A DNA stretch of 64,000 bases from an uncultured Candidatus Rokubacteria bacterium (lineage in GTDB: Bacteria; Methylomirabilota; Methylomirabilia; Rokubacteriales; CSP1-6): the NCBI GenBank assembly GCA_963789955.1, contig CAWBMV010000022.1, forward strand, positions 1-64,000. The letters are read 5' to 3'. The notes under the pieces were generated by a model. That model was not told the DNA's origin. It was given only the letters and a program-made list of their open reading frames with translations, and did no database searches. Of this stretch, positions 1 through 64,000 are shown piece by piece. Made by a program: the position numbers and the translations under genes. How positions within the stretch are numbered: position 1 is the first letter of the stretch; every line of letters begins with the position of its first letter.

Positions 1-663
1 CACCACGACAGTCTGGGTAATGAACGCTTGATCAAACCCGGCCAGCTCAATCTGATGACCGCCGGATCAGGGATCTCGCACTCCGAAGAGACGCCGAGCC
101 GCAACTCGGGGCGCCTGCACGGGCTGCAATTCTGGGTGGCGCTCCCGGGTTCGCGCCGGCACGGCCCGCCCGCCTTCGATCACTACGCGGAGCTTCCGGT
201 CGTCGTGAGAGGCGCGTGCCGCGCCGTGGTCTTGGTGGGCGAGCTCGACGGCGTGCGCTCCCCCGCGACGGCCTACTCGAACATGGTGGGCGCCGACATC
301 GTCGCCACCGGTGACGACGACATGCGTCTGCCGCTCGATCCGAGCTTCGAGCACGCGATCATGCTCGTCGGCGGCCGCGCGGCTCTCGGCGATCGCGCGC
401 TGGAGCCCTCGACGCTCTACTACCTCGGCACCGGCCGCGACGCGGTGACTCTGGCGGTGGGCGCCGGGGCGCGCCTGGCTTTGCTGGGAGGCGAGCCGTT
501 CGGCGAACGCATCCTGATGTGGTGGAACTTCGTGGCTCGCACGCCGGAAGAGATGGCACAGGCGCGCACCGACTGGGAGCGAGGCGATCGATTCGGATCG
601 GTGCCGGCCTATGCGGGCGATCGCATTCCGGCGCCACCGTTGAGAGGCGCAGCTATCCCTTGA
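1..663 (+). CDS. Pirin family protein (5' end outside window)
   Basis: Frame is open from base 1 (HHDSLGN). Motifs MTAGSGISHSE, LQFWVALP and C-terminal LLGGEPF..WWNFV are typical of pirins. Confidence 0.9.
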   Translation, partial: HHDSLGNERLIKPGQLNLMTAGSGISHSEETPSRNSGRLHGLQFWVALPGSRRHGPPAFDHYAELPVVVRGACRAVVLVGELDGVRSPATAYSNMVGADIVATGDDDMRLPLDPSFEHAIMLVGGRAALGDRALEPSTLYYLGTGRDAVTLAVGAGARLALLGGEPFGERILMWWNFVARTPEEMAQARTDWERGDRFGSVPAYAGDRIPAPPLRGAAIP

Positions 664-1544
664 TGCTGCCCAGGGTCAGCCCCGCCGCAATGTAGCGGCG
701 GACGGCAAAGAAGAGAGCGATCGGCGGCAGCGCATAGATGAGAGAGGCCGCCACCGGGTAGTTCCACGGCGTGTCCTCGTTGTCGAAGAACGTCGCGAGC
801 GTGATCGCCACGGTCTTGTTCCTGGGCGAGGACAGCAGCATGAACTGGTACAGGTATTCGTTCCAGGCGGTCAGCAGGGCGTAGGTGCCGACAGCCGCCA
901 GGGCCGGCGCCATCAGGGGCAGATAGATCCGCACATAGACCTGGCCGGGCGTCGCGCCATCGACCCGCGCTGCCTCGTCAAGCTCCATCGGGATCAGTCG
1001 GCCATACCATTGGAGGATCAACACCGCATAGGGGATGGCGAAGGTCACATCCGCTGCGATCACCGCCCACAGGCTGTCCATCAACCCGTACTCGTGCATC
1101 AGCCGATAGAACGGGATGACGAGGAAGTACGCAGGAACCGTATAGAAGAGGAGCGCGGTGGTGGAGATCACCCCGCCCTTGCCCAATCGCATCCGGCCCA
1201 GCGCGAAGCCCGCCAGCGAACTGATCAACACGGTCAGCGCCATCGTCATGATGCCGATGAAGAAGCTATTGCCGAACTGGTGCCAGAAGTCTTGAAGGTA
1301 CCAGTACCGCTGGAACACGACCCCGCGGAAGGCCTCGAGCGTCGGGGCAGTCGGCCAGATGTCGCCGGTGAACTCCGTATCGCCCTCGGGGTCGAGGGCG
1401 ATCAACATCATGTTGTAGACCGGCAGCAGCCACCAGATCAGCAGCACGACGGCGAGCACCACGGCGCCCGCGTCGCTGACGAGTCGGCGTCAGTCGGTGG
1501 CGCCGCAGACTCGACATCCGGCCCCAGGCCGGCGCGACGCTCAT
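653..1544 (-). CDS. Carbohydrate ABC transporter permease (MalG-like), second copy; N-terminal frameshift near 1470-1490
   Basis: EAA loop ELDEAARVDGA and multiple TM helices. ATG at 1544 overlaps the upstream permease stop but is out of frame with the 653..1462 ORF. Confidence 0.85.
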
Positions 1545-2452
1545 AGCTGCACCTCGCGCGTTTGCAGCCGGCGTATCAGAAGGATTCCGAGCGCGACAAT
1601 CACGGGCAGAGCCGCCATGACGGCGGCGACGCCGAGCTCGGGTTTGCCATGGTCAAACAGGTATTCGACGCCCAGCGTCGCCAGCACGTCCGTCGAACCA
1701 AGGGGTGCGCCGCCGGACACGAGATCCACGGTGTTGAAATCGCCGATCATCCAGATCGCCGAAAGCAACGTGCAGACGAGATAGAGGTTCGCCAGCAGCG
1801 GCACCACGACATGGACGAAGCGCCGGAAGCCGGTGGCCCCGTCGATATCGGCAGCTTCGTAGAGATCCTGAGGGATCGCCATCCGCCCCGCCAGCAGAAT
1901 GAGGGTCCAGAACGGCATCGTCTTCCAGGTCGAGGCGACGAGGTTGGCTCCGAGCGCGAGCCAGTAGTGGGTCAACCAGTCCGGACCGTATATGCCGAAC
2001 AGCTTCTCGAGCACGCTGTTGAGGAACCCCCAATACACCAGCATCCAGTGAAAGGAGATGAAGCCGGTTTGCGCCGGCAGCGCCCAGGGCAGCATCGAGA
2101 CGACCAGCAGCGCCTTGACCCACCGGCTACGGCGCATGAAGAAACCGGACAGCAGCAGAGCGAAGAACAAGCTGGTGTTCACGCCGATGCCGACATAGAG
2201 CATCGTGCTGACGACCGCGTCCCGGTACTCATCGCTTGCAAACAGCGTGAGGTACAGCGACGGGCTGCTCGCCATCCAGAGCCCGTAGGCGAGCGGATAG
2301 ATCGCAAAGGCGACCAGGACCGCCGCGTAGGGGACGATGAAGGCGATCGCCCAGGTGAGCTCGACGCCGTGCAGGTGGGGATGCCAGGACCGTCGCCGCG
2401 GCCGGTTGAGCGTGCTGGGCCCGGCTGCAAGAACCTGCTGCGTGCTGCTCAC
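1541..2452 (-). CDS. Carbohydrate ABC transporter permease (MalF-like), second copy
   Basis: EAA loop DLYEAADIDGA and about 6 TM segments. Paralog of 3468..4382. Confidence 0.9.
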   Translation of the reverse strand: MSSTQQVLAAGPSTLNRPRRRSWHPHLHGVELTWAIAFIVPYAAVLVAFAIYPLAYGLWMASSPSLYLTLFASDEYRDAVVSTMLYVGIGVNTSLFFALLLSGFFMRRSRWVKALLVVSMLPWALPAQTGFISFHWMLVYWGFLNSVLEKLFGIYGPDWLTHYWLALGANLVASTWKTMPFWTLILLAGRMAIPQDLYEAADIDGATGFRRFVHVVVPLLANLYLVCTLLSAIWMIGDFNTVDLVSGGAPLGSTDVLATLGVEYLFDHGKPELGVAAVMAALPVIVALGILLIRRLQTREVQL

Positions 2453-2564
2453 AGCCGTGTCCTCACCTCTGCCCGACCGGGCGTCTCGCGAAGGTCGCTT
2501 CGCGGTGGATAGCGGTGACGTGCCGCCTAACCCCGGGCGCGGCGAGGTACGCCGGGCGGCGGGG

Positions 2565-3471
2565 TCAGCCCTTGACCCCGCCCATCGTCAAGCCGGCGGT
2601 CATGCGCCGGCGGAACGCGTAATAGATCGCAACCGGCGGTGCCGCGTAGATGATCGCGGTCGCCATCATGTAGTTCCACGGCGACTGGTCGCTGCTGAGG
2701 AACTGCGCGAGCGCCACCGGCACCGTCATGTTCGCCTTCGAGGACAGGAGCAGGAACTGATACAGGTACTCGTTCCAGGCCAGTAGCAGCGCGTAGGTGC
2801 CCACGGCGACCAGCGCCGGTGCCATCAGAGGCAGATAGATTCGCAGATAGATCTGCGGCGGCGAGGCGCCGTCGATGCGCGCCGACTCGTCGACCTCGAT
2901 CGGGATGCTCCGGCCGTACTCCTGAAAGACGAAGATCGCGTACGGCGTCGCGAACGCGACCAGGGCGGCGATCACCGACCACGGGTTGTTGGCGAGCCCG
3001 TAGTTCTGCATGATCCGGTAGAACGGGATCGCGAGGAACGACGCTGGGATCACGTAGGTCAACAGCGCGGCGTTGGTCACCAGCCAGCCGTGGCGGATCC
3101 GCATCCGGCCGATCGCAAAGCTGGTCAGCGTGCCGAACAGCAGCGCGAAGAACGTCACCATCAGGCCGATGAAGAAGCTGTTGGCGAACTGGCGCCAGAA
3201 GTGCTCCAGATACCAGTGGCCCTGGGTCAGGACGCCCCAGAAGCTCTCGACCGACGGGACCCTCGGCCAGATATGGTCGGTGAAGACGTCGCCCTCGGGC
3301 TCGAGCGAGATCAGCACCATGTTGTAGAGCGGCACGAGCGTCCACACGACGATCACCGCGGAGAGAACCACGTGTCCCCAGGTTGCGCAGGTACCGGCGG
3401 AGCCGTTCCGAGCTGTGCGCCCGGGATGACGCTCGAGTTGCCAGCCTCGCGTCTGCTGCGATCGTGCTCAT
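2565..3471 (-). CDS. Carbohydrate ABC transporter permease (MalG-like); frameshift near 3370
   Basis: Motifs EVDESARIDGA and AWNEYL. ATG at 3471 overlaps the upstream TGA (ATGA); the N-terminus MSTIAADAR lies in a different frame from the body. Confidence 0.85.
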
Positions 3472-4382
3472 ATCTGAACCTCCGAGGTGCGGAGCTTGCG
3501 CATCAGGACGATCACCAGCGGGATGACCAGCGGCAGCGCCGACATCACCGCTGCCACGCCCAGCCGTGGCTGAGCGATCTCGAACGCATTGCGGATGCCT
3601 AAGGTGGCCAGCACGTGTCCCTGGTTGGCGGGGCCGCCGCCGGAGACGAAGTTGACGGCGTTGAAGTCGCCGAGCAGGAAGATCGTCGAGAGCAAGGTGC
3701 AGATCAGGTAGAGGTTGGCGAGCAGCGGGAAGGTGATGTGCACGAACCCGCGCAGCCCGGTCGCCCCGTCGACTTTGGCGGAGTCGCTGATCTCGAGCGG
3801 GATCGCCATCCGGCCGGCGAGCAAGATCAGCGTCCAGAACGGCGTCCACTTCCAGATGTGGGAGACGATGACCGCGCCCAGCGCCGACCAGCGGTCATTG
3901 AGCCACGACGGCCCCTCGATGTGGAAGAGGGTGTAGAGGACGTTGTTGAGGAAGCCCCATTCGCCGTTGAGCATCCAGTGGATCGAGATGAACGTCGAGA
4001 TCTGCGGCACCGCCCAGGGCAGGACGAAGATCAAGAGCAGCGCCTTCATCCACCAGCCCGGGCGCATGAAGAAGCCGGACAGCAGCAGGGCCAGGAACAT
4101 CTTCACGTTCACGCCGAGCGCCAGATAGAGGATGGTGTTCACCACCGTGCTCTGGTAGATCGGGTCGGCGAACAGCTCCCGGTAGAGGCTGGCTTCGCTG
4201 CCCATCCACAACCCGTAGACCACCGGGTACGCGACGAAGGTCAGAAACACCGCGATGTACGGCACGACGAACGCGACGGCCCAGGTGTACTCACCGCCCT
4301 TGAGGCCGCCGCGCAGGGAGCGCGAGAGCGTACGCCGCCGGATGGCCGGGCGGCCGATGTCGATGGCCGAGGTGCCGTTCAT
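3468..4382 (-). CDS. Carbohydrate ABC transporter permease (MalF-like)
   Basis: EAA-like loop EISDSAKVDGA, WKWTPF motif, TM helices. Confidence 0.9.
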   Translation of the reverse strand: MNGTSAIDIGRPAIRRRTLSRSLRGGLKGGEYTWAVAFVVPYIAVFLTFVAYPVVYGLWMGSEASLYRELFADPIYQSTVVNTILYLALGVNVKMFLALLLSGFFMRPGWWMKALLLIFVLPWAVPQISTFISIHWMLNGEWGFLNNVLYTLFHIEGPSWLNDRWSALGAVIVSHIWKWTPFWTLILLAGRMAIPLEISDSAKVDGATGLRGFVHITFPLLANLYLICTLLSTIFLLGDFNAVNFVSGGGPANQGHVLATLGIRNAFEIAQPRLGVAAVMSALPLVIPLVIVLMRKLRTSEVQI

Positions 4383-4398
4383 TGGTTGGTCTCCGCTC

Positions 4399-5781
4399 TC
4401 ACGCCTTCTTGTACTTGGAGAAGATCTCCTCGATGCGCTTGAATGCCTTGTCGATCGCCACTTCCGGCTTCACGCCTTCCTTCGCGACGTCGATCATCGC
4501 CATGCTCCACACGTGCTGGGTGCGGACTTCCGCCATCGCCAGGTTGAACACGTAGTAGTCGGGCACGGTCGGGCCGAGGAGGCCCATGCTGGACGTAGCC
4601 CCGCAGATGCGGGTCCTTCGGGTCCTGCCAGAATGGGCTCTTGGCGAGCGACGGCATGACCGGCAGCCAGCGGCCCAGTCCCAGCTCGACGAATTCGCCG
4701 ACGACCTTCGGCTGGACGAAGTACTTGAGGAATTCCTTCGCCACCGGGACGTTTTTCGCCCCCTTCGGGATCATCCAGCTGGGTGACACCGACGATGGCT
4801 CGGCACGGGCTTGCCCGCGTTGTCGTTCGGATAGCCGATACCGTGGGTCACCATGTCCTTGAAGTACCACTCGGGGTGCTTTTCCTTGACCGCGACCTCG
4901 GTCGAGAGCGTGCCGTCGACGTCCATCACCATGAGCTTGGCGTGGAAGGCGTTGTTGTCGTCCGCGTCGTTCCAGTTGATCGCGCTCGGCGGAACGTAGC
5001 CGTCTCGGTAGGCGCCGCCGAGGTAGGCGGTCGCCTTGATGGCCGCTTGCTTGACCTTCGGGTCGTCGAGGTGCAGCTTGCCGTCCTTGGTGACGATGTC
5101 CTGACCGCCGTAGGCCAGGAGAAACGCCATGAAGAGGTTGTAGGGGTCGACCCCGTTGGCCGTCACCTGGAAGCCGATGCCGTACACTTTGCGCTCGCCC
5201 TGCTTGCGCAGGTTGTCCTGCACCTTCTTGAAGAAGTCGAAGTACGCGTCCCACGTCTTCGGGATGTCCTCGATCTTGAAACCGGCCTTCTCCACCAGCG
5301 GTCGCCAGATATGGCAGGGGACGACCGCGGCCCGCACGGGCACACCGTATTGGCCGACCTTCTTGGTGACGTTGTTGTAGGCCTGACCGGACACGAGAGC
5401 GGTCTCGCTGAACTGGGCCTTTTGAGTCTCCACGACGTCGCTGACGTCGACCCACGTGTCTTGCCAGGCGTATATCTGTAAGATCTCGGTCGGGTTGTTA
5501 GCCATCACATCGGGGACGACCCCGCTGGTCAGCGCCGCGATGATCTTCTGCCGTTCCGGCGCGAAGGGGGTGATGCTCAGCTCGATCTTGTTGCCGCTTG
5601 CCTTCTCGTAGTCGGCGACGGCCTTGCGCAGGGACACGTCCTCGTCCTGGACGAACCCCTGCGCGAACCACACGCTGGCGGTGGTCGCCGCCGCCTTGGC
5701 GATGTGCGGTCCCACGAAGGGGCGCGCGGCGGCAAGAGCCAAGGATCCACGTAGCATCGAACGCCTGGAGAGATGGGTCAC
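4399..5781 (-). CDS. ABC transporter sugar-type substrate-binding protein with Tat signal; two frameshifts (about 4790 and 4587)
   Basis: GTG at 5781 follows an AGGAGG SD. Twin-arginine signal SRRSML..AKAA. The protein is pieced from three ORFs (4771..5901, part of 4379..5455, 4399..4587) and heads the permease operon. Confidence 0.85.
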
Positions 5782-5934
5782 GGTCGCCTCCTGAACTGTG
5801 TCGAGGACGTTGACCTGCACTCGCGCTCGTTTCCTGTATCCCCTCCGAGACTCGGGGCCGGGTCGCCCGACGCTAGGGGACGACCCGACTCGTTTCCGCA
5901 TACCTGCTAGCTACTAACGCCTATTAGATAGCGG

Positions 5935-5963
5935 GAGATACGACATCTCTCGACACCTGTCAA
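5935..5963 (-). promoter_or_regulatory. Candidate sigma-70 promoter for the ABC operon, overlapping a short inverted repeat
   Basis: Minus-strand TTGACA (5958-5963), 17-nt spacer, then TATCTC (imperfect -10). GAGAT-N5-ATCTC overlaps it. The divergent intergenic region is relatively AT-rich. Confidence 0.45.
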
Positions 5964-6087
5964 GCCGGTATAACTAACGGAGGCTCGGCACGCCGCATGT
6001 CGAAGTCGAGGGCTCACTCAGCGGAAAATTGAACCTCTCCGACGTCCTGTGGCACGATCGATCTCTCACTCCGAAGGAGGAGATCAT

Positions 6088-7134
6088 CTGCTGACCATCG
6101 AAGCTGCGCAGAAAGAATTCGAGCCCGCGTGCGTCTACGTCAACACCGCCAGCGTCGGACTGCCGCCTCGACGCGTCGCCACGGCTGTCGACGAAGCTAT
6201 CGAGGCGTGGCGGACCGGCCGCGCCGAGGCGGCGGACTACGACGCGATCGTCGACCGCGCGCGCCGGCAATTCGCAGCCCTGGTCGGCGTCTCCTCCGAT
6301 CGTGTCGCCATCGGCAACCAGGTCTCGACGTTCAGCGGGTTGATCGCGGCCGCGCTGCCCGACGGCGCGCACGTGCTGGCCGCCGAGGAGGATTTCTCCT
6401 CGGTCCTGTTTCCCTTCCTGGCGCACGCCGATCGTGGTGTTCGCGTCGAGACCGTCCCGCTGGATCGCCTGGTCGAGGCCATTCGTCCGGGCGTGCATCT
6501 CGTCGCGGTGAGCGCGGTGCAGTCCGCGGATGGGCGGATCGTCCCCGGCGGACTCGAGGGCTTCGCCTCGGCCGCCGCCGCGCACGGCTGTCTCACGTAC
6601 GTCGACGCCACGCAGGCGATTGGCTGGCTGCCCTTCGACGCCGGGCGCTTCGACTTCGTGTCCTGCGCCGCGTACAAGTGGCTTCTGTCACCTCGCGGGA
6701 CAGCCTTCGGCGTGGTGCGGCCGGAGCGCCTGAACATGGTCCGGCCGCTGTACGCCGGCTGGTATGCCGGCGACGATCCGTGGACCTCGATCTACGGATC
6801 GCCTCTGCGATTGGCGAAGGATGCGCGCCGGCTCGATATCTCGCCCGCGTGGCTGTCCTGGGCCGGGACCGTGCCCGCGCTCGATCTGCTGGGCGAGGTC
6901 GGAATCACCGCGATCCATCGCCACGACGTCGGGCTCGCGAATGCGCTGCGCCGGCGGCTCGGGCTACCGAACGGAGATTCGGCCGTCGTCACGGTGGCCA
7001 CCGAAGGTGGCCTCGAGCGGCTCCGCGCCGCCGGCATCAAGGCCTCGATCCGCGCCGGCGCGGTGCGAGTGTCGTTCCATCTCCACAACACCGAATCCGA
7101 CGTGGACGTCGTGGCTCGCGCGCTCGGGGGCTGA
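6088..7134 (+). CDS. Aminotransferase class V (PLP-dependent) enzyme
   Basis: Motifs YVNTAS, VDATQAIG, CAAYKWLLSPRG (PLP lysine) and RVSFHLHNT. Start uncertain: GTG 6049, or CTG 6088 located 7 nt after AAGGAGG. Confidence 0.85.
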   Translation: MLTIEAAQKEFEPACVYVNTASVGLPPRRVATAVDEAIEAWRTGRAEAADYDAIVDRARRQFAALVGVSSDRVAIGNQVSTFSGLIAAALPDGAHVLAAEEDFSSVLFPFLAHADRGVRVETVPLDRLVEAIRPGVHLVAVSAVQSADGRIVPGGLEGFASAAAAHGCLTYVDATQAIGWLPFDAGRFDFVSCAAYKWLLSPRGTAFGVVRPERLNMVRPLYAGWYAGDDPWTSIYGSPLRLAKDARRLDISPAWLSWAGTVPALDLLGEVGITAIHRHDVGLANALRRRLGLPNGDSAVVTVATEGGLERLRAAGIKASIRAGAVRVSFHLHNTESDVDVVARALGG

Positions 7135-7153
7135 CGAGGTCCGGGAGGTCGAC

Positions 7154-8271
7154 ATGGACTGCTGCGGTCGGATGGTCTCGCGCCGGAACTGGCTGTGGAG
7201 CACGCTCGTCACCTCGGCGGCGTCGCTGGTCGCGGGCTGCGCGGCTCAGCGCGCTGACGGCGGCTCCGCCGCGGCGTCGGAGTCGTCGGCAGCGGCCGTT
7301 CAGGCTGTGCTCCGGGATCACATCTCCGTCGACGTCCACAGTCACGGCGGCCCGACCGGCGTCGGCTCACGCGGCACGGCGCCGAATGACGACATCGCAC
7401 GCGGTATGCGCGCCGGCGGGATGGCGACCGTGTGCCTGGCGGACGTTCCCGATGGTCCGCTGCTCGGTCGGCGACCGAACGGCTCGCTCGGCGCGACGCG
7501 CGCCGCGGCGCCGGGCGAGCTCTACCGTACCACCTCGACCGGCTGAGCTGGATCGACGAGCTGGTATCCAAGCACGGCGTCCGCCGTGCGCTCACCGCCG
7601 CGGACCTGAAAGCCGCGCACGCGGCGGGTCAGCCGGCGATCGTCGAGGACATCGAGGGGCTCGACTTCCTGGACAAGAAGCTCGAACGGCTCGAGGAGTC
7701 GTATCAGCGCGGCGTGCGTCACATGCAGCTCGTCCATTACACGCCGAACGACATCGGCGATTTCCAGACGGGCACGGTCACCCACAACGGCCTGACGCCG
7801 TTCGGCGCCGACGTGATCCGCGCGTGCAATCGCCTCGGTATCGTTTGCGACGTGGCGCACGCGACCGAGGATATGGTCAAGCAGGCGGTGAAGGTGTCGA
7901 CCAAGCCGCTCTTGCTGTCGCACACGGCGCTCCTGGGCTCGAAAGCCCAGGGGCAGACGCCGCTGGCGGCGCGCCAGGTCAGCCGCGACCACGCGCGCGC
8001 CGTCGCCGACACCGGAGGCTCGATCGGCGTGTGGCATTTCTTTCCGTCGCTCGACCGCTACGTCGACGGCTTGAAGGAGATGGCGGACGTCGTCGGCGCG
8101 GACCACGTGAGCATCGGCACCGATCAGCAGACCGCGCCGGGCAGCCTGCAGGACTATGCGCAGTTCACGAGGCTGGTGGAGGCGATGCTGCGCGGCGGCT
8201 TCACGCCGGCCGACACCGGCAAGGTGATCGGCGGCAACTATCTTCGGATCTTCGCGGCGTCTGCGGGCTAG
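7154..8271 (+). CDS. Membrane dipeptidase (peptidase M19), predicted Tat lipoprotein; frameshift near 7528
   Basis: ATG 7154 follows GGAGG. SRRNWL plus lipobox LVAGC. Motifs DVHSH, IEG, CDVAH, SHT and IGTD are spread across two frames. Confidence 0.85.
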
Positions 8272-8287
8272 GAGACTGCCGTCGCCC

Positions 8288-9670
8288 ATGGGCGCGATGG
8301 ACGAGATCCGACACCTCGTGGTCTTGATGCTCGAGAACCAGTCGTTCGACCGGCTTCTCGGGTATCTCGATCTCGGCGACCGCACGCAGAAGCTCGAAGG
8401 TCTCACGGGGACGGAGACGAACCCCGCCTCTCCGCCGACCGACATGACGCCGGTGTCAGTGAAACGCGTCTCGGCGCCGAGCGCGTATGTCACTGACCCC
8501 GGTCCCGGCCACGATTTCGAGGACGTCAACCAGCAGCTGTTCCCCGACCGGGCGCCGGCAGATACGAGCGCACCCGGGAACGCGGGGTTCGTCCTCAACT
8601 ACTCGCAGCAGACCGACTCCCGCGGCCGCCGTCTGGGCGATCGCGGGCACGACATCATGCAGTGCCTCGACCCCGCACTCGTGCCCATTCTGACGACCCT
8701 GGCTCGCGAGTTCACGGTATGCGATCACTGGTTCTCGTCCGTCCCCGGCCCCACCTGGCCGAACCGGTTTTTCCTCCACGCCGGGACCGCCAAGGGCTTC
8801 CTCGTCACGCCGGAGACGCCCAGTCAGCTCGTGTCGCAGTTCTGGACCTCACCGTACGACATGCCGACGATCTTCGAGAACCTGAACGACCGCGGACTGA
8901 CGTGGACCGTGTACTTCGATGACTACGCACAGGCCTTCGCGCTGCGAAGGCTTCATCCCTACGGCGACCGATTCCAGCGGTACGAGCAGTTCGCCCGGGA
9001 CATCCAGAACGGGACGTTGCCCACGTACGCGTTCATCGAGCCGCGCTCGTTCAGCGCACCCGGCTACCCGGCCAACGATCAGCATCCGCCGCACGACCTG
9101 CTCGAGGGCGAGAAGCTCATCGCCGAGGTCTACGACACGCTGCGGGCCGACGATAAGCTCTGGCGTCAGTCGCTGATGGTGGTGCTCTACGACGAGCACG
9201 CTGGCTTCTACGATCACGTGCCGCCTCCGCGGGCCGTGCCGCCCGACTCGTCGCGCGCGCGGCCCTCGGGGTTTCAGTTCGATCGCCTGGGCGTGCGGGT
9301 CCCCGCGATCTTGATATCGCCGTGGGTCGCGGCGGGCCGGGTCGATCACACCGTCTACGACCACACGTCGGTACCGGCGACGATCAAGAAGATGTTCGGG
9401 CTGCCGAGATTCCTGACCGCGCGGGACGCGGCCGCGAATACCTTCGACCGTAACTTCCTGCCGGATGCGCGGAGCGTGCCACTGGCCAACCTGCGCGGCC
9501 TGGTCCCGGCCGCGCGCGCGTCGGCTCCGGCGAGTGGAGCCCTGTCAGCGTATCAGCGCTCCTTGCAGGCGCTCGCTCAGGCGATGGGCAGCCCGACCAG
9601 GTCGGCGCCTGGTGCGGACGAGGCTGCGAGGCACGCGCAGACGTTCCTGCAGCAGCCCCAGTCGCCCTAG
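8288..9670 (+). CDS. Phosphoesterase / phospholipase C family protein
   Basis: Motifs VVLMLENQSFD, CDHWFSSVPGPTWPNR, YDEHAGFYDHVPPP, LGVRVP and YDHTS. Confidence 0.9.
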   Translation: MGAMDEIRHLVVLMLENQSFDRLLGYLDLGDRTQKLEGLTGTETNPASPPTDMTPVSVKRVSAPSAYVTDPGPGHDFEDVNQQLFPDRAPADTSAPGNAGFVLNYSQQTDSRGRRLGDRGHDIMQCLDPALVPILTTLAREFTVCDHWFSSVPGPTWPNRFFLHAGTAKGFLVTPETPSQLVSQFWTSPYDMPTIFENLNDRGLTWTVYFDDYAQAFALRRLHPYGDRFQRYEQFARDIQNGTLPTYAFIEPRSFSAPGYPANDQHPPHDLLEGEKLIAEVYDTLRADDKLWRQSLMVVLYDEHAGFYDHVPPPRAVPPDSSRARPSGFQFDRLGVRVPAILISPWVAAGRVDHTVYDHTSVPATIKKMFGLPRFLTARDAAANTFDRNFLPDARSVPLANLRGLVPAARASAPASGALSAYQRSLQALAQAMGSPTRSAPGADEAARHAQTFLQQPQSP

Positions 9671-9683
9671 TTTCAGTTCGCCA

Positions 9684-11087
9684 TCATCGCGTGTCGGATG
9701 TCTTCCTGAGCAGCGCGAAGCCTTGTCCGGCGACCTGCCCGTCGGCCACCTCGCGCAGCTCGGAGCGCTCCGGGAGATCCCGTAGCTTGCGTGTCGGGAT
9801 CAGCAAATCCGTCGACTCGACCCGGCGCGCGAACGTCGCGTAGTCCGTGGCGGCAAGCACCGGCGTGTCGAGATAGAACTCGAAGACGATCTCGGGAGCG
9901 TCGAGCGCGAACAGCGGCCCCCGCGCCTTGGCGGCCTCCGCGGCGAGCTGCCGCCAGTCCGTGCCGCGCGCCTGCCGTGCCATCATGGTGACCTGACCGG
10001 TGACCAGGGCCGCCGCGACGACGAGCCACGCGCCGGCGAACGCGGGCGTGCGCCACCGCCATTGAAGCTTCGCGAGCCAGAGCGCGACCAGCAGCGCCGC
10101 CGGCGTGCACAGCGGCAGGTAGTAGCGCCATCGCTGCCGGTGCGAGGCCGCGACGAGCGCGAACACGGCCACCATCCACGCCACGACGAGATACGTCTCG
10201 CGACGGCGCACCGTATCCCCAGGCCGGATGCTCGACCACAGCGCGACGGGGACCAAGATCGTCCACGGCAACAGGATCGAGAGCGCCTGGCCGAAGGCGT
10301 GGAGCACGCCGCCGTGTCCCCACGGGCCCGAGGTGAAGTAGGCGAGCACGAAATCCTGAGTCAGCACGTCCTCGACGAATGACGCGCCGCCGGCGGACGA
10401 TGCCATCCCTCCCCAGACGGCGACCATGACCGTCAAAAGCCCGATGCCGATCGGGGAGACGAGACGGCGCGGGCCGGTCCATCCGTAGGCGATGACCTCG
10501 TAGACGAGGGCGACGCCCAGGGCCAGGAACCCCGCGGGGCCCTTGATCCAGAACGCAACTCCCACCAGCACGTAAAAGGCAAGCAGGGCACCCGGGCGGC
10601 TCTCGAACTCGGCCATCACGAAGGCGACGATGGCCAGGGCGACGGTGAGGGAGAGCACCATGTCGGGGACGGGCGAGCGCGCGAGTGAAAAGACGCCGGC
10701 CGTCGTCACGAGGATCAGCCCCGCGGCGACCCCGGCCGCAGGGCCGAACAGTCGGGCGCCGATCCAGCAAGTCACCGCCACGAGGCCGAGCGCGGCGAGC
10801 AGCGACGGCAACTGGGCGGCCCGCGGGGTCACGGCTCCGACCGGCCACGCGGCGAGCGCGATGAGCCACGCGTGGAGCGGCGGCTTGTTGAGCATCGGCA
10901 CGCCGTTGATCTCCGGCAGGAGCCAGTGGCCGTGCCGGAGGATGTCGCGCGCCATCAGCGGAAAACGCGTCTCGTCGTTGGTCGTGTAGACCCGCGCGCC
11001 GAAGTCGAAGAACAGGAGGACGGCGCTGACCGCGATCAGAACCGCGAGCTGACGGCGCGAGGGTCGACCCTCAGCTCCAGCGGTCAT
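9684..11087 (-). CDS. ArnT/PMT-like integral membrane glycosyltransferase (GT39/GT83)
   Basis: Motifs DETRF..MARDI, NKPPL..WL and KGP..; many TM helices; RYYLPL. Confidence 0.85.
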   Translation of the reverse strand: MTAGAEGRPSRRQLAVLIAVSAVLLFFDFGARVYTTNDETRFPLMARDILRHGHWLLPEINGVPMLNKPPLHAWLIALAAWPVGAVTPRAAQLPSLLAALGLVAVTCWIGARLFGPAAGVAAGLILVTTAGVFSLARSPVPDMVLSLTVALAIVAFVMAEFESRPGALLAFYVLVGVAFWIKGPAGFLALGVALVYEVIAYGWTGPRRLVSPIGIGLLTVMVAVWGGMASSAGGASFVEDVLTQDFVLAYFTSGPWGHGGVLHAFGQALSILLPWTILVPVALWSSIRPGDTVRRRETYLVVAWMVAVFALVAASHRQRWRYYLPLCTPAALLVALWLAKLQWRWRTPAFAGAWLVVAAALVTGQVTMMARQARGTDWRQLAAEAAKARGPLFALDAPEIVFEFYLDTPVLAATDYATFARRVESTDLLIPTRKLRDLPERSELREVADGQVAGQGFALLRKTSDTR

Positions 11088-12972
11088 TGGGCAGGTAGTG
11101 ATCGCACCAGGCGTCGAGCATCAGGAGAGCCCAGAGCACCTTGCGATGATTTCGCCGGCCACTGACGTGCTCGGCGATGAGCCGTGACACGGTCGCGGGC
11201 TCGAAGAGACCACGCCAGGCGACGCGCGAGGGTGCGAGTCGATCTTCGAGGATGTGACGGAGCGGCCCGCGCAGCCAGGCGGCGATCGGGACGCCGAGGC
11301 CTTGCTTGCGACGGCTGACGATATCGGCCGGAAGCAGGTGGCCGACCGCGCGCTTGAAGAGATACTTCGTCGTCATTCCACGGATCTTGAGCCGCCCCGG
11401 TATCTGGGCGACGAGCTCGACGAGCCGATGATCGAGGAGCGGCGCTCGCACCTCGAGACCCGCGGCCATCGTGGCGCGATCGGCGGCGACGAGCGTCTGG
11501 TCGGCCAGATAGAAGCGCGAATGATGGTAGATCATGCGTTCGATGGGATCTCTCGCCGACGACTCGTCGATCGCCATCGTCAGCTCCGCGTACGGATCGA
11601 AGCTGCGCAGAGTGCTCCTGACGCCCACCGACAAGAGGCGTGCTTGCTCGGGCGGCGGCAGCCCGCCGAGCAGGAGCTGCGTCCGCACCTCGGGATCGTA
11701 GGGCAACGCGCGCACGAACTGCTTGAGCAGGAAATCGAAGCTCCCGTAACGCCGGGACGAGGGCAGTCGATCGACGATCGCCCGGGCGCCGTCCTGGACC
11801 GCTCGCGGGAACACCGCGCGCAGCCAGCGGGCGGGGCGGTCGGCGACGAAGGTCGGATAACCGCAGAAGAGCTCGTCGCCGCCGTCGCCGCTGAGCATCA
11901 CGGTGGCCGTCCCCTTGGCCGCCAGCGCCAGTGCGTATCGCGGCAGGAACGACGCATCGCCCAGCGGCTCGTCGAGAAGCTCACCGACCCGGTCCATGAG
12001 CGTGATCGCGTCCTGGGGACGAAACACGATCGCGTGGAGTGCGGCCCCGCAGTGTTCGGCGACTCGCCGCGCGAACCGCCGCTCGTCGTAGGTCGGTTCC
12101 TCGAAGCCGACGCAGAACGCCTGCAAGGGGCGGGGACTCGCGCGCGCGGCGAGCGCGGTGATCGTGCCGGAGTCGATGCCCCCGCTCACGAAGATCCCGA
12201 CGGGCACGTCGCTCACCAGGCGGGTCGTGACCGCCGTCTCGAGCGCGCCCAGGACCCGCGCGCGCCATTCGTCCTCGCTCACCGCGGGCTGGGGCGCGAA
12301 GCGCATTTTCCAGTACGGCTGGAGCTGTGGCTTGTCGCCCGGCGACACCACGAGCACGTGCGCCGGCGGGACCTTCGCTACCCCGGCCAGGATCGAGTGC
12401 GGGGCCGGCACGCACTCGAACAGCAGATAGCGCGAGAGCGCTTCGAGGTCCAGGGTGCGGGGCACGTCAGGGTGCCGCAAGAGCGCGCGGAGCTCGGAGC
12501 CGAAGACGAAGGTCTCCGGGCCGGCGTAGTAGTAGAGGGGCTTTTCGCCCATCCGATCGCGCGCGAGCACGAGACAACGCCGTGAGCTATCCCAGAGTGC
12601 CAGCGCGAACATCCCGTCGAGCTCGCGCACGCAGTCCTCGCCCGCCTCCTCGTACGCGTGCACGACGACCTCGGCGTCCGAGCGCGTCCGGAAGTGGTGC
12701 CCGCGGCGCTCGAGCCGCGTGCGTAGCTCGGCGAAGTTGTAGATCTCTCCGTTCAGGACGACGTGGACGCTCCCGTCCTCGTTGGCGATCGGCTGCCGCC
12801 CGGTGTCGAGATCGATGATGGCCAGCCGGCGGGCGCCGATCGCCACCGCGTCGTCGACGTACTCACCCCAGTCGTCGGGGCCGCGGTGACGCAGCGTATC
12901 GACCATGCTGTCCAGAATCGACTGTCGATCGGGCCGCGGCGGGTGTCCGAGGAAGCCGGCGATCCCACACAC
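11071..12972 (-). CDS. asnB: Asparagine synthase (glutamine-hydrolysing)-like amidotransferase
   Basis: Motifs MCGIAG, HRGPD, RLAIID, NGEIYN, SGGIDS, SGDGGDELFCGY and LEVRAPLLD. Confidence 0.93.
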   Translation of the reverse strand: MCGIAGFLGHPPRPDRQSILDSMVDTLRHRGPDDWGEYVDDAVAIGARRLAIIDLDTGRQPIANEDGSVHVVLNGEIYNFAELRTRLERRGHHFRTRSDAEVVVHAYEEAGEDCVRELDGMFALALWDSSRRCLVLARDRMGEKPLYYYAGPETFVFGSELRALLRHPDVPRTLDLEALSRYLLFECVPAPHSILAGVAKVPPAHVLVVSPGDKPQLQPYWKMRFAPQPAVSEDEWRARVLGALETAVTTRLVSDVPVGIFVSGGIDSGTITALAARASPRPLQAFCVGFEEPTYDERRFARRVAEHCGAALHAIVFRPQDAITLMDRVGELLDEPLGDASFLPRYALALAAKGTATVMLSGDGGDELFCGYPTFVADRPARWLRAVFPRAVQDGARAIVDRLPSSRRYGSFDFLLKQFVRALPYDPEVRTQLLLGGLPPPEQARLLSVGVRSTLRSFDPYAELTMAIDESSARDPIERMIYHHSRFYLADQTLVAADRATMAAGLEVRAPLLDHRLVELVAQIPGRLKIRGMTTKYLFKRAVGHLLPADIVSRRKQGLGVPIAAWLRGPLRHILEDRLAPSRVAWRGLFEPATVSRLIAEHVSGRRNHRKVLWALLMLDAWCDHYLPNDRWS

Positions 12973-12978
12973 ACAATG

Positions 12979-13021
12979 AGCGTAGGCGCCGAAGCTTGCG
13001 GGAGCCTTACGGCGGCATTAC
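12979..13021 (-). promoter_or_regulatory. Three 11-bp-spaced direct repeats (OmpR-family box) plus a -10 element upstream of asnB
   Basis: The minus strand reads GTAAT-N6-GTAAG-N6-GCAAG (13021-12995). TACGCT (12984-12979) lies 6 nt before the GTG start. Confidence 0.6.
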
Positions 13022-13034
13022 CCCTGTGAAAGGT

Positions 13035-14456
13035 TCACTCGGCGCCGGCGGCGGGGAGAGGGAGCGCGATGGTGAAGGTAGAGCCTCCGCCGGGTGCGCT
13101 GGAGACGTCGACCCGGCCTCGGTGCGCCATGACGATCGCCCGAACCAGGCTCAACCCCAACCCGAGACCGCGCTCGGAACGGCTATGGGCGCCGCGGTAG
13201 AGCCGATCCCATATTCGCGACGCCTCGTGAGCCATCACGCCGATTCCGGTGTCCCTGACACTGATGATGGCTAGGCTCTGCCGCCGCATCGCCTCGACGT
13301 CGACGCGTCCACCGACCGGGGTGTACTTGATCGCGTTGTCGAGGAGGTTGGCGAGAACCTGCCGCAGGCGGCTCCGATCGGCCATGAGCCAGAGCGTCGG
13401 ATCAGAGGCCGTCGAGACGACGATGTGCTTGTCCTCGGCGACGTGACGATAGAGATCGACGGCGGCCTCGACGATGACGGACACGTTCACCGACTCCAGC
13501 GCGAGCTTGAGAGTGCCCGTCTCGGCCTCAGAGATGTCCATGAGCGTGTTCAGCATCGTGAGCAGCTGGTCCGACTCTTCGATGCAATCGGCGAGCGCCC
13601 GCTGCAGGACTTCGGGGCGCTGGTCAGATCGCAGGGCCAGCTCCGCCATTCCCCGCAGACGCGCGACGGGAGTTCGGAGGTCGTGAGCCACGGTGTCGAG
13701 CGCGCCCCGCATGCCGGCGATCAGCGTGGCGATCCGGTCGAGCATGTTGTTGAAGAGGCCGCCGAGCTCGTCCAGCTCGTCGCCCGTCTGCCGGCGCGGC
13801 ACGCGCACATTTATGGCGCCGGCGTCGATCGCTCGCACCGTGTCGATGATCTGGCGGAGCGGCCGGAGCGCCCAGACGGTCAGCAGGAGGCCGCCGCCGA
13901 CACCCAGGGCCAGCACCGCGATCGTGACGCCGGCGGCGGCGGCCCGGAACCGCTGCATGATCGCGGCCCGATCCTCGGTGGTCTTTCCCACCTGGAGGAA
14001 CGCGCCGTCCGGCATGCGCAGCGACTTCACGTCGACGACCTTGTCGTCGCGCCGCGCGCGCAGCGAGAACCACTCTCGTTCCGGCGGCCGGACCGGCGAG
14101 CCGAGGTGGTCGAGCTCGAATTCGCCCCAGCGCTCCGGAGTCCCGAGAAAGATGACGGCGCCGTCGGGGCCGATCATCCGAACGAGGAACGGCTCGTCGG
14201 TGCCCAGTCGTTCCTGGTGCTCGAGCAATTGCGCGACCATCGGCACGCCGCCGAGCCGATACTGCGCCGCCAGCTCGACAGACTCGAGCCGGATGGCTTC
14301 ATCGTCTCGCTCACGGAGCGACGACCGGACGACCACGTACGCCAGGCCGAACAGCGCCAGGCTGCCGACGACGAAGAACGACGAGGACCAGACGGTCAGG
14401 CGGAAGCCGACCGTTCGCGTCGTACGTCTAAGGCGTTCGAACGACATAGCCGACAC
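13035..14456 (-). CDS. Sensor histidine kinase (2 TM, HAMP, HisKA, HATPase), CusS/QseC-like
   Basis: H-box VAHDLRTP, N-box NLLDNAIKY, DTGIG, GLGLGLSLV. Confidence 0.93.
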   Translation of the reverse strand: MSAMSFERLRRTTRTVGFRLTVWSSSFFVVGSLALFGLAYVVVRSSLRERDDEAIRLESVELAAQYRLGGVPMVAQLLEHQERLGTDEPFLVRMIGPDGAVIFLGTPERWGEFELDHLGSPVRPPEREWFSLRARRDDKVVDVKSLRMPDGAFLQVGKTTEDRAAIMQRFRAAAAGVTIAVLALGVGGGLLLTVWALRPLRQIIDTVRAIDAGAINVRVPRRQTGDELDELGGLFNNMLDRIATLIAGMRGALDTVAHDLRTPVARLRGMAELALRSDQRPEVLQRALADCIEESDQLLTMLNTLMDISEAETGTLKLALESVNVSVIVEAAVDLYRHVAEDKHIVVSTASDPTLWLMADRSRLRQVLANLLDNAIKYTPVGGRVDVEAMRRQSLAIISVRDTGIGVMAHEASRIWDRLYRGAHSRSERGLGLGLSLVRAIVMAHRGRVDVSSAPGGGSTFTIALPLPAAGAE

Positions 14457-15102
14457 CGCGGAGCGTATGAATCATCTTGTCTGAGAAGTCGGCGTCGACC
14501 TTCGTTCGCAGTCGCGACACGAGCACCTCGACGATGTTCGTCTGCGGGTCGAAGTCGAAGTTCCAGACGTGCTGCAGGATCATCGTCTTCGAGACGGGCC
14601 GCCCGGCGTTGCGCATCAGATATTCGAGCAGGGCGAACTCGCGGGTCTGGAGCTCGACGCGCTTGCCGCTGCGGGTGACGGTGCGCGCCAGGAGATCGAC
14701 CACGAGCTCACCGACGGTGAGGCGTGTGGGCTCGACCACGCCGCAGGCGCGTCGCATGAGCGCGTGAATCCGAGCCACGAGCTCGGCGAAAGCGAACGGC
14801 TTGGTCATGTAGTCGTCGCTCCCGGAATGGAGACCCCGGATTCGATCGTCCACGGCCCGCTTTGCGCTGAGTGCGATCACCGGCGTCGTCAGCCTGTTCC
14901 GGCGTAGCTCCTCGATCACGGACAGGCCGTCCAGCTTGGGCAGCATGATGTCGACCACGGCGGCGTCGTACGGGATGCTCAGCGCGAGGCCGAGCCCATC
15001 CTCGCCATTGCCGGCGTGGTCGACGGCGAAGCCCGCTTCGCGGAGGCCCTTCATCACGAAGCGCGCGAGCGTCGTGTCATCCTCGATGACCAGTATCCGC
15101 AC
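14428..15102 (-). CDS. OmpR/CusR-family response regulator
   Basis: Motifs MRILVIEDD, DIMLPKLDG and KPF; winged-helix C-terminus TLRGVGY. Confidence 0.95.
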   Translation of the reverse strand: MRILVIEDDTTLARFVMKGLREAGFAVDHAGNGEDGLGLALSIPYDAAVVDIMLPKLDGLSVIEELRRNRLTTPVIALSAKRAVDDRIRGLHSGSDDYMTKPFAFAELVARIHALMRRACGVVEPTRLTVGELVVDLLARTVTRSGKRVELQTREFALLEYLMRNAGRPVSKTMILQHVWNFDFDPQTNIVEVLVSRLRTKVDADFSDKMIHTLRGVGYVVRTP

Positions 15103-15336
15103 GGGTGTCCCCGTCCGGCGTCGGGAGCCGCGGAGAGATCTCCGCCCGTCCCGCGCCTTGGCAGACTTCTCGCCGAATGATCGTCAGACGCGCTGACGAT
15201 CGCCTCGGAGCGCAGAGCGTGATCGTGCGAATGGCCGGCGTGCCAGCCCGAGCCGTGGCGGACGTACCTTAGGCGTCCACCTTCCGCGGTCACAGGACGG
15301 ACCGCTAGGTTCGGATCCGCCGGTCAGTCGCGGGCG

Positions 15337-15627
15337 CTAGGCCGGAGGCGCGCGAGGACAGCCGGCGCGGTCAAGGAGGGATGGAGTGCACGTCGCAGGT
15401 GCCAGCTCGAGTCGGTCGATCGGAATCCAGAGCGGCTCCGCGTTGGTTTCGATGCGGGCATGGAGCGCAAACGCGCTGGCGATGAAGACGACGACGGTGT
15501 CGAAATCGTCGTCGTCCCAGTAGCCCCCGATCCACGTGGGATCCGGCGGATCGGCATATGCCGCCGGGGTGAGCACCAGAACGAGGGCCACCAGGAGCAG
15601 GGCAACCACGCCACGCGGGCAAACCAC
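15337..15627 (-). CDS. Small protein with signal peptide, acidic motif (DPPDPTWIGGYWDDDDFD) and C-terminal RAPP; candidate translation-arrest leader peptide
   Basis: Hydrophobic N-terminus ending in AYA. The gene ends TGT CCT CGC GCG CCT CCG GCC TAG (CPRAPPA*). GGAGG upstream; exact start uncertain. Confidence 0.7.
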   Translation of the reverse strand: MVCPRGVVALLLVALVLVLTPAAYADPPDPTWIGGYWDDDDFDTVVVFIASAFALHARIETNAEPLWIPIDRLELAPATCTPSLLDRAGCPRAPPA

Positions 15628-15688
15628 ACCACATCATTGCCTCCGTGGCGAGCGGGGTCAAGCGTGTCCCGTGGAAATGAAGACGCCT

Positions 15689-16069
15689 TCACTTTGCCTT
15701 GGGTGCCCGCGGGTCGACGTTTTCGGGGAGGCATAGATAGCGAAATGTCTGGATCTTGCTCATCTGCTCGGTGGGCTTGTCCGAGCGAAAGTACGTCATC
15801 TGAACGGAGTTACCCTGAGCCTTGAACAGAACGCCCTTGGGTCGATTGTCGGAGCGCATGACGCGATCGATCTCCTCACGAAGCTGCGCCTCGCACTCGG
15901 CTTTCTTGGGTGCGCCGGTGATGGCGTGCCAGAGCCTCGCTTCGGTCTGGTTGGCGTAATCGATCCGGGCCTCGTCATTCCACAGCACCCATCCGCATTC
16001 GGCGTGGGCGACGGCGGCGGCGGCGACGAGGGCGCATGTGATGAAGCCTGAGGCCTTTGGCGCCTTCAT
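15689..16069 (-). CDS. Secreted hypothetical protein (AECGWVLW ... CLPENVDPR)
   Basis: ATG 16069 follows GGAG. Signal peptide ending in AHA; three Cys in the mature region. Confidence 0.7.
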   Translation of the reverse strand: MKAPKASGFITCALVAAAAVAHAECGWVLWNDEARIDYANQTEARLWHAITGAPKKAECEAQLREEIDRVMRSDNRPKGVLFKAQGNSVQMTYFRSDKPTEQMSKIQTFRYLCLPENVDPRAPKAK

Positions 16070-16089
16070 CGTGGGGTGTCTCCCGTCCG

Positions 16090-16341
16090 CTAGGTCTGCG
16101 ATCGACCGCTGGACAGGCGGTTCGTCTGTTCGATCAGGTGATTGATTTCGCGCACGGCATCGACCAGCGCGTGCTCGCTGTCCTCGCACGAAAACAAGAG
16201 CGCACGATGATCAAAGGAAAGCTGGAGCTTCTGTGCCGCTGCCGCGAGCGCGGCGCGCTGGAGCAACGTGGCCCGCCAGGACGCGGGCGGTGGCGTGGCA
16301 GTGAGGAACAGCCGCCATGGCCCCGGCGTGCTCGTTCGCAA
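16090..16341 (-). CDS. Small hypothetical protein
   Basis: 83-aa ORF co-oriented with the downstream gene; helical C-terminus. No family recognised. Confidence 0.4.
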   Translation of the reverse strand: MRTSTPGPWRLFLTATPPPASWRATLLQRAALAAAAQKLQLSFDHRALLFSCEDSEHALVDAVREINHLIEQTNRLSSGRSQT

Positions 16342-16601
16342 CGGGCCGTCCGCGATCGCGATCCTCTCCGGAAGCGTCAGCCGGGGTCTCCTTTCCCACG
16401 CTGCGGGGCGACTCAGCGGAGCCGGACGTCGTCGCAGTACGGCGACATCGGCGACGCTCGCCGCTCATTGTCCGGCATTCGCACCGCGCGACTCACTTAC
16501 AGATTTGCAAGGATGCGCGCACGTGCGGCGCGAGAGCGGACGCGGCGCGAATAGACTATGCTGACCGTCGAACGCCGACACCAGTCTCACGGAGGCCGTC
16601 C

Positions 16602-17867
16602 ATGAAGTTCACCTGGTTCAACCTGATGCCGTGGCCGTACCTGCCCGACGACTTCCGCACCAAGCACCGCTCCGTGTGGGTCGATATTCCCAACACGCTC
16701 TACGACCCGCGCAAGGGTCATCACGTCTACCACGAGTATCTGGACCAGCTCGAGTACGCGGAGACGCTCGGCTTCGACGGCATCGGCTGCAACGAGCACC
16801 ACCAGAACGGCTACGGGCTCATGCCGTCGCCCAATCTGATCGCCGCGACCCTGGCGCGGCGCACGTCGCGCGCCGCCCTGTGCGTCATCGGCAACTCGAT
16901 CGCCAGCTACAACCCGCCGATCCGGGTCGCCGAGGAGTTCGCGATGCTGGACGTGATCTCCGGCGGCCGGCTCGTCGCCGGCTTTCCCGTCGGCACGCCC
17001 ATGGACACGAACTTCTGCTACGGCCAGATCCCGGCCCTGACGCGCGACAAGTACCGCGAGGCGCACGAGCTGATCATGAAGGCCTGGGCCAGCGACGAGC
17101 CCTTCGCCTTCGACGGCAAGTACAACCAGCTCCGGTGGGTGAACTGCTGGCCCAAGCCGATCCAGCAGCCGCACCCGCCGATCTACATCCCGGGCGGGGG
17201 CTCGATCGAGACGTGGGATTTCTGTCTCGACTACGACTACAACTACTCCTACCTGTCCTTCTACGGGTACCTGCGCGGCAAGTCACTGCTCGACGGCTAC
17301 TGGGAGCGCGTCGCCAAGCGGGGGAAGGACGAGTCGCCCTACCGCGCGGCGTTCGCGCAGATCATCTGCGTCGCGGATACCGACGCCGAGGCCGAGCGGC
17401 TCTACGCCGAGCACTGCCTCTACTTCTTCAACCGGTGCCTGCACGTCTTTCCCCCGTTCGCCGATCCGGCGGGCTACCGGACGATGGCCACCATCAAGTA
17501 CGGCGCGCTCGCTCAGCTCACCGCGGCGCGGCAGAAGATTCTCGAGAACCTCACCTGGAAGCAGCTGGTCGACGAGCGCTTCATCATCGCCGGCAGCCCC
17601 GAGACGGTGCGCCAGCAGCTCGAGGAGTGCATCAAGGGGCTCCACATCGGCCACCTCTTCTGTCTGTTCCACAACGGGAACATGCCGGACTGGAAGACGC
17701 GCCACTCCTCGAAGCTCTTCGCCGAGAAGGTCATGCCGCACCTGCGCGACATGTGGCCCGAGTGGAAGCACGACGAGCGCTGGTGGATGCACCCGATGGA
17801 CGATCGCATCCGGCCCGAGGAGCGTCAGCCCGGCGCGGCCAAGATCGGCGCGGAGTGGCCGCGATGA
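16602..17867 (+). CDS. Luciferase-like (LLM) flavin-dependent monooxygenase
   Basis: ATG follows GGAGG. Motifs GFDGIGCNEHH, PIRVAEEFAMLDVISGGRL, PKPIQQPHPPI and GSPETV. Confidence 0.92.
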   Translation: MKFTWFNLMPWPYLPDDFRTKHRSVWVDIPNTLYDPRKGHHVYHEYLDQLEYAETLGFDGIGCNEHHQNGYGLMPSPNLIAATLARRTSRAALCVIGNSIASYNPPIRVAEEFAMLDVISGGRLVAGFPVGTPMDTNFCYGQIPALTRDKYREAHELIMKAWASDEPFAFDGKYNQLRWVNCWPKPIQQPHPPIYIPGGGSIETWDFCLDYDYNYSYLSFYGYLRGKSLLDGYWERVAKRGKDESPYRAAFAQIICVADTDAEAERLYAEHCLYFFNRCLHVFPPFADPAGYRTMATIKYGALAQLTAARQKILENLTWKQLVDERFIIAGSPETVRQQLEECIKGLHIGHLFCLFHNGNMPDWKTRHSSKLFAEKVMPHLRDMWPEWKHDERWWMHPMDDRIRPEERQPGAAKIGAEWPR

Positions 17868-18655
17868 AGTGGCAGACGATCGAGACGAAGAAAGGGACGC
17901 GCTGCCGCGTGCTCGAGGGCGGGAGCGGGGCGCCGCTGGTCTTCTTTCACGGCGCCGGCGGGCTTCTCCGCGACAACCCGTTCCTCGATCAGCTCGCGCA
18001 GGGCCATCACGTGTTCGCGCCGGAGTGGCCGGGCTACGGCGAGTCGACGGGCGAGGAGCTGCTCGAGGACATGCTCGACTTCACGCTCCACGGCTGGGAT
18101 CTGGTCGAGGCGCTCGGGCTCAAGCAGCCGAGTCTCGCCGGCCACTCGATGGGCGGGATGATCGCGGCCGAGATGGCGTGTGTGGCGCCCCACGATCTCG
18201 CCAGGCTCGTGCTGGTCAGCCCTGCGGGATTGTGGATGGACGAGCACCCGATCCCGGACATCTTCGCGCTCCTGCCGCACCAGATCGCCGAGGTGCTCTT
18301 TCAGGATCCGCAGCAGGGCCAGGCACTGCTCACCGGTGGCGCTGACCTGTCGGATATGGAAGCGCTGAAGGACTTCTACATCGGCAGCCAGCGACGGCTC
18401 TCGATGGCCGGCAAGATCCTGTTCCCGATCCCGAATCGCCGGCTCTCGAAGCGTCTCTATCGGCTGACCGCCGAGACCCTCGTGCTCTGGGGCGGGTCGG
18501 ACCGGTTGATCGTGCCGGCCTACGCGGCGCGCTGGAAGACGCTGATCCCGAACGCGCGTGTCGAGGTGATCGACGGCGCCGGCCACATGCTGCCGTACGA
18601 ACAGCCGGACAAGCTCGTGCGGGCCGTGGGCAATTTTCTGCACAAGGCCCAGTAG
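17864..18655 (+). CDS. Alpha/beta hydrolase
   Basis: ATGA overlap with the LLM gene. Motifs FFHGAGG, nucleophile elbow GHSMGG, D in WGGSD and H in GAGHM. Confidence 0.9.
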   Translation: MKWQTIETKKGTRCRVLEGGSGAPLVFFHGAGGLLRDNPFLDQLAQGHHVFAPEWPGYGESTGEELLEDMLDFTLHGWDLVEALGLKQPSLAGHSMGGMIAAEMACVAPHDLARLVLVSPAGLWMDEHPIPDIFALLPHQIAEVLFQDPQQGQALLTGGADLSDMEALKDFYIGSQRRLSMAGKILFPIPNRRLSKRLYRLTAETLVLWGGSDRLIVPAYAARWKTLIPNARVEVIDGAGHMLPYEQPDKLVRAVGNFLHKAQ

Positions 18656-18664
18656 TCAGAGAGA

Positions 18665-19121
18665 GTGACGCTTCTCACGGCATTCCGAGTTGTCGTCACC
18701 GCGACCCTGATCGCGGTTGCCATCGCCCCGATCCCCGGCGCCCGTGCTCAGACACCGGGAAGTGCCGGCGCCGCCGACGAGCGCGAGCGGGCATTTGTCG
18801 AGGGGCTCCGGCGCGAGGATTCCGGTGAGGCGGACCGCTACGTGGCGCTTCGTGATGCTCGGAATCAGGCGATCGCCGAGATCCAAAAAATACAGGCGCG
18901 GTACAGCGCGGCCGGGCCCGAGCTCCGGCCGGTCTTCGTCCAGCAGCTGCAGAGACGCCCAGCGCCACTACGCGACGAGCGCGCTCGCGCTCCTGGATTT
19001 TCTCGACGGGCGCGAACGCCGCGCGGTTGCCCGCTACCAGGAAGAGATCAGTCGAATCAACCGGACGCTCGACGAGCGCGCGCGCTCGCGTGCCGAGCTC
19101 GAGAAGCTCTTACGAGAGTGA
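18665..19121 (+). CDS. Secreted helical/coiled-coil hypothetical protein; frameshift near 18950
   Basis: Signal peptide (..ARA-QT) in one frame continues as a charged helical segment (RDAQRHYATS..LEKLLRE) in another. Confidence 0.6.
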
Positions 19122-19189
19122 TCGGCTCGCCGGCTAACGCGGCGCGAGGGCAGGCGAGGCCGGGGCGCAGGCACGCTCGTCTTACTCGC

Positions 19190-20155
19190 TCACGCCGCCG
19201 GCGCGGCTAGGTACCACTGGTTGCCGAACGCGTCGCGCACCGCGGCACGCCGCTCGCCATAGGGCTGCAAGGTCGGCGTCTCCATCGATGTGGCACCGGC
19301 GGCGATTGCCCGGCGATACCAGGCATCCACCTCATCGACGTACAGATAGAACATCGTGGGCATGGGTCCCCACTCGTCGTGAGCCTCGCCCATCTCGATG
19401 ATCGAGCCGCCGACGCGGATCTTCGCGTGGACGATCGTGCCCTCGGGCGCGCGATGGACCGCCATCTCCTCGGCGGCGAAGGCTCGCTTCAGGAAGTCGA
19501 TCAGCTCGGGCGCGCCCCGCGGGTGCAGGTAGGGCGTCACGGCGGTGAGCCCCTCGGGGACGTGGCTCCCCTCCTGGTGCGTCGCGATATACCAGTGATT
19601 GCCCGCCAGGTCCTTGACGCTCGCTTCCCGATCGCCGTAGGGCTGGTCGACCGGGCTGCGGAGGGAAACCGCGCCCGCCGCGAGCGCGGCCTGATACACC
19701 CGGTCCGCATCGGGCACATAGAGATGAAGCGCCGTGGGTGTCGGCGTGCCGCCCCAGGCGCTGCCGCCGCCGATCATCACCTTCGTGTCGCCGATCTGGA
19801 CTTCGGCGTGCGTGCCTCCGCCCGTGCCGGTCGTCCGCAGGAGCTCCCGGGCGCCGAAGGCCTGCTTCACGAACTCGATGAGCTCGATGGCGCGCCGCAC
19901 GGCGAGATACGCGGTCACACTTCGAATGCCTCGGCCCGTGGTGCTGTCGATCGTGGTTGCGCTCATGGCTGCCCTCCTCATGAGATCTGTCGCGAGTCGC
20001 GCCTTGAACGACGGGCTCGGTAGATCTCCGAGATCTCGAGCGATCTGCAGCAGGTCGGTGAGCTCCGAATCGCCGGGTGACAGAGGGGCGCGCGGATCGG
20101 AGAGTGCCCGCTCCAAAGCCTCTGCCAGGCGATCGCTCCGAGCCTCTTCACTCAT
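19190..20155 (-). CDS. Tandem VOC/glyoxalase (PhnB-like) domain protein with an N-terminal helical extension
   Basis: Two repeats of VT(A/P)YL..A.ELI.F.K.AF.A.E ... QPYG.R...V.D..GN.WY. About 64-aa N-terminal extension. Overlaps the ECF sigma stop. Confidence 0.85.
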   Translation of the reverse strand: MSEEARSDRLAEALERALSDPRAPLSPGDSELTDLLQIARDLGDLPSPSFKARLATDLMRRAAMSATTIDSTTGRGIRSVTAYLAVRRAIELIEFVKQAFGARELLRTTGTGGGTHAEVQIGDTKVMIGGGSAWGGTPTPTALHLYVPDADRVYQAALAAGAVSLRSPVDQPYGDREASVKDLAGNHWYIATHQEGSHVPEGLTAVTPYLHPRGAPELIDFLKRAFAAEEMAVHRAPEGTIVHAKIRVGGSIIEMGEAHDEWGPMPTMFYLYVDEVDAWYRRAIAAGATSMETPTLQPYGERRAAVRDAFGNQWYLAAPAA

Positions 20156-20702
20156 CGACGTCCCTCATGCGAGATCGCAGGGTTTCGAGCGCGCGGAACT
20201 GGAGCTGCTTCACGGCGCCCTCGGTGCGGCCGAGCGCCTGGGCGATCTCGCGGATGCTTTTCTGCTCGACGAACCGAGCGACCACGACACGCTGCTGATC
20301 GTGCGGCAGGCGGCCGACCCGATCGCCGAGCATGGCGCGGCGGTCGGCATCGGTCCCGCCTTTCTCGCGCGGGTCCGGCGCCGGCTCTCCGCGCTCTCGC
20401 GCCGCACGCTGCCAGCGGTCGGTGACCGCGTTCCGGGCAATCTGGAGAAGCCAGGCCACGAACGGGACTCCTCGCCATTCGAAGCGACCGAGATTGGCAA
20501 GCGCCTGGTGAAAGACTTCGGCCGTCAGATCCTCGGCCTCACCGCGGCTGCCGGATCGACGGACCACGAACGCATAGACGCGGTCGAAGTTTTGCTCGTA
20601 CAGGTCGGCGAAGCGCTGAGGGTCGGCCTTGGCAGCCTCGATCAGGAGGCGCTCGTCGTCACCGCCTGAGGAGGTCTCCGTCGCCGATGAGCGTGCGGCC
20701 AT
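20148..20702 (-). CDS. ECF-type RNA polymerase sigma-70 factor
   Basis: Region 2 (AEDLTAEVF, FVAWLLQIARN) and region 4 (SIREIAQALGRTEGAVKQLQFRAL). Confidence 0.93.
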   Translation of the reverse strand: MAARSSATETSSGGDDERLLIEAAKADPQRFADLYEQNFDRVYAFVVRRSGSRGEAEDLTAEVFHQALANLGRFEWRGVPFVAWLLQIARNAVTDRWQRAARERGEPAPDPREKGGTDADRRAMLGDRVGRLPHDQQRVVVARFVEQKSIREIAQALGRTEGAVKQLQFRALETLRSRMRDVDE

Positions 20703-20759
20703 GGGTTCATACCGTATAACCGCCCACGCCGGCCAAAGGTCACGGCCGGCGTCGGTGCT

Positions 20760-21107
20760 TCACTTCTGGACCTCGACCTTAACCTTGGCCTTGCCGGCCT
20801 TCGCGAAGCCGAGCTCGTCGGCCGCCCGGTGCGTGACGTCGATCACGGCCGGATTCGAGGCGGCCATGCGGTCGTTCACGGTCACGATGACGCTCTTGCC
20901 GTTCTCGGCGTTCGTCACCTTCACCTTGGTTCCGAACGGGAGCTTCTTGTGGGCGGCGGTCAACCCATCCTTGTCGAACACGTCACCGCTGGCCGTCTTC
21001 TTGCCCTGGAACTTGTCGCCATAGAAGTTGGCGACCCCTTCCTCGGACTGGGCCCCGGCGATCCCGACCGCGCTGACGATCGCGAGCAACATGATCCACG
21101 ACTTCAT
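20760..21107 (-). CDS. rlpA: RlpA-family lytic transglycosylase (DPBB domain only)
   Basis: Signal peptide. Motifs G.A.FYG..F.GKKTASG, TAAHKKLPFGT.VKVTN, VNDR and IDVT..AA. Confidence 0.85.
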   Translation of the reverse strand: MKSWIMLLAIVSAVGIAGAQSEEGVANFYGDKFQGKKTASGDVFDKDGLTAAHKKLPFGTKVKVTNAENGKSVIVTVNDRMAASNPAVIDVTHRAADELGFAKAGKAKVKVEVQK

Positions 21108-21299
21108 GCGAGCTCCTTTCGCGTCCTGCGCGTCGCCAGAGGGTAGCGGAAGCCGCCGGAGTCAGAAATCGGACGAAAGGACCCTGTTCAGGGACTTTGG
21201 TCGCAGGCACCGGTTTGGCCAACTCGGCAATTTGACTCCGTTTTTTCCGGGGCATAGTATCGTGCGTCACGCGATCCGAGTGTGAAAGGGGGTGACTGC

Positions 21300-23196
21300 A
21301 TGTCTCGACCGTATCGTCGGCTGACTCAGCCGCTGGTCCGCGAGGCCGGAAGTCTGCGTCCGGCCACGTGGGACGAGGCGCTCGACCGGGCGGCCGCCGG
21401 GTTGCGCGGCATCGTCGACCAGCATGGTCCGCAAGCGTTCGGTCTCTTCAGCTGCTCGAAGAGCACGAACGAGACGAACTTCGTGGCCCAGAAGTTTGCG
21501 CGGAGCGTCATCGGCAGCAACAACATCGATAGCTGCAACCGGACGTGACACGCCCCGAGCGTCGCCGGGCTGGCGACGGTATTCGGCGCGGGCGGGGGAA
21601 CGAGCTCGTACCAGGAGGGTGAAGAGACGGACCTGATCCTGCTCTGGGGATCGAACGCGCGCGAGACGCACCCGATCTTCTTTCACCATCTGCTCAAGGG
21701 CCTCCGGAACGGCGCGCGGCTGTTCGCCGTCGATCCGCGACGGACGAGCTCCGTGCAGTGGGCGGAGGTCTGGGCGGCGCTCGACGTCGGCTCCGACATC
21801 GCGCTCGCCAACGCGATCGGCCGCGAGATCATCGCCGCGGGTCTCGAGCACCGCGAGTTCATCGACAACGCGACGACGGGATTCGACGACTATCGCCGCG
21901 GGGTCGAGCCGTACACCCTGGCCTACGCCGAGCGCGAGACCGGCGTGCCGGCCGCCACGATCCGCACGATGGCGCACGAGTATGCGCGCGCCCGTCGCGC
22001 GATGATCTGCTGGACGCTCGGGATCACCGAGCACCACAACGCGGTCGACAACGTGCTGGCGCTCATCAACCTGTCCTTGCTGACCGGCCACGTCGGTCGC
22101 TACGGCTCGGGGCTCAATCCGCTGCGCGGGCAGAACAACGTGCAGGGTGGCGGCGACATGGGGGCCTTGCCCGATCGTTTGCCCGGCTTCCAGCACGTCG
22201 AGCACGACGAGTTCCGGTCGAAGTTCGACCGCGCGTGGGGTGTCCCGGTTCCGCCCGAACGCGGGCTGGCATCTGTCGCAGATGTTCGAGGCGATGGAGC
22301 GCGGCGATCTGCGGGCGCTGTACGTCATCGGCGAGAACCCGCTCCAGTCCGAGGCCGACCAGAACCACGCTCGGCACCTGCTCGAGGGGCTGGACTTTCT
22401 GGTCGCGCAGGATCTCTTCCTCACGAAGACCGCGGAGCTGGCGCACGTCGTGTTCCCCGCCAGCGCGGCGTGGTGCGAGTCCGAGGGCACGGTGACCAAC
22501 AGCGAGCGCCGGGTCCAGCGTGTGCGCAAGGCCATCGAGGCCCCCGCGGGTGCTCGCGACGACGTGGCCATCCTCTTCGAGCTGGCCAAGCGGATGGGAC
22601 GCGACTGGGGGCGGCCGGACGCCGAGACCATCTGGAACGAGGTGCGCCGTCTCTCACCGATGCACGCGGGTATGAGCTACGCGCGCCTGGAGAAGCACGG
22701 CGGTCTGCAGTGGCCGTGCTACGACGAGGAGCATCCGGGCGAGCTGTTCCTGCACAGCCGTCTGTGGGAACGCCCGGTGCGCGGGCCGCGGGTCACCTTC
22801 GTCCCCGTCGAGCACGATCCGCCGGTCGACAAGCTCGACGCCGAGTTTCCGCTGCGGCTCACCACCGGGCGCCGGCTCGACGAGTACAACACCGGTGTCC
22901 AGAGCAGCGGGTATCACTCGCCGCTCCGCCGGGGCGAGAGCCTCGACGTCTCGCCGGAGGACGCGGACCGCTACGGCCTGCGCGAAGGCGAAGTCGTTCG
23001 CGTGCGATCGCGCCGCGGCGCCGTCGAGGTGCCGATTCGTCGCGACGAGGGCTTGCGCGCGGGGCTCACGTTCATGACCTTGCACTTCCCCGACGACGTG
23101 GCCACGAATCTGCTCACGATCGACGCCACCGATCCCAAGTCCGGCACCGCCGAGTTCAAGGCCACGGCGATCCGCATCGAGCGGCTGGGAGCCTGA
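21300..23196 (+). CDS. fdhF: Mo/W-bisPGD formate dehydrogenase catalytic subunit, selenocysteine-containing (UGA 21546-21548); frameshift near 22258
   Basis: NNIDSCNRT-UGA-HAPSVAGL continues in frame into WGSNARETHP and LRGQNNVQG. C-terminal LTTGRRL and GTAEFK lie in the next frame. Confidence 0.9.
21546..21586 (+). promoter_or_regulatory. Bacterial SECIS element of formate dehydrogenase
   Basis: UGA, 11 nt, then stem CGTCGCC (21560-21566) / loop GGGCT / GGCGACG (21572-21578). Flanking CCGA/TCGG can extend the stem. Confidence 0.8.
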
Positions 23197-23200
23197 GCCG

Positions 23201-25014
<1,814 letters not shown>

Positions 25015-25018
<4 letters not shown>

Positions 25019-26011
25019 AGTCCGACCCGATCTGGTTTCAGCCGCCGCCACCGCCGAGCCGGCCGCCGGCGGCACCGGACCGCGCCGCCGCGCCGCCGAT
25101 CGAGATCGTCATCGACGGCCAGCACACGACGGCCCCGGCCGGCTCGACGATTCTCGACGCGTGCCGCGCGCGTGGTGTCGACATCCCCACGATCTGCTTC
25201 CTGCCGACCTTGACGCCGGTCAACGTCTGTCGCGTGTGCGTCGTCGAGGTGACCGGATCGCGCGTGCTCGTCCCGGCGTGCTCGAGGCGCGTGGAGCCCG
25301 GGATGACGATCTCGACCGAGTCCGAGCGCGTGCGCGTATCGCGACGGATGGTCCTCGAGCTCCTGGCGTCGTCGGTCGATCTCTCGACCGCGCCGGGACT
25401 CGACGACATGATCCGGCGCTACGGCGCGCAGCCGACAGCGGTATGGCCGCCCCGCCGCGCCCGCGGGCGCGGGCGAGCGCGACGCGCGCGAGCCCGGACA
25501 TCACGAGGCGCCCGAAGGTGCGCAGGCGGAGACCGTCGCGCAGCCGGCGAAGGTCGACAACGATCTCTACATGCGCGACTACTCGAAGTGCGTGCTCTGC
25601 TACAAGTGCGTCGAGGCTTGCGGCGTCGACGCCCAGAACACGTTCGCGATCGCGGTGGCGGGACGCGGGTTCGACGCGCGCATCTCGACCGAGGCCGACG
25701 TGCCGCTGCCGGATTCGGCCTGCGTCTACTGCGGCAACTGCATCGGCGTCTGTCCGACCGGCGCGCTCATGTTCAAGCGCGAGCACGACATGCGGGCGAC
25801 CGGAACCTGGGATGAATCGAAGCAGCGCACGACCGACACGATCTGCCCCTACTGCGGCGTGGGTTGCACGCTCTCGCTCCAGGTCCAGGACAACCGGATC
25901 GTGAAGGTGACATCGCCCGCCGACGTCTCGGTCACCGGCGGGCATCTCTGCATCAAAGGCCGCTTCGGCTTTACCTTCGTCGAGCCTTCTTCTAGCGACG
26001 ACAACGCGTAG
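25015..26011 (+). CDS. Iron-sulfur subunit (2Fe-2S, 2x4Fe-4S and a C-terminal molybdopterin-oxidoreductase Fe4S4 domain); frameshift near 25440
   Basis: IPTIC..CRVCVV..PAC; CVLCYKCVEAC; CVYCGNCIGVCPTGAL; TICPYCGVGC...LCIKGRFG. Confidence 0.88.
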
Positions 26012-26144
26012 CGGAGCCTGACGACAGGCGCGCGAGTCGGGCGGGGCCTGGCTGCGCCACCCGCCCGGCTCCCGCGTCGGTCGCAGGCGGCAGCACGCTG
26101 TCTTTGCGGAGGCAGGGCTCGGAACTGGAGCCTCCCGCTGTGGC

Positions 26145-29100
26145 CTAGGAGCGCGAGGGGCCCGTGGCGGGGCGGAGGCCGAGGGTGGCGCGAGTGCGGG
26201 TCATCGCCCGGCCCATCGCGACGCGGAAGCGCTCCATATAGAGGTAGATGACCGGCGTCGTGTAGAGCGTGAGGAGCTGGCTCAAGAGCAGGCCGCCGAC
26301 GACGGTGATGCCGAGCGGGCGGCGGAGCTCGGAGCCCGTGCCCATGCCGAGCGCCAGCGGGAGCGCGCCCAGCAGCGCCGCCATCGTCGTCATCAAGATC
26401 GGGCGAAACCGGCGCAGGCACGCCTGGTGGACGGCGTCCTGGGCGCCGAGGCCGTGGTTGCGCTCGAGATCGAGCGCGACGTCGATCACCATGATGGCGT
26501 TCTTCTTCACGATCCCGATCAACAAGATGATCCCGATGATCGCGATGACCGAGAGGTCCAACCCGCAGAGGAGCAGCGCGAGCAGCGCGCCGACGCCGGC
26601 CGACGGCAGGGTGGAGAGAATCGTGAACGGGTGGATCAGACTTTCGTAGAGGACGCCCAGGACGATGTAGACCGCGATCAGCGCCGCCAGAATCAGCAGC
26701 GGCTGGTTGGCGAGCGCCGCCTGGAAGGCCTGCGCCGTGCCCGTGAACTTTCCCGTGATGTTGCCGGGGAAGCCCATCTTTCGCTCCGCGTCGTCGATGG
26801 CCTTGACCGCGTCGCCGAGCGCGACGTTCGGTGCGAGGTTGAAGAACACGGTCACCGACGGGAACAGGCCCTGATGGTTCACCTGGATGGGGCCCGTGCC
26901 CGTCCGGAACTTCGTGACCGAGGTCAGCGGCACGGTCTGGCCGGTGCTCGAGCGCACGTAGATGTTCGAGAGCGCGTCCGGTCGCTCCCAGTAGCGGGGC
27001 TCGAGCTCCATGACCACGTGGTACTGGTTCAGCGGCGGTGTAGATGGTCGACACCTGGCGCTGCCCGAAGGCGTCGTAGAGCGTATCGTCGATCATGCGG
27101 GTGCTGACGCCGAGCCGCGCGGCCGTGGCGCGATCGATGACCACCGGCACCTCCAGCCCGCGATTCTGCTGATCGCTGCTGACGTCGCGCAGCTCGGGCA
27201 TCTCGCGCATGGCGCGGACCAGACGGGGCGCCCACGTGTTCAGCTCGTCCAGGTTGTCGCTCTGCAGGGTGAACTGGTACTGCGCGTTGCTGATGCGACC
27301 GCCGAGCCGCACGTCCTGCACGGCCTGGAGGTAGAGCGTGGCGCCGGGCACCTGCGCGAGCTTGGGCCGAAGACGCGTGATGACCTCGTCGGCGGAGATT
27401 TTGCGCTCCTGCGCGCGGCTTGAGCGAGATGAAGCCGCGGCCGGTGTTCGCGGTGGTGCCGCGGCCGCCGCCGCCCCCCGTGAACAGGGTGACCGTGTCG
27501 ATCGCGGGATCGGATTTCAAGATCTCCGCGTAGCGCATCATCTTCTCGTGGATGGCCGCGAACGAGACGTCCTGCTGCGCGACGATGTTGGCGGCGAGCC
27601 GTCCGTTGTCCTGCTGCGGGAAGAAGCCCTTCGGCACGATGTTGAAGAGGTAGGCGTTCACCGCGAACGTCGCGAGGAAGATGATCATGGTGATCGCGGG
27701 ATGCCGCAGCGCGACGGTCAGCGTCCGGTCGTAGGCGCGCGTGATCGCGTCGAAGATTCGCTCGCCCAGCGACCGCGAGCCTCGGGCGATGCTGCGGGTC
27801 CTGCGGCCGCAGCAGAAGGGCGCACATCATCGGCGTCGTCGTGAGCGAGATCGCCAGGGACACCAGCACCGCGACCGAGAGCACCACCGCGAACTCGCGG
27901 AAGAGGCGTCCGACGATGCCGCCCATCAGGAGAATCGGGATGAAGACGGCCACCAGCGAGATGCTCATCGACAGCACCGTGAAGCCGATCTCCTTGGCGC
28001 CGGTCAGCGTCGCCTCGAGCACGCCCACGCCGCGCTCGATGTGGCGCATCACGTTTTCGACGACGACGATGGCATCGTCGACGACGAAGCCGGTGGCGAC
28101 GGTCAGCGCCATCAAGGAGAGGTTGTCGATGCTGTACCCGACCAGGTACATGATCGCGAAGGTGCCGATCAGCGCGACCGGCACCACGACGCCCGGGATG
28201 ATGGTCGCACGGATGTTTCTCAGGAACAGGAAGACGACGAGCACGACCAGGCCGATCGAGATCAGCAGCGCTTCTTCGACGTTCTTGACGGACGCGCGGA
28301 TCGTCACGGTCTGATCGAGGACCGGTCGCAGCGTGATCTCGGCCGGCACGAGCGCGCGCAAGTACGGCAGCTCCTCCCGGATCCGATCGACGGTGTCGAT
28401 GATGTTGACGCCGGGCTGGCGGAAGATGACGAGGACGACCGCGGTCTCGCCGTTGGACACCGCGCCGGCGCGGAGGTCCTCGACGGCGCCACGCACCTGA
28501 GCCACGTCGGTGAGATGGACGGGCGCCCCGTTGCGCCACGCGACGATCAGCGGCTCGTACAGCTTGGGGTCGCGCAGCTGATCCGTGGCGTTGATCTCCC
28601 AGGTGAAACGGCCGTCGTCGAGCTGGCCTTTGGGGCGGTTGACGTTGGCGGTGGCGAGGGCCTGCCGGACTTCGTTGAGACCGATGCCGTAGCGGGCGAG
28701 CGCCATCGGATTCAGCTCGACCCGGACCGCCGGGAGGGAGCTGCCGCCGACGAAGATCTGTCCGACGCCTTCGAGCCGCGCGATCTTCTGTTGCAGGACC
28801 GTGGAGGCGATGTCGTACATCCGCCCCTTGTCGAGGGTCTTCGAGGTGAGCGCCAGGATCAGGATCGGCGCGTCCGCCGGATTCGCCTTGCGATAGGTGG
28901 GAAGGTTCGGCAGATTCGGCGGCAGCTGGCCCACGGCCGCGGCGATGGCCGACTGCACGTCGCGCGCGGCGCCGTTGATGTCGCGCGCCAGGTCGAACTG
29001 CAGCGCGATCGTCGAGGCGCCGAGGAAGCTGACGGACGTCATCTCGGCCACGCCGGCAATGCGCCCGAACTGGCGCTCGAGCGGCGTGGCGACGGCCGAT

Positions 29101-29279
29101 GCCATCGTCTCGGGGCTCGCGCCCGGCAGACCCGCCACGACGTTGATGGTCGGGAAGTCCACCTGGGGCAGCGGCGCGACCGGGAGCAGCCGGAACGAGA
29201 TCACGCCCGCGATGACCAGCGCGATCGTCATCAAGGTGGTGCCGACCGGCCGGTGGACGAACGGGCTGGAGAGGCTCAC
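26145..29279 (-). CDS. mdtC: RND efflux transporter permease MdtC-like; about three frameshifts (27775, 27410, 27030)
   Basis: LPVAPLPQVDFPTI, GFVVDDAIVV, FFPQQDNG, GIVKKNAIM and RFRPILMTT are distributed over consecutive ORFs. Confidence 0.88.
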
Positions 29280-32200
29280 GGCGCAGTCACCGGGTGCCCG
29301 GCGCGCCGGCGCGCGCGCGCGCCGCGACGCGCGAGCCGTGCGGCGAGACCGTCGAACGCCAGATAGATGACCGGCGTCGTGTAGAGCGTGAGCACCTGGC
29401 TCACGATCAGGCCGCCCACGATCGCGACGCCGAGCGGCTCGCGCAGCTCGGAGCCCACGCCGTGACCGAACGCCAGCGGCACGCCGCCGAGCAGCGCCGC
29501 CATCGTCGTCATGATGATCGGCCGGAAGCGGAGGAGCGAGGCCTGCTCGATCGCCTCGCGCGCCGGCCGGCCCTGCGAGCGCTGCGCGTCGAGCGCGAAG
29601 TCGATCATCATGATCGCGTTCTTCATGACGATACCGATCAAGAGGATGATCCCGATCAGCGCGATCACGGAGAGATCGAGGCGCACGAGCAGGAGCGCCA
29701 GCAACGCGCCGAGGCCCGCCGAGGGCAGGGTCGAAAGGATCGTGATCGGGTGGATCCAGCTCTCGTACAGCACGCCGAGCACGATGTAGACGGTGACGAT
29801 CGCCGCCAGGATCAGGAACGGCTGGTTGGCCAGCGACGCCTGGAAGGCGCGCGCCGCGCCCTGGAATCCGGTCTGGATGCTCGGCGGCATGCCGATCTCG
29901 CGCGTGATCTGGTCGATCGACTTCACGGCGGCGCCCAGCGAGACGCCCGGCGCCAGGTTGAACGAGACCGTCACCGCGGGGAACTGGCCCTGGTGGCTGA
30001 TGGCGAGCGCGGTCGCGCGCTGCTCGATCGTCGCCAGGGTCGAGAGCGGCACCTGGCCGCCGGCGGACGAGCGCAGATAGACGCGGTCCAGCATCGACGG
30101 ATCGGCCCGGAACTCCGGCAGCACCTCGAGCACCACGCGGTACTGGTTCAGCTGCGTGAAGACCGTCGAGATCTGGCGCTGGCCGAACGCGTTGTACAGC
30201 GCGTCGACGATCATCTGGGGGGTGATGCCCAGGCGCGAGGCGGTGGCGCGGTCGATCTGCACGCTCGCCTGCAGGCCCTGATCGAGCTGGTCCGTCGCCA
30301 CGTCACGGAGCTCGGGCAGCTCGCGCAGGCGCGCCACGAACTTCGGCGCCCAGGCGCGCAGCTCTTCCTCGTCCGGGTCCTCCAGGCTGTACTGGAACTG
30401 CGTGCGGCTCACGCGATTCTCGACGGTCAGGTCCTGAACCGGCTGGAGGTAGAGCGTGATGCCGTCGACCCTGGACAGCGCCGGGCGCAGCCGGCTGATC
30501 ACGTCGCCCACGCTCTCGCCGCGCTCGGCGAGCGGCTTCAGCGTGATCTGGATGCGCCCGCTGTTGAGCGTCGTGTTCGTGCCGTCGATGCCGATGAACG
30601 ACGAGATGCTGGCGACCGCCGGGTCTTGCAAGATGACGCGGCCGAGCGCGCGCTGACGCTCGCCCATCGCGTCGAACGAGATGTTCTGCGGCGCCTCGGA
30701 GATGCCCAGGATGACGCCCGTGTCCTGGATCGGAAACAACCCCTTCGGCACCTGGATATAGAGCCAGAGCGTCAGCGCCAGGGTGCCGATCGCGACGACC
30801 AGGGTGAGCCCCTGGTGCCCGAGCACCCAGCGCAGGGTCCGGCCGTAGAACGCGACCAGGTGGTCGAACTGCCGCTCGGCGGCGCGCGCAAAGGCGCCGG
30901 GCCGGCGCTCGGCCACCGGCCTCAGCAGCTTGGCGCAGAGCATCGGCGTCAAGCGTCAGCGAGACGACCGCCGAGACGAGGATCGCCGCCGAGAGCGTCA
31001 GCGCGAACTCGCGGAACAGCCGGCCGACGATGTCGCCCATGAACAGGAGCGGGATCAGCACGGCGATCAGCGAGACGGTCAGCGACAGGATCGTGAAGCC
31101 GATCTGACTCGAGCCGACGAAGGCGGCCTGCAGCGGCGACTCGCCCTCCTCGAGGTAGCGGGTGATGTTCTCGATCATCACGACCGCGTCGTCCACGACG
31201 AAGCCGGTGGAGATGGTCAGCGCCATGAGCGAGAGGTTGTTCAGGCTGAAGCCGAGCCCGTACATGACCGCGAACGTCCCCACGATCGACACCGGCACCG
31301 TGATGCCCGGGATGAACGTCGCCGCCGCGCTTCGCAGGAACACGAAGATGACGAGGACGACCAGGACGACGGCCAGCATCAGCTCGAACTGGACGTCGTG
31401 GACCGAGGCGCGGATGGTCGTCGTGCGGTCGGTCAGCACCGTGACCTGCACCGCCGACGGCAGAGCGCTCTGGAGCTGCGGCAGGAGCTGCTTGACCCGA
31501 TCGACCACCTCGATCAGGTTGGCGCCGGGCTGGCGCTGGATGTTGACGATGATCGCCGGCGTGTCGCCCATCCACGCGGCCTGGCGGATGTTCTCGGCGC
31601 CGTCGATCACGTCGGCCACGTCCGAGAGCAGGAGGGGCGCGTTGTTGCGATAGGCGATCACGAGGGCCTGGTACTGCTTGCTCTGGAGGATCTGGTCGTT
31701 GGCCGCGATCGTGAACGACTGGAACGGCCCGTCGAGACTGCCTTTCGCCTGATTGACGTTGGCGGCCGCGACCGCGGCGCGCACGTCGTCCATGGTGAGG
31801 CCGTTGGCGGCGAGCCGGGCCGGGTTCACCTGGATGCGCACCGCCGGCTTCTGGCCGCCGGAGAGGGTGACGAGGCCCACGCCCGGGAGCTGCGCGATCT
31901 TCTGCACGAGCCGCGTGTCGGCGAGATCCTCGACGGCCGTGAGCGGCAGGGAGCTCGACGTGACCGCGAGCGTCAGCACCGGCGCGTCGGCCGGGTTCAC
32001 CTTGCTGTAGACGGGCGGATTCGGCAGGTCGCGGGGCAGGAAGGTCGCGGCCGCGTTGATGGCCGCCTGCACCTGCTGCTCGGCGATGTCGATCGACAGC
32101 GCCAGGTCGAACTGCAACGTCACGATCGACGACCCGCTCGAGCTGATCGACGTCATCTGCTTGAGGCCGGGGAGCTGGCCGAACTGCCGCTCGAGCGGCG

Positions 32201-32393
32201 CGGTGACGCCCGACGCCATGACGTCGGGGCTCGCGCCCGGATAGAACGTGACGATCTGGATCGTCGGGTAGTCGACTTGTGGCAGCGCGGCGACGGGCAG
32301 CTGCCGGTACGCCACGAACCCGGCCAGCACGATCGCCGCCGTCAGGAGCGACGTCGCGACCGGCCGGATGATGAACTGGCGGGAGAGGTTCAC
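29276..32393 (-). CDS. mdtB: RND efflux transporter permease MdtB-like; frameshift near 30950
   Basis: [35 protein letters not shown] and RFRPIIMTT across two ORFs. Confidence 0.9.
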
Positions 32394-33667
32394 GCTCCCG
32401 GCCGGGGCGTGCGCGCCGGCGGAGTCGGGGTCCCCGTCGCGCCCGGGGTGGCCGGCGCGTCGGCGGGAGCCTTGCGCACGGTCGGCTCGACCCGCGCTCC
32501 GTCCTGAACCTTCTCGGCGCCGTCCACGACGAGCGCCTCTCTGTCGGTGAGTCCGGTGCGGACCGAGATCGTCGCGCCCTCGCTCGGCCCGAGCTGCACC
32601 CGGCGCATCTGCACGACCTTGTCCGGCTTGACCACGTAGACGTACGCGCCCTGCGGGCCGCGCTGGATCGCTTCCGCGGGCGCCAGGGCCGAGTCGTGCA
32701 GCACGTCGATCAGGACCCGGGCGTTCACGAACTGGTTCGGGTAGAGGGCGCCGTCCGTGTTCCCGAACGACGCCTTCAGACGCACGGTGCCGGTCGTCGG
32801 ATCGATCTGGTTGTCGATCGCGACCAGGGTGCCCGTGGCGATCTTCGTCTTGCCCTCACGGTCGAACGCGTCCACGGGAACCTTGTTGCCGACGCGGAAG
32901 CGCCGCAGGATCGGCTGCAGGCTGTCCTCCGGCACGCTGAACACGAGCGCGATGGGCTCGAGCTGAGTGATGACGACGAGGCCGCCCGAGTCGGCCGCCT
33001 TCACGACGTTGCCCGGATCGACGAGCCGCAGGCCGACACGGCCGGTGATCGGCGCCGTGATCCGGCAGTAGGTGAGCTGCAGCTTGATCGCGTCGATCAG
33101 CCCCGCGTTCACCTTGATGGAGGCTTCGGCCTGGTTGACGACCATCTGCTGCGTGTCGAGCTGTTGGCGCGCGATCATTTCCTGCTGCGCCAGCCGCTGA
33201 TAGCGCTCGAGGTCGAGCTTCGCGTTCGCGAGGTTGGCCTGGTCGCGCGCCATCTGTCCTTCGGCCTGGGTGAGCTGCGCCTGGAAGGGGCGGGGATCGA
33301 TCTCGGCCAGCAGGTCGTCGGCGTGGACGACCTGTCCTTCCGTGAAATGCGTCTTCATCAGCTGGCCGTCGACGCGGCTCTTCACCGTGACGGTGTTGAG
33401 CGGGGTGACCGAGCCGAGCGCCGTGAGGTAAACGTTCAGGTCGCCGATGCGGACCGGCGCGACGACCACCGGAATCGGTCGCGCGGGCGCCGCGGAGCGG
33501 CCACCCGCGGTCTTCGCCGGCGGCTGCGTCTTGGCCTGGCGGCCGTAGGCGATCCAGGAGCCCGCGGCGAGGAGGCAGGCGAGGCCGAACACGATGACGG
33601 CGAGGCGACGGCTGCCACCACCACGGCGCGCGCTACCTTCCGGAATTGTTTCGCTTTCTGCTTGCAC
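32390..33667 (-). CDS. mdtA: RND periplasmic adaptor MdtA-like
   Basis: GTG 33667 follows GAGGGGG. N-terminal TM; motifs [24 protein letters not shown] and [11 protein letters not shown]. Confidence 0.9.
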
Positions 33668-33815
33668 GCAGGCCCCCTCATGATGCCGACCGTTCGCCGT
33701 TCGCCGCCAGCATACCGCGGAATCCCGAAGAGGAGCCCATCGTCGAGCGGTACCGTCACTGGACGAAGGCAAGGGGCGCGTTCGTTGACGGGCGGCTCGT
33801 GTATGCTGCGTAGCC

Positions 33816-34998
33816 ATGCGTCTCCGTGGACTCTTCGCGCTCGCCGTCCTGGTGTTGATGGCCGCACCGGCCTGGGCCGATCATCCACGCTCGCCGGACG
33901 AGGTCGTGGCCGAGGTTCGTCGGGCCACCGAGCAGTATCAAGACATCGCGCGGGCCCGTGCCGACGGCTTCGTGCAGGTCAGCGGGATGGAAGCCCGCCA
34001 CGGCTATCACTTCATGAACATCAATGCGCCGATGCTCACGGCCGCGGGCATGGTCGCCAGCACGCTCGATCTCGCTCGGCCGCCGATGCTGCTCTACGTC
34101 GAGCGCGACGGGGTCTGGAAGCTGGCCGGGGTCGAATACGCGCTGACGACGCCCCCGCGTCCGAATCCGCTCCCCGGCTCCGAGTGGCACTGGCACGAAG
34201 CCTCCTGCCACTATCGAGACTATCGAGAGCAGCCCGCGCCGCGGGCATGCCGATTGCCCGACGAAGCATCCGGAGAGCAACGAGCCGTTCGTGCTGTGGC
34301 ATCCGGCCTTCGCCGTCGTCCACGTGTGGGCCTGGATCCCGAGCCCTGATGGCCCGTTCTCGGGGGAGAACGCGGCGCTCGCGCCCTACGGCGGGACGCC
34401 GGTGCCGCCGGGTCATCGCCATCCGCGCAGCGAGCCCGAGCTCGCGTATTCCCAGGTCACGCATCGCGTGGCGGGCGGGGTGCTGATCCTCGTGGCCGTG
34501 CTCACCGCGTGGGAAGCGTGGCGTCCCCGGCGATTTCCGTGGTCGGCGCTGTCCTCGATCGTCTTCATCCTGTTCGGGCTCTATCTGATTCCCACGTCCG
34601 ATCCGGAGTCGTGGCCGTGGGGGCCGGGCACCTTCATGGAGATCTTCACGGATCCGCTCGTCTTGCAGCACAAGCTCCTGGCGCTCGTGCCGCTGAGCTT
34701 CGGCGTCATCGGGGTCCTGCGCAGCGCCGGCGTGCTGGCGCGATCGTACTGGTACGCCGTGGTGCCGACCCTGGCGGTGCTCGCGGGCGCCTCGCTCTTC
34801 GTGCACTTCCACGACGGCCGCTTTCACGTGGACGCGGTCTACCTGCAGCACGCGGCGATGGGGCTGACGTCGATCGCGGCGGGCACCTTGATCTTCGCGG
34901 CCCGGCGCACCGCCGGCGGTGAAGCGCTGATCCGCTGGGGCTGGCCCGGACTCATCGGCGCGATGGGGCTGATCTTGCTCTTCTACGTGGAGCACTGA
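33816..34998 (+). CDS. Hypothetical protein: exported His/Trp-rich domain plus a multi-TM His-containing domain; probable frameshift near 34250
   Basis: Signal peptide AWA-DH, then HGYHF and WHWHE. The next frame gives WHP..VHVWAW.PSP.GPF, GHRH and about 5 TM helices with HRV, QHK, HFH and QHA. Confidence 0.65.
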
Positions 34999-35035
34999 CG
35001 GCGGCGTGAACGCGCGGGGCAGGAGGTAGTCGGCG

Positions 35036-36254
35036 ATGAGCGATCTCTCACGTCGTGACGCGGCAAAACGCATCGCGCGATTCGGTGCGCTGCTGGCCGC
35101 CGGCGGCCTCGTGGGGCCTCGCGCTTCCGCGCTCGCCCAGGACGACCCCGTCCTCGCGGGACGCCCGCTGGTGCGGTATCCCGAGAAGACCGATCTGATC
35201 TTGCTGACGTCCCGGCCGCCGCAGCTCGAGACACCGATGAAGTACTTCGACCGCGCGATCACGCCGAACGAGGCGTTCTTCGTTCGCTACCACGTGTTCC
35301 CGATCCCGCTCGAGGTCGACCTGGCCACCTGGCGGCTCCGCGTGACCGGGCGTGTCGATCGGCCGCTCGAGCTGTCGCTGGACGATCTGAAGACGAAGTT
35401 CCCGCGCGCCGCGGTGACCGCGGTCAACCAGTGCTCGGGCAACAGCCGCGGGAGATTCGCGCCCCGCGTGCTCGGGGGGGAGTGGGGCGATGGCGCGATG
35501 GGCAACGCCGAGTGGGTCGGCGCACGCCTCAAGGACGTCCTCGCCGCGGCCGGGGTGCGCCAGGGCGCCGTGCAGGCGACGTTCGACGGCCTCGACAAGC
35601 CCGCGTTTCCGTCCGTGCCCGACTTCGTCAAGAGCCTCGACATCGCGCGGATCATGGACGACCCGGACATCCTGGTCGCCTATCAGATGAACGGCGCGCC
35701 GCTGCCGATGCTGAACGGCTTCCCCGCGCGCCTCGTCGTGCCGGGCTGGTACGCGACGTACTGGGTCAAGAACCTGTCGGAGATCGAGATCGTCGATCAA
35801 CCGTTCGAGAAGTTCTGGATGAAGCCGGCCTACCGCATTCCCGACAACGCCTGCGGCTGCGTGCCGCCGGGCACCGCGCCGGCGCGCACGGTTCCGATCA
35901 ATCGCATGACGGTCCGCTCGTTCATCGCCTCGCCGGGGTCCGGCACGCGCGTGCCGGTCGGCCGGCCCGTCACGCTCAAGGGCATCGCCTTCGACAGCGG
36001 CTACGGCATTCAAGAGGTGCAGATGTCGGTCGACGGCAGGCGCCACGTGGCGGCGGACCGACCTCGGCGGCGACCTCGGACGCTACTCGTTTCGTGAGTG
36101 GTCCGCGACGTGGACGCCGAGCCAGGCGGGACCGGCGCGCGTGATGGTGCGCGCGTTCAACCGGATCGGTGAGTCACAGGGCCGCGAGCCCCTCTGGAAT
36201 CCCGCGGGCTACCTCCGCAACGTGATCGAGCACGTCGATCTGCAGGTCGGATAG
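35036..36254 (+). CDS. sorA: Sulfite:cytochrome c oxidoreductase molybdoprotein subunit (Tat-exported); frameshift near 36040
   Basis: SRRDA Tat signal. Motifs RPPQLETP, FFVRYH, NQCSGNSR (Mo-ligand Cys) and NGFPARLVVPGWY. C-terminal WNPAGYLRNVIE lies in a shifted frame ending at TAG 36254. Confidence 0.88.
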
Positions 36255-36263
36255 GCGACCGCC

Positions 36264-36572
36264 ATGCGACGTCTCCTCGGGCCCGGTCTCCTGGTTCTGG
36301 CGCTCGCCGCGGCGGCCGTTGCCGCCGACAAGACGATCCCGATGCCGGCCGATCATGCCTACGCCACGCTCAAGCCCGGCGCCGGCGTCGAGGTCACGCG
36401 CCAGCAGTGCGTGTCCTGCCACTCCACCGACTACATCGTCATGCAGCCGCACGGCAACGCGAAGCAATGGGATGGCGTCGTGACCAAGATGATCAAGGTC
36501 TTCGGCGCGCCGGTCAGCGACCAGGACGCGAAGACGATCGTGGAGTATCTGGCGACGCAGTACGGCAACTGA
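36264..36572 (+). CDS. sorB: Monoheme cytochrome c subunit of sulfite dehydrogenase
   Basis: Signal peptide, CVSCH, DYI..QP and W...V.KMIKVFGAP; adjacent to sorA. Confidence 0.9.
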   Translation: MRRLLGPGLLVLALAAAAVAADKTIPMPADHAYATLKPGAGVEVTRQQCVSCHSTDYIVMQPHGNAKQWDGVVTKMIKVFGAPVSDQDAKTIVEYLATQYGN

Positions 36573-36610
36573 TCGACACGTCGAACCCGGCGTTCTCCTC
36601 GAGCTTGGAT

Positions 36611-36979
36611 TCAGCTGGGGGGAGCGTAGCGCGCGTCCACGTAGACCCAGGCCCGAGCGCCTGACCGGAGGATCGCGCCGATACGCTTGTAGGCCGCCAC
36701 CTCGTACTTGTCCGCGTTCTGGAGCTCTTCCGCGGTGATCCGGAACACGGTGCCGGCGACGGTGTCGGTCTCGCGCCCGGTGAACGCGACGATCGGGTGA
36801 TGAGTCTTTCCGCTCGTCGCGACGACCTCCGCGTCTTCGATCTTCATCATCGACTGCGCGAATCCGGGCAGCTCGTCCGGCGTGCCCTCCAGCTTCCGGC
36901 CGAAGGTGGACAGCTGCACCGCCTCGATCTGCAGGGTGCCGTACGAGAACAAGAGCTCGGTCGTGGGTTGTTCAGGCAT
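36611..36979 (-). CDS. Gamma-glutamylcyclotransferase (AIG2-like) family protein
   Basis: Motifs LFSYGTL, V.GTVF, ADKYE..Y.R and AWVY. Confidence 0.88.
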   Translation of the reverse strand: MPEQPTTELLFSYGTLQIEAVQLSTFGRKLEGTPDELPGFAQSMMKIEDAEVVATSGKTHHPIVAFTGRETDTVAGTVFRITAEELQNADKYEVAAYKRIGAILRSGARAWVYVDARYAPPS

Positions 36980-37029
36980 AGGGCTCGTCGAGGTAGGGTA
37001 TCACTCACGCGAAGCCCCGCAGCGCGGGC

Positions 37030-38064
37030 TCAGCGCTGGGGCCGCGCTCGATAGGTCTCGAACAGCGATTCCAGAATGGCCCGCTCGCCCGCGAAGAGCT
37101 CGAAGGTTCGCGTCGCCATCAGGTGGGCGCCCCGAACCAGACGCGCGCGCTCGATCGCGGTGCTGCCGACCGTCGAGTCGCCCTCGCACGGAGCGATGAG
37201 CGCGACGTTCACGCCGTCGACGGCCTCTTCGCCGGTGGCCAGGCGTCGGCCGCGGTTGAGCGCCTCGTGCATCGAGGCGAAGGCGCGCATGAGCGCGGGA
37301 TAGCGGCGGCCCATCATCATATAGAAGAGGCTCCGCTCCCAGAGGCGCGGCCTCGCCATCGGCGCATCGCACCGGCTGCTCGCCAGCACCAGGATGTCGG
37401 TGCAGCCGTTTTCGATCGCTCGCGCGACCGGCAGCGAGTCGGACACGCCGCCATCGACGAACTCCCGCCCGTCCAGGACGATCCGCCGGTTGTACAGCAC
37501 CGGAAGCGCGCTCGAGGCCTTGAGCAGCAGCGGGACCGGCTCCGATCGTGCCCGCACATCGAGCAGCTCGTTCAGGCCGGACCGCGCGTCGGTGACCGAG
37601 AGCAAGAATCGGACGCGCGAGGCGCGGATCGCGGCGTCGTCCAGCGGCTTGTGGAGCGAGATGATGCGATCGTAGGCGTAATCGACGTCGACGATCTTGA
37701 AGACGCGCCACGGGTTGATGAAGCGACGGTTGGCGATGTCGTCGAAGTAGACGGTCATGCCGAGCTTGCCTTGCCCGGAGAGAAAATACGCCGCGTTCAC
37801 GCCGCCGGCGGACGCCGCGTAGATCTCGTCGAAGATCTCCCGGAAGCCGAGGAGATCGAGCGCCAGGAGACTTCCGGCGGAGATGACGCCCCGCATGCCG
37901 CCGCCTTCGATGACGAGCCCGAGCTTGCGCGATGGGTCGGGTTTATTCCGGCCCGCCGGTGAAGCGCGCTCGAGGATGAGATCGATGACTCGCCGGGGAT
38001 GGGTGCCGGCAAGCGACGCAGCGCGCGGCGCGTTGGTCATGATGGCGCGCTCCAACTCTGTCAT
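37030..38064 (-). CDS. Patatin-like phospholipase
   Basis: Motifs EGGGMRG, AASAG (GxSxG variant), ASSALP and DGG. Confidence 0.88.
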   Translation of the reverse strand: MTELERAIMTNAPRAASLAGTHPRRVIDLILERASPAGRNKPDPSRKLGLVIEGGGMRGVISAGSLLALDLLGFREIFDEIYAASAGGVNAAYFLSGQGKLGMTVYFDDIANRRFINPWRVFKIVDVDYAYDRIISLHKPLDDAAIRASRVRFLLSVTDARSGLNELLDVRARSEPVPLLLKASSALPVLYNRRIVLDGREFVDGGVSDSLPVARAIENGCTDILVLASSRCDAPMARPRLWERSLFYMMMGRRYPALMRAFASMHEALNRGRRLATGEEAVDGVNVALIAPCEGDSTVGSTAIERARLVRGAHLMATRTFELFAGERAILESLFETYRARPQR

Positions 38065-38118
38065 TTTGCGACGCGAGGGCGGTCGCGGTCAACACGACCA
38101 CCGCGACGGGAGCGAATG

Positions 38119-39069
38119 TCAGCGGCCGCCGAGCGGCACGCGCTCGATCGTGAAGCCGCGTTCAGCCAGGAGCTTCTGCAGCGGCGCGTCGCCGACCATG
38201 TGCAGCACGCCCGCCGCCGCGAAGAGGCGCCGGCCGTCGCGATGCAGCTCGTCGATGCGCGCGGCGATGGCCGGGTTGCGCGCGCCCGCCATGCGTTCCA
38301 GCGCGGCCCGCGCCTCGGCGGGCTCGTAAAGGCGCGCCAGCGCGTCGAGGTCACCGCGGGCCCAGGCGTTCGCGATGACGGCCATGGCCTTACGGGCGGA
38401 GCCGTTCTCGACGGCCATGAGCCGCTGGTCGACCTCGACCGCCTGCTCGGCCGGCGAGCCCGCGACGATCGCGGCGCGCTGGATCGCGACCGTCTCGAGC
38501 GTCACGAGGTTCTTGCCCGTCTTTCGCGCGAAGCTCGCCAGCACCGCCTCGATCGAGTAGTCCGTGTGGAGCCCGTCCCAGCGGGCGTCGAGCAAGGTCA
38601 GCCGCGTGACCATCATCAGGGGCGGCATCGCCTCGAGGCTTTCCCAGGGCTCGCAGGCGCGGGCGGCCTGTGCGCGGAGACGGTCGAGCAGCCTGGGGGG
38701 AAGCGATGGAGCCTCGTGGGGCTTCTGGGGGGCGGCCATGCCCGCGCCCGTGGCCGGATCGCCGGGGTCGGCCTCGATCGCGACCGTCTCGGCGTCGCGG
38801 AGGGCGCGCCCGATCGTCGGGCCCGGCATCGCCCAGTCGAGATTCGCGATGTGGATGGTGCCGTAGAGGTAGCCGGCGCGCCCGTCCTTTTCGAATCGCC
38901 AGAGCGCGCCGTGATCCCGCGCGTTCCGACCCGCTTCCGCGAGCTCAGCCTGCGTGGGGACGACGACCGACGGCGGACAGGTGATCTCGGCCGACCGGGC
39001 ATGGATGCAGAGCGCGAGCGTAGGAAGGAAGACCGCGACGAGGACGCTCAGACGGGCCGGTCGAGGCAA
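38119..39069 (-). CDS. TraB/GumN family protein, exported
   Basis: Signal peptide. Motifs LWRFEK..YLYGTIH, LET..Q, RN and FAAAGVLHM.G. Confidence 0.85.
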   Translation of the reverse strand: MPRPARLSVLVAVFLPTLALCIHARSAEITCPPSVVVPTQAELAEAGRNARDHGALWRFEKDGRAGYLYGTIHIANLDWAMPGPTIGRALRDAETVAIEADPGDPATGAGMAAPQKPHEAPSLPPRLLDRLRAQAARACEPWESLEAMPPLMMVTRLTLLDARWDGLHTDYSIEAVLASFARKTGKNLVTLETVAIQRAAIVAGSPAEQAVEVDQRLMAVENGSARKAMAVIANAWARGDLDALARLYEPAEARAALERMAGARNPAIAARIDELHRDGRRLFAAAGVLHMVGDAPLQKLLAERGFTIERVPLGGR

Positions 39070-39153
39070 AAGTCAGCTCCGCGGCCACGAGCATACGCCG
39101 CTACTGCCCATCGTCCGGAAAATAGCCAGGCGAGGATGCTGTGGATATGGATG

Positions 39154-39169
39154 AGCACGTGGTGTGCCA
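39154..39169 (-). promoter_or_regulatory. Candidate sigma-54 (-24/-12) promoter
   Basis: Minus strand TGGCAC-ACCAC-GTGCT gives GG-N10-GC spacing, about 85 nt upstream of the TraB/GumN gene. Confidence 0.55.
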
Positions 39170-39318
39170 GATACCGAGCGCGCGGGGCGACCGACACTTA
39201 CGTGCGTTTCCGGCACGTTTCGTCGAGCGAGCGCGACGATTCTTGCCACTGATGTGGCCAAAGAGGCCGCGAAATCTGTGTCGTTCCGGAGATCAGGCTG
39301 CCGTATCGTAAAGATTGA

Positions 39319-40473
39319 ATGGGTGGTGCAGAGCTCCTCATCGCGATCGCGCACATCCTCACGACCGAGGCGGACCTCACCGAGGCGCTGCGCCTCGTCG
39401 TGCGCGAGGTCGTGCGCTTCGTCGGGGCCGAGACCGGCGCGGCGTACCGCGTCGATCCGGAGCGCCGTCTCCTCGTGCCGGTCGCCGCATATCGGGTCCC
39501 CCACCATGCGCTGTCGATCCTGACCTCGGCGCTCTTGCCGATCGACGAGCAGGGCTTCCGCGAGAGCGTGTTCGCCGGGGCCACCATCACGTCGAGTGAC
39601 GACGTCCAGAACGACCCGCGCTTCGCCTACGAGCTGTTCCACCAGTTCCCCCATCGCTCGGGCGTGATCGTGCCCATTCACCTCGGCGGCGACGTGGCGG
39701 GCGCGCTCTATCTGGTGTGGTGGGAGCGGGCGGAGCGCTTCGATCTGGCGCGGGTGGCGATGCTGGAGGCGGTCAGCCAGCAGCTGGCGCTGCTGCTGCG
39801 CTCGGCGCGGCTTCGCGCCGAGGCGCTCGCCGCCGAGGCGCGCTACCACGGCCTCGTCGAGCACGTCCCGGTCGGCATCTTCCGCACGACGCCGAGCGGT
39901 CAGATTCTCGACGCCAACCCGGCGATGCTCGAGCTCTTGAAGTTCAAGGATCGGGAGGCCCTGCTCGGCGTCAACGCCACGGCCCTGTACGTCGATCCCG
40001 AAGACCGCGAGCGGTGGCACCAGCTGCGGGATGCCGCGGGCGTCACCCGAGATTTTCACTGCGAGCTGCGCACGCATGACGGCGGGACCGTGTGGGTCCG
40101 GCTGAACGCGCGTCTCGTGCGGGACGGCGAGCACGAATACTGGGAGGGGACGGTCGAGGACATTACCAGCCAGCGCCGTGCCGACGAGGCCGAGCGGCGC
40201 GCCGAGACGCTGCGCGCCGTCGCTCAGCTCGCGAACGCGGCGGCCCACGAGATCAACAACCCGCTCGCGGTGATCGTCGGCCGCCTCGAGCTCCTGCGTC
40301 GCGATCTCACCACGGACCAGCGGGGAAGGCTCGCCCCGATCGTCGAGGCGTCGAAGCAGATCGCCAAGATCATCACGCACATGGGGCGACTGACCCGGCT
40401 GGAAACGCTCGACGACCTTCCGGCGTCCCCGATGCTGGACCTGCGTCGATCCGCGGAGCAGCTGACCAAGTAA
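39319..40473 (+). CDS. GAF-PAS-HisKA protein lacking a HATPase domain
   Basis: GAF (DDVQNDPRF..VPI), PAS (ILDANPA..WVR..EDIT) and H-box AAHEINNPLA. The gene ends about 70 aa later with no N or G boxes. Confidence 0.85.
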   Translation: MGGAELLIAIAHILTTEADLTEALRLVVREVVRFVGAETGAAYRVDPERRLLVPVAAYRVPHHALSILTSALLPIDEQGFRESVFAGATITSSDDVQNDPRFAYELFHQFPHRSGVIVPIHLGGDVAGALYLVWWERAERFDLARVAMLEAVSQQLALLLRSARLRAEALAAEARYHGLVEHVPVGIFRTTPSGQILDANPAMLELLKFKDREALLGVNATALYVDPEDRERWHQLRDAAGVTRDFHCELRTHDGGTVWVRLNARLVRDGEHEYWEGTVEDITSQRRADEAERRAETLRAVAQLANAAAHEINNPLAVIVGRLELLRRDLTTDQRGRLAPIVEASKQIAKIITHMGRLTRLETLDDLPASPMLDLRRSAEQLTK

Positions 40474-40480
40474 GACCGCT

Positions 40481-42032
40481 CTAGCCTGCCGGCGCTCCTG
40501 GCGGATCCTTGAAGAAGGTCCCGGTGAACACGACGGAGTTGGGAAAGACGACGACCCGACCCGTCGGCTTCAGCGGCTCACCGGCCAGCTCGTGGAGCTT
40601 GACCCGCACGAGGCCGATCTCCGCCACCTCGCCGTGCACGTACCCGAACGGCCCCTGGAGGCTCACCCGATCGCCGATGCGGATCCCGTTCGGCGCGACC
40701 ATCGTGAAGTAGCCGGCGACCGCGAGGATCACATTCTGGAGCGCGAAGGCGATGCCGGCCGCCGCGAAGCCGAGCGCGGTCACGAGGGCGGCCATCTCGC
40801 TGGTGAAGTGAAAGATCAACACGAGGGCGACCGCCACGGTCAGGACGATGCTCCGAGCGGTCAGGAACAAGCGCCGGCGCGCGGCATCGGTCACGTACCG
40901 CGCGACGGCGACCCGCCACAGCACGCCGCCGACGAAGATCACGGCGAGCGCGACCAGGACTCCGAGGAGGTCGAGCGCCAACCCCTGCAGGACCTGCCAC
41001 GACTGTCGATCGACGACCTCGTTCCAGCCTTTGAGGTCGCTGGCGTAGCGCCGGGCGAGCGCAGCCTCGTCGCGCAGAGGCAGCAAGACCGCCGCCATGA
41101 GCTTGCGCCGCTCGAGCAAGTTGCGAAACTCGCGCTGGCTGTCGTCCAGTGACGTCCCGGAATCCGTGGGGTTCTTGGCCAGTGCTTCCAGGCGGGTGAG
41201 GATCGGTCGCAGGCCCGCGCGCGCCGCCTTGGCCTCTTCGTCGAGACTGCGGACCAGATTGTTGGTCGCCGTCTCGAGATCCTCCAGACGGCTCCGGCTG
41301 CGCTGCAGCGCGAGCAGTCGCTGGACCATCCCCCACGTACCCGATCCGGATCCCGAGGACGTCGCGGCGCCGGATTGGGGCGCCGTCGCGGACCCGAGCT
41401 CCGGCACGGCCTCCTTCATCCCGTCGATCTGATGCTCGAGATCGTCGTCGGCGCCCGAGCCCGAGGAGCTGAGCTCGCGAAGCTGAGCGAAAAACTCGAC
41501 GCGCGCGCGGTCGAGCTCGAGCTTGTTCTGCGCGGCGGCGAGCTCGACCTGGAGAGCCGATCGCCGCTGGGGCTCGGCACGGAGCCGCGCGCGCAGCTTC
41601 TCGACGTCCTGCTCGTCCTGGCGGATCGTCGTCTCGAGCTTCTTCAGCTCCTCGGCGCGCCGCCCGCTGGTCGCCGAGGCCAGCGCGCTGTCGCGGCTGA
41701 GCAGCGCGGCCTCGGCGCGCGCGACATCGAACGCGCGGCCGACCAGCCGGAGAGCGGTCTGCTCGTCGGCCGGGCCGAACACGCCGCTGCCCTCGACAGA
41801 ACGCATCACGATGCGCGCCTGGCGGTACCAGGTCATCGCCCGATTCAAGGACGCCAGGACCTGCTCCGGCGATGCGGGCCGCCGGCGGGGGCTGATTCGG
41901 CGGCGCCGCGGGCTTGGCGCCCGGTGGCGCGTCGTCGGCACTCGCACAGGGCCACGCGGTCCCGCCGAGCGTCATTCCGGCGACGGACAGCACGAGTAGC
42001 AGGCGGGCTAGCCGCGTGCGCATCGACACCAT
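40481..42032 (-). CDS. MscS-family mechanosensitive channel with a large N-terminal periplasmic helical region; frameshift near 41890
   Basis: Signal peptide and coiled-coil, then GIAFALQNVI, IRIGDRV, GEV.EIGL and VFPNS. Confidence 0.82.
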
Positions 42033-42103
42033 TATGTGTAGCTTACGACCTCGATCCGGTCGGCCGCCACCGAACGCGCGTTCGGCCGGCCGATCGCGGC
42101 GGC

Positions 42104-43012
42104 TCAGCTCGGTCCCAGACGCGGATCGAGCGCGTCGCGCAGCCCGTCACCGAGCAGATTGAAGCCGAGCACCGAGAGCATGATGGCCGCGCCCGGAAAG
42201 CAGAAGACCCACCAGGCGCCGCTGGTGAAGTACTTGTACGAGTCGGCGAGCATCGCGCCCCACTCGGGGGTCGGCGGCTGCGCGCCGAGCCCGAGAAAGC
42301 CGAGCGCCGCGGCCTCGAGGATCGCGAAGGCGATCGAGAGCGTCGTCTGCACGATCAAGGGCGGCAAGCTGTTGGGCACGATGTGGCTCGCGAGAACGCG
42401 CCAGCCGCTGCAGCCGAGGCCCTGGGCCGCCAGCACGAACTCCTGCTCGCGCAGCGCCAGCACCGAGGCGCGGCTCAGCCGCGCGTAGGCGGGGATCGAG
42501 ACCAGGCTGATCGCGAACAGCGAATTGCGAAGACCGGGACCGATCATGGCCACGATCGCGATGGCCAGCAAGGTCGCCGGGAAGGCGAGCACGATGTCCA
42601 TGCAGAACATCACGACCAGGTCGGCGCGGCCCCGGAGGTAGCCGGCGAGGAACCCGAGCGCCGAGCCGAGCACGGTGGCCAGCGCGACGGCGCTCATCGC
42701 CAGCCCGAGCGACACGCGTGTCGCGTGGAGAATGCGGACGAGGATGTCTCGGCCGAGGCTGTCGGTGCCGAACGGATGCGCCGCCGTCGGCGGCTTCAGC
42801 CTCACGGTGAGGTCGGCGTCCGTCCGCGCGTCGTAGACGTGCACGAGGGGCGTCAGCAGCGCCACCAGCACGAAGGCCACGACCATGATCAGTCCGGCGC
42901 GCGCCGCCGGGCTCGCCACGAGCCGTCGCCACGCCGCCGAGGCCGGGCTTCGACCTGGCTCCGCGACCGCCACCGCTGCGCGATCCACCGCGACTTCGTA
43001 CGTCGTCATCAC
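42104..43012 (-). CDS. dppC: Peptide ABC transporter permease (DppC-like)
   Basis: Motifs HPFGTDSLGRD, EFVLAAQGLG, LGFLGLGAQPPTPEWG and NLLGDGLRDALDP. Confidence 0.88.
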   Translation of the reverse strand: MMTTYEVAVDRAAVAVAEPGRSPASAAWRRLVASPAARAGLIMVVAFVLVALLTPLVHVYDARTDADLTVRLKPPTAAHPFGTDSLGRDILVRILHATRVSLGLAMSAVALATVLGSALGFLAGYLRGRADLVVMFCMDIVLAFPATLLAIAIVAMIGPGLRNSLFAISLVSIPAYARLSRASVLALREQEFVLAAQGLGCSGWRVLASHIVPNSLPPLIVQTTLSIAFAILEAAALGFLGLGAQPPTPEWGAMLADSYKYFTSGAWWVFCFPGAAIMLSVLGFNLLGDGLRDALDPRLGPS

Positions 43013-44013
43013 TCGTACTTGATGCGAGGGTCGACCGCGGCGTAGAGGACGTCGGTGACCAGATTCACGCCGACGACGATCACGGCGATGAAGAGGCTCA
43101 CGCCCTGCACGATCGCGTAGTCACGGGACTCGATCGACTCGTAGACCCAGAGGCCGATGCCGGGCCAGGAGAAGATCGTCTCGGTGAGGATCGCGCCCGC
43201 GAGCAGGCGGCCGACCTGGAGCCCGATGACCGTGAGCACGGGCAAGAGCGCGTTGCGCAGCGCATGTCTCAAGATCACCGCGCGGCGTGACAGCCCCTTC
43301 GCTTCGGCGGTGCGGATGTACTCCCGCGACAGAACCTCGAGCATGCTGGCGCGGGTCATCCTGGCGATAACGGCCAGCGGGATCGTCGCGAGCGCCAGCG
43401 CCGGGAGTATCAGATGGCGAAGCGCGTCGGCGAGGGAGGCCCAATCCCCTTGCAGCAGCGAGTCGAGAATGACGAAGTTCGTCCACGGAACGAATGACGT
43501 TCCGCTGGCGAGACGGAAGCCGGTCGGCAGGATGCGCAGCTGTACGCCGAAGAACCACGCCAGGACGAGGCCGAGCCAGAAGATCGGCATCGACACGCCG
43601 GTGAGCGCGCCCAGACGCGCGAGGCTGTCGAGCAGCGAGTTGCGCCAGACGGCGGAGGCGACGCCGATCGGGATGCCGCACGCGATCGCCACCACGATCG
43701 CCGCCACCGCCAGCTCGACCGTCGCGGGAAAGCGCCGCAGCAGGTCGCTCGCGACGGGATCGCCGCGAACGATCGACACGCCGAGGTCCCCCTGGAGTGC
43801 CTTGCCGATATAGAGGACGTATTGCTGCCAGATCGGACGATCGAGCCCCAGGCGCGCGCGCACCTCCGCCACCTTCTCGGGGGTCGCCCGCTCGCCGAGC
43901 ATGGTGAGCGCCGGGTCACCGGGAATCAGGTGGATGAAGCTGAAGACGAGGACGGAGACGCCGAGCAGGACCGGAACGATGGTGAGGCTTCGCCGGATGG
44001 CATACCGCCTCAC
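43009..44013 (-). CDS. dppB: Peptide ABC transporter permease (DppB-like)
   Basis: Motifs IPGDPA, GLDRP, YIRTAEAKGL, HALRNA, TETIFSWPG and DPRI. Confidence 0.9.
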   Translation of the reverse strand: MRRYAIRRSLTIVPVLLGVSVLVFSFIHLIPGDPALTMLGERATPEKVAEVRARLGLDRPIWQQYVLYIGKALQGDLGVSIVRGDPVASDLLRRFPATVELAVAAIVVAIACGIPIGVASAVWRNSLLDSLARLGALTGVSMPIFWLGLVLAWFFGVQLRILPTGFRLASGTSFVPWTNFVILDSLLQGDWASLADALRHLILPALALATIPLAVIARMTRASMLEVLSREYIRTAEAKGLSRRAVILRHALRNALLPVLTVIGLQVGRLLAGAILTETIFSWPGIGLWVYESIESRDYAIVQGVSLFIAVIVVGVNLVTDVLYAAVDPRIKYE

Positions 44014-44028
44014 CGCGCCGACTCCGCG

Positions 44029-45630
44029 CTACTGCATCTCGACGGTGTTGAAGTACTCCGAGCCCGTCGGGTGCGGCACGTAGCCCTTCACGCGCTTCGC
44101 GAACGCGAGGGGCGGCTGATTGTTGGCGATGAAGAGCCGCCCCGCGTCGTCGCGCAGCAGCTGCTCGGCCTGCCGGTAGAGCTTCGCGCGCTCCGACTGC
44201 TGCGTGAGCTTCTGGGCGCGCAGGAGCACGTCGGCCAGCGGCTTGTTGGTGTAGAAGCCCTCGCGCGCGACACCGGGCTGGCAGAAGAAGTAGCAGAGGA
44301 AGTTATCGGGATCGCCGTTGTCGCCGGTCCAGCCGAGCATGTAGAGCGGCATCTGCCCGTTCTTGCGCTTGTCGAGATAGACCGCCCACTCGATCGTCTG
44401 CAGCTGCGTCTTGATCCCGACCTTGGCGAGATCGGCCGCCATCGCCTCGGCGATCTCCTTCGGGCTCGGGAAGTACGGCCGCGAGCGCGACATGTACCAG
44501 AAGACCAGCGGCTCCTTCTTGCCGTCCTCCCACGTGATGTCCGACAGGCCTTGCGATTGCCCGGCCTCACGGAGCAGCGCCTGCGCCCGGCTCGGGCTGT
44601 ACTCGTAATCCTTCAGCTCGCGGTTGTAGCCCCAGAGCGCCGGCGGCTGGAACTGGCTGGCCACGAGCCCGGTGCCGCCGTAGAGGGCGTCGACGATCCC
44701 GCGCTTGTTGATGGCGTGGGCGAAGGCCTGGCGCACGCGCTTGTCCTGGAACTCCTTCACCTTGTAGTTGAAGGCGATGTAGCCCGTCGTGTTCGTCGGG
44801 CGCAGCAGCAGCTGAAGATTCGGGTCGCTCTTGACCACGCCGACGTCGTCGGGATTGAGTCCCTCCATGCCGTGGATCTCACCGGCCTTGAGCGCGCCCA
44901 GGCGCTGGGAATTGTCCTTGATGTTGCGCACGACGAGACGCTTGATCTTGGGCGCCTGACCCCAGTATTCGGGGTTCGCCTCGAGGACGACTTCCTGGTT
45001 CGGCTTCCACTCGACGAACTTGTAGGCTCCGGTGCCCGCCGGATGCTTGCCGAACTCGGTGCCCCAGCGCTCCACGGCCTTGGGGCTCGCGATGTCGAAC
45101 ACGAACATCGCGAGATTCGCGAGGAAGGGTGCCTGCGGCTCCTTGAGCGTGATGCGCACGGTGTGCGTGCCGACGGCCTCGACGGCGCTGACGACCGACT
45201 TGTCGTCGAAGCCGGCGAACTGCGCCTCCCAGTACTCGAAGGTCTGGCCCGCTTTCACCTGGTTGTCGTGCTGGGGATGAGCGGCCTTCCACCAGCGTTC
45301 GAAGTTCCACACGACCGCGGCGGCGTCGAACGGCGTGCCGTCGTGGAACTTCACCGATTTGCGAAGCTGGAACGTCCACACCTTGCCGTCGCGTGAGACC
45401 TCCCATTTTTCGGCCAGCGCCGGCTCCACCTCGGTGGTGGCGCCCCGGTACTTCACGAGCCCGTCGAAGATCTGGCGGGTGAGACGCGAGGAGATCCCGT
45501 CGGTGATGATCGCCGGATCGAGCTGGACCGGCTCGCCCTGCGCCCCGAAGACGAACGTCTGCGCCGAGGCCGGGGCCACGGCGCCGAGAAGAGCCGCGGC
45601 GGCCAGGTACGTCAGCGTGAGAAGGCGCAT
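44029..45630 (-). CDS. dppA: Peptide ABC transporter substrate-binding protein (family 5, DppA-like)
   Basis: ATG 45630 follows GGAGG. Signal peptide; motifs PALAEKW, VKFHDGTPF, GTGAYKF, RVRQA and GWTGDNGDPDNF. Confidence 0.88.
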   Translation of the reverse strand: MRLLTLTYLAAAALLGAVAPASAQTFVFGAQGEPVQLDPAIITDGISSRLTRQIFDGLVKYRGATTEVEPALAEKWEVSRDGKVWTFQLRKSVKFHDGTPFDAAAVVWNFERWWKAAHPQHDNQVKAGQTFEYWEAQFAGFDDKSVVSAVEAVGTHTVRITLKEPQAPFLANLAMFVFDIASPKAVERWGTEFGKHPAGTGAYKFVEWKPNQEVVLEANPEYWGQAPKIKRLVVRNIKDNSQRLGALKAGEIHGMEGLNPDDVGVVKSDPNLQLLLRPTNTTGYIAFNYKVKEFQDKRVRQAFAHAINKRGIVDALYGGTGLVASQFQPPALWGYNRELKDYEYSPSRAQALLREAGQSQGLSDITWEDGKKEPLVFWYMSRSRPYFPSPKEIAEAMAADLAKVGIKTQLQTIEWAVYLDKRKNGQMPLYMLGWTGDNGDPDNFLCYFFCQPGVAREGFYTNKPLADVLLRAQKLTQQSERAKLYRQAEQLLRDDAGRLFIANNQPPLAFAKRVKGYVPHPTGSEYFNTVEMQ

Positions 45631-45736
45631 GGGGATGAACCTCCTTGATCCACGGCGCGGTGCGCGGCGCCGTGGGCGGGCCCCATTATCGCAGGTTGGC
45701 TCGAAGCACGAAAAGCGTTGTATGGTCGGTCCGCCC

Positions 45737-46867
45737 ATGAGCGATCCGTCTGACACTCGCCGGTACCTCGAGAACTGGCAGGACGAAGTCGACAGCGCGT
45801 CGGAGTATCGCGCGATGGCGGCCAGCGAATCCGATCCCCGCCTGGCCAAGGTGTACGCGAACCTGGCCGCGATGGAAGAAGGCCACATCGGCTTCTGGGA
45901 AGACCGCCTGCGACGCGCCGGCGCGACCGTGCCGCCGCGGCGCGCCTCGTGGCGCAGTCGAGTGCTGGCGGCCGTCGCGCGGCGTCTCGGCCCCGATCTG
46001 GTGCTGGCCACCATCGCGGCGAAGGAAACCGTCGACCAGAACGGCTACGTCAAGCAGCCCGAGACCGCCGGCACCGCGATGCCGGGCCACGAGCGCTGGC
46101 ATGCGAGAGTCCTGCGCCAGCTCGTGGCGACGCAGCCGCGCGGCCTGCAGGGCAGCTTCCTCGGCCGTCTCGAAGGCCGGCATCGATCGGTCGGCGGCAA
46201 CGCGCTGCGCGCGGCCGTCCTCGGCGCCAACGACGGGCTCTGCTCGAATCTGAGCCTGGTGATGGGCGTGGCCGGCGCCGCGATCGACAGCCACGGCATT
46301 CTCGTCACCGGCCTGGCGGGGCTGCTGGCGGGCGCGGGTTCGATGGCGCTCGGCGAGTGGGTGTCGGTGACGAGCTCGCGCGAGCTCGCGCAGCGCGAGA
46401 TTCGCATCGAGGCGAGCGAGCTGCGCGAGGATCCCGAGGGCGAAGGCGAGGAGCTGAGGCTGATCTACGAGGCCAAAGGGTTGAGTCCGAGCGAGGCCGA
46501 GACGATGGCCCGTCGCCTCCTCGCCGATCGCACGACCGCCCTCGATGCGCTCGCCCGCGAGGAGCTCGGCATCGACCCGAAGGATCTCGGCGGCTCGGCG
46601 TGGGAAGCGGCGGTGGCCTCGTTCGCGCTGTTTGCGCTCGGCGCCATCGTGCCGATCCTGCCGTTCCTCGTCTTGCGCGGGACGCTCGCGGTCGCGTCGA
46701 GCGCCGTCGTGAGCGCGCTGGCCCTCTTCGGGCTGGGCGCCGCCATCACGGTGTTCACGGGGGCCTCCGCGTGGCGGGCGGGGGGCCGTCAGCTCTTGCT
46801 CGGATTGGCGGCGGCCGGCTTGACGTTCGGCGTCGGCCGGCTGATCGGGATCGCGCTCGCCGGCTGA
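45737..46867 (+). CDS. VIT1/CCC1 transporter with an N-terminal rubrerythrin/ferritin-like domain
   Basis: E..Y and EEGH / HERWH di-iron-type motifs, followed by LRAAVLGANDG, SMALGEWVSV and REELGI. Confidence 0.9.
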   Translation: MSDPSDTRRYLENWQDEVDSASEYRAMAASESDPRLAKVYANLAAMEEGHIGFWEDRLRRAGATVPPRRASWRSRVLAAVARRLGPDLVLATIAAKETVDQNGYVKQPETAGTAMPGHERWHARVLRQLVATQPRGLQGSFLGRLEGRHRSVGGNALRAAVLGANDGLCSNLSLVMGVAGAAIDSHGILVTGLAGLLAGAGSMALGEWVSVTSSRELAQREIRIEASELREDPEGEGEELRLIYEAKGLSPSEAETMARRLLADRTTALDALAREELGIDPKDLGGSAWEAAVASFALFALGAIVPILPFLVLRGTLAVASSAVVSALALFGLGAAITVFTGASAWRAGGRQLLLGLAAAGLTFGVGRLIGIALAG

Positions 46868-47541
46868 TGAATCGCGCGCATCGATTCAAGGCGGTCATCT
46901 TCGACGCCTACGGCACGTTGCTCCGGAACGACGACCTGGCGCTGATCCCGAAGCAGATCGTGGCCGACCACGGATTGTCCGCGCCGGTCGACGACGTCTG
47001 GCGCGCGTGGTCGGAGCTCTACTTCGAGGCGACCCAGATCGTGCCGTTCCGCACGCTCCGCGAGATCGAGACGCACAACCTGACGCGCGTGCTGCGACAG
47101 TTCGCCGTCGGCGCGGACGCGGCGAAGTACGTGGAGCTCTTCTTTCAGGTGACGACGAAGATCGAGCTGTACCCGGAGACGCGCGAGGTGCTGAGCGCGC
47201 TGACGCCCGTCCGCTCCGCCATCGTCTCGAACGCCGACCAGGAGCACGTCGCGGCGTGGGACTTCACCTTGCCGGTGGAGTTCATCCTGATCTCCGAGAC
47301 GGTGCGCGCCTACAAGCCGCATCGGCTCGTGTTCGAGCGCGCGCTCCAGCAGCTGGGCCTCGCTCCCCACGAAGTGCTGCACGTCGGGGACAGCGAGGTG
47401 GACGACGTCAAGGGCGCGAAGGAGGCGGGGCTGAGCGTCGCGTGGGTCAACCGCGACGGGCGCCGCCGCCGCGCGGACGTCCCGGCGCCCGACTTCGAGA
47501 TTCGCGATCTCCGTCAGCTGACGCCGCTGCTGCGCTGCTAG
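46867..47541 (+). CDS. HAD-superfamily hydrolase
   Basis: TGATG overlap with the upstream gene. Motifs FDAYGTL, VSN, YKP and HVGDSEVDDV.GA. Confidence 0.9.
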   Translation: MNRAHRFKAVIFDAYGTLLRNDDLALIPKQIVADHGLSAPVDDVWRAWSELYFEATQIVPFRTLREIETHNLTRVLRQFAVGADAAKYVELFFQVTTKIELYPETREVLSALTPVRSAIVSNADQEHVAAWDFTLPVEFILISETVRAYKPHRLVFERALQQLGLAPHEVLHVGDSEVDDVKGAKEAGLSVAWVNRDGRRRRADVPAPDFEIRDLRQLTPLLRC

Positions 47542-47841
47542 CCTCTCGAAGCCGCTGGTAGTCGGCGTTGCCCGATGCGATCTGGAGTGTATCGATCCAT
47601 ATATGGGATAGAGGGGCTCGTATGAAGCTCAACGGCCTCGGACGTCATGGTAGGACGCGACGTAGCTCGCGGGCAAGCCAAACCGCCGGGGGCTAGCGTG
47701 ATCGATCGGCCTGCGCACGTTGCTGCCGCTCGGTCGGACAAGCGGAGAACCGCCGTTGACACTGGCTGCGGCTCGGCCACATTCCGCTACGAGCGGCGCG
47801 CGGGCGCGCTCGGGACGATCTCGCGCGGCAGGAGGGTCTCC

Positions 47842-48630
47842 ATGCCCGTGTCTTTCGAGCAGCGCGGCGCGATCGGTATCGTCACCCTGAGTCGTCCAGA
47901 GGCGCGCAACGCGTGGGGCGCCGACTTCAACGAGGGCCTCGCGCGCCACTTCGCCGCCATGGAGGACGACGACGCGATCCGCTGCGCGATCCTCACGGGT
48001 GACGACGCGGGCGGCGCCTTCTCGGCCGGCGCCAATCTCAAGGATCCCCGCACGCACACGATGGAGTCGGCCGCCGACTTCATCAAGAGCATCTCGAAGC
48101 GACGCGGCCGCGCCTTCGAGGTCCTGGGGAGCTTTCCCAAGCCGATCGTCGGCGCCGTCAACGGCTTTGCCGTGGGCATCGGCTGCATCGTGACCTTCTG
48201 CTGCGATCTGCTGGTGGCCTCCGAGCGCGCGGAATGGCGGCTGCCGCAGGTGACGCTCGGCATCCTTCCCGCGTACGGCGGCAGCACGCGGCTCGCGCGC
48301 TGGGTGGGACGGGGCAACGCGATGCGCCTGGCCATGGGCTTTCCGCTGACGGCGCAGGAGGCGCAGCGCATCGGGCTCGCGCAGTGGGTGGTTCCGCACG
48401 GCAAGCTGATGGACCAGGCGATGGAAGTCGCCGGCCACATCGCGTCCTTGCCGCCGCTCGCCGCGCGTCTCACGAAGGAATCGCTCCTGACGGGGCTCGA
48501 CATCCCCAACCTGTCGGATGCCTCGCTCGTGGATCTGTATCGTTTTGCGACGCTCGAGCTGACCGAGGACAAGGCCGAAGGACACAAGGCCTGGCGCGAG
48601 AAGCGCAAGCCCGCGTTCCGCGGACGCTAG
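47842..48630 (+). CDS. Enoyl-CoA hydratase/isomerase family protein
   Basis: ATG follows GGAGG. Motifs TLSRPEARNA, AFSAGANL, KPIVGAVNGFAVG and EKRKP.F.G. Confidence 0.9.
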   Translation: MPVSFEQRGAIGIVTLSRPEARNAWGADFNEGLARHFAAMEDDDAIRCAILTGDDAGGAFSAGANLKDPRTHTMESAADFIKSISKRRGRAFEVLGSFPKPIVGAVNGFAVGIGCIVTFCCDLLVASERAEWRLPQVTLGILPAYGGSTRLARWVGRGNAMRLAMGFPLTAQEAQRIGLAQWVVPHGKLMDQAMEVAGHIASLPPLAARLTKESLLTGLDIPNLSDASLVDLYRFATLELTEDKAEGHKAWREKRKPAFRGR

Positions 48631-48643
48631 CTTCGAGGACGCC

Positions 48644-49465
48644 ATGACCTTGCGCGAGCGCATCGGTGTCGACCTGGGCGGCCGCCGGCGTCTGGAGGAC
48701 GGCCTCGCCTGGGCCGCTGCCAACGACGTCCACTACGTCGACATGTGTCTCGAGGGCGCGCCGGAGCATCCCAACGCCCCCGCCACGTGGACGGCCGAGC
48801 GCACGGCGGCGATGCGCGCCACCTGCGAGCGGCACCGCATCCGACTCGGGCTGCATTCGTCCTCCGCCGTCAACGTCGCCGAGACCTCGCCGCTCCTGGC
48901 CGAGGCGGCCGACCGATACCTCGAGACGTACATCGAGCTCGCGGGGCGTCTCGGCGCCGGCTGGATCGTCGTCCACGGCGGCTATCATTTCACCGGCGAC
49001 TACGCCGCGCGCCGCGCCGCGAGCCTCGAGCGTCTGCAACGCGCCGCCGCGCTCGCCGAGCGCGGCGGCGCGCGTCTCTTGCTCGAGAACCTCAATCGAG
49101 AGCCGGAGCACGCCGAGATCCGCTACCTCGCCCACAACCTCGAGGAGTGCCGCGAATACTTCGGCCGCATCCAGTCGCCGAGCCTCGGGTGGGCGTTCAC
49201 GGTGAACCACGCGCATCTCGTCCCGGAAGGCGTCGGCGGTTTCCTCGACGCGATGGATCTCGGCCGATGCGGCGAGGTGCGGGTGGCCGACAGCCACGGA
49301 CGCTACGAGGAGCACCTGCGCCCCGGCGAGGGCTCGATCGACTTCACGCAGATGTTCGCCCGCATCGAGGGCGGGGGATACCGCGGCCACTACATGATGG
49401 CGTTCGGCTCCCTGGACGACATGCTGAAGGGACGCGAGACGCTCGTGCGGGCCGCCGGCGCCTGA
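48644..49465 (+). CDS. Sugar phosphate isomerase/epimerase (xylose isomerase-like TIM barrel)
   Basis: Motifs LH, VVHGG, LLEN and EEHL.PGEGSIDF. Confidence 0.8.
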   Translation: MTLRERIGVDLGGRRRLEDGLAWAAANDVHYVDMCLEGAPEHPNAPATWTAERTAAMRATCERHRIRLGLHSSSAVNVAETSPLLAEAADRYLETYIELAGRLGAGWIVVHGGYHFTGDYAARRAASLERLQRAAALAERGGARLLLENLNREPEHAEIRYLAHNLEECREYFGRIQSPSLGWAFTVNHAHLVPEGVGGFLDAMDLGRCGEVRVADSHGRYEEHLRPGEGSIDFTQMFARIEGGGYRGHYMMAFGSLDDMLKGRETLVRAAGA

Positions 49466-49473
49466 TCAAAGAT

Positions 49474-50145
49474 CTAGATCGCGCCCGCGGCGATGTTGAC
49501 GGTGAGCGCGAGCAGTGCCGCGTTGAACAGAAACGACACGATGCCGTGGGCGGTCGCGGTCCGACGGATGAGCTTGCTGGTGATCGCCACGTCGGACACC
49601 TGCGACGTCATGCCGATCACGAACGAGAAGTAGACGAAGTCCAGGTAGTCGGGATGCGGATCGTCGCCCGGAAAGCTCATGCCGCGCCCGGCGGTCTCGT
49701 CGTAGAACTCGTGCGCGTAGTGCAGCGCGAACATCGTGTGGATGAACGCCCACGACAGGAGAATCGTCGACGCGGCCAGGATGAGATGGCTCCGCGGCCG
49801 CTCGGCGCCGGCCGCCGACATGCCGAGCTCGGCGAAGATCGCCGCCAGGCTCGCCAGCGCCGCCGCCACCGTGCACGTCAGAATCGTCAGCTGTCCGTCG
49901 TCCTGTCGGGCGGCATTGCGGCGGATGCGGCGGATATCGGAGGTCGCGCACACGTGGAACGCGAGCACGAGGTAGAGCGCGACCGCGATGTCCCAGCCGG
50001 TGAGCAGACGAGTCACGAACCGCCAGTCCGTCACGAACGCCGTCACGATGATCACCACGAGGCCGACGCCGGTCGCGACGAACAGGCGCGGGCGAGCGCT
50101 CACGACCCGGAACAGGAGCGGCATGCGGGACTGCCGAGGACTCAC
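49474..50145 (-). CDS. DUF1345 family membrane protein
   Basis: Motifs GWD, A.QDD, FALHYAHEFY and PDYLDFVYFSFVIGMTSQVSDV. Confidence 0.88.
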   Translation of the reverse strand: MSPRQSRMPLLFRVVSARPRLFVATGVGLVVIIVTAFVTDWRFVTRLLTGWDIAVALYLVLAFHVCATSDIRRIRRNAARQDDGQLTILTCTVAAALASLAAIFAELGMSAAGAERPRSHLILAASTILLSWAFIHTMFALHYAHEFYDETAGRGMSFPGDDPHPDYLDFVYFSFVIGMTSQVSDVAITSKLIRRTATAHGIVSFLFNAALLALTVNIAAGAI

Positions 50146-50224
50146 GGCGCGAACATATCATCAACCCCCGCGTCGGGCCGCACGATGCTGGCCTAGACCG
50201 TGAAGGTTTGGTAGGGTCCGAGAC

Positions 50225-51322
50225 GTGGAGTCGAGGCCCGAGCCGCGATTCGATTGGTTCATTCCCATCGACGGAGACGGCGCGCACATCGGAACGTGGC
50301 GCGCCGAGCGGCCGCCGACGTTCGACTACCTGCGCCAGGTCGTGGAGACGGCCGAGGCCGAAGGATTCTACTCGCTCCTGATCCCGACGCGGTTCGCGAA
50401 CGGGCTCTTCGGCGAGACGGCGCCGCTGGCGGAGACGTGGACGACGGTGACGGCGCTGGCGGCGGTCACCCGCCGCATCCGGTTCCTGGTGGCGATCCGG
50501 CCGGGATTCATCTCGACCGGCTTGTTCGCCCAGATGGCGGCGGCGCTCGATCAGATCAGCGGCGGGCGGCTCGACATCAACGTGGTGCCCGGCGGGATCC
50601 AGGGTGACTTCGAGCGGCTCGGCGTCACGATCGACCACGACAAGCGTTACGAGCAGGGCGAAGAGTTCATCGCCGCCTTGCGCGCGCTCTGGGCGAAGCC
50701 GGAGCCCGTGGTGTTCGAGGGGAGCACGGTGCGGCTGAAGGGCGCGGTCGTGTCGCCCGGACCGGTGGCGGGCGCACCGAGGTTCTACGTCGGCGGCGCC
50801 TCGCCGCGGGCGCTCGAATTCGCGGCGGCCGGCGCCGAAGTGTACCTGGCGTGGATCCAGCCGCTCGACGAGATCGCCAAGCTGCTGGACCGTGTGCGGT
50901 CGGCGTACGGCGCCAGGGGCCGCCGCCCGGTGTTCGGGCTGCGCACGCACCTGGTCGTGCGCGCGACCGAGGCTCAGGCCTGGGAAGCGGCCGAGGAGCT
51001 GATGTCGCGGGTCGACGAGCGGGTGGTGGCGCAGCGGCAGGCCGCGTTCGCCGGGACCCCGATGGTGGGCCAGCAGGCGCAGCTCCGCGCCGAGCTCCGC
51101 GAGCGGTCACCGCGCCTCTGGAACGGGATCTCGAAGGTGCGCGTCAATCTCGGGACGGCGATCGTCGGCGACCCCAAGCAGGTGACGGAGGAGCTCGCCG
51201 CGTACTGGCGCCTGGGCATCGACGAGTTCATCCTGTCGGGGTTCCCCCACGTCGAGGAATGCCGGCGAGTGGCGTCGGAGGTGCTGCCGGGCCTCCGCGC
51301 GGCGATCGAGCGGGAGCGTTGA
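50225..51322 (+). CDS. LLM-class flavin-dependent monooxygenase, alkanesulfonate monooxygenase (SsuD)-like
   Basis: Motifs WFIP..GDG, GFYSLLIPT, FLVAIRPG, DQISGGRL.IN.V.G, GTAIVG.P and GIDEFILSG.PH.EE. Confidence 0.85.
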   Translation: MESRPEPRFDWFIPIDGDGAHIGTWRAERPPTFDYLRQVVETAEAEGFYSLLIPTRFANGLFGETAPLAETWTTVTALAAVTRRIRFLVAIRPGFISTGLFAQMAAALDQISGGRLDINVVPGGIQGDFERLGVTIDHDKRYEQGEEFIAALRALWAKPEPVVFEGSTVRLKGAVVSPGPVAGAPRFYVGGASPRALEFAAAGAEVYLAWIQPLDEIAKLLDRVRSAYGARGRRPVFGLRTHLVVRATEAQAWEAAEELMSRVDERVVAQRQAAFAGTPMVGQQAQLRAELRERSPRLWNGISKVRVNLGTAIVGDPKQVTEELAAYWRLGIDEFILSGFPHVEECRRVASEVLPGLRAAIERER

Positions 51323-51323
51323 G

Positions 51324-51851
51324 ATGATCACCGACATCGAATCCTATCTGCGCTTCTTCGACAGCGTCCGGCGGCGAACCGAGCGCGACATCGCCGCGCT
51401 TCCGGCGGCCGCCGCAACGTGGCAGCCGCCCGCGGCGAGCGGCGAGGCGGGCTGGGGCATCGGCCAGCTCGTGGGCCACATCGGGGCCACTCGTCTTTAC
51501 TTCGCCAGCGCCTACCGCGGCGAAGGCTGGATCCTGGCGGAGCCCGACATCGATCGCGCGAGCCAGCGCACGTGGGTGCCGTGGCTCGAGGCGTCGGCCG
51601 ACCGATTCGTCACCCTGCTTCGCGATACGCCGGCGGAATGGCTCTCGCGGCGGATCGAGATGATCGACACGCCCGGCACGCTTCCGGGATGGCGCCTTCT
51701 GATGATGATGCTCGAGCACGAGGTGCACCATCGTTCGCAGATCGACACCTACGCCGGCCTCCTGGGCTGGCCGGTGCCTCAGATCTTCGAGCGAACGTTC
51801 GAGAGCATCGCCGCGCTTCAACCCGAGCAGCGCGCTCGTCACCCGCGCTGA
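51324..51851 (+). CDS. DinB family protein
   Basis: Metal-binding His pattern IGQLVGHI and EHEVHHRSQI..Y. Confidence 0.85.
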   Translation: MITDIESYLRFFDSVRRRTERDIAALPAAAATWQPPAASGEAGWGIGQLVGHIGATRLYFASAYRGEGWILAEPDIDRASQRTWVPWLEASADRFVTLLRDTPAEWLSRRIEMIDTPGTLPGWRLLMMMLEHEVHHRSQIDTYAGLLGWPVPQIFERTFESIAALQPEQRARHPR

Positions 51852-51981
51852 CCTTCGCGTCCAGATTCGCGCCGGCGTGGACGCGGCGGGCGACCTTCGC
51901 TAGACTGGACGGCGCGATGAGAACGTTCCGCCCCGCCATGACTGCCGTGGCGCCGGCGACGTCACTGAAGGAGAGCTCGCG

Positions 51982-52915
51982 ATGACGACCACGGCGTCCG
52001 GGGCGAAGGCAGCGTTCGCGGCCGACTACGACGCGCCGATTCCCTATATGCAGCGGACGCGCGACTACTATCAGGTCCTCGGCTTCAACGCCGTATCGCT
52101 GGGCCCACTTCGTCGAGGTTCCGTTCACGCCGCTGCGGATGCCCCTCGACCGGGCGCGGGTCGCGTTGATCACGACGGCGGCACCGTTTCAGCCGGGCGT
52201 GGGCGATCAGGGCCCGGGGGCGGCGTACAACGCGGCGGCCAAGTTCTATCAGGTCTACTCGATTGCGGCCGACACCGTGCCCGATCTCCGGATCTCGCAC
52301 GTCGGCTACGACCGACTGCACACGACGGCGGCGGACATCAATACGTACCTGCCGCTGGCGCAGATGAAGGCAGCGGCCGCCGCGGGACGGTTCGGCTCGC
52401 TGGCGCCGCGGCTTCACGGAGCGCCGACGAACCGGAGCCACCGGGTGACGATCGAGACCGACACCCCGGAGCTCTTGCGGCGCTGTCGCGAGGACGGAGT
52501 CGACGCCGCCGTCCTCGTCCCGAGCTGACCCGTGTGTCACCAGACCGTGAGTCTGGCGGCGCGGTACCTGGAGGAGAACGGGATCTCCACGGTGATCATG
52601 GGGTGCGCCAAGGACATCGTCGAGTACTGCGGCGTGCCGCGGTTCCTCTTCAGCGATTTCCCGCTGGGCAATTCGGCCGGCCGGCCGTTCGACCGCGAGT
52701 CCCAGGCGCAGACGCTCGAGCTCGCGCTGCGAGTCCTCGAGAGCGCGCCGGGCGCACGCACGACGGTGCAGTCGCCGCTCCGCTGGAGCGAGGACGCCTC
52801 CTGGAAGTGCGACTATCTCGACCTGACGAAGCTCTCCCCTGACAAGATCGCCGAGCGCAAGAAGGAGTTCGACGAGGTGAAATCGATCGCGCGGGCGAAG
52901 CGCGAGGCTTCATGA
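51982..52915 (+). CDS. Glycine/sarcosine/betaine reductase selenoprotein B (GrdB/PrdB)-like protein with UxxC; UGA 52526-52528; frameshift near 52090
   Basis: PIPYMQRTRDYY, then RWAHF..PFTPL..PL..ARVALITTA, DGVDAAVLVPS-UGA-PVCHQTVSLAARYLEENGISTV, VPR and DFPLG. The ORFs on each side of the UGA share one frame. Confidence 0.85.
52526..52556 (+). promoter_or_regulatory. Candidate SECIS element of the GrdB-like gene
   Basis: UGA, 11 nt, then stem CCAGAC (52540-52545) / loop CGTGA / GTCTGG (52551-52556). Confidence 0.7.
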
Positions 52916-54106
52916 GCAAGCCGTTCTCCGGCGTCCGCATCCTCGACTTCACCCGCTATCTCGCCGGGCCATACGGCACCTACCAGCTGGCGCTCCTGGG
53001 CGCCGACGTCGTGAAGATCGAGTCGCACGAAGGCGACGACACGCGCAATCAGCTCGCCGACCGCACGTGGGCGGAGCGGAAGATGGCGCCGTCCTTTCTC
53101 GCGGTGAACGGCAACAAGCGCAGCATCACCCTCGATCTCCGGAAGCCCGAGGCCGTGACGATCGTCAAGAAGCTCGCCGCCACCGCCGACGTCGTGTGGG
53201 AAAACTTCCGCGGCGGCGTCATGGAGCGCCTGGGGCTCGGCTACGAGGCGCTCTCCGCGAGTGAACCCGCGACTGATCTACTGCTCGGTCTCCGGCTTCG
53301 GTCAGACCGGACCCGAGCGGACGACCGCCGCCTTCGACGGCAAGCTCCAGGCGATGTCGGGCATCATGTCGATCACCGGCGAGCCGGCGCACGGCCCGAC
53401 CCGCGCCGGGTTCGCCATCTGCGACACGATCGGCGGCATGACGGCGGCCCTGGCGGTGTCCAGCGCGCTCTATCAGCGCACCCACACCGGACGCGGTCAG
53501 CTCGTCGACGTCGCGATGCTGGACGCGGCGCTCGCCTTCATCCCCGGGACGGTGTCCGAATACACCGTGGCGGGCATCGAGGCGCGGCAGCTCGGCAACG
53601 GCTCCGTGAGCCGCAAGCCGACCGCGAGCCGGTTCCGCGCGCGCGGCGGCTACCTGGTGCTGGCGGTGCTCACCGAGAAGCAGTTCGCGGGCCTCATGAA
53701 CACGCTCGGGCGCGCCGACGCGCTCGCGGATCCACGCTTCAAGGATTGGGCGGCGCGGACGGCGAACGAGCCGGCGTTGCGCGAGATCATCGAAGCGGCG
53801 CTCGCGGCCGACGATCCCAAGAGCTGGGAGGCGCGCCTCACGGCCGCCGACGTGCCGTGCGGGTCCATCTGGAAGATCGACGAGATCGTCAAGCATCCGC
53901 AGCTCGAGCACCGCGACGTGCTGCAGACGATCGACTCGCGCTACGGACCGATGCGGCTGGTCGGCGCCGGATTCCGGCTCGAGCACGGTAGTCCCGGGCT
54001 CGATCGAGAGCCGCCGACCCTGGGCGAGCACACCGACGAGATCCTGAAGGAAGCCGGGTACGCGGCCGAGGAGATCGAGCGGCTGCGGCGCGAAGCGGTC
54101 ATCTGA
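52912..54106 (+). CDS. CoA-transferase family III (CaiB/BaiF); frameshift near 53260
   Basis: GVRILDF..YLAGP, LGADVVKIE, NGNKRSITLDL and ENFR.G, then NPRLIYCSVSGFGQTGP, catalytic-Asp region ICD and PPTLGEHT. Confidence 0.9.
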
Positions 54107-54108
54107 TC

Positions 54109-54288
54109 GTGGCTCAAAAACCCGGTCTCGGCCTGATGATGGCGGGCGCGCTGATCGCGTTCGCCGGATTCTGCATCGTGCTGGTGAGGGTCTTCGAGGT
54201 GCCCGACTACGGCGTCTTGCTGGTGGTGGGGATTGGGCTGTTCGCGCTGGGAGTGGTACGCCGCCTCACCGGCAGCGGTCGCGAGTAG
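54109..54288 (+). CDS. Small two-helix membrane protein (59 aa; not in the ORF track)
   Basis: GTG 2 nt after the CoA-transferase stop. Translation: MAQKPGLGLMMAGALIAFAGFCIVLVRVFEVPDYGVLLVVGIGLFALGVVRRLTGSGRE. Confidence 0.7.
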   Translation: MAQKPGLGLMMAGALIAFAGFCIVLVRVFEVPDYGVLLVVGIGLFALGVVRRLTGSGRE

Positions 54289-54297
54289 CGCGCGAGC

Positions 54298-54418
54298 GGG
54301 CTGCTGAAAAGGGCCCATCTGCTTCGTTGGCGACTTCGGCCCTCCCTGCGGCGTATGCGGCATACGCCTCAGTCGGGCCTCAGCCGCCGCCTCGCATCTG
54401 GACCCTTTTGAGCAGCCC
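54298..54418. mobile_element. MITE-like / interspersed palindromic element, 121 bp
   Basis: The 25-bp terminal inverted repeats match 21/25 (GGGCTGCTGAAAAGGGCCCATCTGC versus the reverse complement of GCATCTGGACCCTTTTGAGCAGCCC). Central palindrome GGCGTATGC-G-GCATACGCC. No transposase. Confidence 0.7.
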
Positions 54419-54504
54419 CTCAGCCGGCATCACCCTTCAGCCACGATCAGAAGAGAATCAGGACGCCAGAAGAAAGCAGGACGCGACGACTTCGCCGGCG
54501 CCGG

Positions 54505-55431
54505 TCAGTGCGTGGCGAGGCCGGGCATCGTGAAGCGTTGGGTGTCGAGGTCTGAGATCAGGGCGGTCGACTGAGCCGGGGTCAGCGCGACCAGCGGCGG
54601 GCGGACCGTCGACCAGCCCGCGTCGCGGCCGTGGTGGGCGATCGCGGCCTTGAGCGCTGGGATCATCGGAAACTTCTGGAACACGCCGCGGATCACGTCG
54701 AGCCGTGCCTGCTGCGCGTCGGCGCCGTCGGCCCGCCAGGTGTCGAAGAGCTTCGCGATCGGTCCGGGGTGGACGTTGGCGGTGGCGCTGATGCAGCCGG
54801 CGCCGCCGTGGCGCATGTTCTGGAGCAAGAAGGTCTCGGAGCCGGCGAAGACGTCGAAGCCGGCCTTCGCGAACGCGTCGAGGAACGCCTTCGTGTTGCT
54901 CCACTCGCCGCCGCTGTCCTTCATGCCGGCGACCTGCCCGGGATAGGCCGCGAGGAGTCGCTCGACGAGCCCCAAGGTGATCGGAACCTGGGCGACCGGC
55001 GGGATGTGGTAGACGTACACGCGCAGGCGCGCGTCGCCGACGCGCTCGATGACTTCCGCGAAGCTCCGGAAGAGCCCGTCGTCGCTCACGCCCTTGTAGT
55101 AGAAGGGCGGCAGCATCAGCACGCCGCCGCAACCCACCTTCATCGCGTGGGCCGTCAGCCGCACGGAGTCGGGCAGCGCGCAGCAGCCGGTGCCCGGCAT
55201 CATCCGCGCCGGATCGAGCCCGGCGGCCACGAGCCGATCGAGCAGCTCGATCTTCTCTTCGACCGACAGCGAGTTCGCCTCGGAATTCGTCCCGAAGATG
55301 GCCAGGCCCACGTTCTGGGACAGGAGCCAGCGGCATTGACGGATGAAGCGATCGGCATCGGGCGCCAGATCCTTGCCGAACGGGGTCACGACCGGAGAGA
55401 GCACGCCGGTGATACGCGGGATGTCGGTCAC
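54505..55431 (-). CDS. Dihydrodipicolinate synthase family (class I aldolase) protein
   Basis: GTG follows AGGAGG. Motifs GV.SPVVTPF, FGTNSE, LPPFYY, YHIP, GMKDSGG (Schiff-base Lys) and GCISATAN. Confidence 0.9.
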   Translation of the reverse strand: MTDIPRITGVLSPVVTPFGKDLAPDADRFIRQCRWLLSQNVGLAIFGTNSEANSLSVEEKIELLDRLVAAGLDPARMMPGTGCCALPDSVRLTAHAMKVGCGGVLMLPPFYYKGVSDDGLFRSFAEVIERVGDARLRVYVYHIPPVAQVPITLGLVERLLAAYPGQVAGMKDSGGEWSNTKAFLDAFAKAGFDVFAGSETFLLQNMRHGGAGCISATANVHPGPIAKLFDTWRADGADAQQARLDVIRGVFQKFPMIPALKAAIAHHGRDAGWSTVRPPLVALTPAQSTALISDLDTQRFTMPGLATH

Positions 55432-55561
55432 GTTGTCGCCTCCTGTCGGCGGCCTGGAACGCGGCGCCGCCGCTGCCTGCTGCACAAATATATCGGATTC
55501 CGGCGGAGCGAAGCCATTTGCGAAGGGCCCTGACTCCAGAGTACCCTCCGGCCCACCGCCG

Positions 55562-56449
55562 ATGAGACTCCAGGGATTTCCGGGCGCGGCCCTCGTCGCC
55601 GGCGCTGGCCTCATCCTCGCGCTGACCGCCCTCCTGGCCGCGTCGCACAACCCCGAGGACCTGCCGTCGTTCCGGCTCCGCGTGGAGGTGCCCGACCCGT
55701 TCTTGCTCGCGAGCGGCGCCGCGTTCGCGCTCGCCGTCGCCATCGTGATCGGGATCGCCTTCTCGCGAGACCGGCGGCGTCGCGAGACGGAGCTCCAGCG
55801 CGAAGAGGAGCCGTCACGGCTGCCGTGGTGGGCGAACGCGCTGCTGCGAGTGCTGCCGTTCCTGCCGCTTCTCGCGACCATCATCGTCTTCTCGTTCGGA
55901 TGGCAATACGTGGAGAGCTCGCTGCTCGCGTGGAGCCGCCTGATGATGCTGGGCGGATCGGACGGCGCCGCGCCGCGGCCCGACGTCCCGATCCTCTCGC
56001 TGCCGTGGCTCGGATGGCTCGTCGGCCTGCTGGCCCTGCTGGCCGGGCTCGCGACGCTCGCGATGGCGGTGCTGCTGCTCTTCGCCGAGCGCATCGCGCG
56101 CTGGTGGGAGCGCCGCCAGCGCGCCGAGCCGGACGAGCCGCTGGGCGAAGCGGTCCAGGAAGGTCTCGACGATCTCGCGAGCGAGCCGGATGCGCGCGTC
56201 GCGATCATCAGGTGCTACCGCCGCTTCGAGCGCGTCGCGGCGCGTGCGCAGGTGCCGAGGGCGCCCTGGCAGACTCCGGAGGAGTTCATGCGCGAGACGC
56301 TGCGGCGTCTGGTCCTTCCGCATCGCGCGGTGGATCGGCTGACGCGCCTGTTCGAGCTGGCGCGATTCAGCGTGCACCCGCTCGGGTCGACCGAGCGCGA
56401 CAGCGCGCGGGCCTGCCTCGAGGAAATCGGTGCGGCCCTTGGCGCCTGA
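55562..56449 (+). CDS. DUF4129 domain membrane protein
   Basis: TM helices, then AIIRCYRRFE, R.PWQTPEEF and LTRLFELARFS.H. First gene of the MoxR operon. Confidence 0.8.
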   Translation: MRLQGFPGAALVAGAGLILALTALLAASHNPEDLPSFRLRVEVPDPFLLASGAAFALAVAIVIGIAFSRDRRRRETELQREEEPSRLPWWANALLRVLPFLPLLATIIVFSFGWQYVESSLLAWSRLMMLGGSDGAAPRPDVPILSLPWLGWLVGLLALLAGLATLAMAVLLLFAERIARWWERRQRAEPDEPLGEAVQEGLDDLASEPDARVAIIRCYRRFERVAARAQVPRAPWQTPEEFMRETLRRLVLPHRAVDRLTRLFELARFSVHPLGSTERDSARACLEEIGAALGA

Positions 56450-56907
56450 GCGGAGTCGGGGTGCCGGTCTCGTCGCCGCGCTGGTGGTCGTGGTCGCCCT
56501 CGGCGCCGCGATCTCGCTGACCGAGCTCTTCGTCGCCCAGGCGATATCGCCCGACCGCGATCCGCCTGATCGGTGCCCTCGTGCTGCTGATCGCCGTCTC
56601 TCGCGTCCGCGCGATCGTCCAGGGCTTCCGTCGAGCGTCGGCCGGCGTGGGGCGTCGACGAGACGGGTGAGGGCGGGTCGGACGGGCGGGCCACCGATGC
56701 GCGCGCGACGCGCTTCGACGACGAGATCAGGTTCAGTGCGCGGAGCCAGTCGTACTTCGAGCATCTGCTGTGGCCGCGGCTCGTCGCGCTCGCGCGCAGC
56801 CGAGGCGGCTCGCCCGATACGCTCGAGAAGCCTCCGGGACGGACCTTCGGCCGCGGTCCGTCGCTCGCCGCGCTGGCCCGCGTCATCGCGTCGCTGGAGG
56901 CGCGCCG

Positions 56908-56911
<4 letters not shown>
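56430..56911 (+). CDS. Small membrane-anchored hypothetical protein of the MoxR operon; frameshifted
   Basis: Hydrophobic N-terminus. The C-terminal part ([31 protein letters not shown]) ends at TGA 56911, overlapping the moxR ATG. The frame changes internally. Confidence 0.55.
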
Positions 56912-57865
<954 letters not shown>

Positions 57866-57869
<4 letters not shown>

Positions 57870-59140
57870 TCACGCGGCTCACGCCGCTGGCCCTCTCGGT
57901 CGTCACGATCGGCGCGTGGGGGCTCGTGCTGGCCGTGCTGTCGGGCCGGGCCGAGCTCGCCGTCGCCGTGCTGCCGCTGCTGCTGGGGCTCGTTCGGATC
58001 GGTAGAACCCGGGCGGCGAGCGACTGGGCGCTCGGCCGCGTGGTGTCGTCGGCGCGAATCTTCGAGGGTGAGCGCGTCGCGGTGACCGTGACGGTGAGCG
58101 CGGGAGAGCCCGTCGCGCTCCTCGAGCTCTTCGAGCCGCTCCCGCCGAGCCTGCGTCTGGTGTCCGGTCACAATCGCGGCCTCTTCACACTCGGCCGCGG
58201 CCAGCAGGTCGAGTGGCGATACGAGGTCGAGTGTGTGCGCCGCGGACGCGTGGGTCTCGGCACGGTGCACGCTCGCGTCTGGAACCGCGCCGGGCTCGAA
58301 GCGGCTGAGACGTCGGTCCGCGTTCCAGCGGAGCTGCGCGTGTATCCGCGGCCGCTGCCGCTTCGGCGTCTGCCGAGCCCGCGGCGCATGCAGGCGTTCG
58401 TCGGCAACTACGTGGCGCCGAGCGTGGGCGAGGGGCTCGAGCCCGGCGACATCCGCGCGTTCGTCCCGGGCGACCGAATCCGGCACGTCAACTGGCGGGC
58501 GTCACTCCGATTTCGCACGCTCTTCGTCACGCGCTACCACCAGGAGCGCAACGCCGACATCGTGCTGATGCTCGACAGCTTGAGCGAGGCCGGGACGCCG
58601 CCGGCGACGACGCTCGACGCCTCGATCCGGGCGGCCGCCGCGCTGGCGACGAGCTACCTGGCTCGGAAGGATCGCGTGGGCCTCATCGAGTACTGCGGAC
58701 CGTTCCGCTGGGTTCGTCCGAGCTCCGGTCGCACGCACCACGAACGGCTCTTCGAGGCGTTGCTGCGTGCCGACGTGATGTTCAGCTACGTCACCCAGGA
58801 AGTCGCGCTGGTGCCCCGGCGCATCCTGCCGCCCCAGGCGCTGGTCATCGCGATCAGCCCGCTCCTCGATCCGCGCTTCGAGAAGGCGCTGGTCGATCTG
58901 GCGGCGCGGGGCTTCGACCTGGTGGTGCTGAGCCCGTCACCGATCCCACTCGTGCGGCGCGCGATGCGGCCGTCGGTGCGGGCCGACCTGGCGTGCCGGC
59001 TGTGGGCGCTGGAGCGCCGCGCCCGCGCCGACGCGCTCCATCGGCTCGGCATCACGATCGTCGACTGGGATCCCGATCAGCCGCTGGAGGCCGCGCTGGG
59101 CGGCCTGATGCCCTCGCGGCGGCGGGTCGCGGTGCGCTGA
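57866..59140 (+). CDS. DUF58 domain protein
   Basis: ATG overlaps the moxR stop. Motifs VYP, G.E..DIRAFVPGD.IRHVNWRAS, LMLD and DRVGL. Confidence 0.88.
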
Positions 59141-59142
59141 CG

Positions 59143-59652
59143 ATGCGTCGCTTCGCCTCGGTGCTCGCCCTGGTCCTCGTGAGCTATCCGCTCCTCATCG
59201 CGTCCTCGCCCGCGGTCGTGGCCCTCGGCGGGGCCGCGCTGATCGTCTGCATCCTTGGAATCCTGGTCGCGACGCACGTGCTGGTCGCCGGCGTGGTGCT
59301 GGCTCTCGCGGAGTACACGCTGGCGCTCTGGATCGGCGCCGGTCCGCCGCGTCTAGCCGGTGGCGTAGTGCTCGGCGTGGTCCTGCTGCTGCTCGTGGAG
59401 ACGGCCGACTTCGGCCGCCGCGCCCATGGCGCCGTGATCGGGCCCGGCGTCGTGCTCGCCCAGCTCCGTGCGTGGGCGCTGTTCGGCTCGCTCGCGGGGG
59501 GAGTCGCCGTGCTCGCGAGCGTCGTGGCGAGCGTGGCGAGTGGGGCGGTCCGCTTGCCGTGGGCTCCCGCGGTGGCCGCCGCCGGCGCCGCCGTCGCCCT
59601 CGTCGGCGTGGCGCTCGCGCTGTCCGCCGTTCGCGTGCCCCCGCGCCCCTGA
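59143..59652 (+). CDS. Integral membrane hypothetical protein
   Basis: Almost entirely hydrophobic, about 6 TM helices. Starts 2 nt after the DUF58 stop. Confidence 0.75.
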   Translation: MRRFASVLALVLVSYPLLIASSPAVVALGGAALIVCILGILVATHVLVAGVVLALAEYTLALWIGAGPPRLAGGVVLGVVLLLLVETADFGRRAHGAVIGPGVVLAQLRAWALFGSLAGGVAVLASVVASVASGAVRLPWAPAVAAAGAAVALVGVALALSAVRVPPRP

Positions 59653-59798
59653 CCTCCAAACGCTCCCTGCCGCCGTTGGGGGTCTCTCCACCCGGCGATG
59701 CAGGGATTTCCCTGATTGGGGATTGCCCGCTCGCCTCTTAAATTGCGTTGGCCCGAGAGCCCTCGATCGGAGACCGATTCGACTCGTTGGAGGAATGC

Positions 59799-60758
59799 GT
59801 GAGCAAAACTATGCTTCTCGGCGAAAGCGCTCAGATGCGCGCGATCGCACGGATCATCGAAGAGGTCGCGGACACCGACGCGACGGTGCTGATTCGCGGC
59901 GAGTGCGGCGTCGGCAAAGACCACGTGGCGAGGACCATTCATGCCGTCTCGTCGCGCCGGGACCGCCCGTTCGTCAAGGTCAACTGCGCCGCCATTCCCC
60001 TGGGACTGCTCGAGTCCGAGCTGTTCGGCCACGAGCGCGGCGCCTTCACCGGCGCGCACCGGCGCAAGTCCGGCCAGTTCGAGCAGGCGCAAGGAGGCAC
60101 GATCTATCTCGACGAGGTCGCGGAGCTGCCGCTCGCGCTGCAGGCCAAGCTTCTCCACGTGGTGCAGGACCTGCGATTCACCCGGGTGGGGAGCTGTGGA
60201 TCCGTCGACGTCGACGTGCGCATGATCGCCGCGACGAACCAGAACCTCGAGGACGCGATGGCGCGAGGCGAGTTCCGGCCGGATCTCTACTACCGCCTCA
60301 ACGTGGTCGAGATCACGGTGCCGCCGCTCCGCGAACGGCCGGAGGAGATCCCGGCGCTGGCCTTGGAGTTCCTGGCCAGATACAACGCGCAGTACGGACG
60401 GCACAAGGACATTTCGCCCGCGGGGATGGCGCGCCTTGTCCAGCACGCGTGGCGGGGCAACGTCCGCGAGCTGGAGAACGTGATTCGCCGTCTGGTGGTG
60501 CTCGAAGGCGAGCAGGCGATCGACGGCCTGATGAGCGGCCACGGCGGCGCGGTCGCGGCGAGCCGAGTCTTTGACCACGAAAGCCTGCGGGCCGTGGCGC
60601 GCCGCGGGGCGCAGGAAGCCGAGTGCCGGGCTCTGCAAGAGGTGCTCGACGGCGTGAGCTGGAATCGCGCCGAAGCCGCCCGCATCCTCAAGGTCAGCTA
60701 CAAGACCTTGCTCAACAAAATCGGCGAATGCCGGCTGCAGCGGATGAGTCGCGTCTAG
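59799..60758 (+). CDS. Sigma-54-dependent enhancer-binding protein (AAA+ and Fis HTH) with no N-terminal regulatory domain
   Basis: GTG follows GGAGG. Walker [48 protein letters not shown] and [15 protein letters not shown]. Confidence 0.92.
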
Positions 60759-61537
60759 TTGCTGCCGGAGGGCAAGACCCGGCCGGTGCGCCGGAGCCAT
60801 CGGAACAGCGGCCGGCGCACCATGCGATAGGGCCGGTTGAGCACGCGATGAACCCGGATGAGTCCGCTGCGCTGGCGAACGCTGGCCAGCTCGGCGGGTG
60901 TCATCAATTCGCGCGCGAACCGCCGCTTGTGCTTGAGCACATGGTAGCGATCCTCGCGCTGCAGCCTCGCCAGCCACCAGCCTCCGAGCGCGTGTCCGGC
61001 GCGCGGCCCGCGTCGCCACGCGATCTGGAAGTCGAACAGATACGGCTGGCCATCGTCACCGACGAGCACGTTCTCCGGCTTGTTGGAGTCGACGTAGGCC
61101 ACCCCGCGGTCGTGCACCGCTCGCATCGCGGCGTCCAGCCGGGGCCAGAACTCGTCCGGCACCGGATGCTCGCGTGACAGCGGACGTCCGGGGACGAACG
61201 TCCGGAGATAGGCGGTGTCACTGACGCGGGCGAGCAGCGCCGGAACGCACGCGACCCCGGTCAGGTGCCGATAGAAGGCGACCTCTCGGCTGCATTGCCA
61301 GCGCCCGAGCCAGCGGAGCGGCGCGCCGGCGAAGCGGGTCGTCCGGTAGATCTTGAGTACGGCCCGCCGGCCGGCATCGTCCTCGTAGAATCCGGTCGCG
61401 GCCCAGAAGTCGTGCTTCGCGGTCGCCACGTGGCGCAGGGTGCGGCCCGAGATCTCCAGCCGAGCGGGGAGATCCTCTCGCCCGAGGGCCCGCATCCAGT
61501 AGGCGAGTCGTCCTGGCTGGGATTCCATGGGTGCCAT
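60755..61537 (-). CDS. Protein-kinase-like fold protein (RIO/Kdo/LPS-kinase-like)
   Basis: Motifs [29 protein letters not shown] and LFDFQ. Confidence 0.75.
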
Positions 61538-61618
61538 TCGCGAGTCGCTTCAGTTTACTCCTTGACCGGGCTCGTCCTCCCGCGGTATCCGTCGAGGCAA
61601 CCGAGGAGGACCACGCTC

Positions 61619-62599
61619 ATGGTGAGCCGGCGAGTCGTCAGATCCTACCAGGCGCGCTACAGCATGGGGGCCAACAAGGCGTCCATGTACGACCTCACGG
61701 ACGCGATCGACGTCCACGCCCACGCGCGCGGCCAGGACGAAGAAGAGCCCATGCATGCCGCGCAGGAGGCCACGCGCGCCGGCATGAAGGCCGTCCTGTT
61801 CAAGAGCATCTCGCCCGGTCGTCCGTGGGAAGTGGCGCGCCGCCTTCAGGACGACGTCGACCGCTGGGCGGAGCGCGAGAATCTCCGGCCGGTGAAGTGC
61901 CTGTCGGCGTGGATCGTCGGGATCCCGTTGAAGCCCATCGACTTCACCGAGATCAAGGCCGCCGTGGAGGGCGGCATTCTCGGCATGTGGATGCCGCCGG
62001 TGACGTCGGCATGGAGCATCTTTCGTCTCGGCGGACGCGGCGTGTGGTTCGACAAGACGCGCGGCTACGACGATCCCGTTCCACCGACGGCCTGGGAAGA
62101 CGCGCGCAAGACCGGCATCTACGTGCTCGACGACCACGGCCGGCTGCTCCCGGCGATTCGCGACACCGTGCGGCTCTGCGCCGACCACGGCGTCGCGCTG
62201 TCATTCGGCCATCTGTCTCCGCAGGAGATGGACGCGCTCGCCGAGGAGATCGCCGCCATCGGCTACCGCCGCGCGTTCATCGATCATCCGTTCAGCGAGG
62301 TGTTCGAATTCGACGTGCCGAAGATGCAGCGCTGGGCCCAGGCCGGCGTGCGCTTCGCGCTCACGTGGGACGAGCTCTCGCCGCTGCTCGGCGTGGATCC
62401 TCAAGACATGGTCGCGGCGATCCGCGCGATCGGGCCCGAGCACTTCATGCTGTCGAGCGACGCGGGCATCCCGCTGCTGCCGCAGACGGTCGAAGCCTAT
62501 CGCCTGCTGGCGGCGATGCTGCGCGCCTACGGGATGACCGAGGTCGAGATGCGACAGCTCATGACCGGCAGCGCGAAGGAGATGCTGACCCTGTCCTGA
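61619..62599 (+). CDS. Amidohydrolase-fold metalloprotein (DUF6282-like)
   Basis: ATG follows GAGGAGG. Motifs AIDVHAH, AGMKAV.FK, WMP, LSFGHLS, IDHP and IGPEHF.LSSDAG. Confidence 0.72.
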   Translation: MVSRRVVRSYQARYSMGANKASMYDLTDAIDVHAHARGQDEEEPMHAAQEATRAGMKAVLFKSISPGRPWEVARRLQDDVDRWAERENLRPVKCLSAWIVGIPLKPIDFTEIKAAVEGGILGMWMPPVTSAWSIFRLGGRGVWFDKTRGYDDPVPPTAWEDARKTGIYVLDDHGRLLPAIRDTVRLCADHGVALSFGHLSPQEMDALAEEIAAIGYRRAFIDHPFSEVFEFDVPKMQRWAQAGVRFALTWDELSPLLGVDPQDMVAAIRAIGPEHFMLSSDAGIPLLPQTVEAYRLLAAMLRAYGMTEVEMRQLMTGSAKEMLTLS

Positions 62600-62602
62600 G
62601 CG

Positions 62603-63268
62603 TCAGGCGCGGCGCCGGCGCCGGCGCCGGGCCGGCTTTGCGCCGTCCTGGGCGCTCGCCAGCGCCTTCGTCCCGGCGACCGCCTCGGTGACCGTGGCGC
62701 GCACGGCGCGGCTCGCGGCCGAGCCGATGCGATCCGCCGCCTCCACCGCGCCACGCGCGGCGTCCTGCACCAGCGATCCGACGTCGGCGCCGAGCCGCAC
62801 CGCCGCTTCGGCCGTGCCCTGGATCGCCTGGCCGGCCACGCGGCTCACGTCCCCGCCCACGTCGCGAGTCGTCTTCACGGCGTCGCGCGTCGCCGAGCGG
62901 GCCGTTCCGCCCAGCTCGCTCCCGATCTGCTCGGCAGCTTCGATCGTGCCCATGATCGAGTAGCGGGCGACGGCGCCGAGATCCGCCCCGATCTCGCTGG
63001 CCGCGCGAATCGAGCCGCGCACCGCGGCGATCGCCGCCGTGCCCATCTCGCCGCCGACGTCGCGCGCGCCGGAGATCGCCGTCACGAGCGTGTTCTTGAC
63101 CAGGTTCACCACGCCGACGGAGACGGTCCCGCTTCCGCTGACCGCCTTCTGAATCGCCGCTTCGAAGTGTCCGTTGCGGCCACCGCGCGCGCCTCTCGCG
63201 CCGTTCTTGCCCGCTCCGCCGGTCTTCCGCTTCCTCGCCGTTCTTGCCGCGCGCTGCTTGGTTTCCAT
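62603..63268 (-). CDS. Ala/Gly-rich protein with six 22-aa amphipathic repeats and basic termini
   Basis: ATG 63268 follows GAGGGGA. 22-residue periodicity; termini RTARKRK and ARRRRRRRA. In frame with the upstream ATPase, with no stop between them. Confidence 0.65.
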   Translation of the reverse strand: METKQRAARTARKRKTGGAGKNGARGARGGRNGHFEAAIQKAVSGSGTVSVGVVNLVKNTLVTAISGARDVGGEMGTAAIAAVRGSIRAASEIGADLGAVARYSIMGTIEAAEQIGSELGGTARSATRDAVKTTRDVGGDVSRVAGQAIQGTAEAAVRLGADVGSLVQDAARGAVEAADRIGSAASRAVRATVTEAVAGTKALASAQDGAKPARRRRRRRA

Positions 63269-64000
63269 TCCATCCCCTCGTGTGCTCGGCCGTTTCCGAT
63301 CGATCGTCGTCTCCGACGCCAGTACTCGTCTCAGTCCTCGAACGGCGAGCGGCACCGCCACGCCGCCGGCCACCAGCAGCCAGTCAGATCCGGACAGAAT
63401 CGTGGTGCCCAGGACTCGACGCAGCGGTGAGGCGGTCATCGCCGCGAGGTGAACCGCCAGGGTGCCGCCGACCGCGGTTTCCAGAGCCGGGAAGCCGTCG
63501 CGTCGCGAGAACCCCGACCGATAGTTGAGCGCGTGCACGAGCTGCGCCGCGGTCAGGGTGCAGAACGCGATCGTCGTGGCCTGCGGGCCGACGCCGTAGC
63601 GCGCGACGGCCAGACCGTGCACGCCGAGCGTGGCCGCCGAGAGGATCGCCGCGTCACCGCCGATCTCGACGAGACTCGCGCGGGTCAGGATGGGCTCGCG
63701 CGGGTCGAGCGGCGGGCGGTTCATGACGTCGGGCTCGGGCGGCTCCATCGCGAGGGCCAGGGCCGGGAAGACATCGGACAGGAGATTGATCCACAGATAC
63801 TGAATCGCCGACATCGGCCGAGCGACGCCGAGCGCCAGGGCGCCGAGCGTCACGAGGATCTCGCTGAAGTTCGTCGACAGCAGGAACCGCAGCGCCTTGC
63901 TGATGTTCGCGCGGATCGTGCGGCCTTGCTGGACGGCCTGCACGATCGAGGCGAAGTCGTCGTCCATCAGCACGACGTCGGCGACGTCACGCGCGACGTC
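63269..64000 (-). CDS. Cation-transporting P-type ATPase, C-terminal part (5' end outside window)
   Basis: Motifs ARDVADVVLMDDDFASIV.AV..GRTI..NI.K..FLLSTN, IQYLWINL.SD.FPALALA.EP and M.RPP. Confidence 0.9.

Follow-up and report, generated by a model that had tools for sequence, protein, structure and literature searches.

Enzymes of the GrdB type use a selenocysteine that attacks an activated alpha-carbon, and amine substrates need a Schiff base for this chemistry, as set out in the covered part of PMC10838667. For omega-class glutathione transferases (GSTs) acting on S-phenacyl glutathione, the covered part of PMC3621891 describes a reductive cleavage that is mediated by a thiol and takes place at the position alpha to a carbonyl. 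Marine catalogues list the subfamily considered here as 'proline reductase PrdB', with 42 genes in one of them (PMC1088965, in the parts covered) and 235 Sec and 110 Cys sequences in the GOS survey, where the 'PrdB' family is among the top three selenoprotein families in many samples (PMC2398784, likewise in the parts covered). In the covered supplements of these two papers the motif PVCHQ appears 14 and 86 times, respectively, and one GOS entry agrees with the protein described below in segment after segment, including the position of Sec. Judged by such matches, the selenoprotein itself is not new, as the same subfamily with Sec at this position stands in the 2005 and 2008 marine catalogues. 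In the part covered of a 2026 review (PMC13188914), clostridial enzymes are the sole ones mentioned, along with the operons grdA-grdB and prdB-prdC. The Cys forms are named 'glycine/sarcosine/betaine reductase selenoprotein B family protein' by NCBI. No enzyme assay was found in the literature for any member of this PrdB-like family, and in the literature found the family is known only by the name of an anaerobic enzyme, the partners of which it lacks.

We analysed a stretch of DNA of 64,000 nucleotides from a soil bacterium, referred to here as the window. The closest named records are Rokubacteria/Methylomirabilota metagenome-assembled genomes (MAGs). The features of the locus are as follows.

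51982..52915, + strand: gene for a PrdB-like (Pfam GRDB) selenoprotein of 310 aa, broken by a surplus base at 52090
52526-52528, + strand: TGA codon within the frame, giving the selenocysteine of U-P-V-C-H; TGA or a Cys codon in related loci
52535-52537, + strand: second Cys codon of U-x-x-C
52540..52556, + strand: SECIS-type hairpin with a 6-bp stem and a 5-nt loop, 11 nt past the UGA, supported by stem conservation
52912..54106, + strand: gene for a family III (CaiB/BaiF) CoA-transferase of 397 aa, with a surplus base at about 53260
53423-53425, + strand: putative catalytic Asp codon of the CoA-transferase (Asp171, invariant in 27 sequences)
54109..54288, + strand: 59-aa hydrophobic ORF, a genus-level neighbour outside the conserved system

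An earlier note on this DNA had described two ORFs in one frame separated by a single TGA, a hairpin behind it, an ATGA overlap and a 59-aa ORF. All of these are present in the sequence: ORFs 52139-52528 and 52532-52915 share their frame with a single TGA between them, and read-through gives VLVPS-U-PVCHQTV. What had been overlooked are two single-base frameshifts. The start ATG at 51982 is in a different frame from the TGA, with a frame switch at about 52090, and a second frame switch is located at about 53260, inside the CoA-transferase gene. The frame is unbroken at the first site in 27 of the 28 close orthologues and at the second site in all 28. Furthermore, the base at 52090 is absent from the contigs of all four public runs, and one base at 53260/53261 is absent from the contigs of three of them, the fourth having no cover there. 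As the close orthologues are continuous and the public contigs lack these bases, both are probably assembly errors, and the intact PrdB-like gene has 310 codons. We considered and rejected a pseudogene and a programmed frameshift, because the surplus bases are missing in relatives and in public contigs and because a nearby AAA gene downstream carries similar frame breaks. Parts of the locus are covered by contigs from two RNA libraries, which cannot show transcription. No sigma-70 promoter, terminator or Rfam match was found at the locus.

The protein has a weak match to the GRDB domain (28.9 bits against a Pfam cut-off of 22). It falls below the PrdB profile TIGR04483 (91.7 bits, cut-off 300), and the protein B profiles of glycine, sarcosine and betaine reductase give 24-34 bits against cut-offs of 65-800, matching the C-terminal half only. 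Its identity to a real PrdB is 29% over 230 aa, with U-x-x-C-H aligned and with the segments S-H-x-x-Y-D and D-I-N-x-x-x-P-L common to both. An AlphaFold2 model, calculated for the intact L014 orthologue with a 63-row alignment, shows a confident alpha/beta domain (pLDDT 92, pTM 0.90) with a helical arm at the N-terminus and a long helix at the C-terminus. Helix 183-198 begins at U-x-x-C. Sequence searches of the PDB found no relative, and a Foldseek search of the model returned none at E <= 0.001. The best fold match (Z 8.8, rmsd 4.7, 143 aligned) was to LacI-type domains, tied with SDRs, and is that of a generic alpha/beta fold. An atlas search gave the family itself, APH clusters and nothing else, and no solved relative of the model showing a CoA site was found. 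An N-terminal motif and several arginines are conserved in the family; these could be candidate CoA binders.

The TGA at 52526-52528 is almost certainly a genuine selenocysteine codon, as the earlier note had it. In 80 related loci from Rokubacteria and Alphaproteobacteria, the codon at this site is TGA in 56 and TGC or TGT in 24, and P0123, the best 50%-cluster representative, also has Cys there. Because these 24 loci and P0123 carry Cys, the reading of the two ORFs as separate proteins was rejected. The presence of the hairpin goes with that of the TGA: a perfect 6-bp stem is found in 50 of the 56 TGA genes versus 2 of the 24 Cys genes, and the identical hairpin 17-mer in 48 versus none. The rare Ser codon AGT occurs in 51 of the 56 TGA genes, compared with 5 of 112 Ser codons in neighbouring genes of the window. 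The folding energy of the hairpin alone is within the chance range (z -1.37), and the hairpin has no Rfam match at the gathering score. A search of 61 genomes with the PrdB-like gene gave matches in 43, and each best match of 29 relatives (E < 1e-70) holds one TGA. The Sec machinery is present as well, the genome encoding tRNA-Sec (selC), selA, selB and selD, with selC, selA and selB side by side on C1. Desertibaculum subflavum (L098) is an example of a cultured carrier of the Sec form.

The stop of the PrdB-like gene overlaps the start of the CoA-transferase gene in an ATGA (52912-52915). The transferase matches PF02515 (Frc/CaiB/BbsF clan) over its full length and has a conserved Asp aligned with the active-site position of family III CoA-transferases, which is the putative catalytic residue. 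Its own subfamily is unnamed, as it scores below every NCBIfam equivalog cut-off (best score 281 versus 750). The earlier note had asked whether the transferase is a conserved neighbour, and it is: all 28 close orthologues have it immediately downstream. It also adjoins the gene in 41 of 42 loci of the Rokubacteria type and in 9 of 38 from Alphaproteobacteria, two of the nine being broken; this set of 80 overlaps the 28 close orthologues. Across Rokubacteria, the two genes stay coupled through ATGA or lie a few bases apart, despite differing flanks. Both genes occur in the same 30 of the 61 genomes, a co-occurrence that is not independent since the genes adjoin; in G035 the best match is a 52% paralogue.

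The link to CoA enzymes extends beyond this neighbour. In a Pseudomonadota sample the family was found in 14 of 401 genomes, and a transferase stands next to the gene in 8 of the 13 best loci, which are mostly of one clade. A second Pseudomonadota sample was largely a repeat of the first. We then compiled 40 further loci, namely 20 of 24 places from one set and 20 places from another, leaving out places already covered, the weakest matches and ligase-only matches. A family III transferase on the same strand within two genes is present in 14 of these 40 loci, which come from Burkholderiales-like and alphaproteobacterial genomes. In a control, such a transferase lies near only 8 of 250 genes of six other catabolic families (gap < 1.5 kb); the control was drawn from the genome under study, a different one from those of the 40 loci, and kin among them are not independent. 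The partner transferases form five lineages, mostly 27-37% (up to 44%) identical to one another. Hence, the pairing arose or was replaced repeatedly.

Fusions point in the same direction. Among 31 longer homologues, 18 are C-terminal fusions to an acyl-CoA ligase, and two more were found in addition. The ligase fusions are of two groups, with ligase parts 24-34% identical, and they lie in separate clades with support of 100 and 95 in a quick tree that was calculated without 26 Rokubacteria rows and the partial P0296 and whose backbone is unresolved. In G175, an unfused, 50%-identical orthologue of the second ligase is located directly upstream of the PrdB-like gene. In L269 and L272, the order is PrdB-like gene, glutaredoxin-like gene, transferase, with overlapping stops and starts. 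A metagenome scan with the ligase fusion gave 80 ligase-only loci, none with a PrdB-like gene. Four apparent PrdB-CaiB fusions (P0285, P0298, P0299 and P0302) were not counted, because their PrdB part is out of frame or partial and they are thus probably sequencing artefacts of adjacent genes. A family I CoA-transferase found three to four genes downstream in 12 of the 80 loci was also not taken as independent support, since it is confined to one clade and is present with or without the family III gene. Taken together, comparison of sequences gives good support to a CoA association that is conserved and wider than one neighbour. As far as the literature was searched it is unpublished: no paper linking the family to CoA-transferases or ligases was found, most subscription papers being outside the coverage.

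The CoA link is not obligatory, since 26 of the 40 sampled Pseudomonadota loci have no adjacent transferase and since an orthologue of this transferase is absent genome-wide (E <= 1e-110) in 28 of 38 alphaproteobacterial carriers. In four genomes the transferase orthologue is present and unlinked. Four clusters have an APH/methylthioribose-kinase-like (MtnK-like) domain as their fusion partner instead, and in two annotated plasmid loci no CoA enzyme adjoins the PrdB-like gene. Because neighbours other than the CoA enzymes differ between loci, they indicate no substrate. The redox and sulfur genes among them comprise the glutaredoxin of L269 and L272, a carboxymuconolactone-decarboxylase/AhpD-like gene (L274), rhodaneses (L269, L284 and L293), a GST (L271) and a cysteine-dioxygenase-like gene that follows an unlinked transferase orthologue (L122). 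The scattered rhodanese, GST and thiol-dioxygenase-like genes lean weakly to a sulfur substrate. The genome encodes a WCGPC thioredoxin.

Two suggestions about the immediate surroundings did not survive these neighbour counts. The 59-aa membrane ORF, which had been included in the system, is a single-copy gene in the genome with no Pfam or NCBIfam match, and it is present in only 6 of the 80 loci and 7 of the 28 close orthologues. The upstream SsuD-like and DinB genes had been read as a hint at the substrate; an SsuD-like orthologue is found in 6 of the 80 loci, all of them close kin, plus one other luciferase-like match. The membrane ORF and the SsuD-like and DinB genes were therefore dropped as parts of the system.

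As the earlier note had claimed for the window, the PrdB-like gene appears independent of the Stickland partners. A pyruvoyl-type subunit (PF09338, of the PrdA/GrdE type), GrdA and GrdC (GrdC-beta) were not found in the genome, which is 87% complete, and the GrdA and GrdC controls were positive. This absence is weak alone, because of the incompleteness and because PF09338 is encoded by 12 of 16 same-genus relatives and GrdA by 4 of 5 tested relatives. Where examined, these genes of the relatives belong to canonical clusters apart from the PrdB-like gene, which include a long GrdB of their own. PF09338 is missing in 10 of the 30 carriers among the 61 genomes. The firm evidence for an orphan enzyme comes from sequence searches of the Pseudomonadota carriers, in which none of 21 gave a PF09338 match and none of 35 a GrdA match; G046 served as a positive control for both.

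By comparison across these genomes, the two genes form a module in which a predicted Sec enzyme of PrdB fold, without a pyruvoyl subunit or GrdA, is tied to makers of CoA thioesters. The CoA-enzyme neighbours and fusions of its relatives suggest bond breaking in CoA-activated acids rather than proline or glycine reduction, and the PrdB-like enzyme probably acts on a CoA thioester. As thioesters make the alpha-carbon reactive and stabilise the enolate, the simplest scheme has four steps. In the first, the CoA-transferase, replaced elsewhere by an ATP-dependent ligase, would turn an alpha-substituted acid X-CH(R)-COO- into its CoA thioester, X being a thioether or thiol sulfur, a sulfonium, an ammonium or amine nitrogen, or a halide. 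The thioester would take over the role of the pyruvoyl Schiff base of Stickland reductases in activating the alpha-carbon. In the second step, the selenolate (a thiolate in the Cys forms) would displace X or attack it. In the third, the second Cys of U-x-x-C would attack Se. This would release the thioester enolate and thus yield R-CH2-CO-SCoA, which is acetyl-CoA where R = H, with the enzyme now in a selenenyl-sulfide form. Finally, a glutaredoxin or thioredoxin would re-reduce this form. CoA would be catalytic in such a cycle, because the transferase can hand it from the product to the next substrate. Reductive alpha-cleavage exactly as drawn, as a two-gene module with the CoA-transferase, is a possibility that we place a little short of an even chance, and any one named substrate would be a poor guess.

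The order of events could also be reversed. In that case, Sec would attack a free substrate that is already activated, such as a betaine or a sulfonium acetate, and the enzyme would give off an acid or acyl group, which the transferase or ligase would then activate or salvage. The same gene pairing would result, and betaine-type GrdB systems need no pyruvoyl group (grdI, in the covered part of PMC10838667). However, on chemical grounds a carboxymethyl-selenoether of a free acid would be poorly released without GrdA and GrdC, whereas a thioester enolate is releasable, and a common acid product, e.g. acetate, would make a dedicated fused activating enzyme needless. We therefore regard this order as unlikely. 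The earlier note had likewise let the CoA-transferase handle the acyl product; as ATP-dependent ligases replace the transferase in the fusions, the comparative evidence favours CoA activation of the substrate ahead of the selenoenzyme.

About equally unlikely is an oxidoreductase that repairs thiols or acts on disulfides in CoA-related sulfur chemistry and breaks no C-X bond at the alpha-carbon. Here the U/C-x-x-C motif would reduce mixed disulfides or persulfides that contain CoA or a mercapto-acyl-CoA, or strip S-adducts from CoA. The scattered redox and sulfur neighbours (L269, L271, L272, L274, L284, L293 and L122) could be read in this way, and UxxC is listed as a thiol-redox motif in Table 3 of PMC1088965, among the parts covered. 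Each of these neighbours is, however, rare and inconsistent, and the scaffold is that of PrdB and not of thioredoxin, with S-H-x-x-Y-D and D-I-N-x-x-x-P-L shared with real PrdB.

The CoA enzymes could, in principle, be hitchhikers, with one ancestral pair partly lost, the remaining cases due to catabolic islands rich in acyl-CoA genes, and a selenoenzyme that has nothing to do with CoA. The 26 of 40 Pseudomonadota loci that lack a transferase, the kinase fusion and the two plasmid loci agree with this explanation, but five transferase lineages, two separate ligase fusions, the 8 of 250 found for other catabolic families and a tight coupling kept across Rokubacteria though the flanks differ make it improbable. 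Finally, a true subunit of proline, glycine, sarcosine or betaine reductase with partners elsewhere in the genome is largely refuted and has almost no probability left, since the PF09338 and GrdA genes of relatives, which together with the 87% completeness speak for it, adjoin long GrdB genes of their own where examined, 10 of 30 carriers in the 61 genomes and all 21 Pseudomonadota carriers lack PF09338, and the PrdB score is 92 bits against a cut-off of 300.

Returning to a selenoenzyme that acts on a CoA thioester, we tentatively propose, with distinctly less than even confidence in the whole, that the 'proline reductase' of the ocean and of soil Rokubacteria, which is among their most abundant selenoprotein families, may be a non-Stickland reductase that uses a CoA thioester in place of the pyruvoyl cofactor and that, together with a transferase or ligase and a glutaredoxin, strips alpha-substituents. 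Because no transporter or regulator is shared between the loci, scavenging or metabolite clean-up is suggested over a dedicated catabolic pathway. If true, this would be a compact, CoA-catalytic route by which alpha-substituted acids lose S-, N- or halogen substituents, with thioether, sulfonium or betaine acetates and carboxymethyl adducts as candidates, and the acyl-CoA would return to central metabolism. It would add a new mode of substrate activation to GrdB-type chemistry and a turnover route for substituted acids in soil and sea. The CoA link makes the long-open function of the family directly testable: expression of the natural Cys-form ligase fusions and of the Bradyrhizobium gene pair needs no Sec machinery, and the substrate would be revealed by the ligase or transferase.

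The closest known system is the UxxC family of the marine 'PrdB' papers (PMC1088965 and PMC2398784), which is the same subfamily, with the GRDB domain, the U-P-V-C-H-Q motif and matching sequence on either side of it. Its name there is that of the clostridial enzyme, and in the parts covered the papers give neither gene context nor an assay and make no mention of links to a CoA-transferase, ligase or glutaredoxin or of a missing pyruvoyl subunit. D-proline reductase PrdB of Stickland clostridia has a core of similar length, with U-x-x-C-H aligned at 29% identity. In comparison with it, the PrdB-like protein has in addition an N-terminal arm, conserved and ~45 aa long, and a helix at the C-terminus. 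It has no PrdA-type subunit and is found in Rokubacteria and Pseudomonadota of soil and water.

GrdB, GrdF, GrdH and the fluoroacetate-reducing FarB, as described in the covered part of PMC10838667, share the GRDB domain and a Sec placed for attack on the alpha-carbon. Unlike GrdB, GrdF and GrdH, whose protein B has about 430 aa, the PrdB-like protein is without a roughly 200-aa N-terminal part. Furthermore, GrdE, GrdA and GrdC were not found in this genome, which therefore offers no acetyl-phosphate route. The omega-class S-(phenacyl)glutathione reductase (PMC3621891, in the part covered) has an unrelated fold, and its substrate is a ketone and not a CoA thioester. The analogy is thus purely chemical: in that enzyme, an active-site thiol strips a substituent from the alpha position and is then re-reduced.

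The source genome encodes a second PrdB-like selenoprotein, with the motif T-U-P-N-C-T-H, a long C-terminal extension and a hairpin of its own. It is about 35% identical to the main PrdB-like protein and represents a separate subfamily that is widespread in the genus and shows no consistent CoA neighbour. Distant selenocysteine paralogues lie at two further loci, in an operon with a gene of the Asp/Glu/hydantoin-racemase family and a family III transferase, which at L274 is then followed by an AhpD/CMD-like gene. Other homologues occur in different settings: four protein clusters (P0273-P0276) are fusions of the PrdB-like domain with a C-terminal APH/methylthioribose-kinase-like domain, and one locus (L255) carries a single same-strand run of genes.

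G000 (source genome), C1:590922-591917 (L008): second PrdB-like selenoprotein
L273:3554-6782 and L274: distant selenocysteine paralogues
L255:7922-12495: ligase, PrdB-like, UPF0261 (Tm-1-like) and PEP-hydrolase-like TIM-barrel genes

The SelD gene of the source genome has its own in-frame TGA (C-A-G-U, contig C6, ~164400), and U-P-x-C is found in four thioredoxin/peroxiredoxin/DsbA-like frames (contigs C6, C15, C22 and C34). Hence, the selenoproteome of this genome is sizeable.

Within the window, the operon is flanked as follows.

50225-51851: SsuD-like monooxygenase and DinB-family gene
54299-54425: palindromic intergenic element, 127 nt, separating the operon from a convergent DHDPS-like gene

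The monooxygenase scores 302 bits, below the cut-off of 510-518; it and the DinB-family gene are conserved as a pair in close kin only. The palindromic element is REP/MITE-like; the genome carries 10 copies, of which 8 measure at least 90 nt, and the element has very high depth in public contigs. Further downstream, the AAA-type gene at 56770-57860 changes frame twice relative to its relatives, a further indication that this assembly contains indel errors.

Canonical-looking glycine-reductase genes are encoded by many Rokubacteria relatives (for example, G013:C119:4273-11072, G046:C8:16575-22235, G027:C216 and G038); none of the 20 literature matches listed, out of 105, was a Rokubacteria paper. 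The pyruvoyl-type subunit (PF09338) is present in 30 of the 61 genomes, frequently in two to three copies each, and the relatives tested were positive for selenocysteine-containing GrdA (4/5) and for GrdC-beta (4/4).
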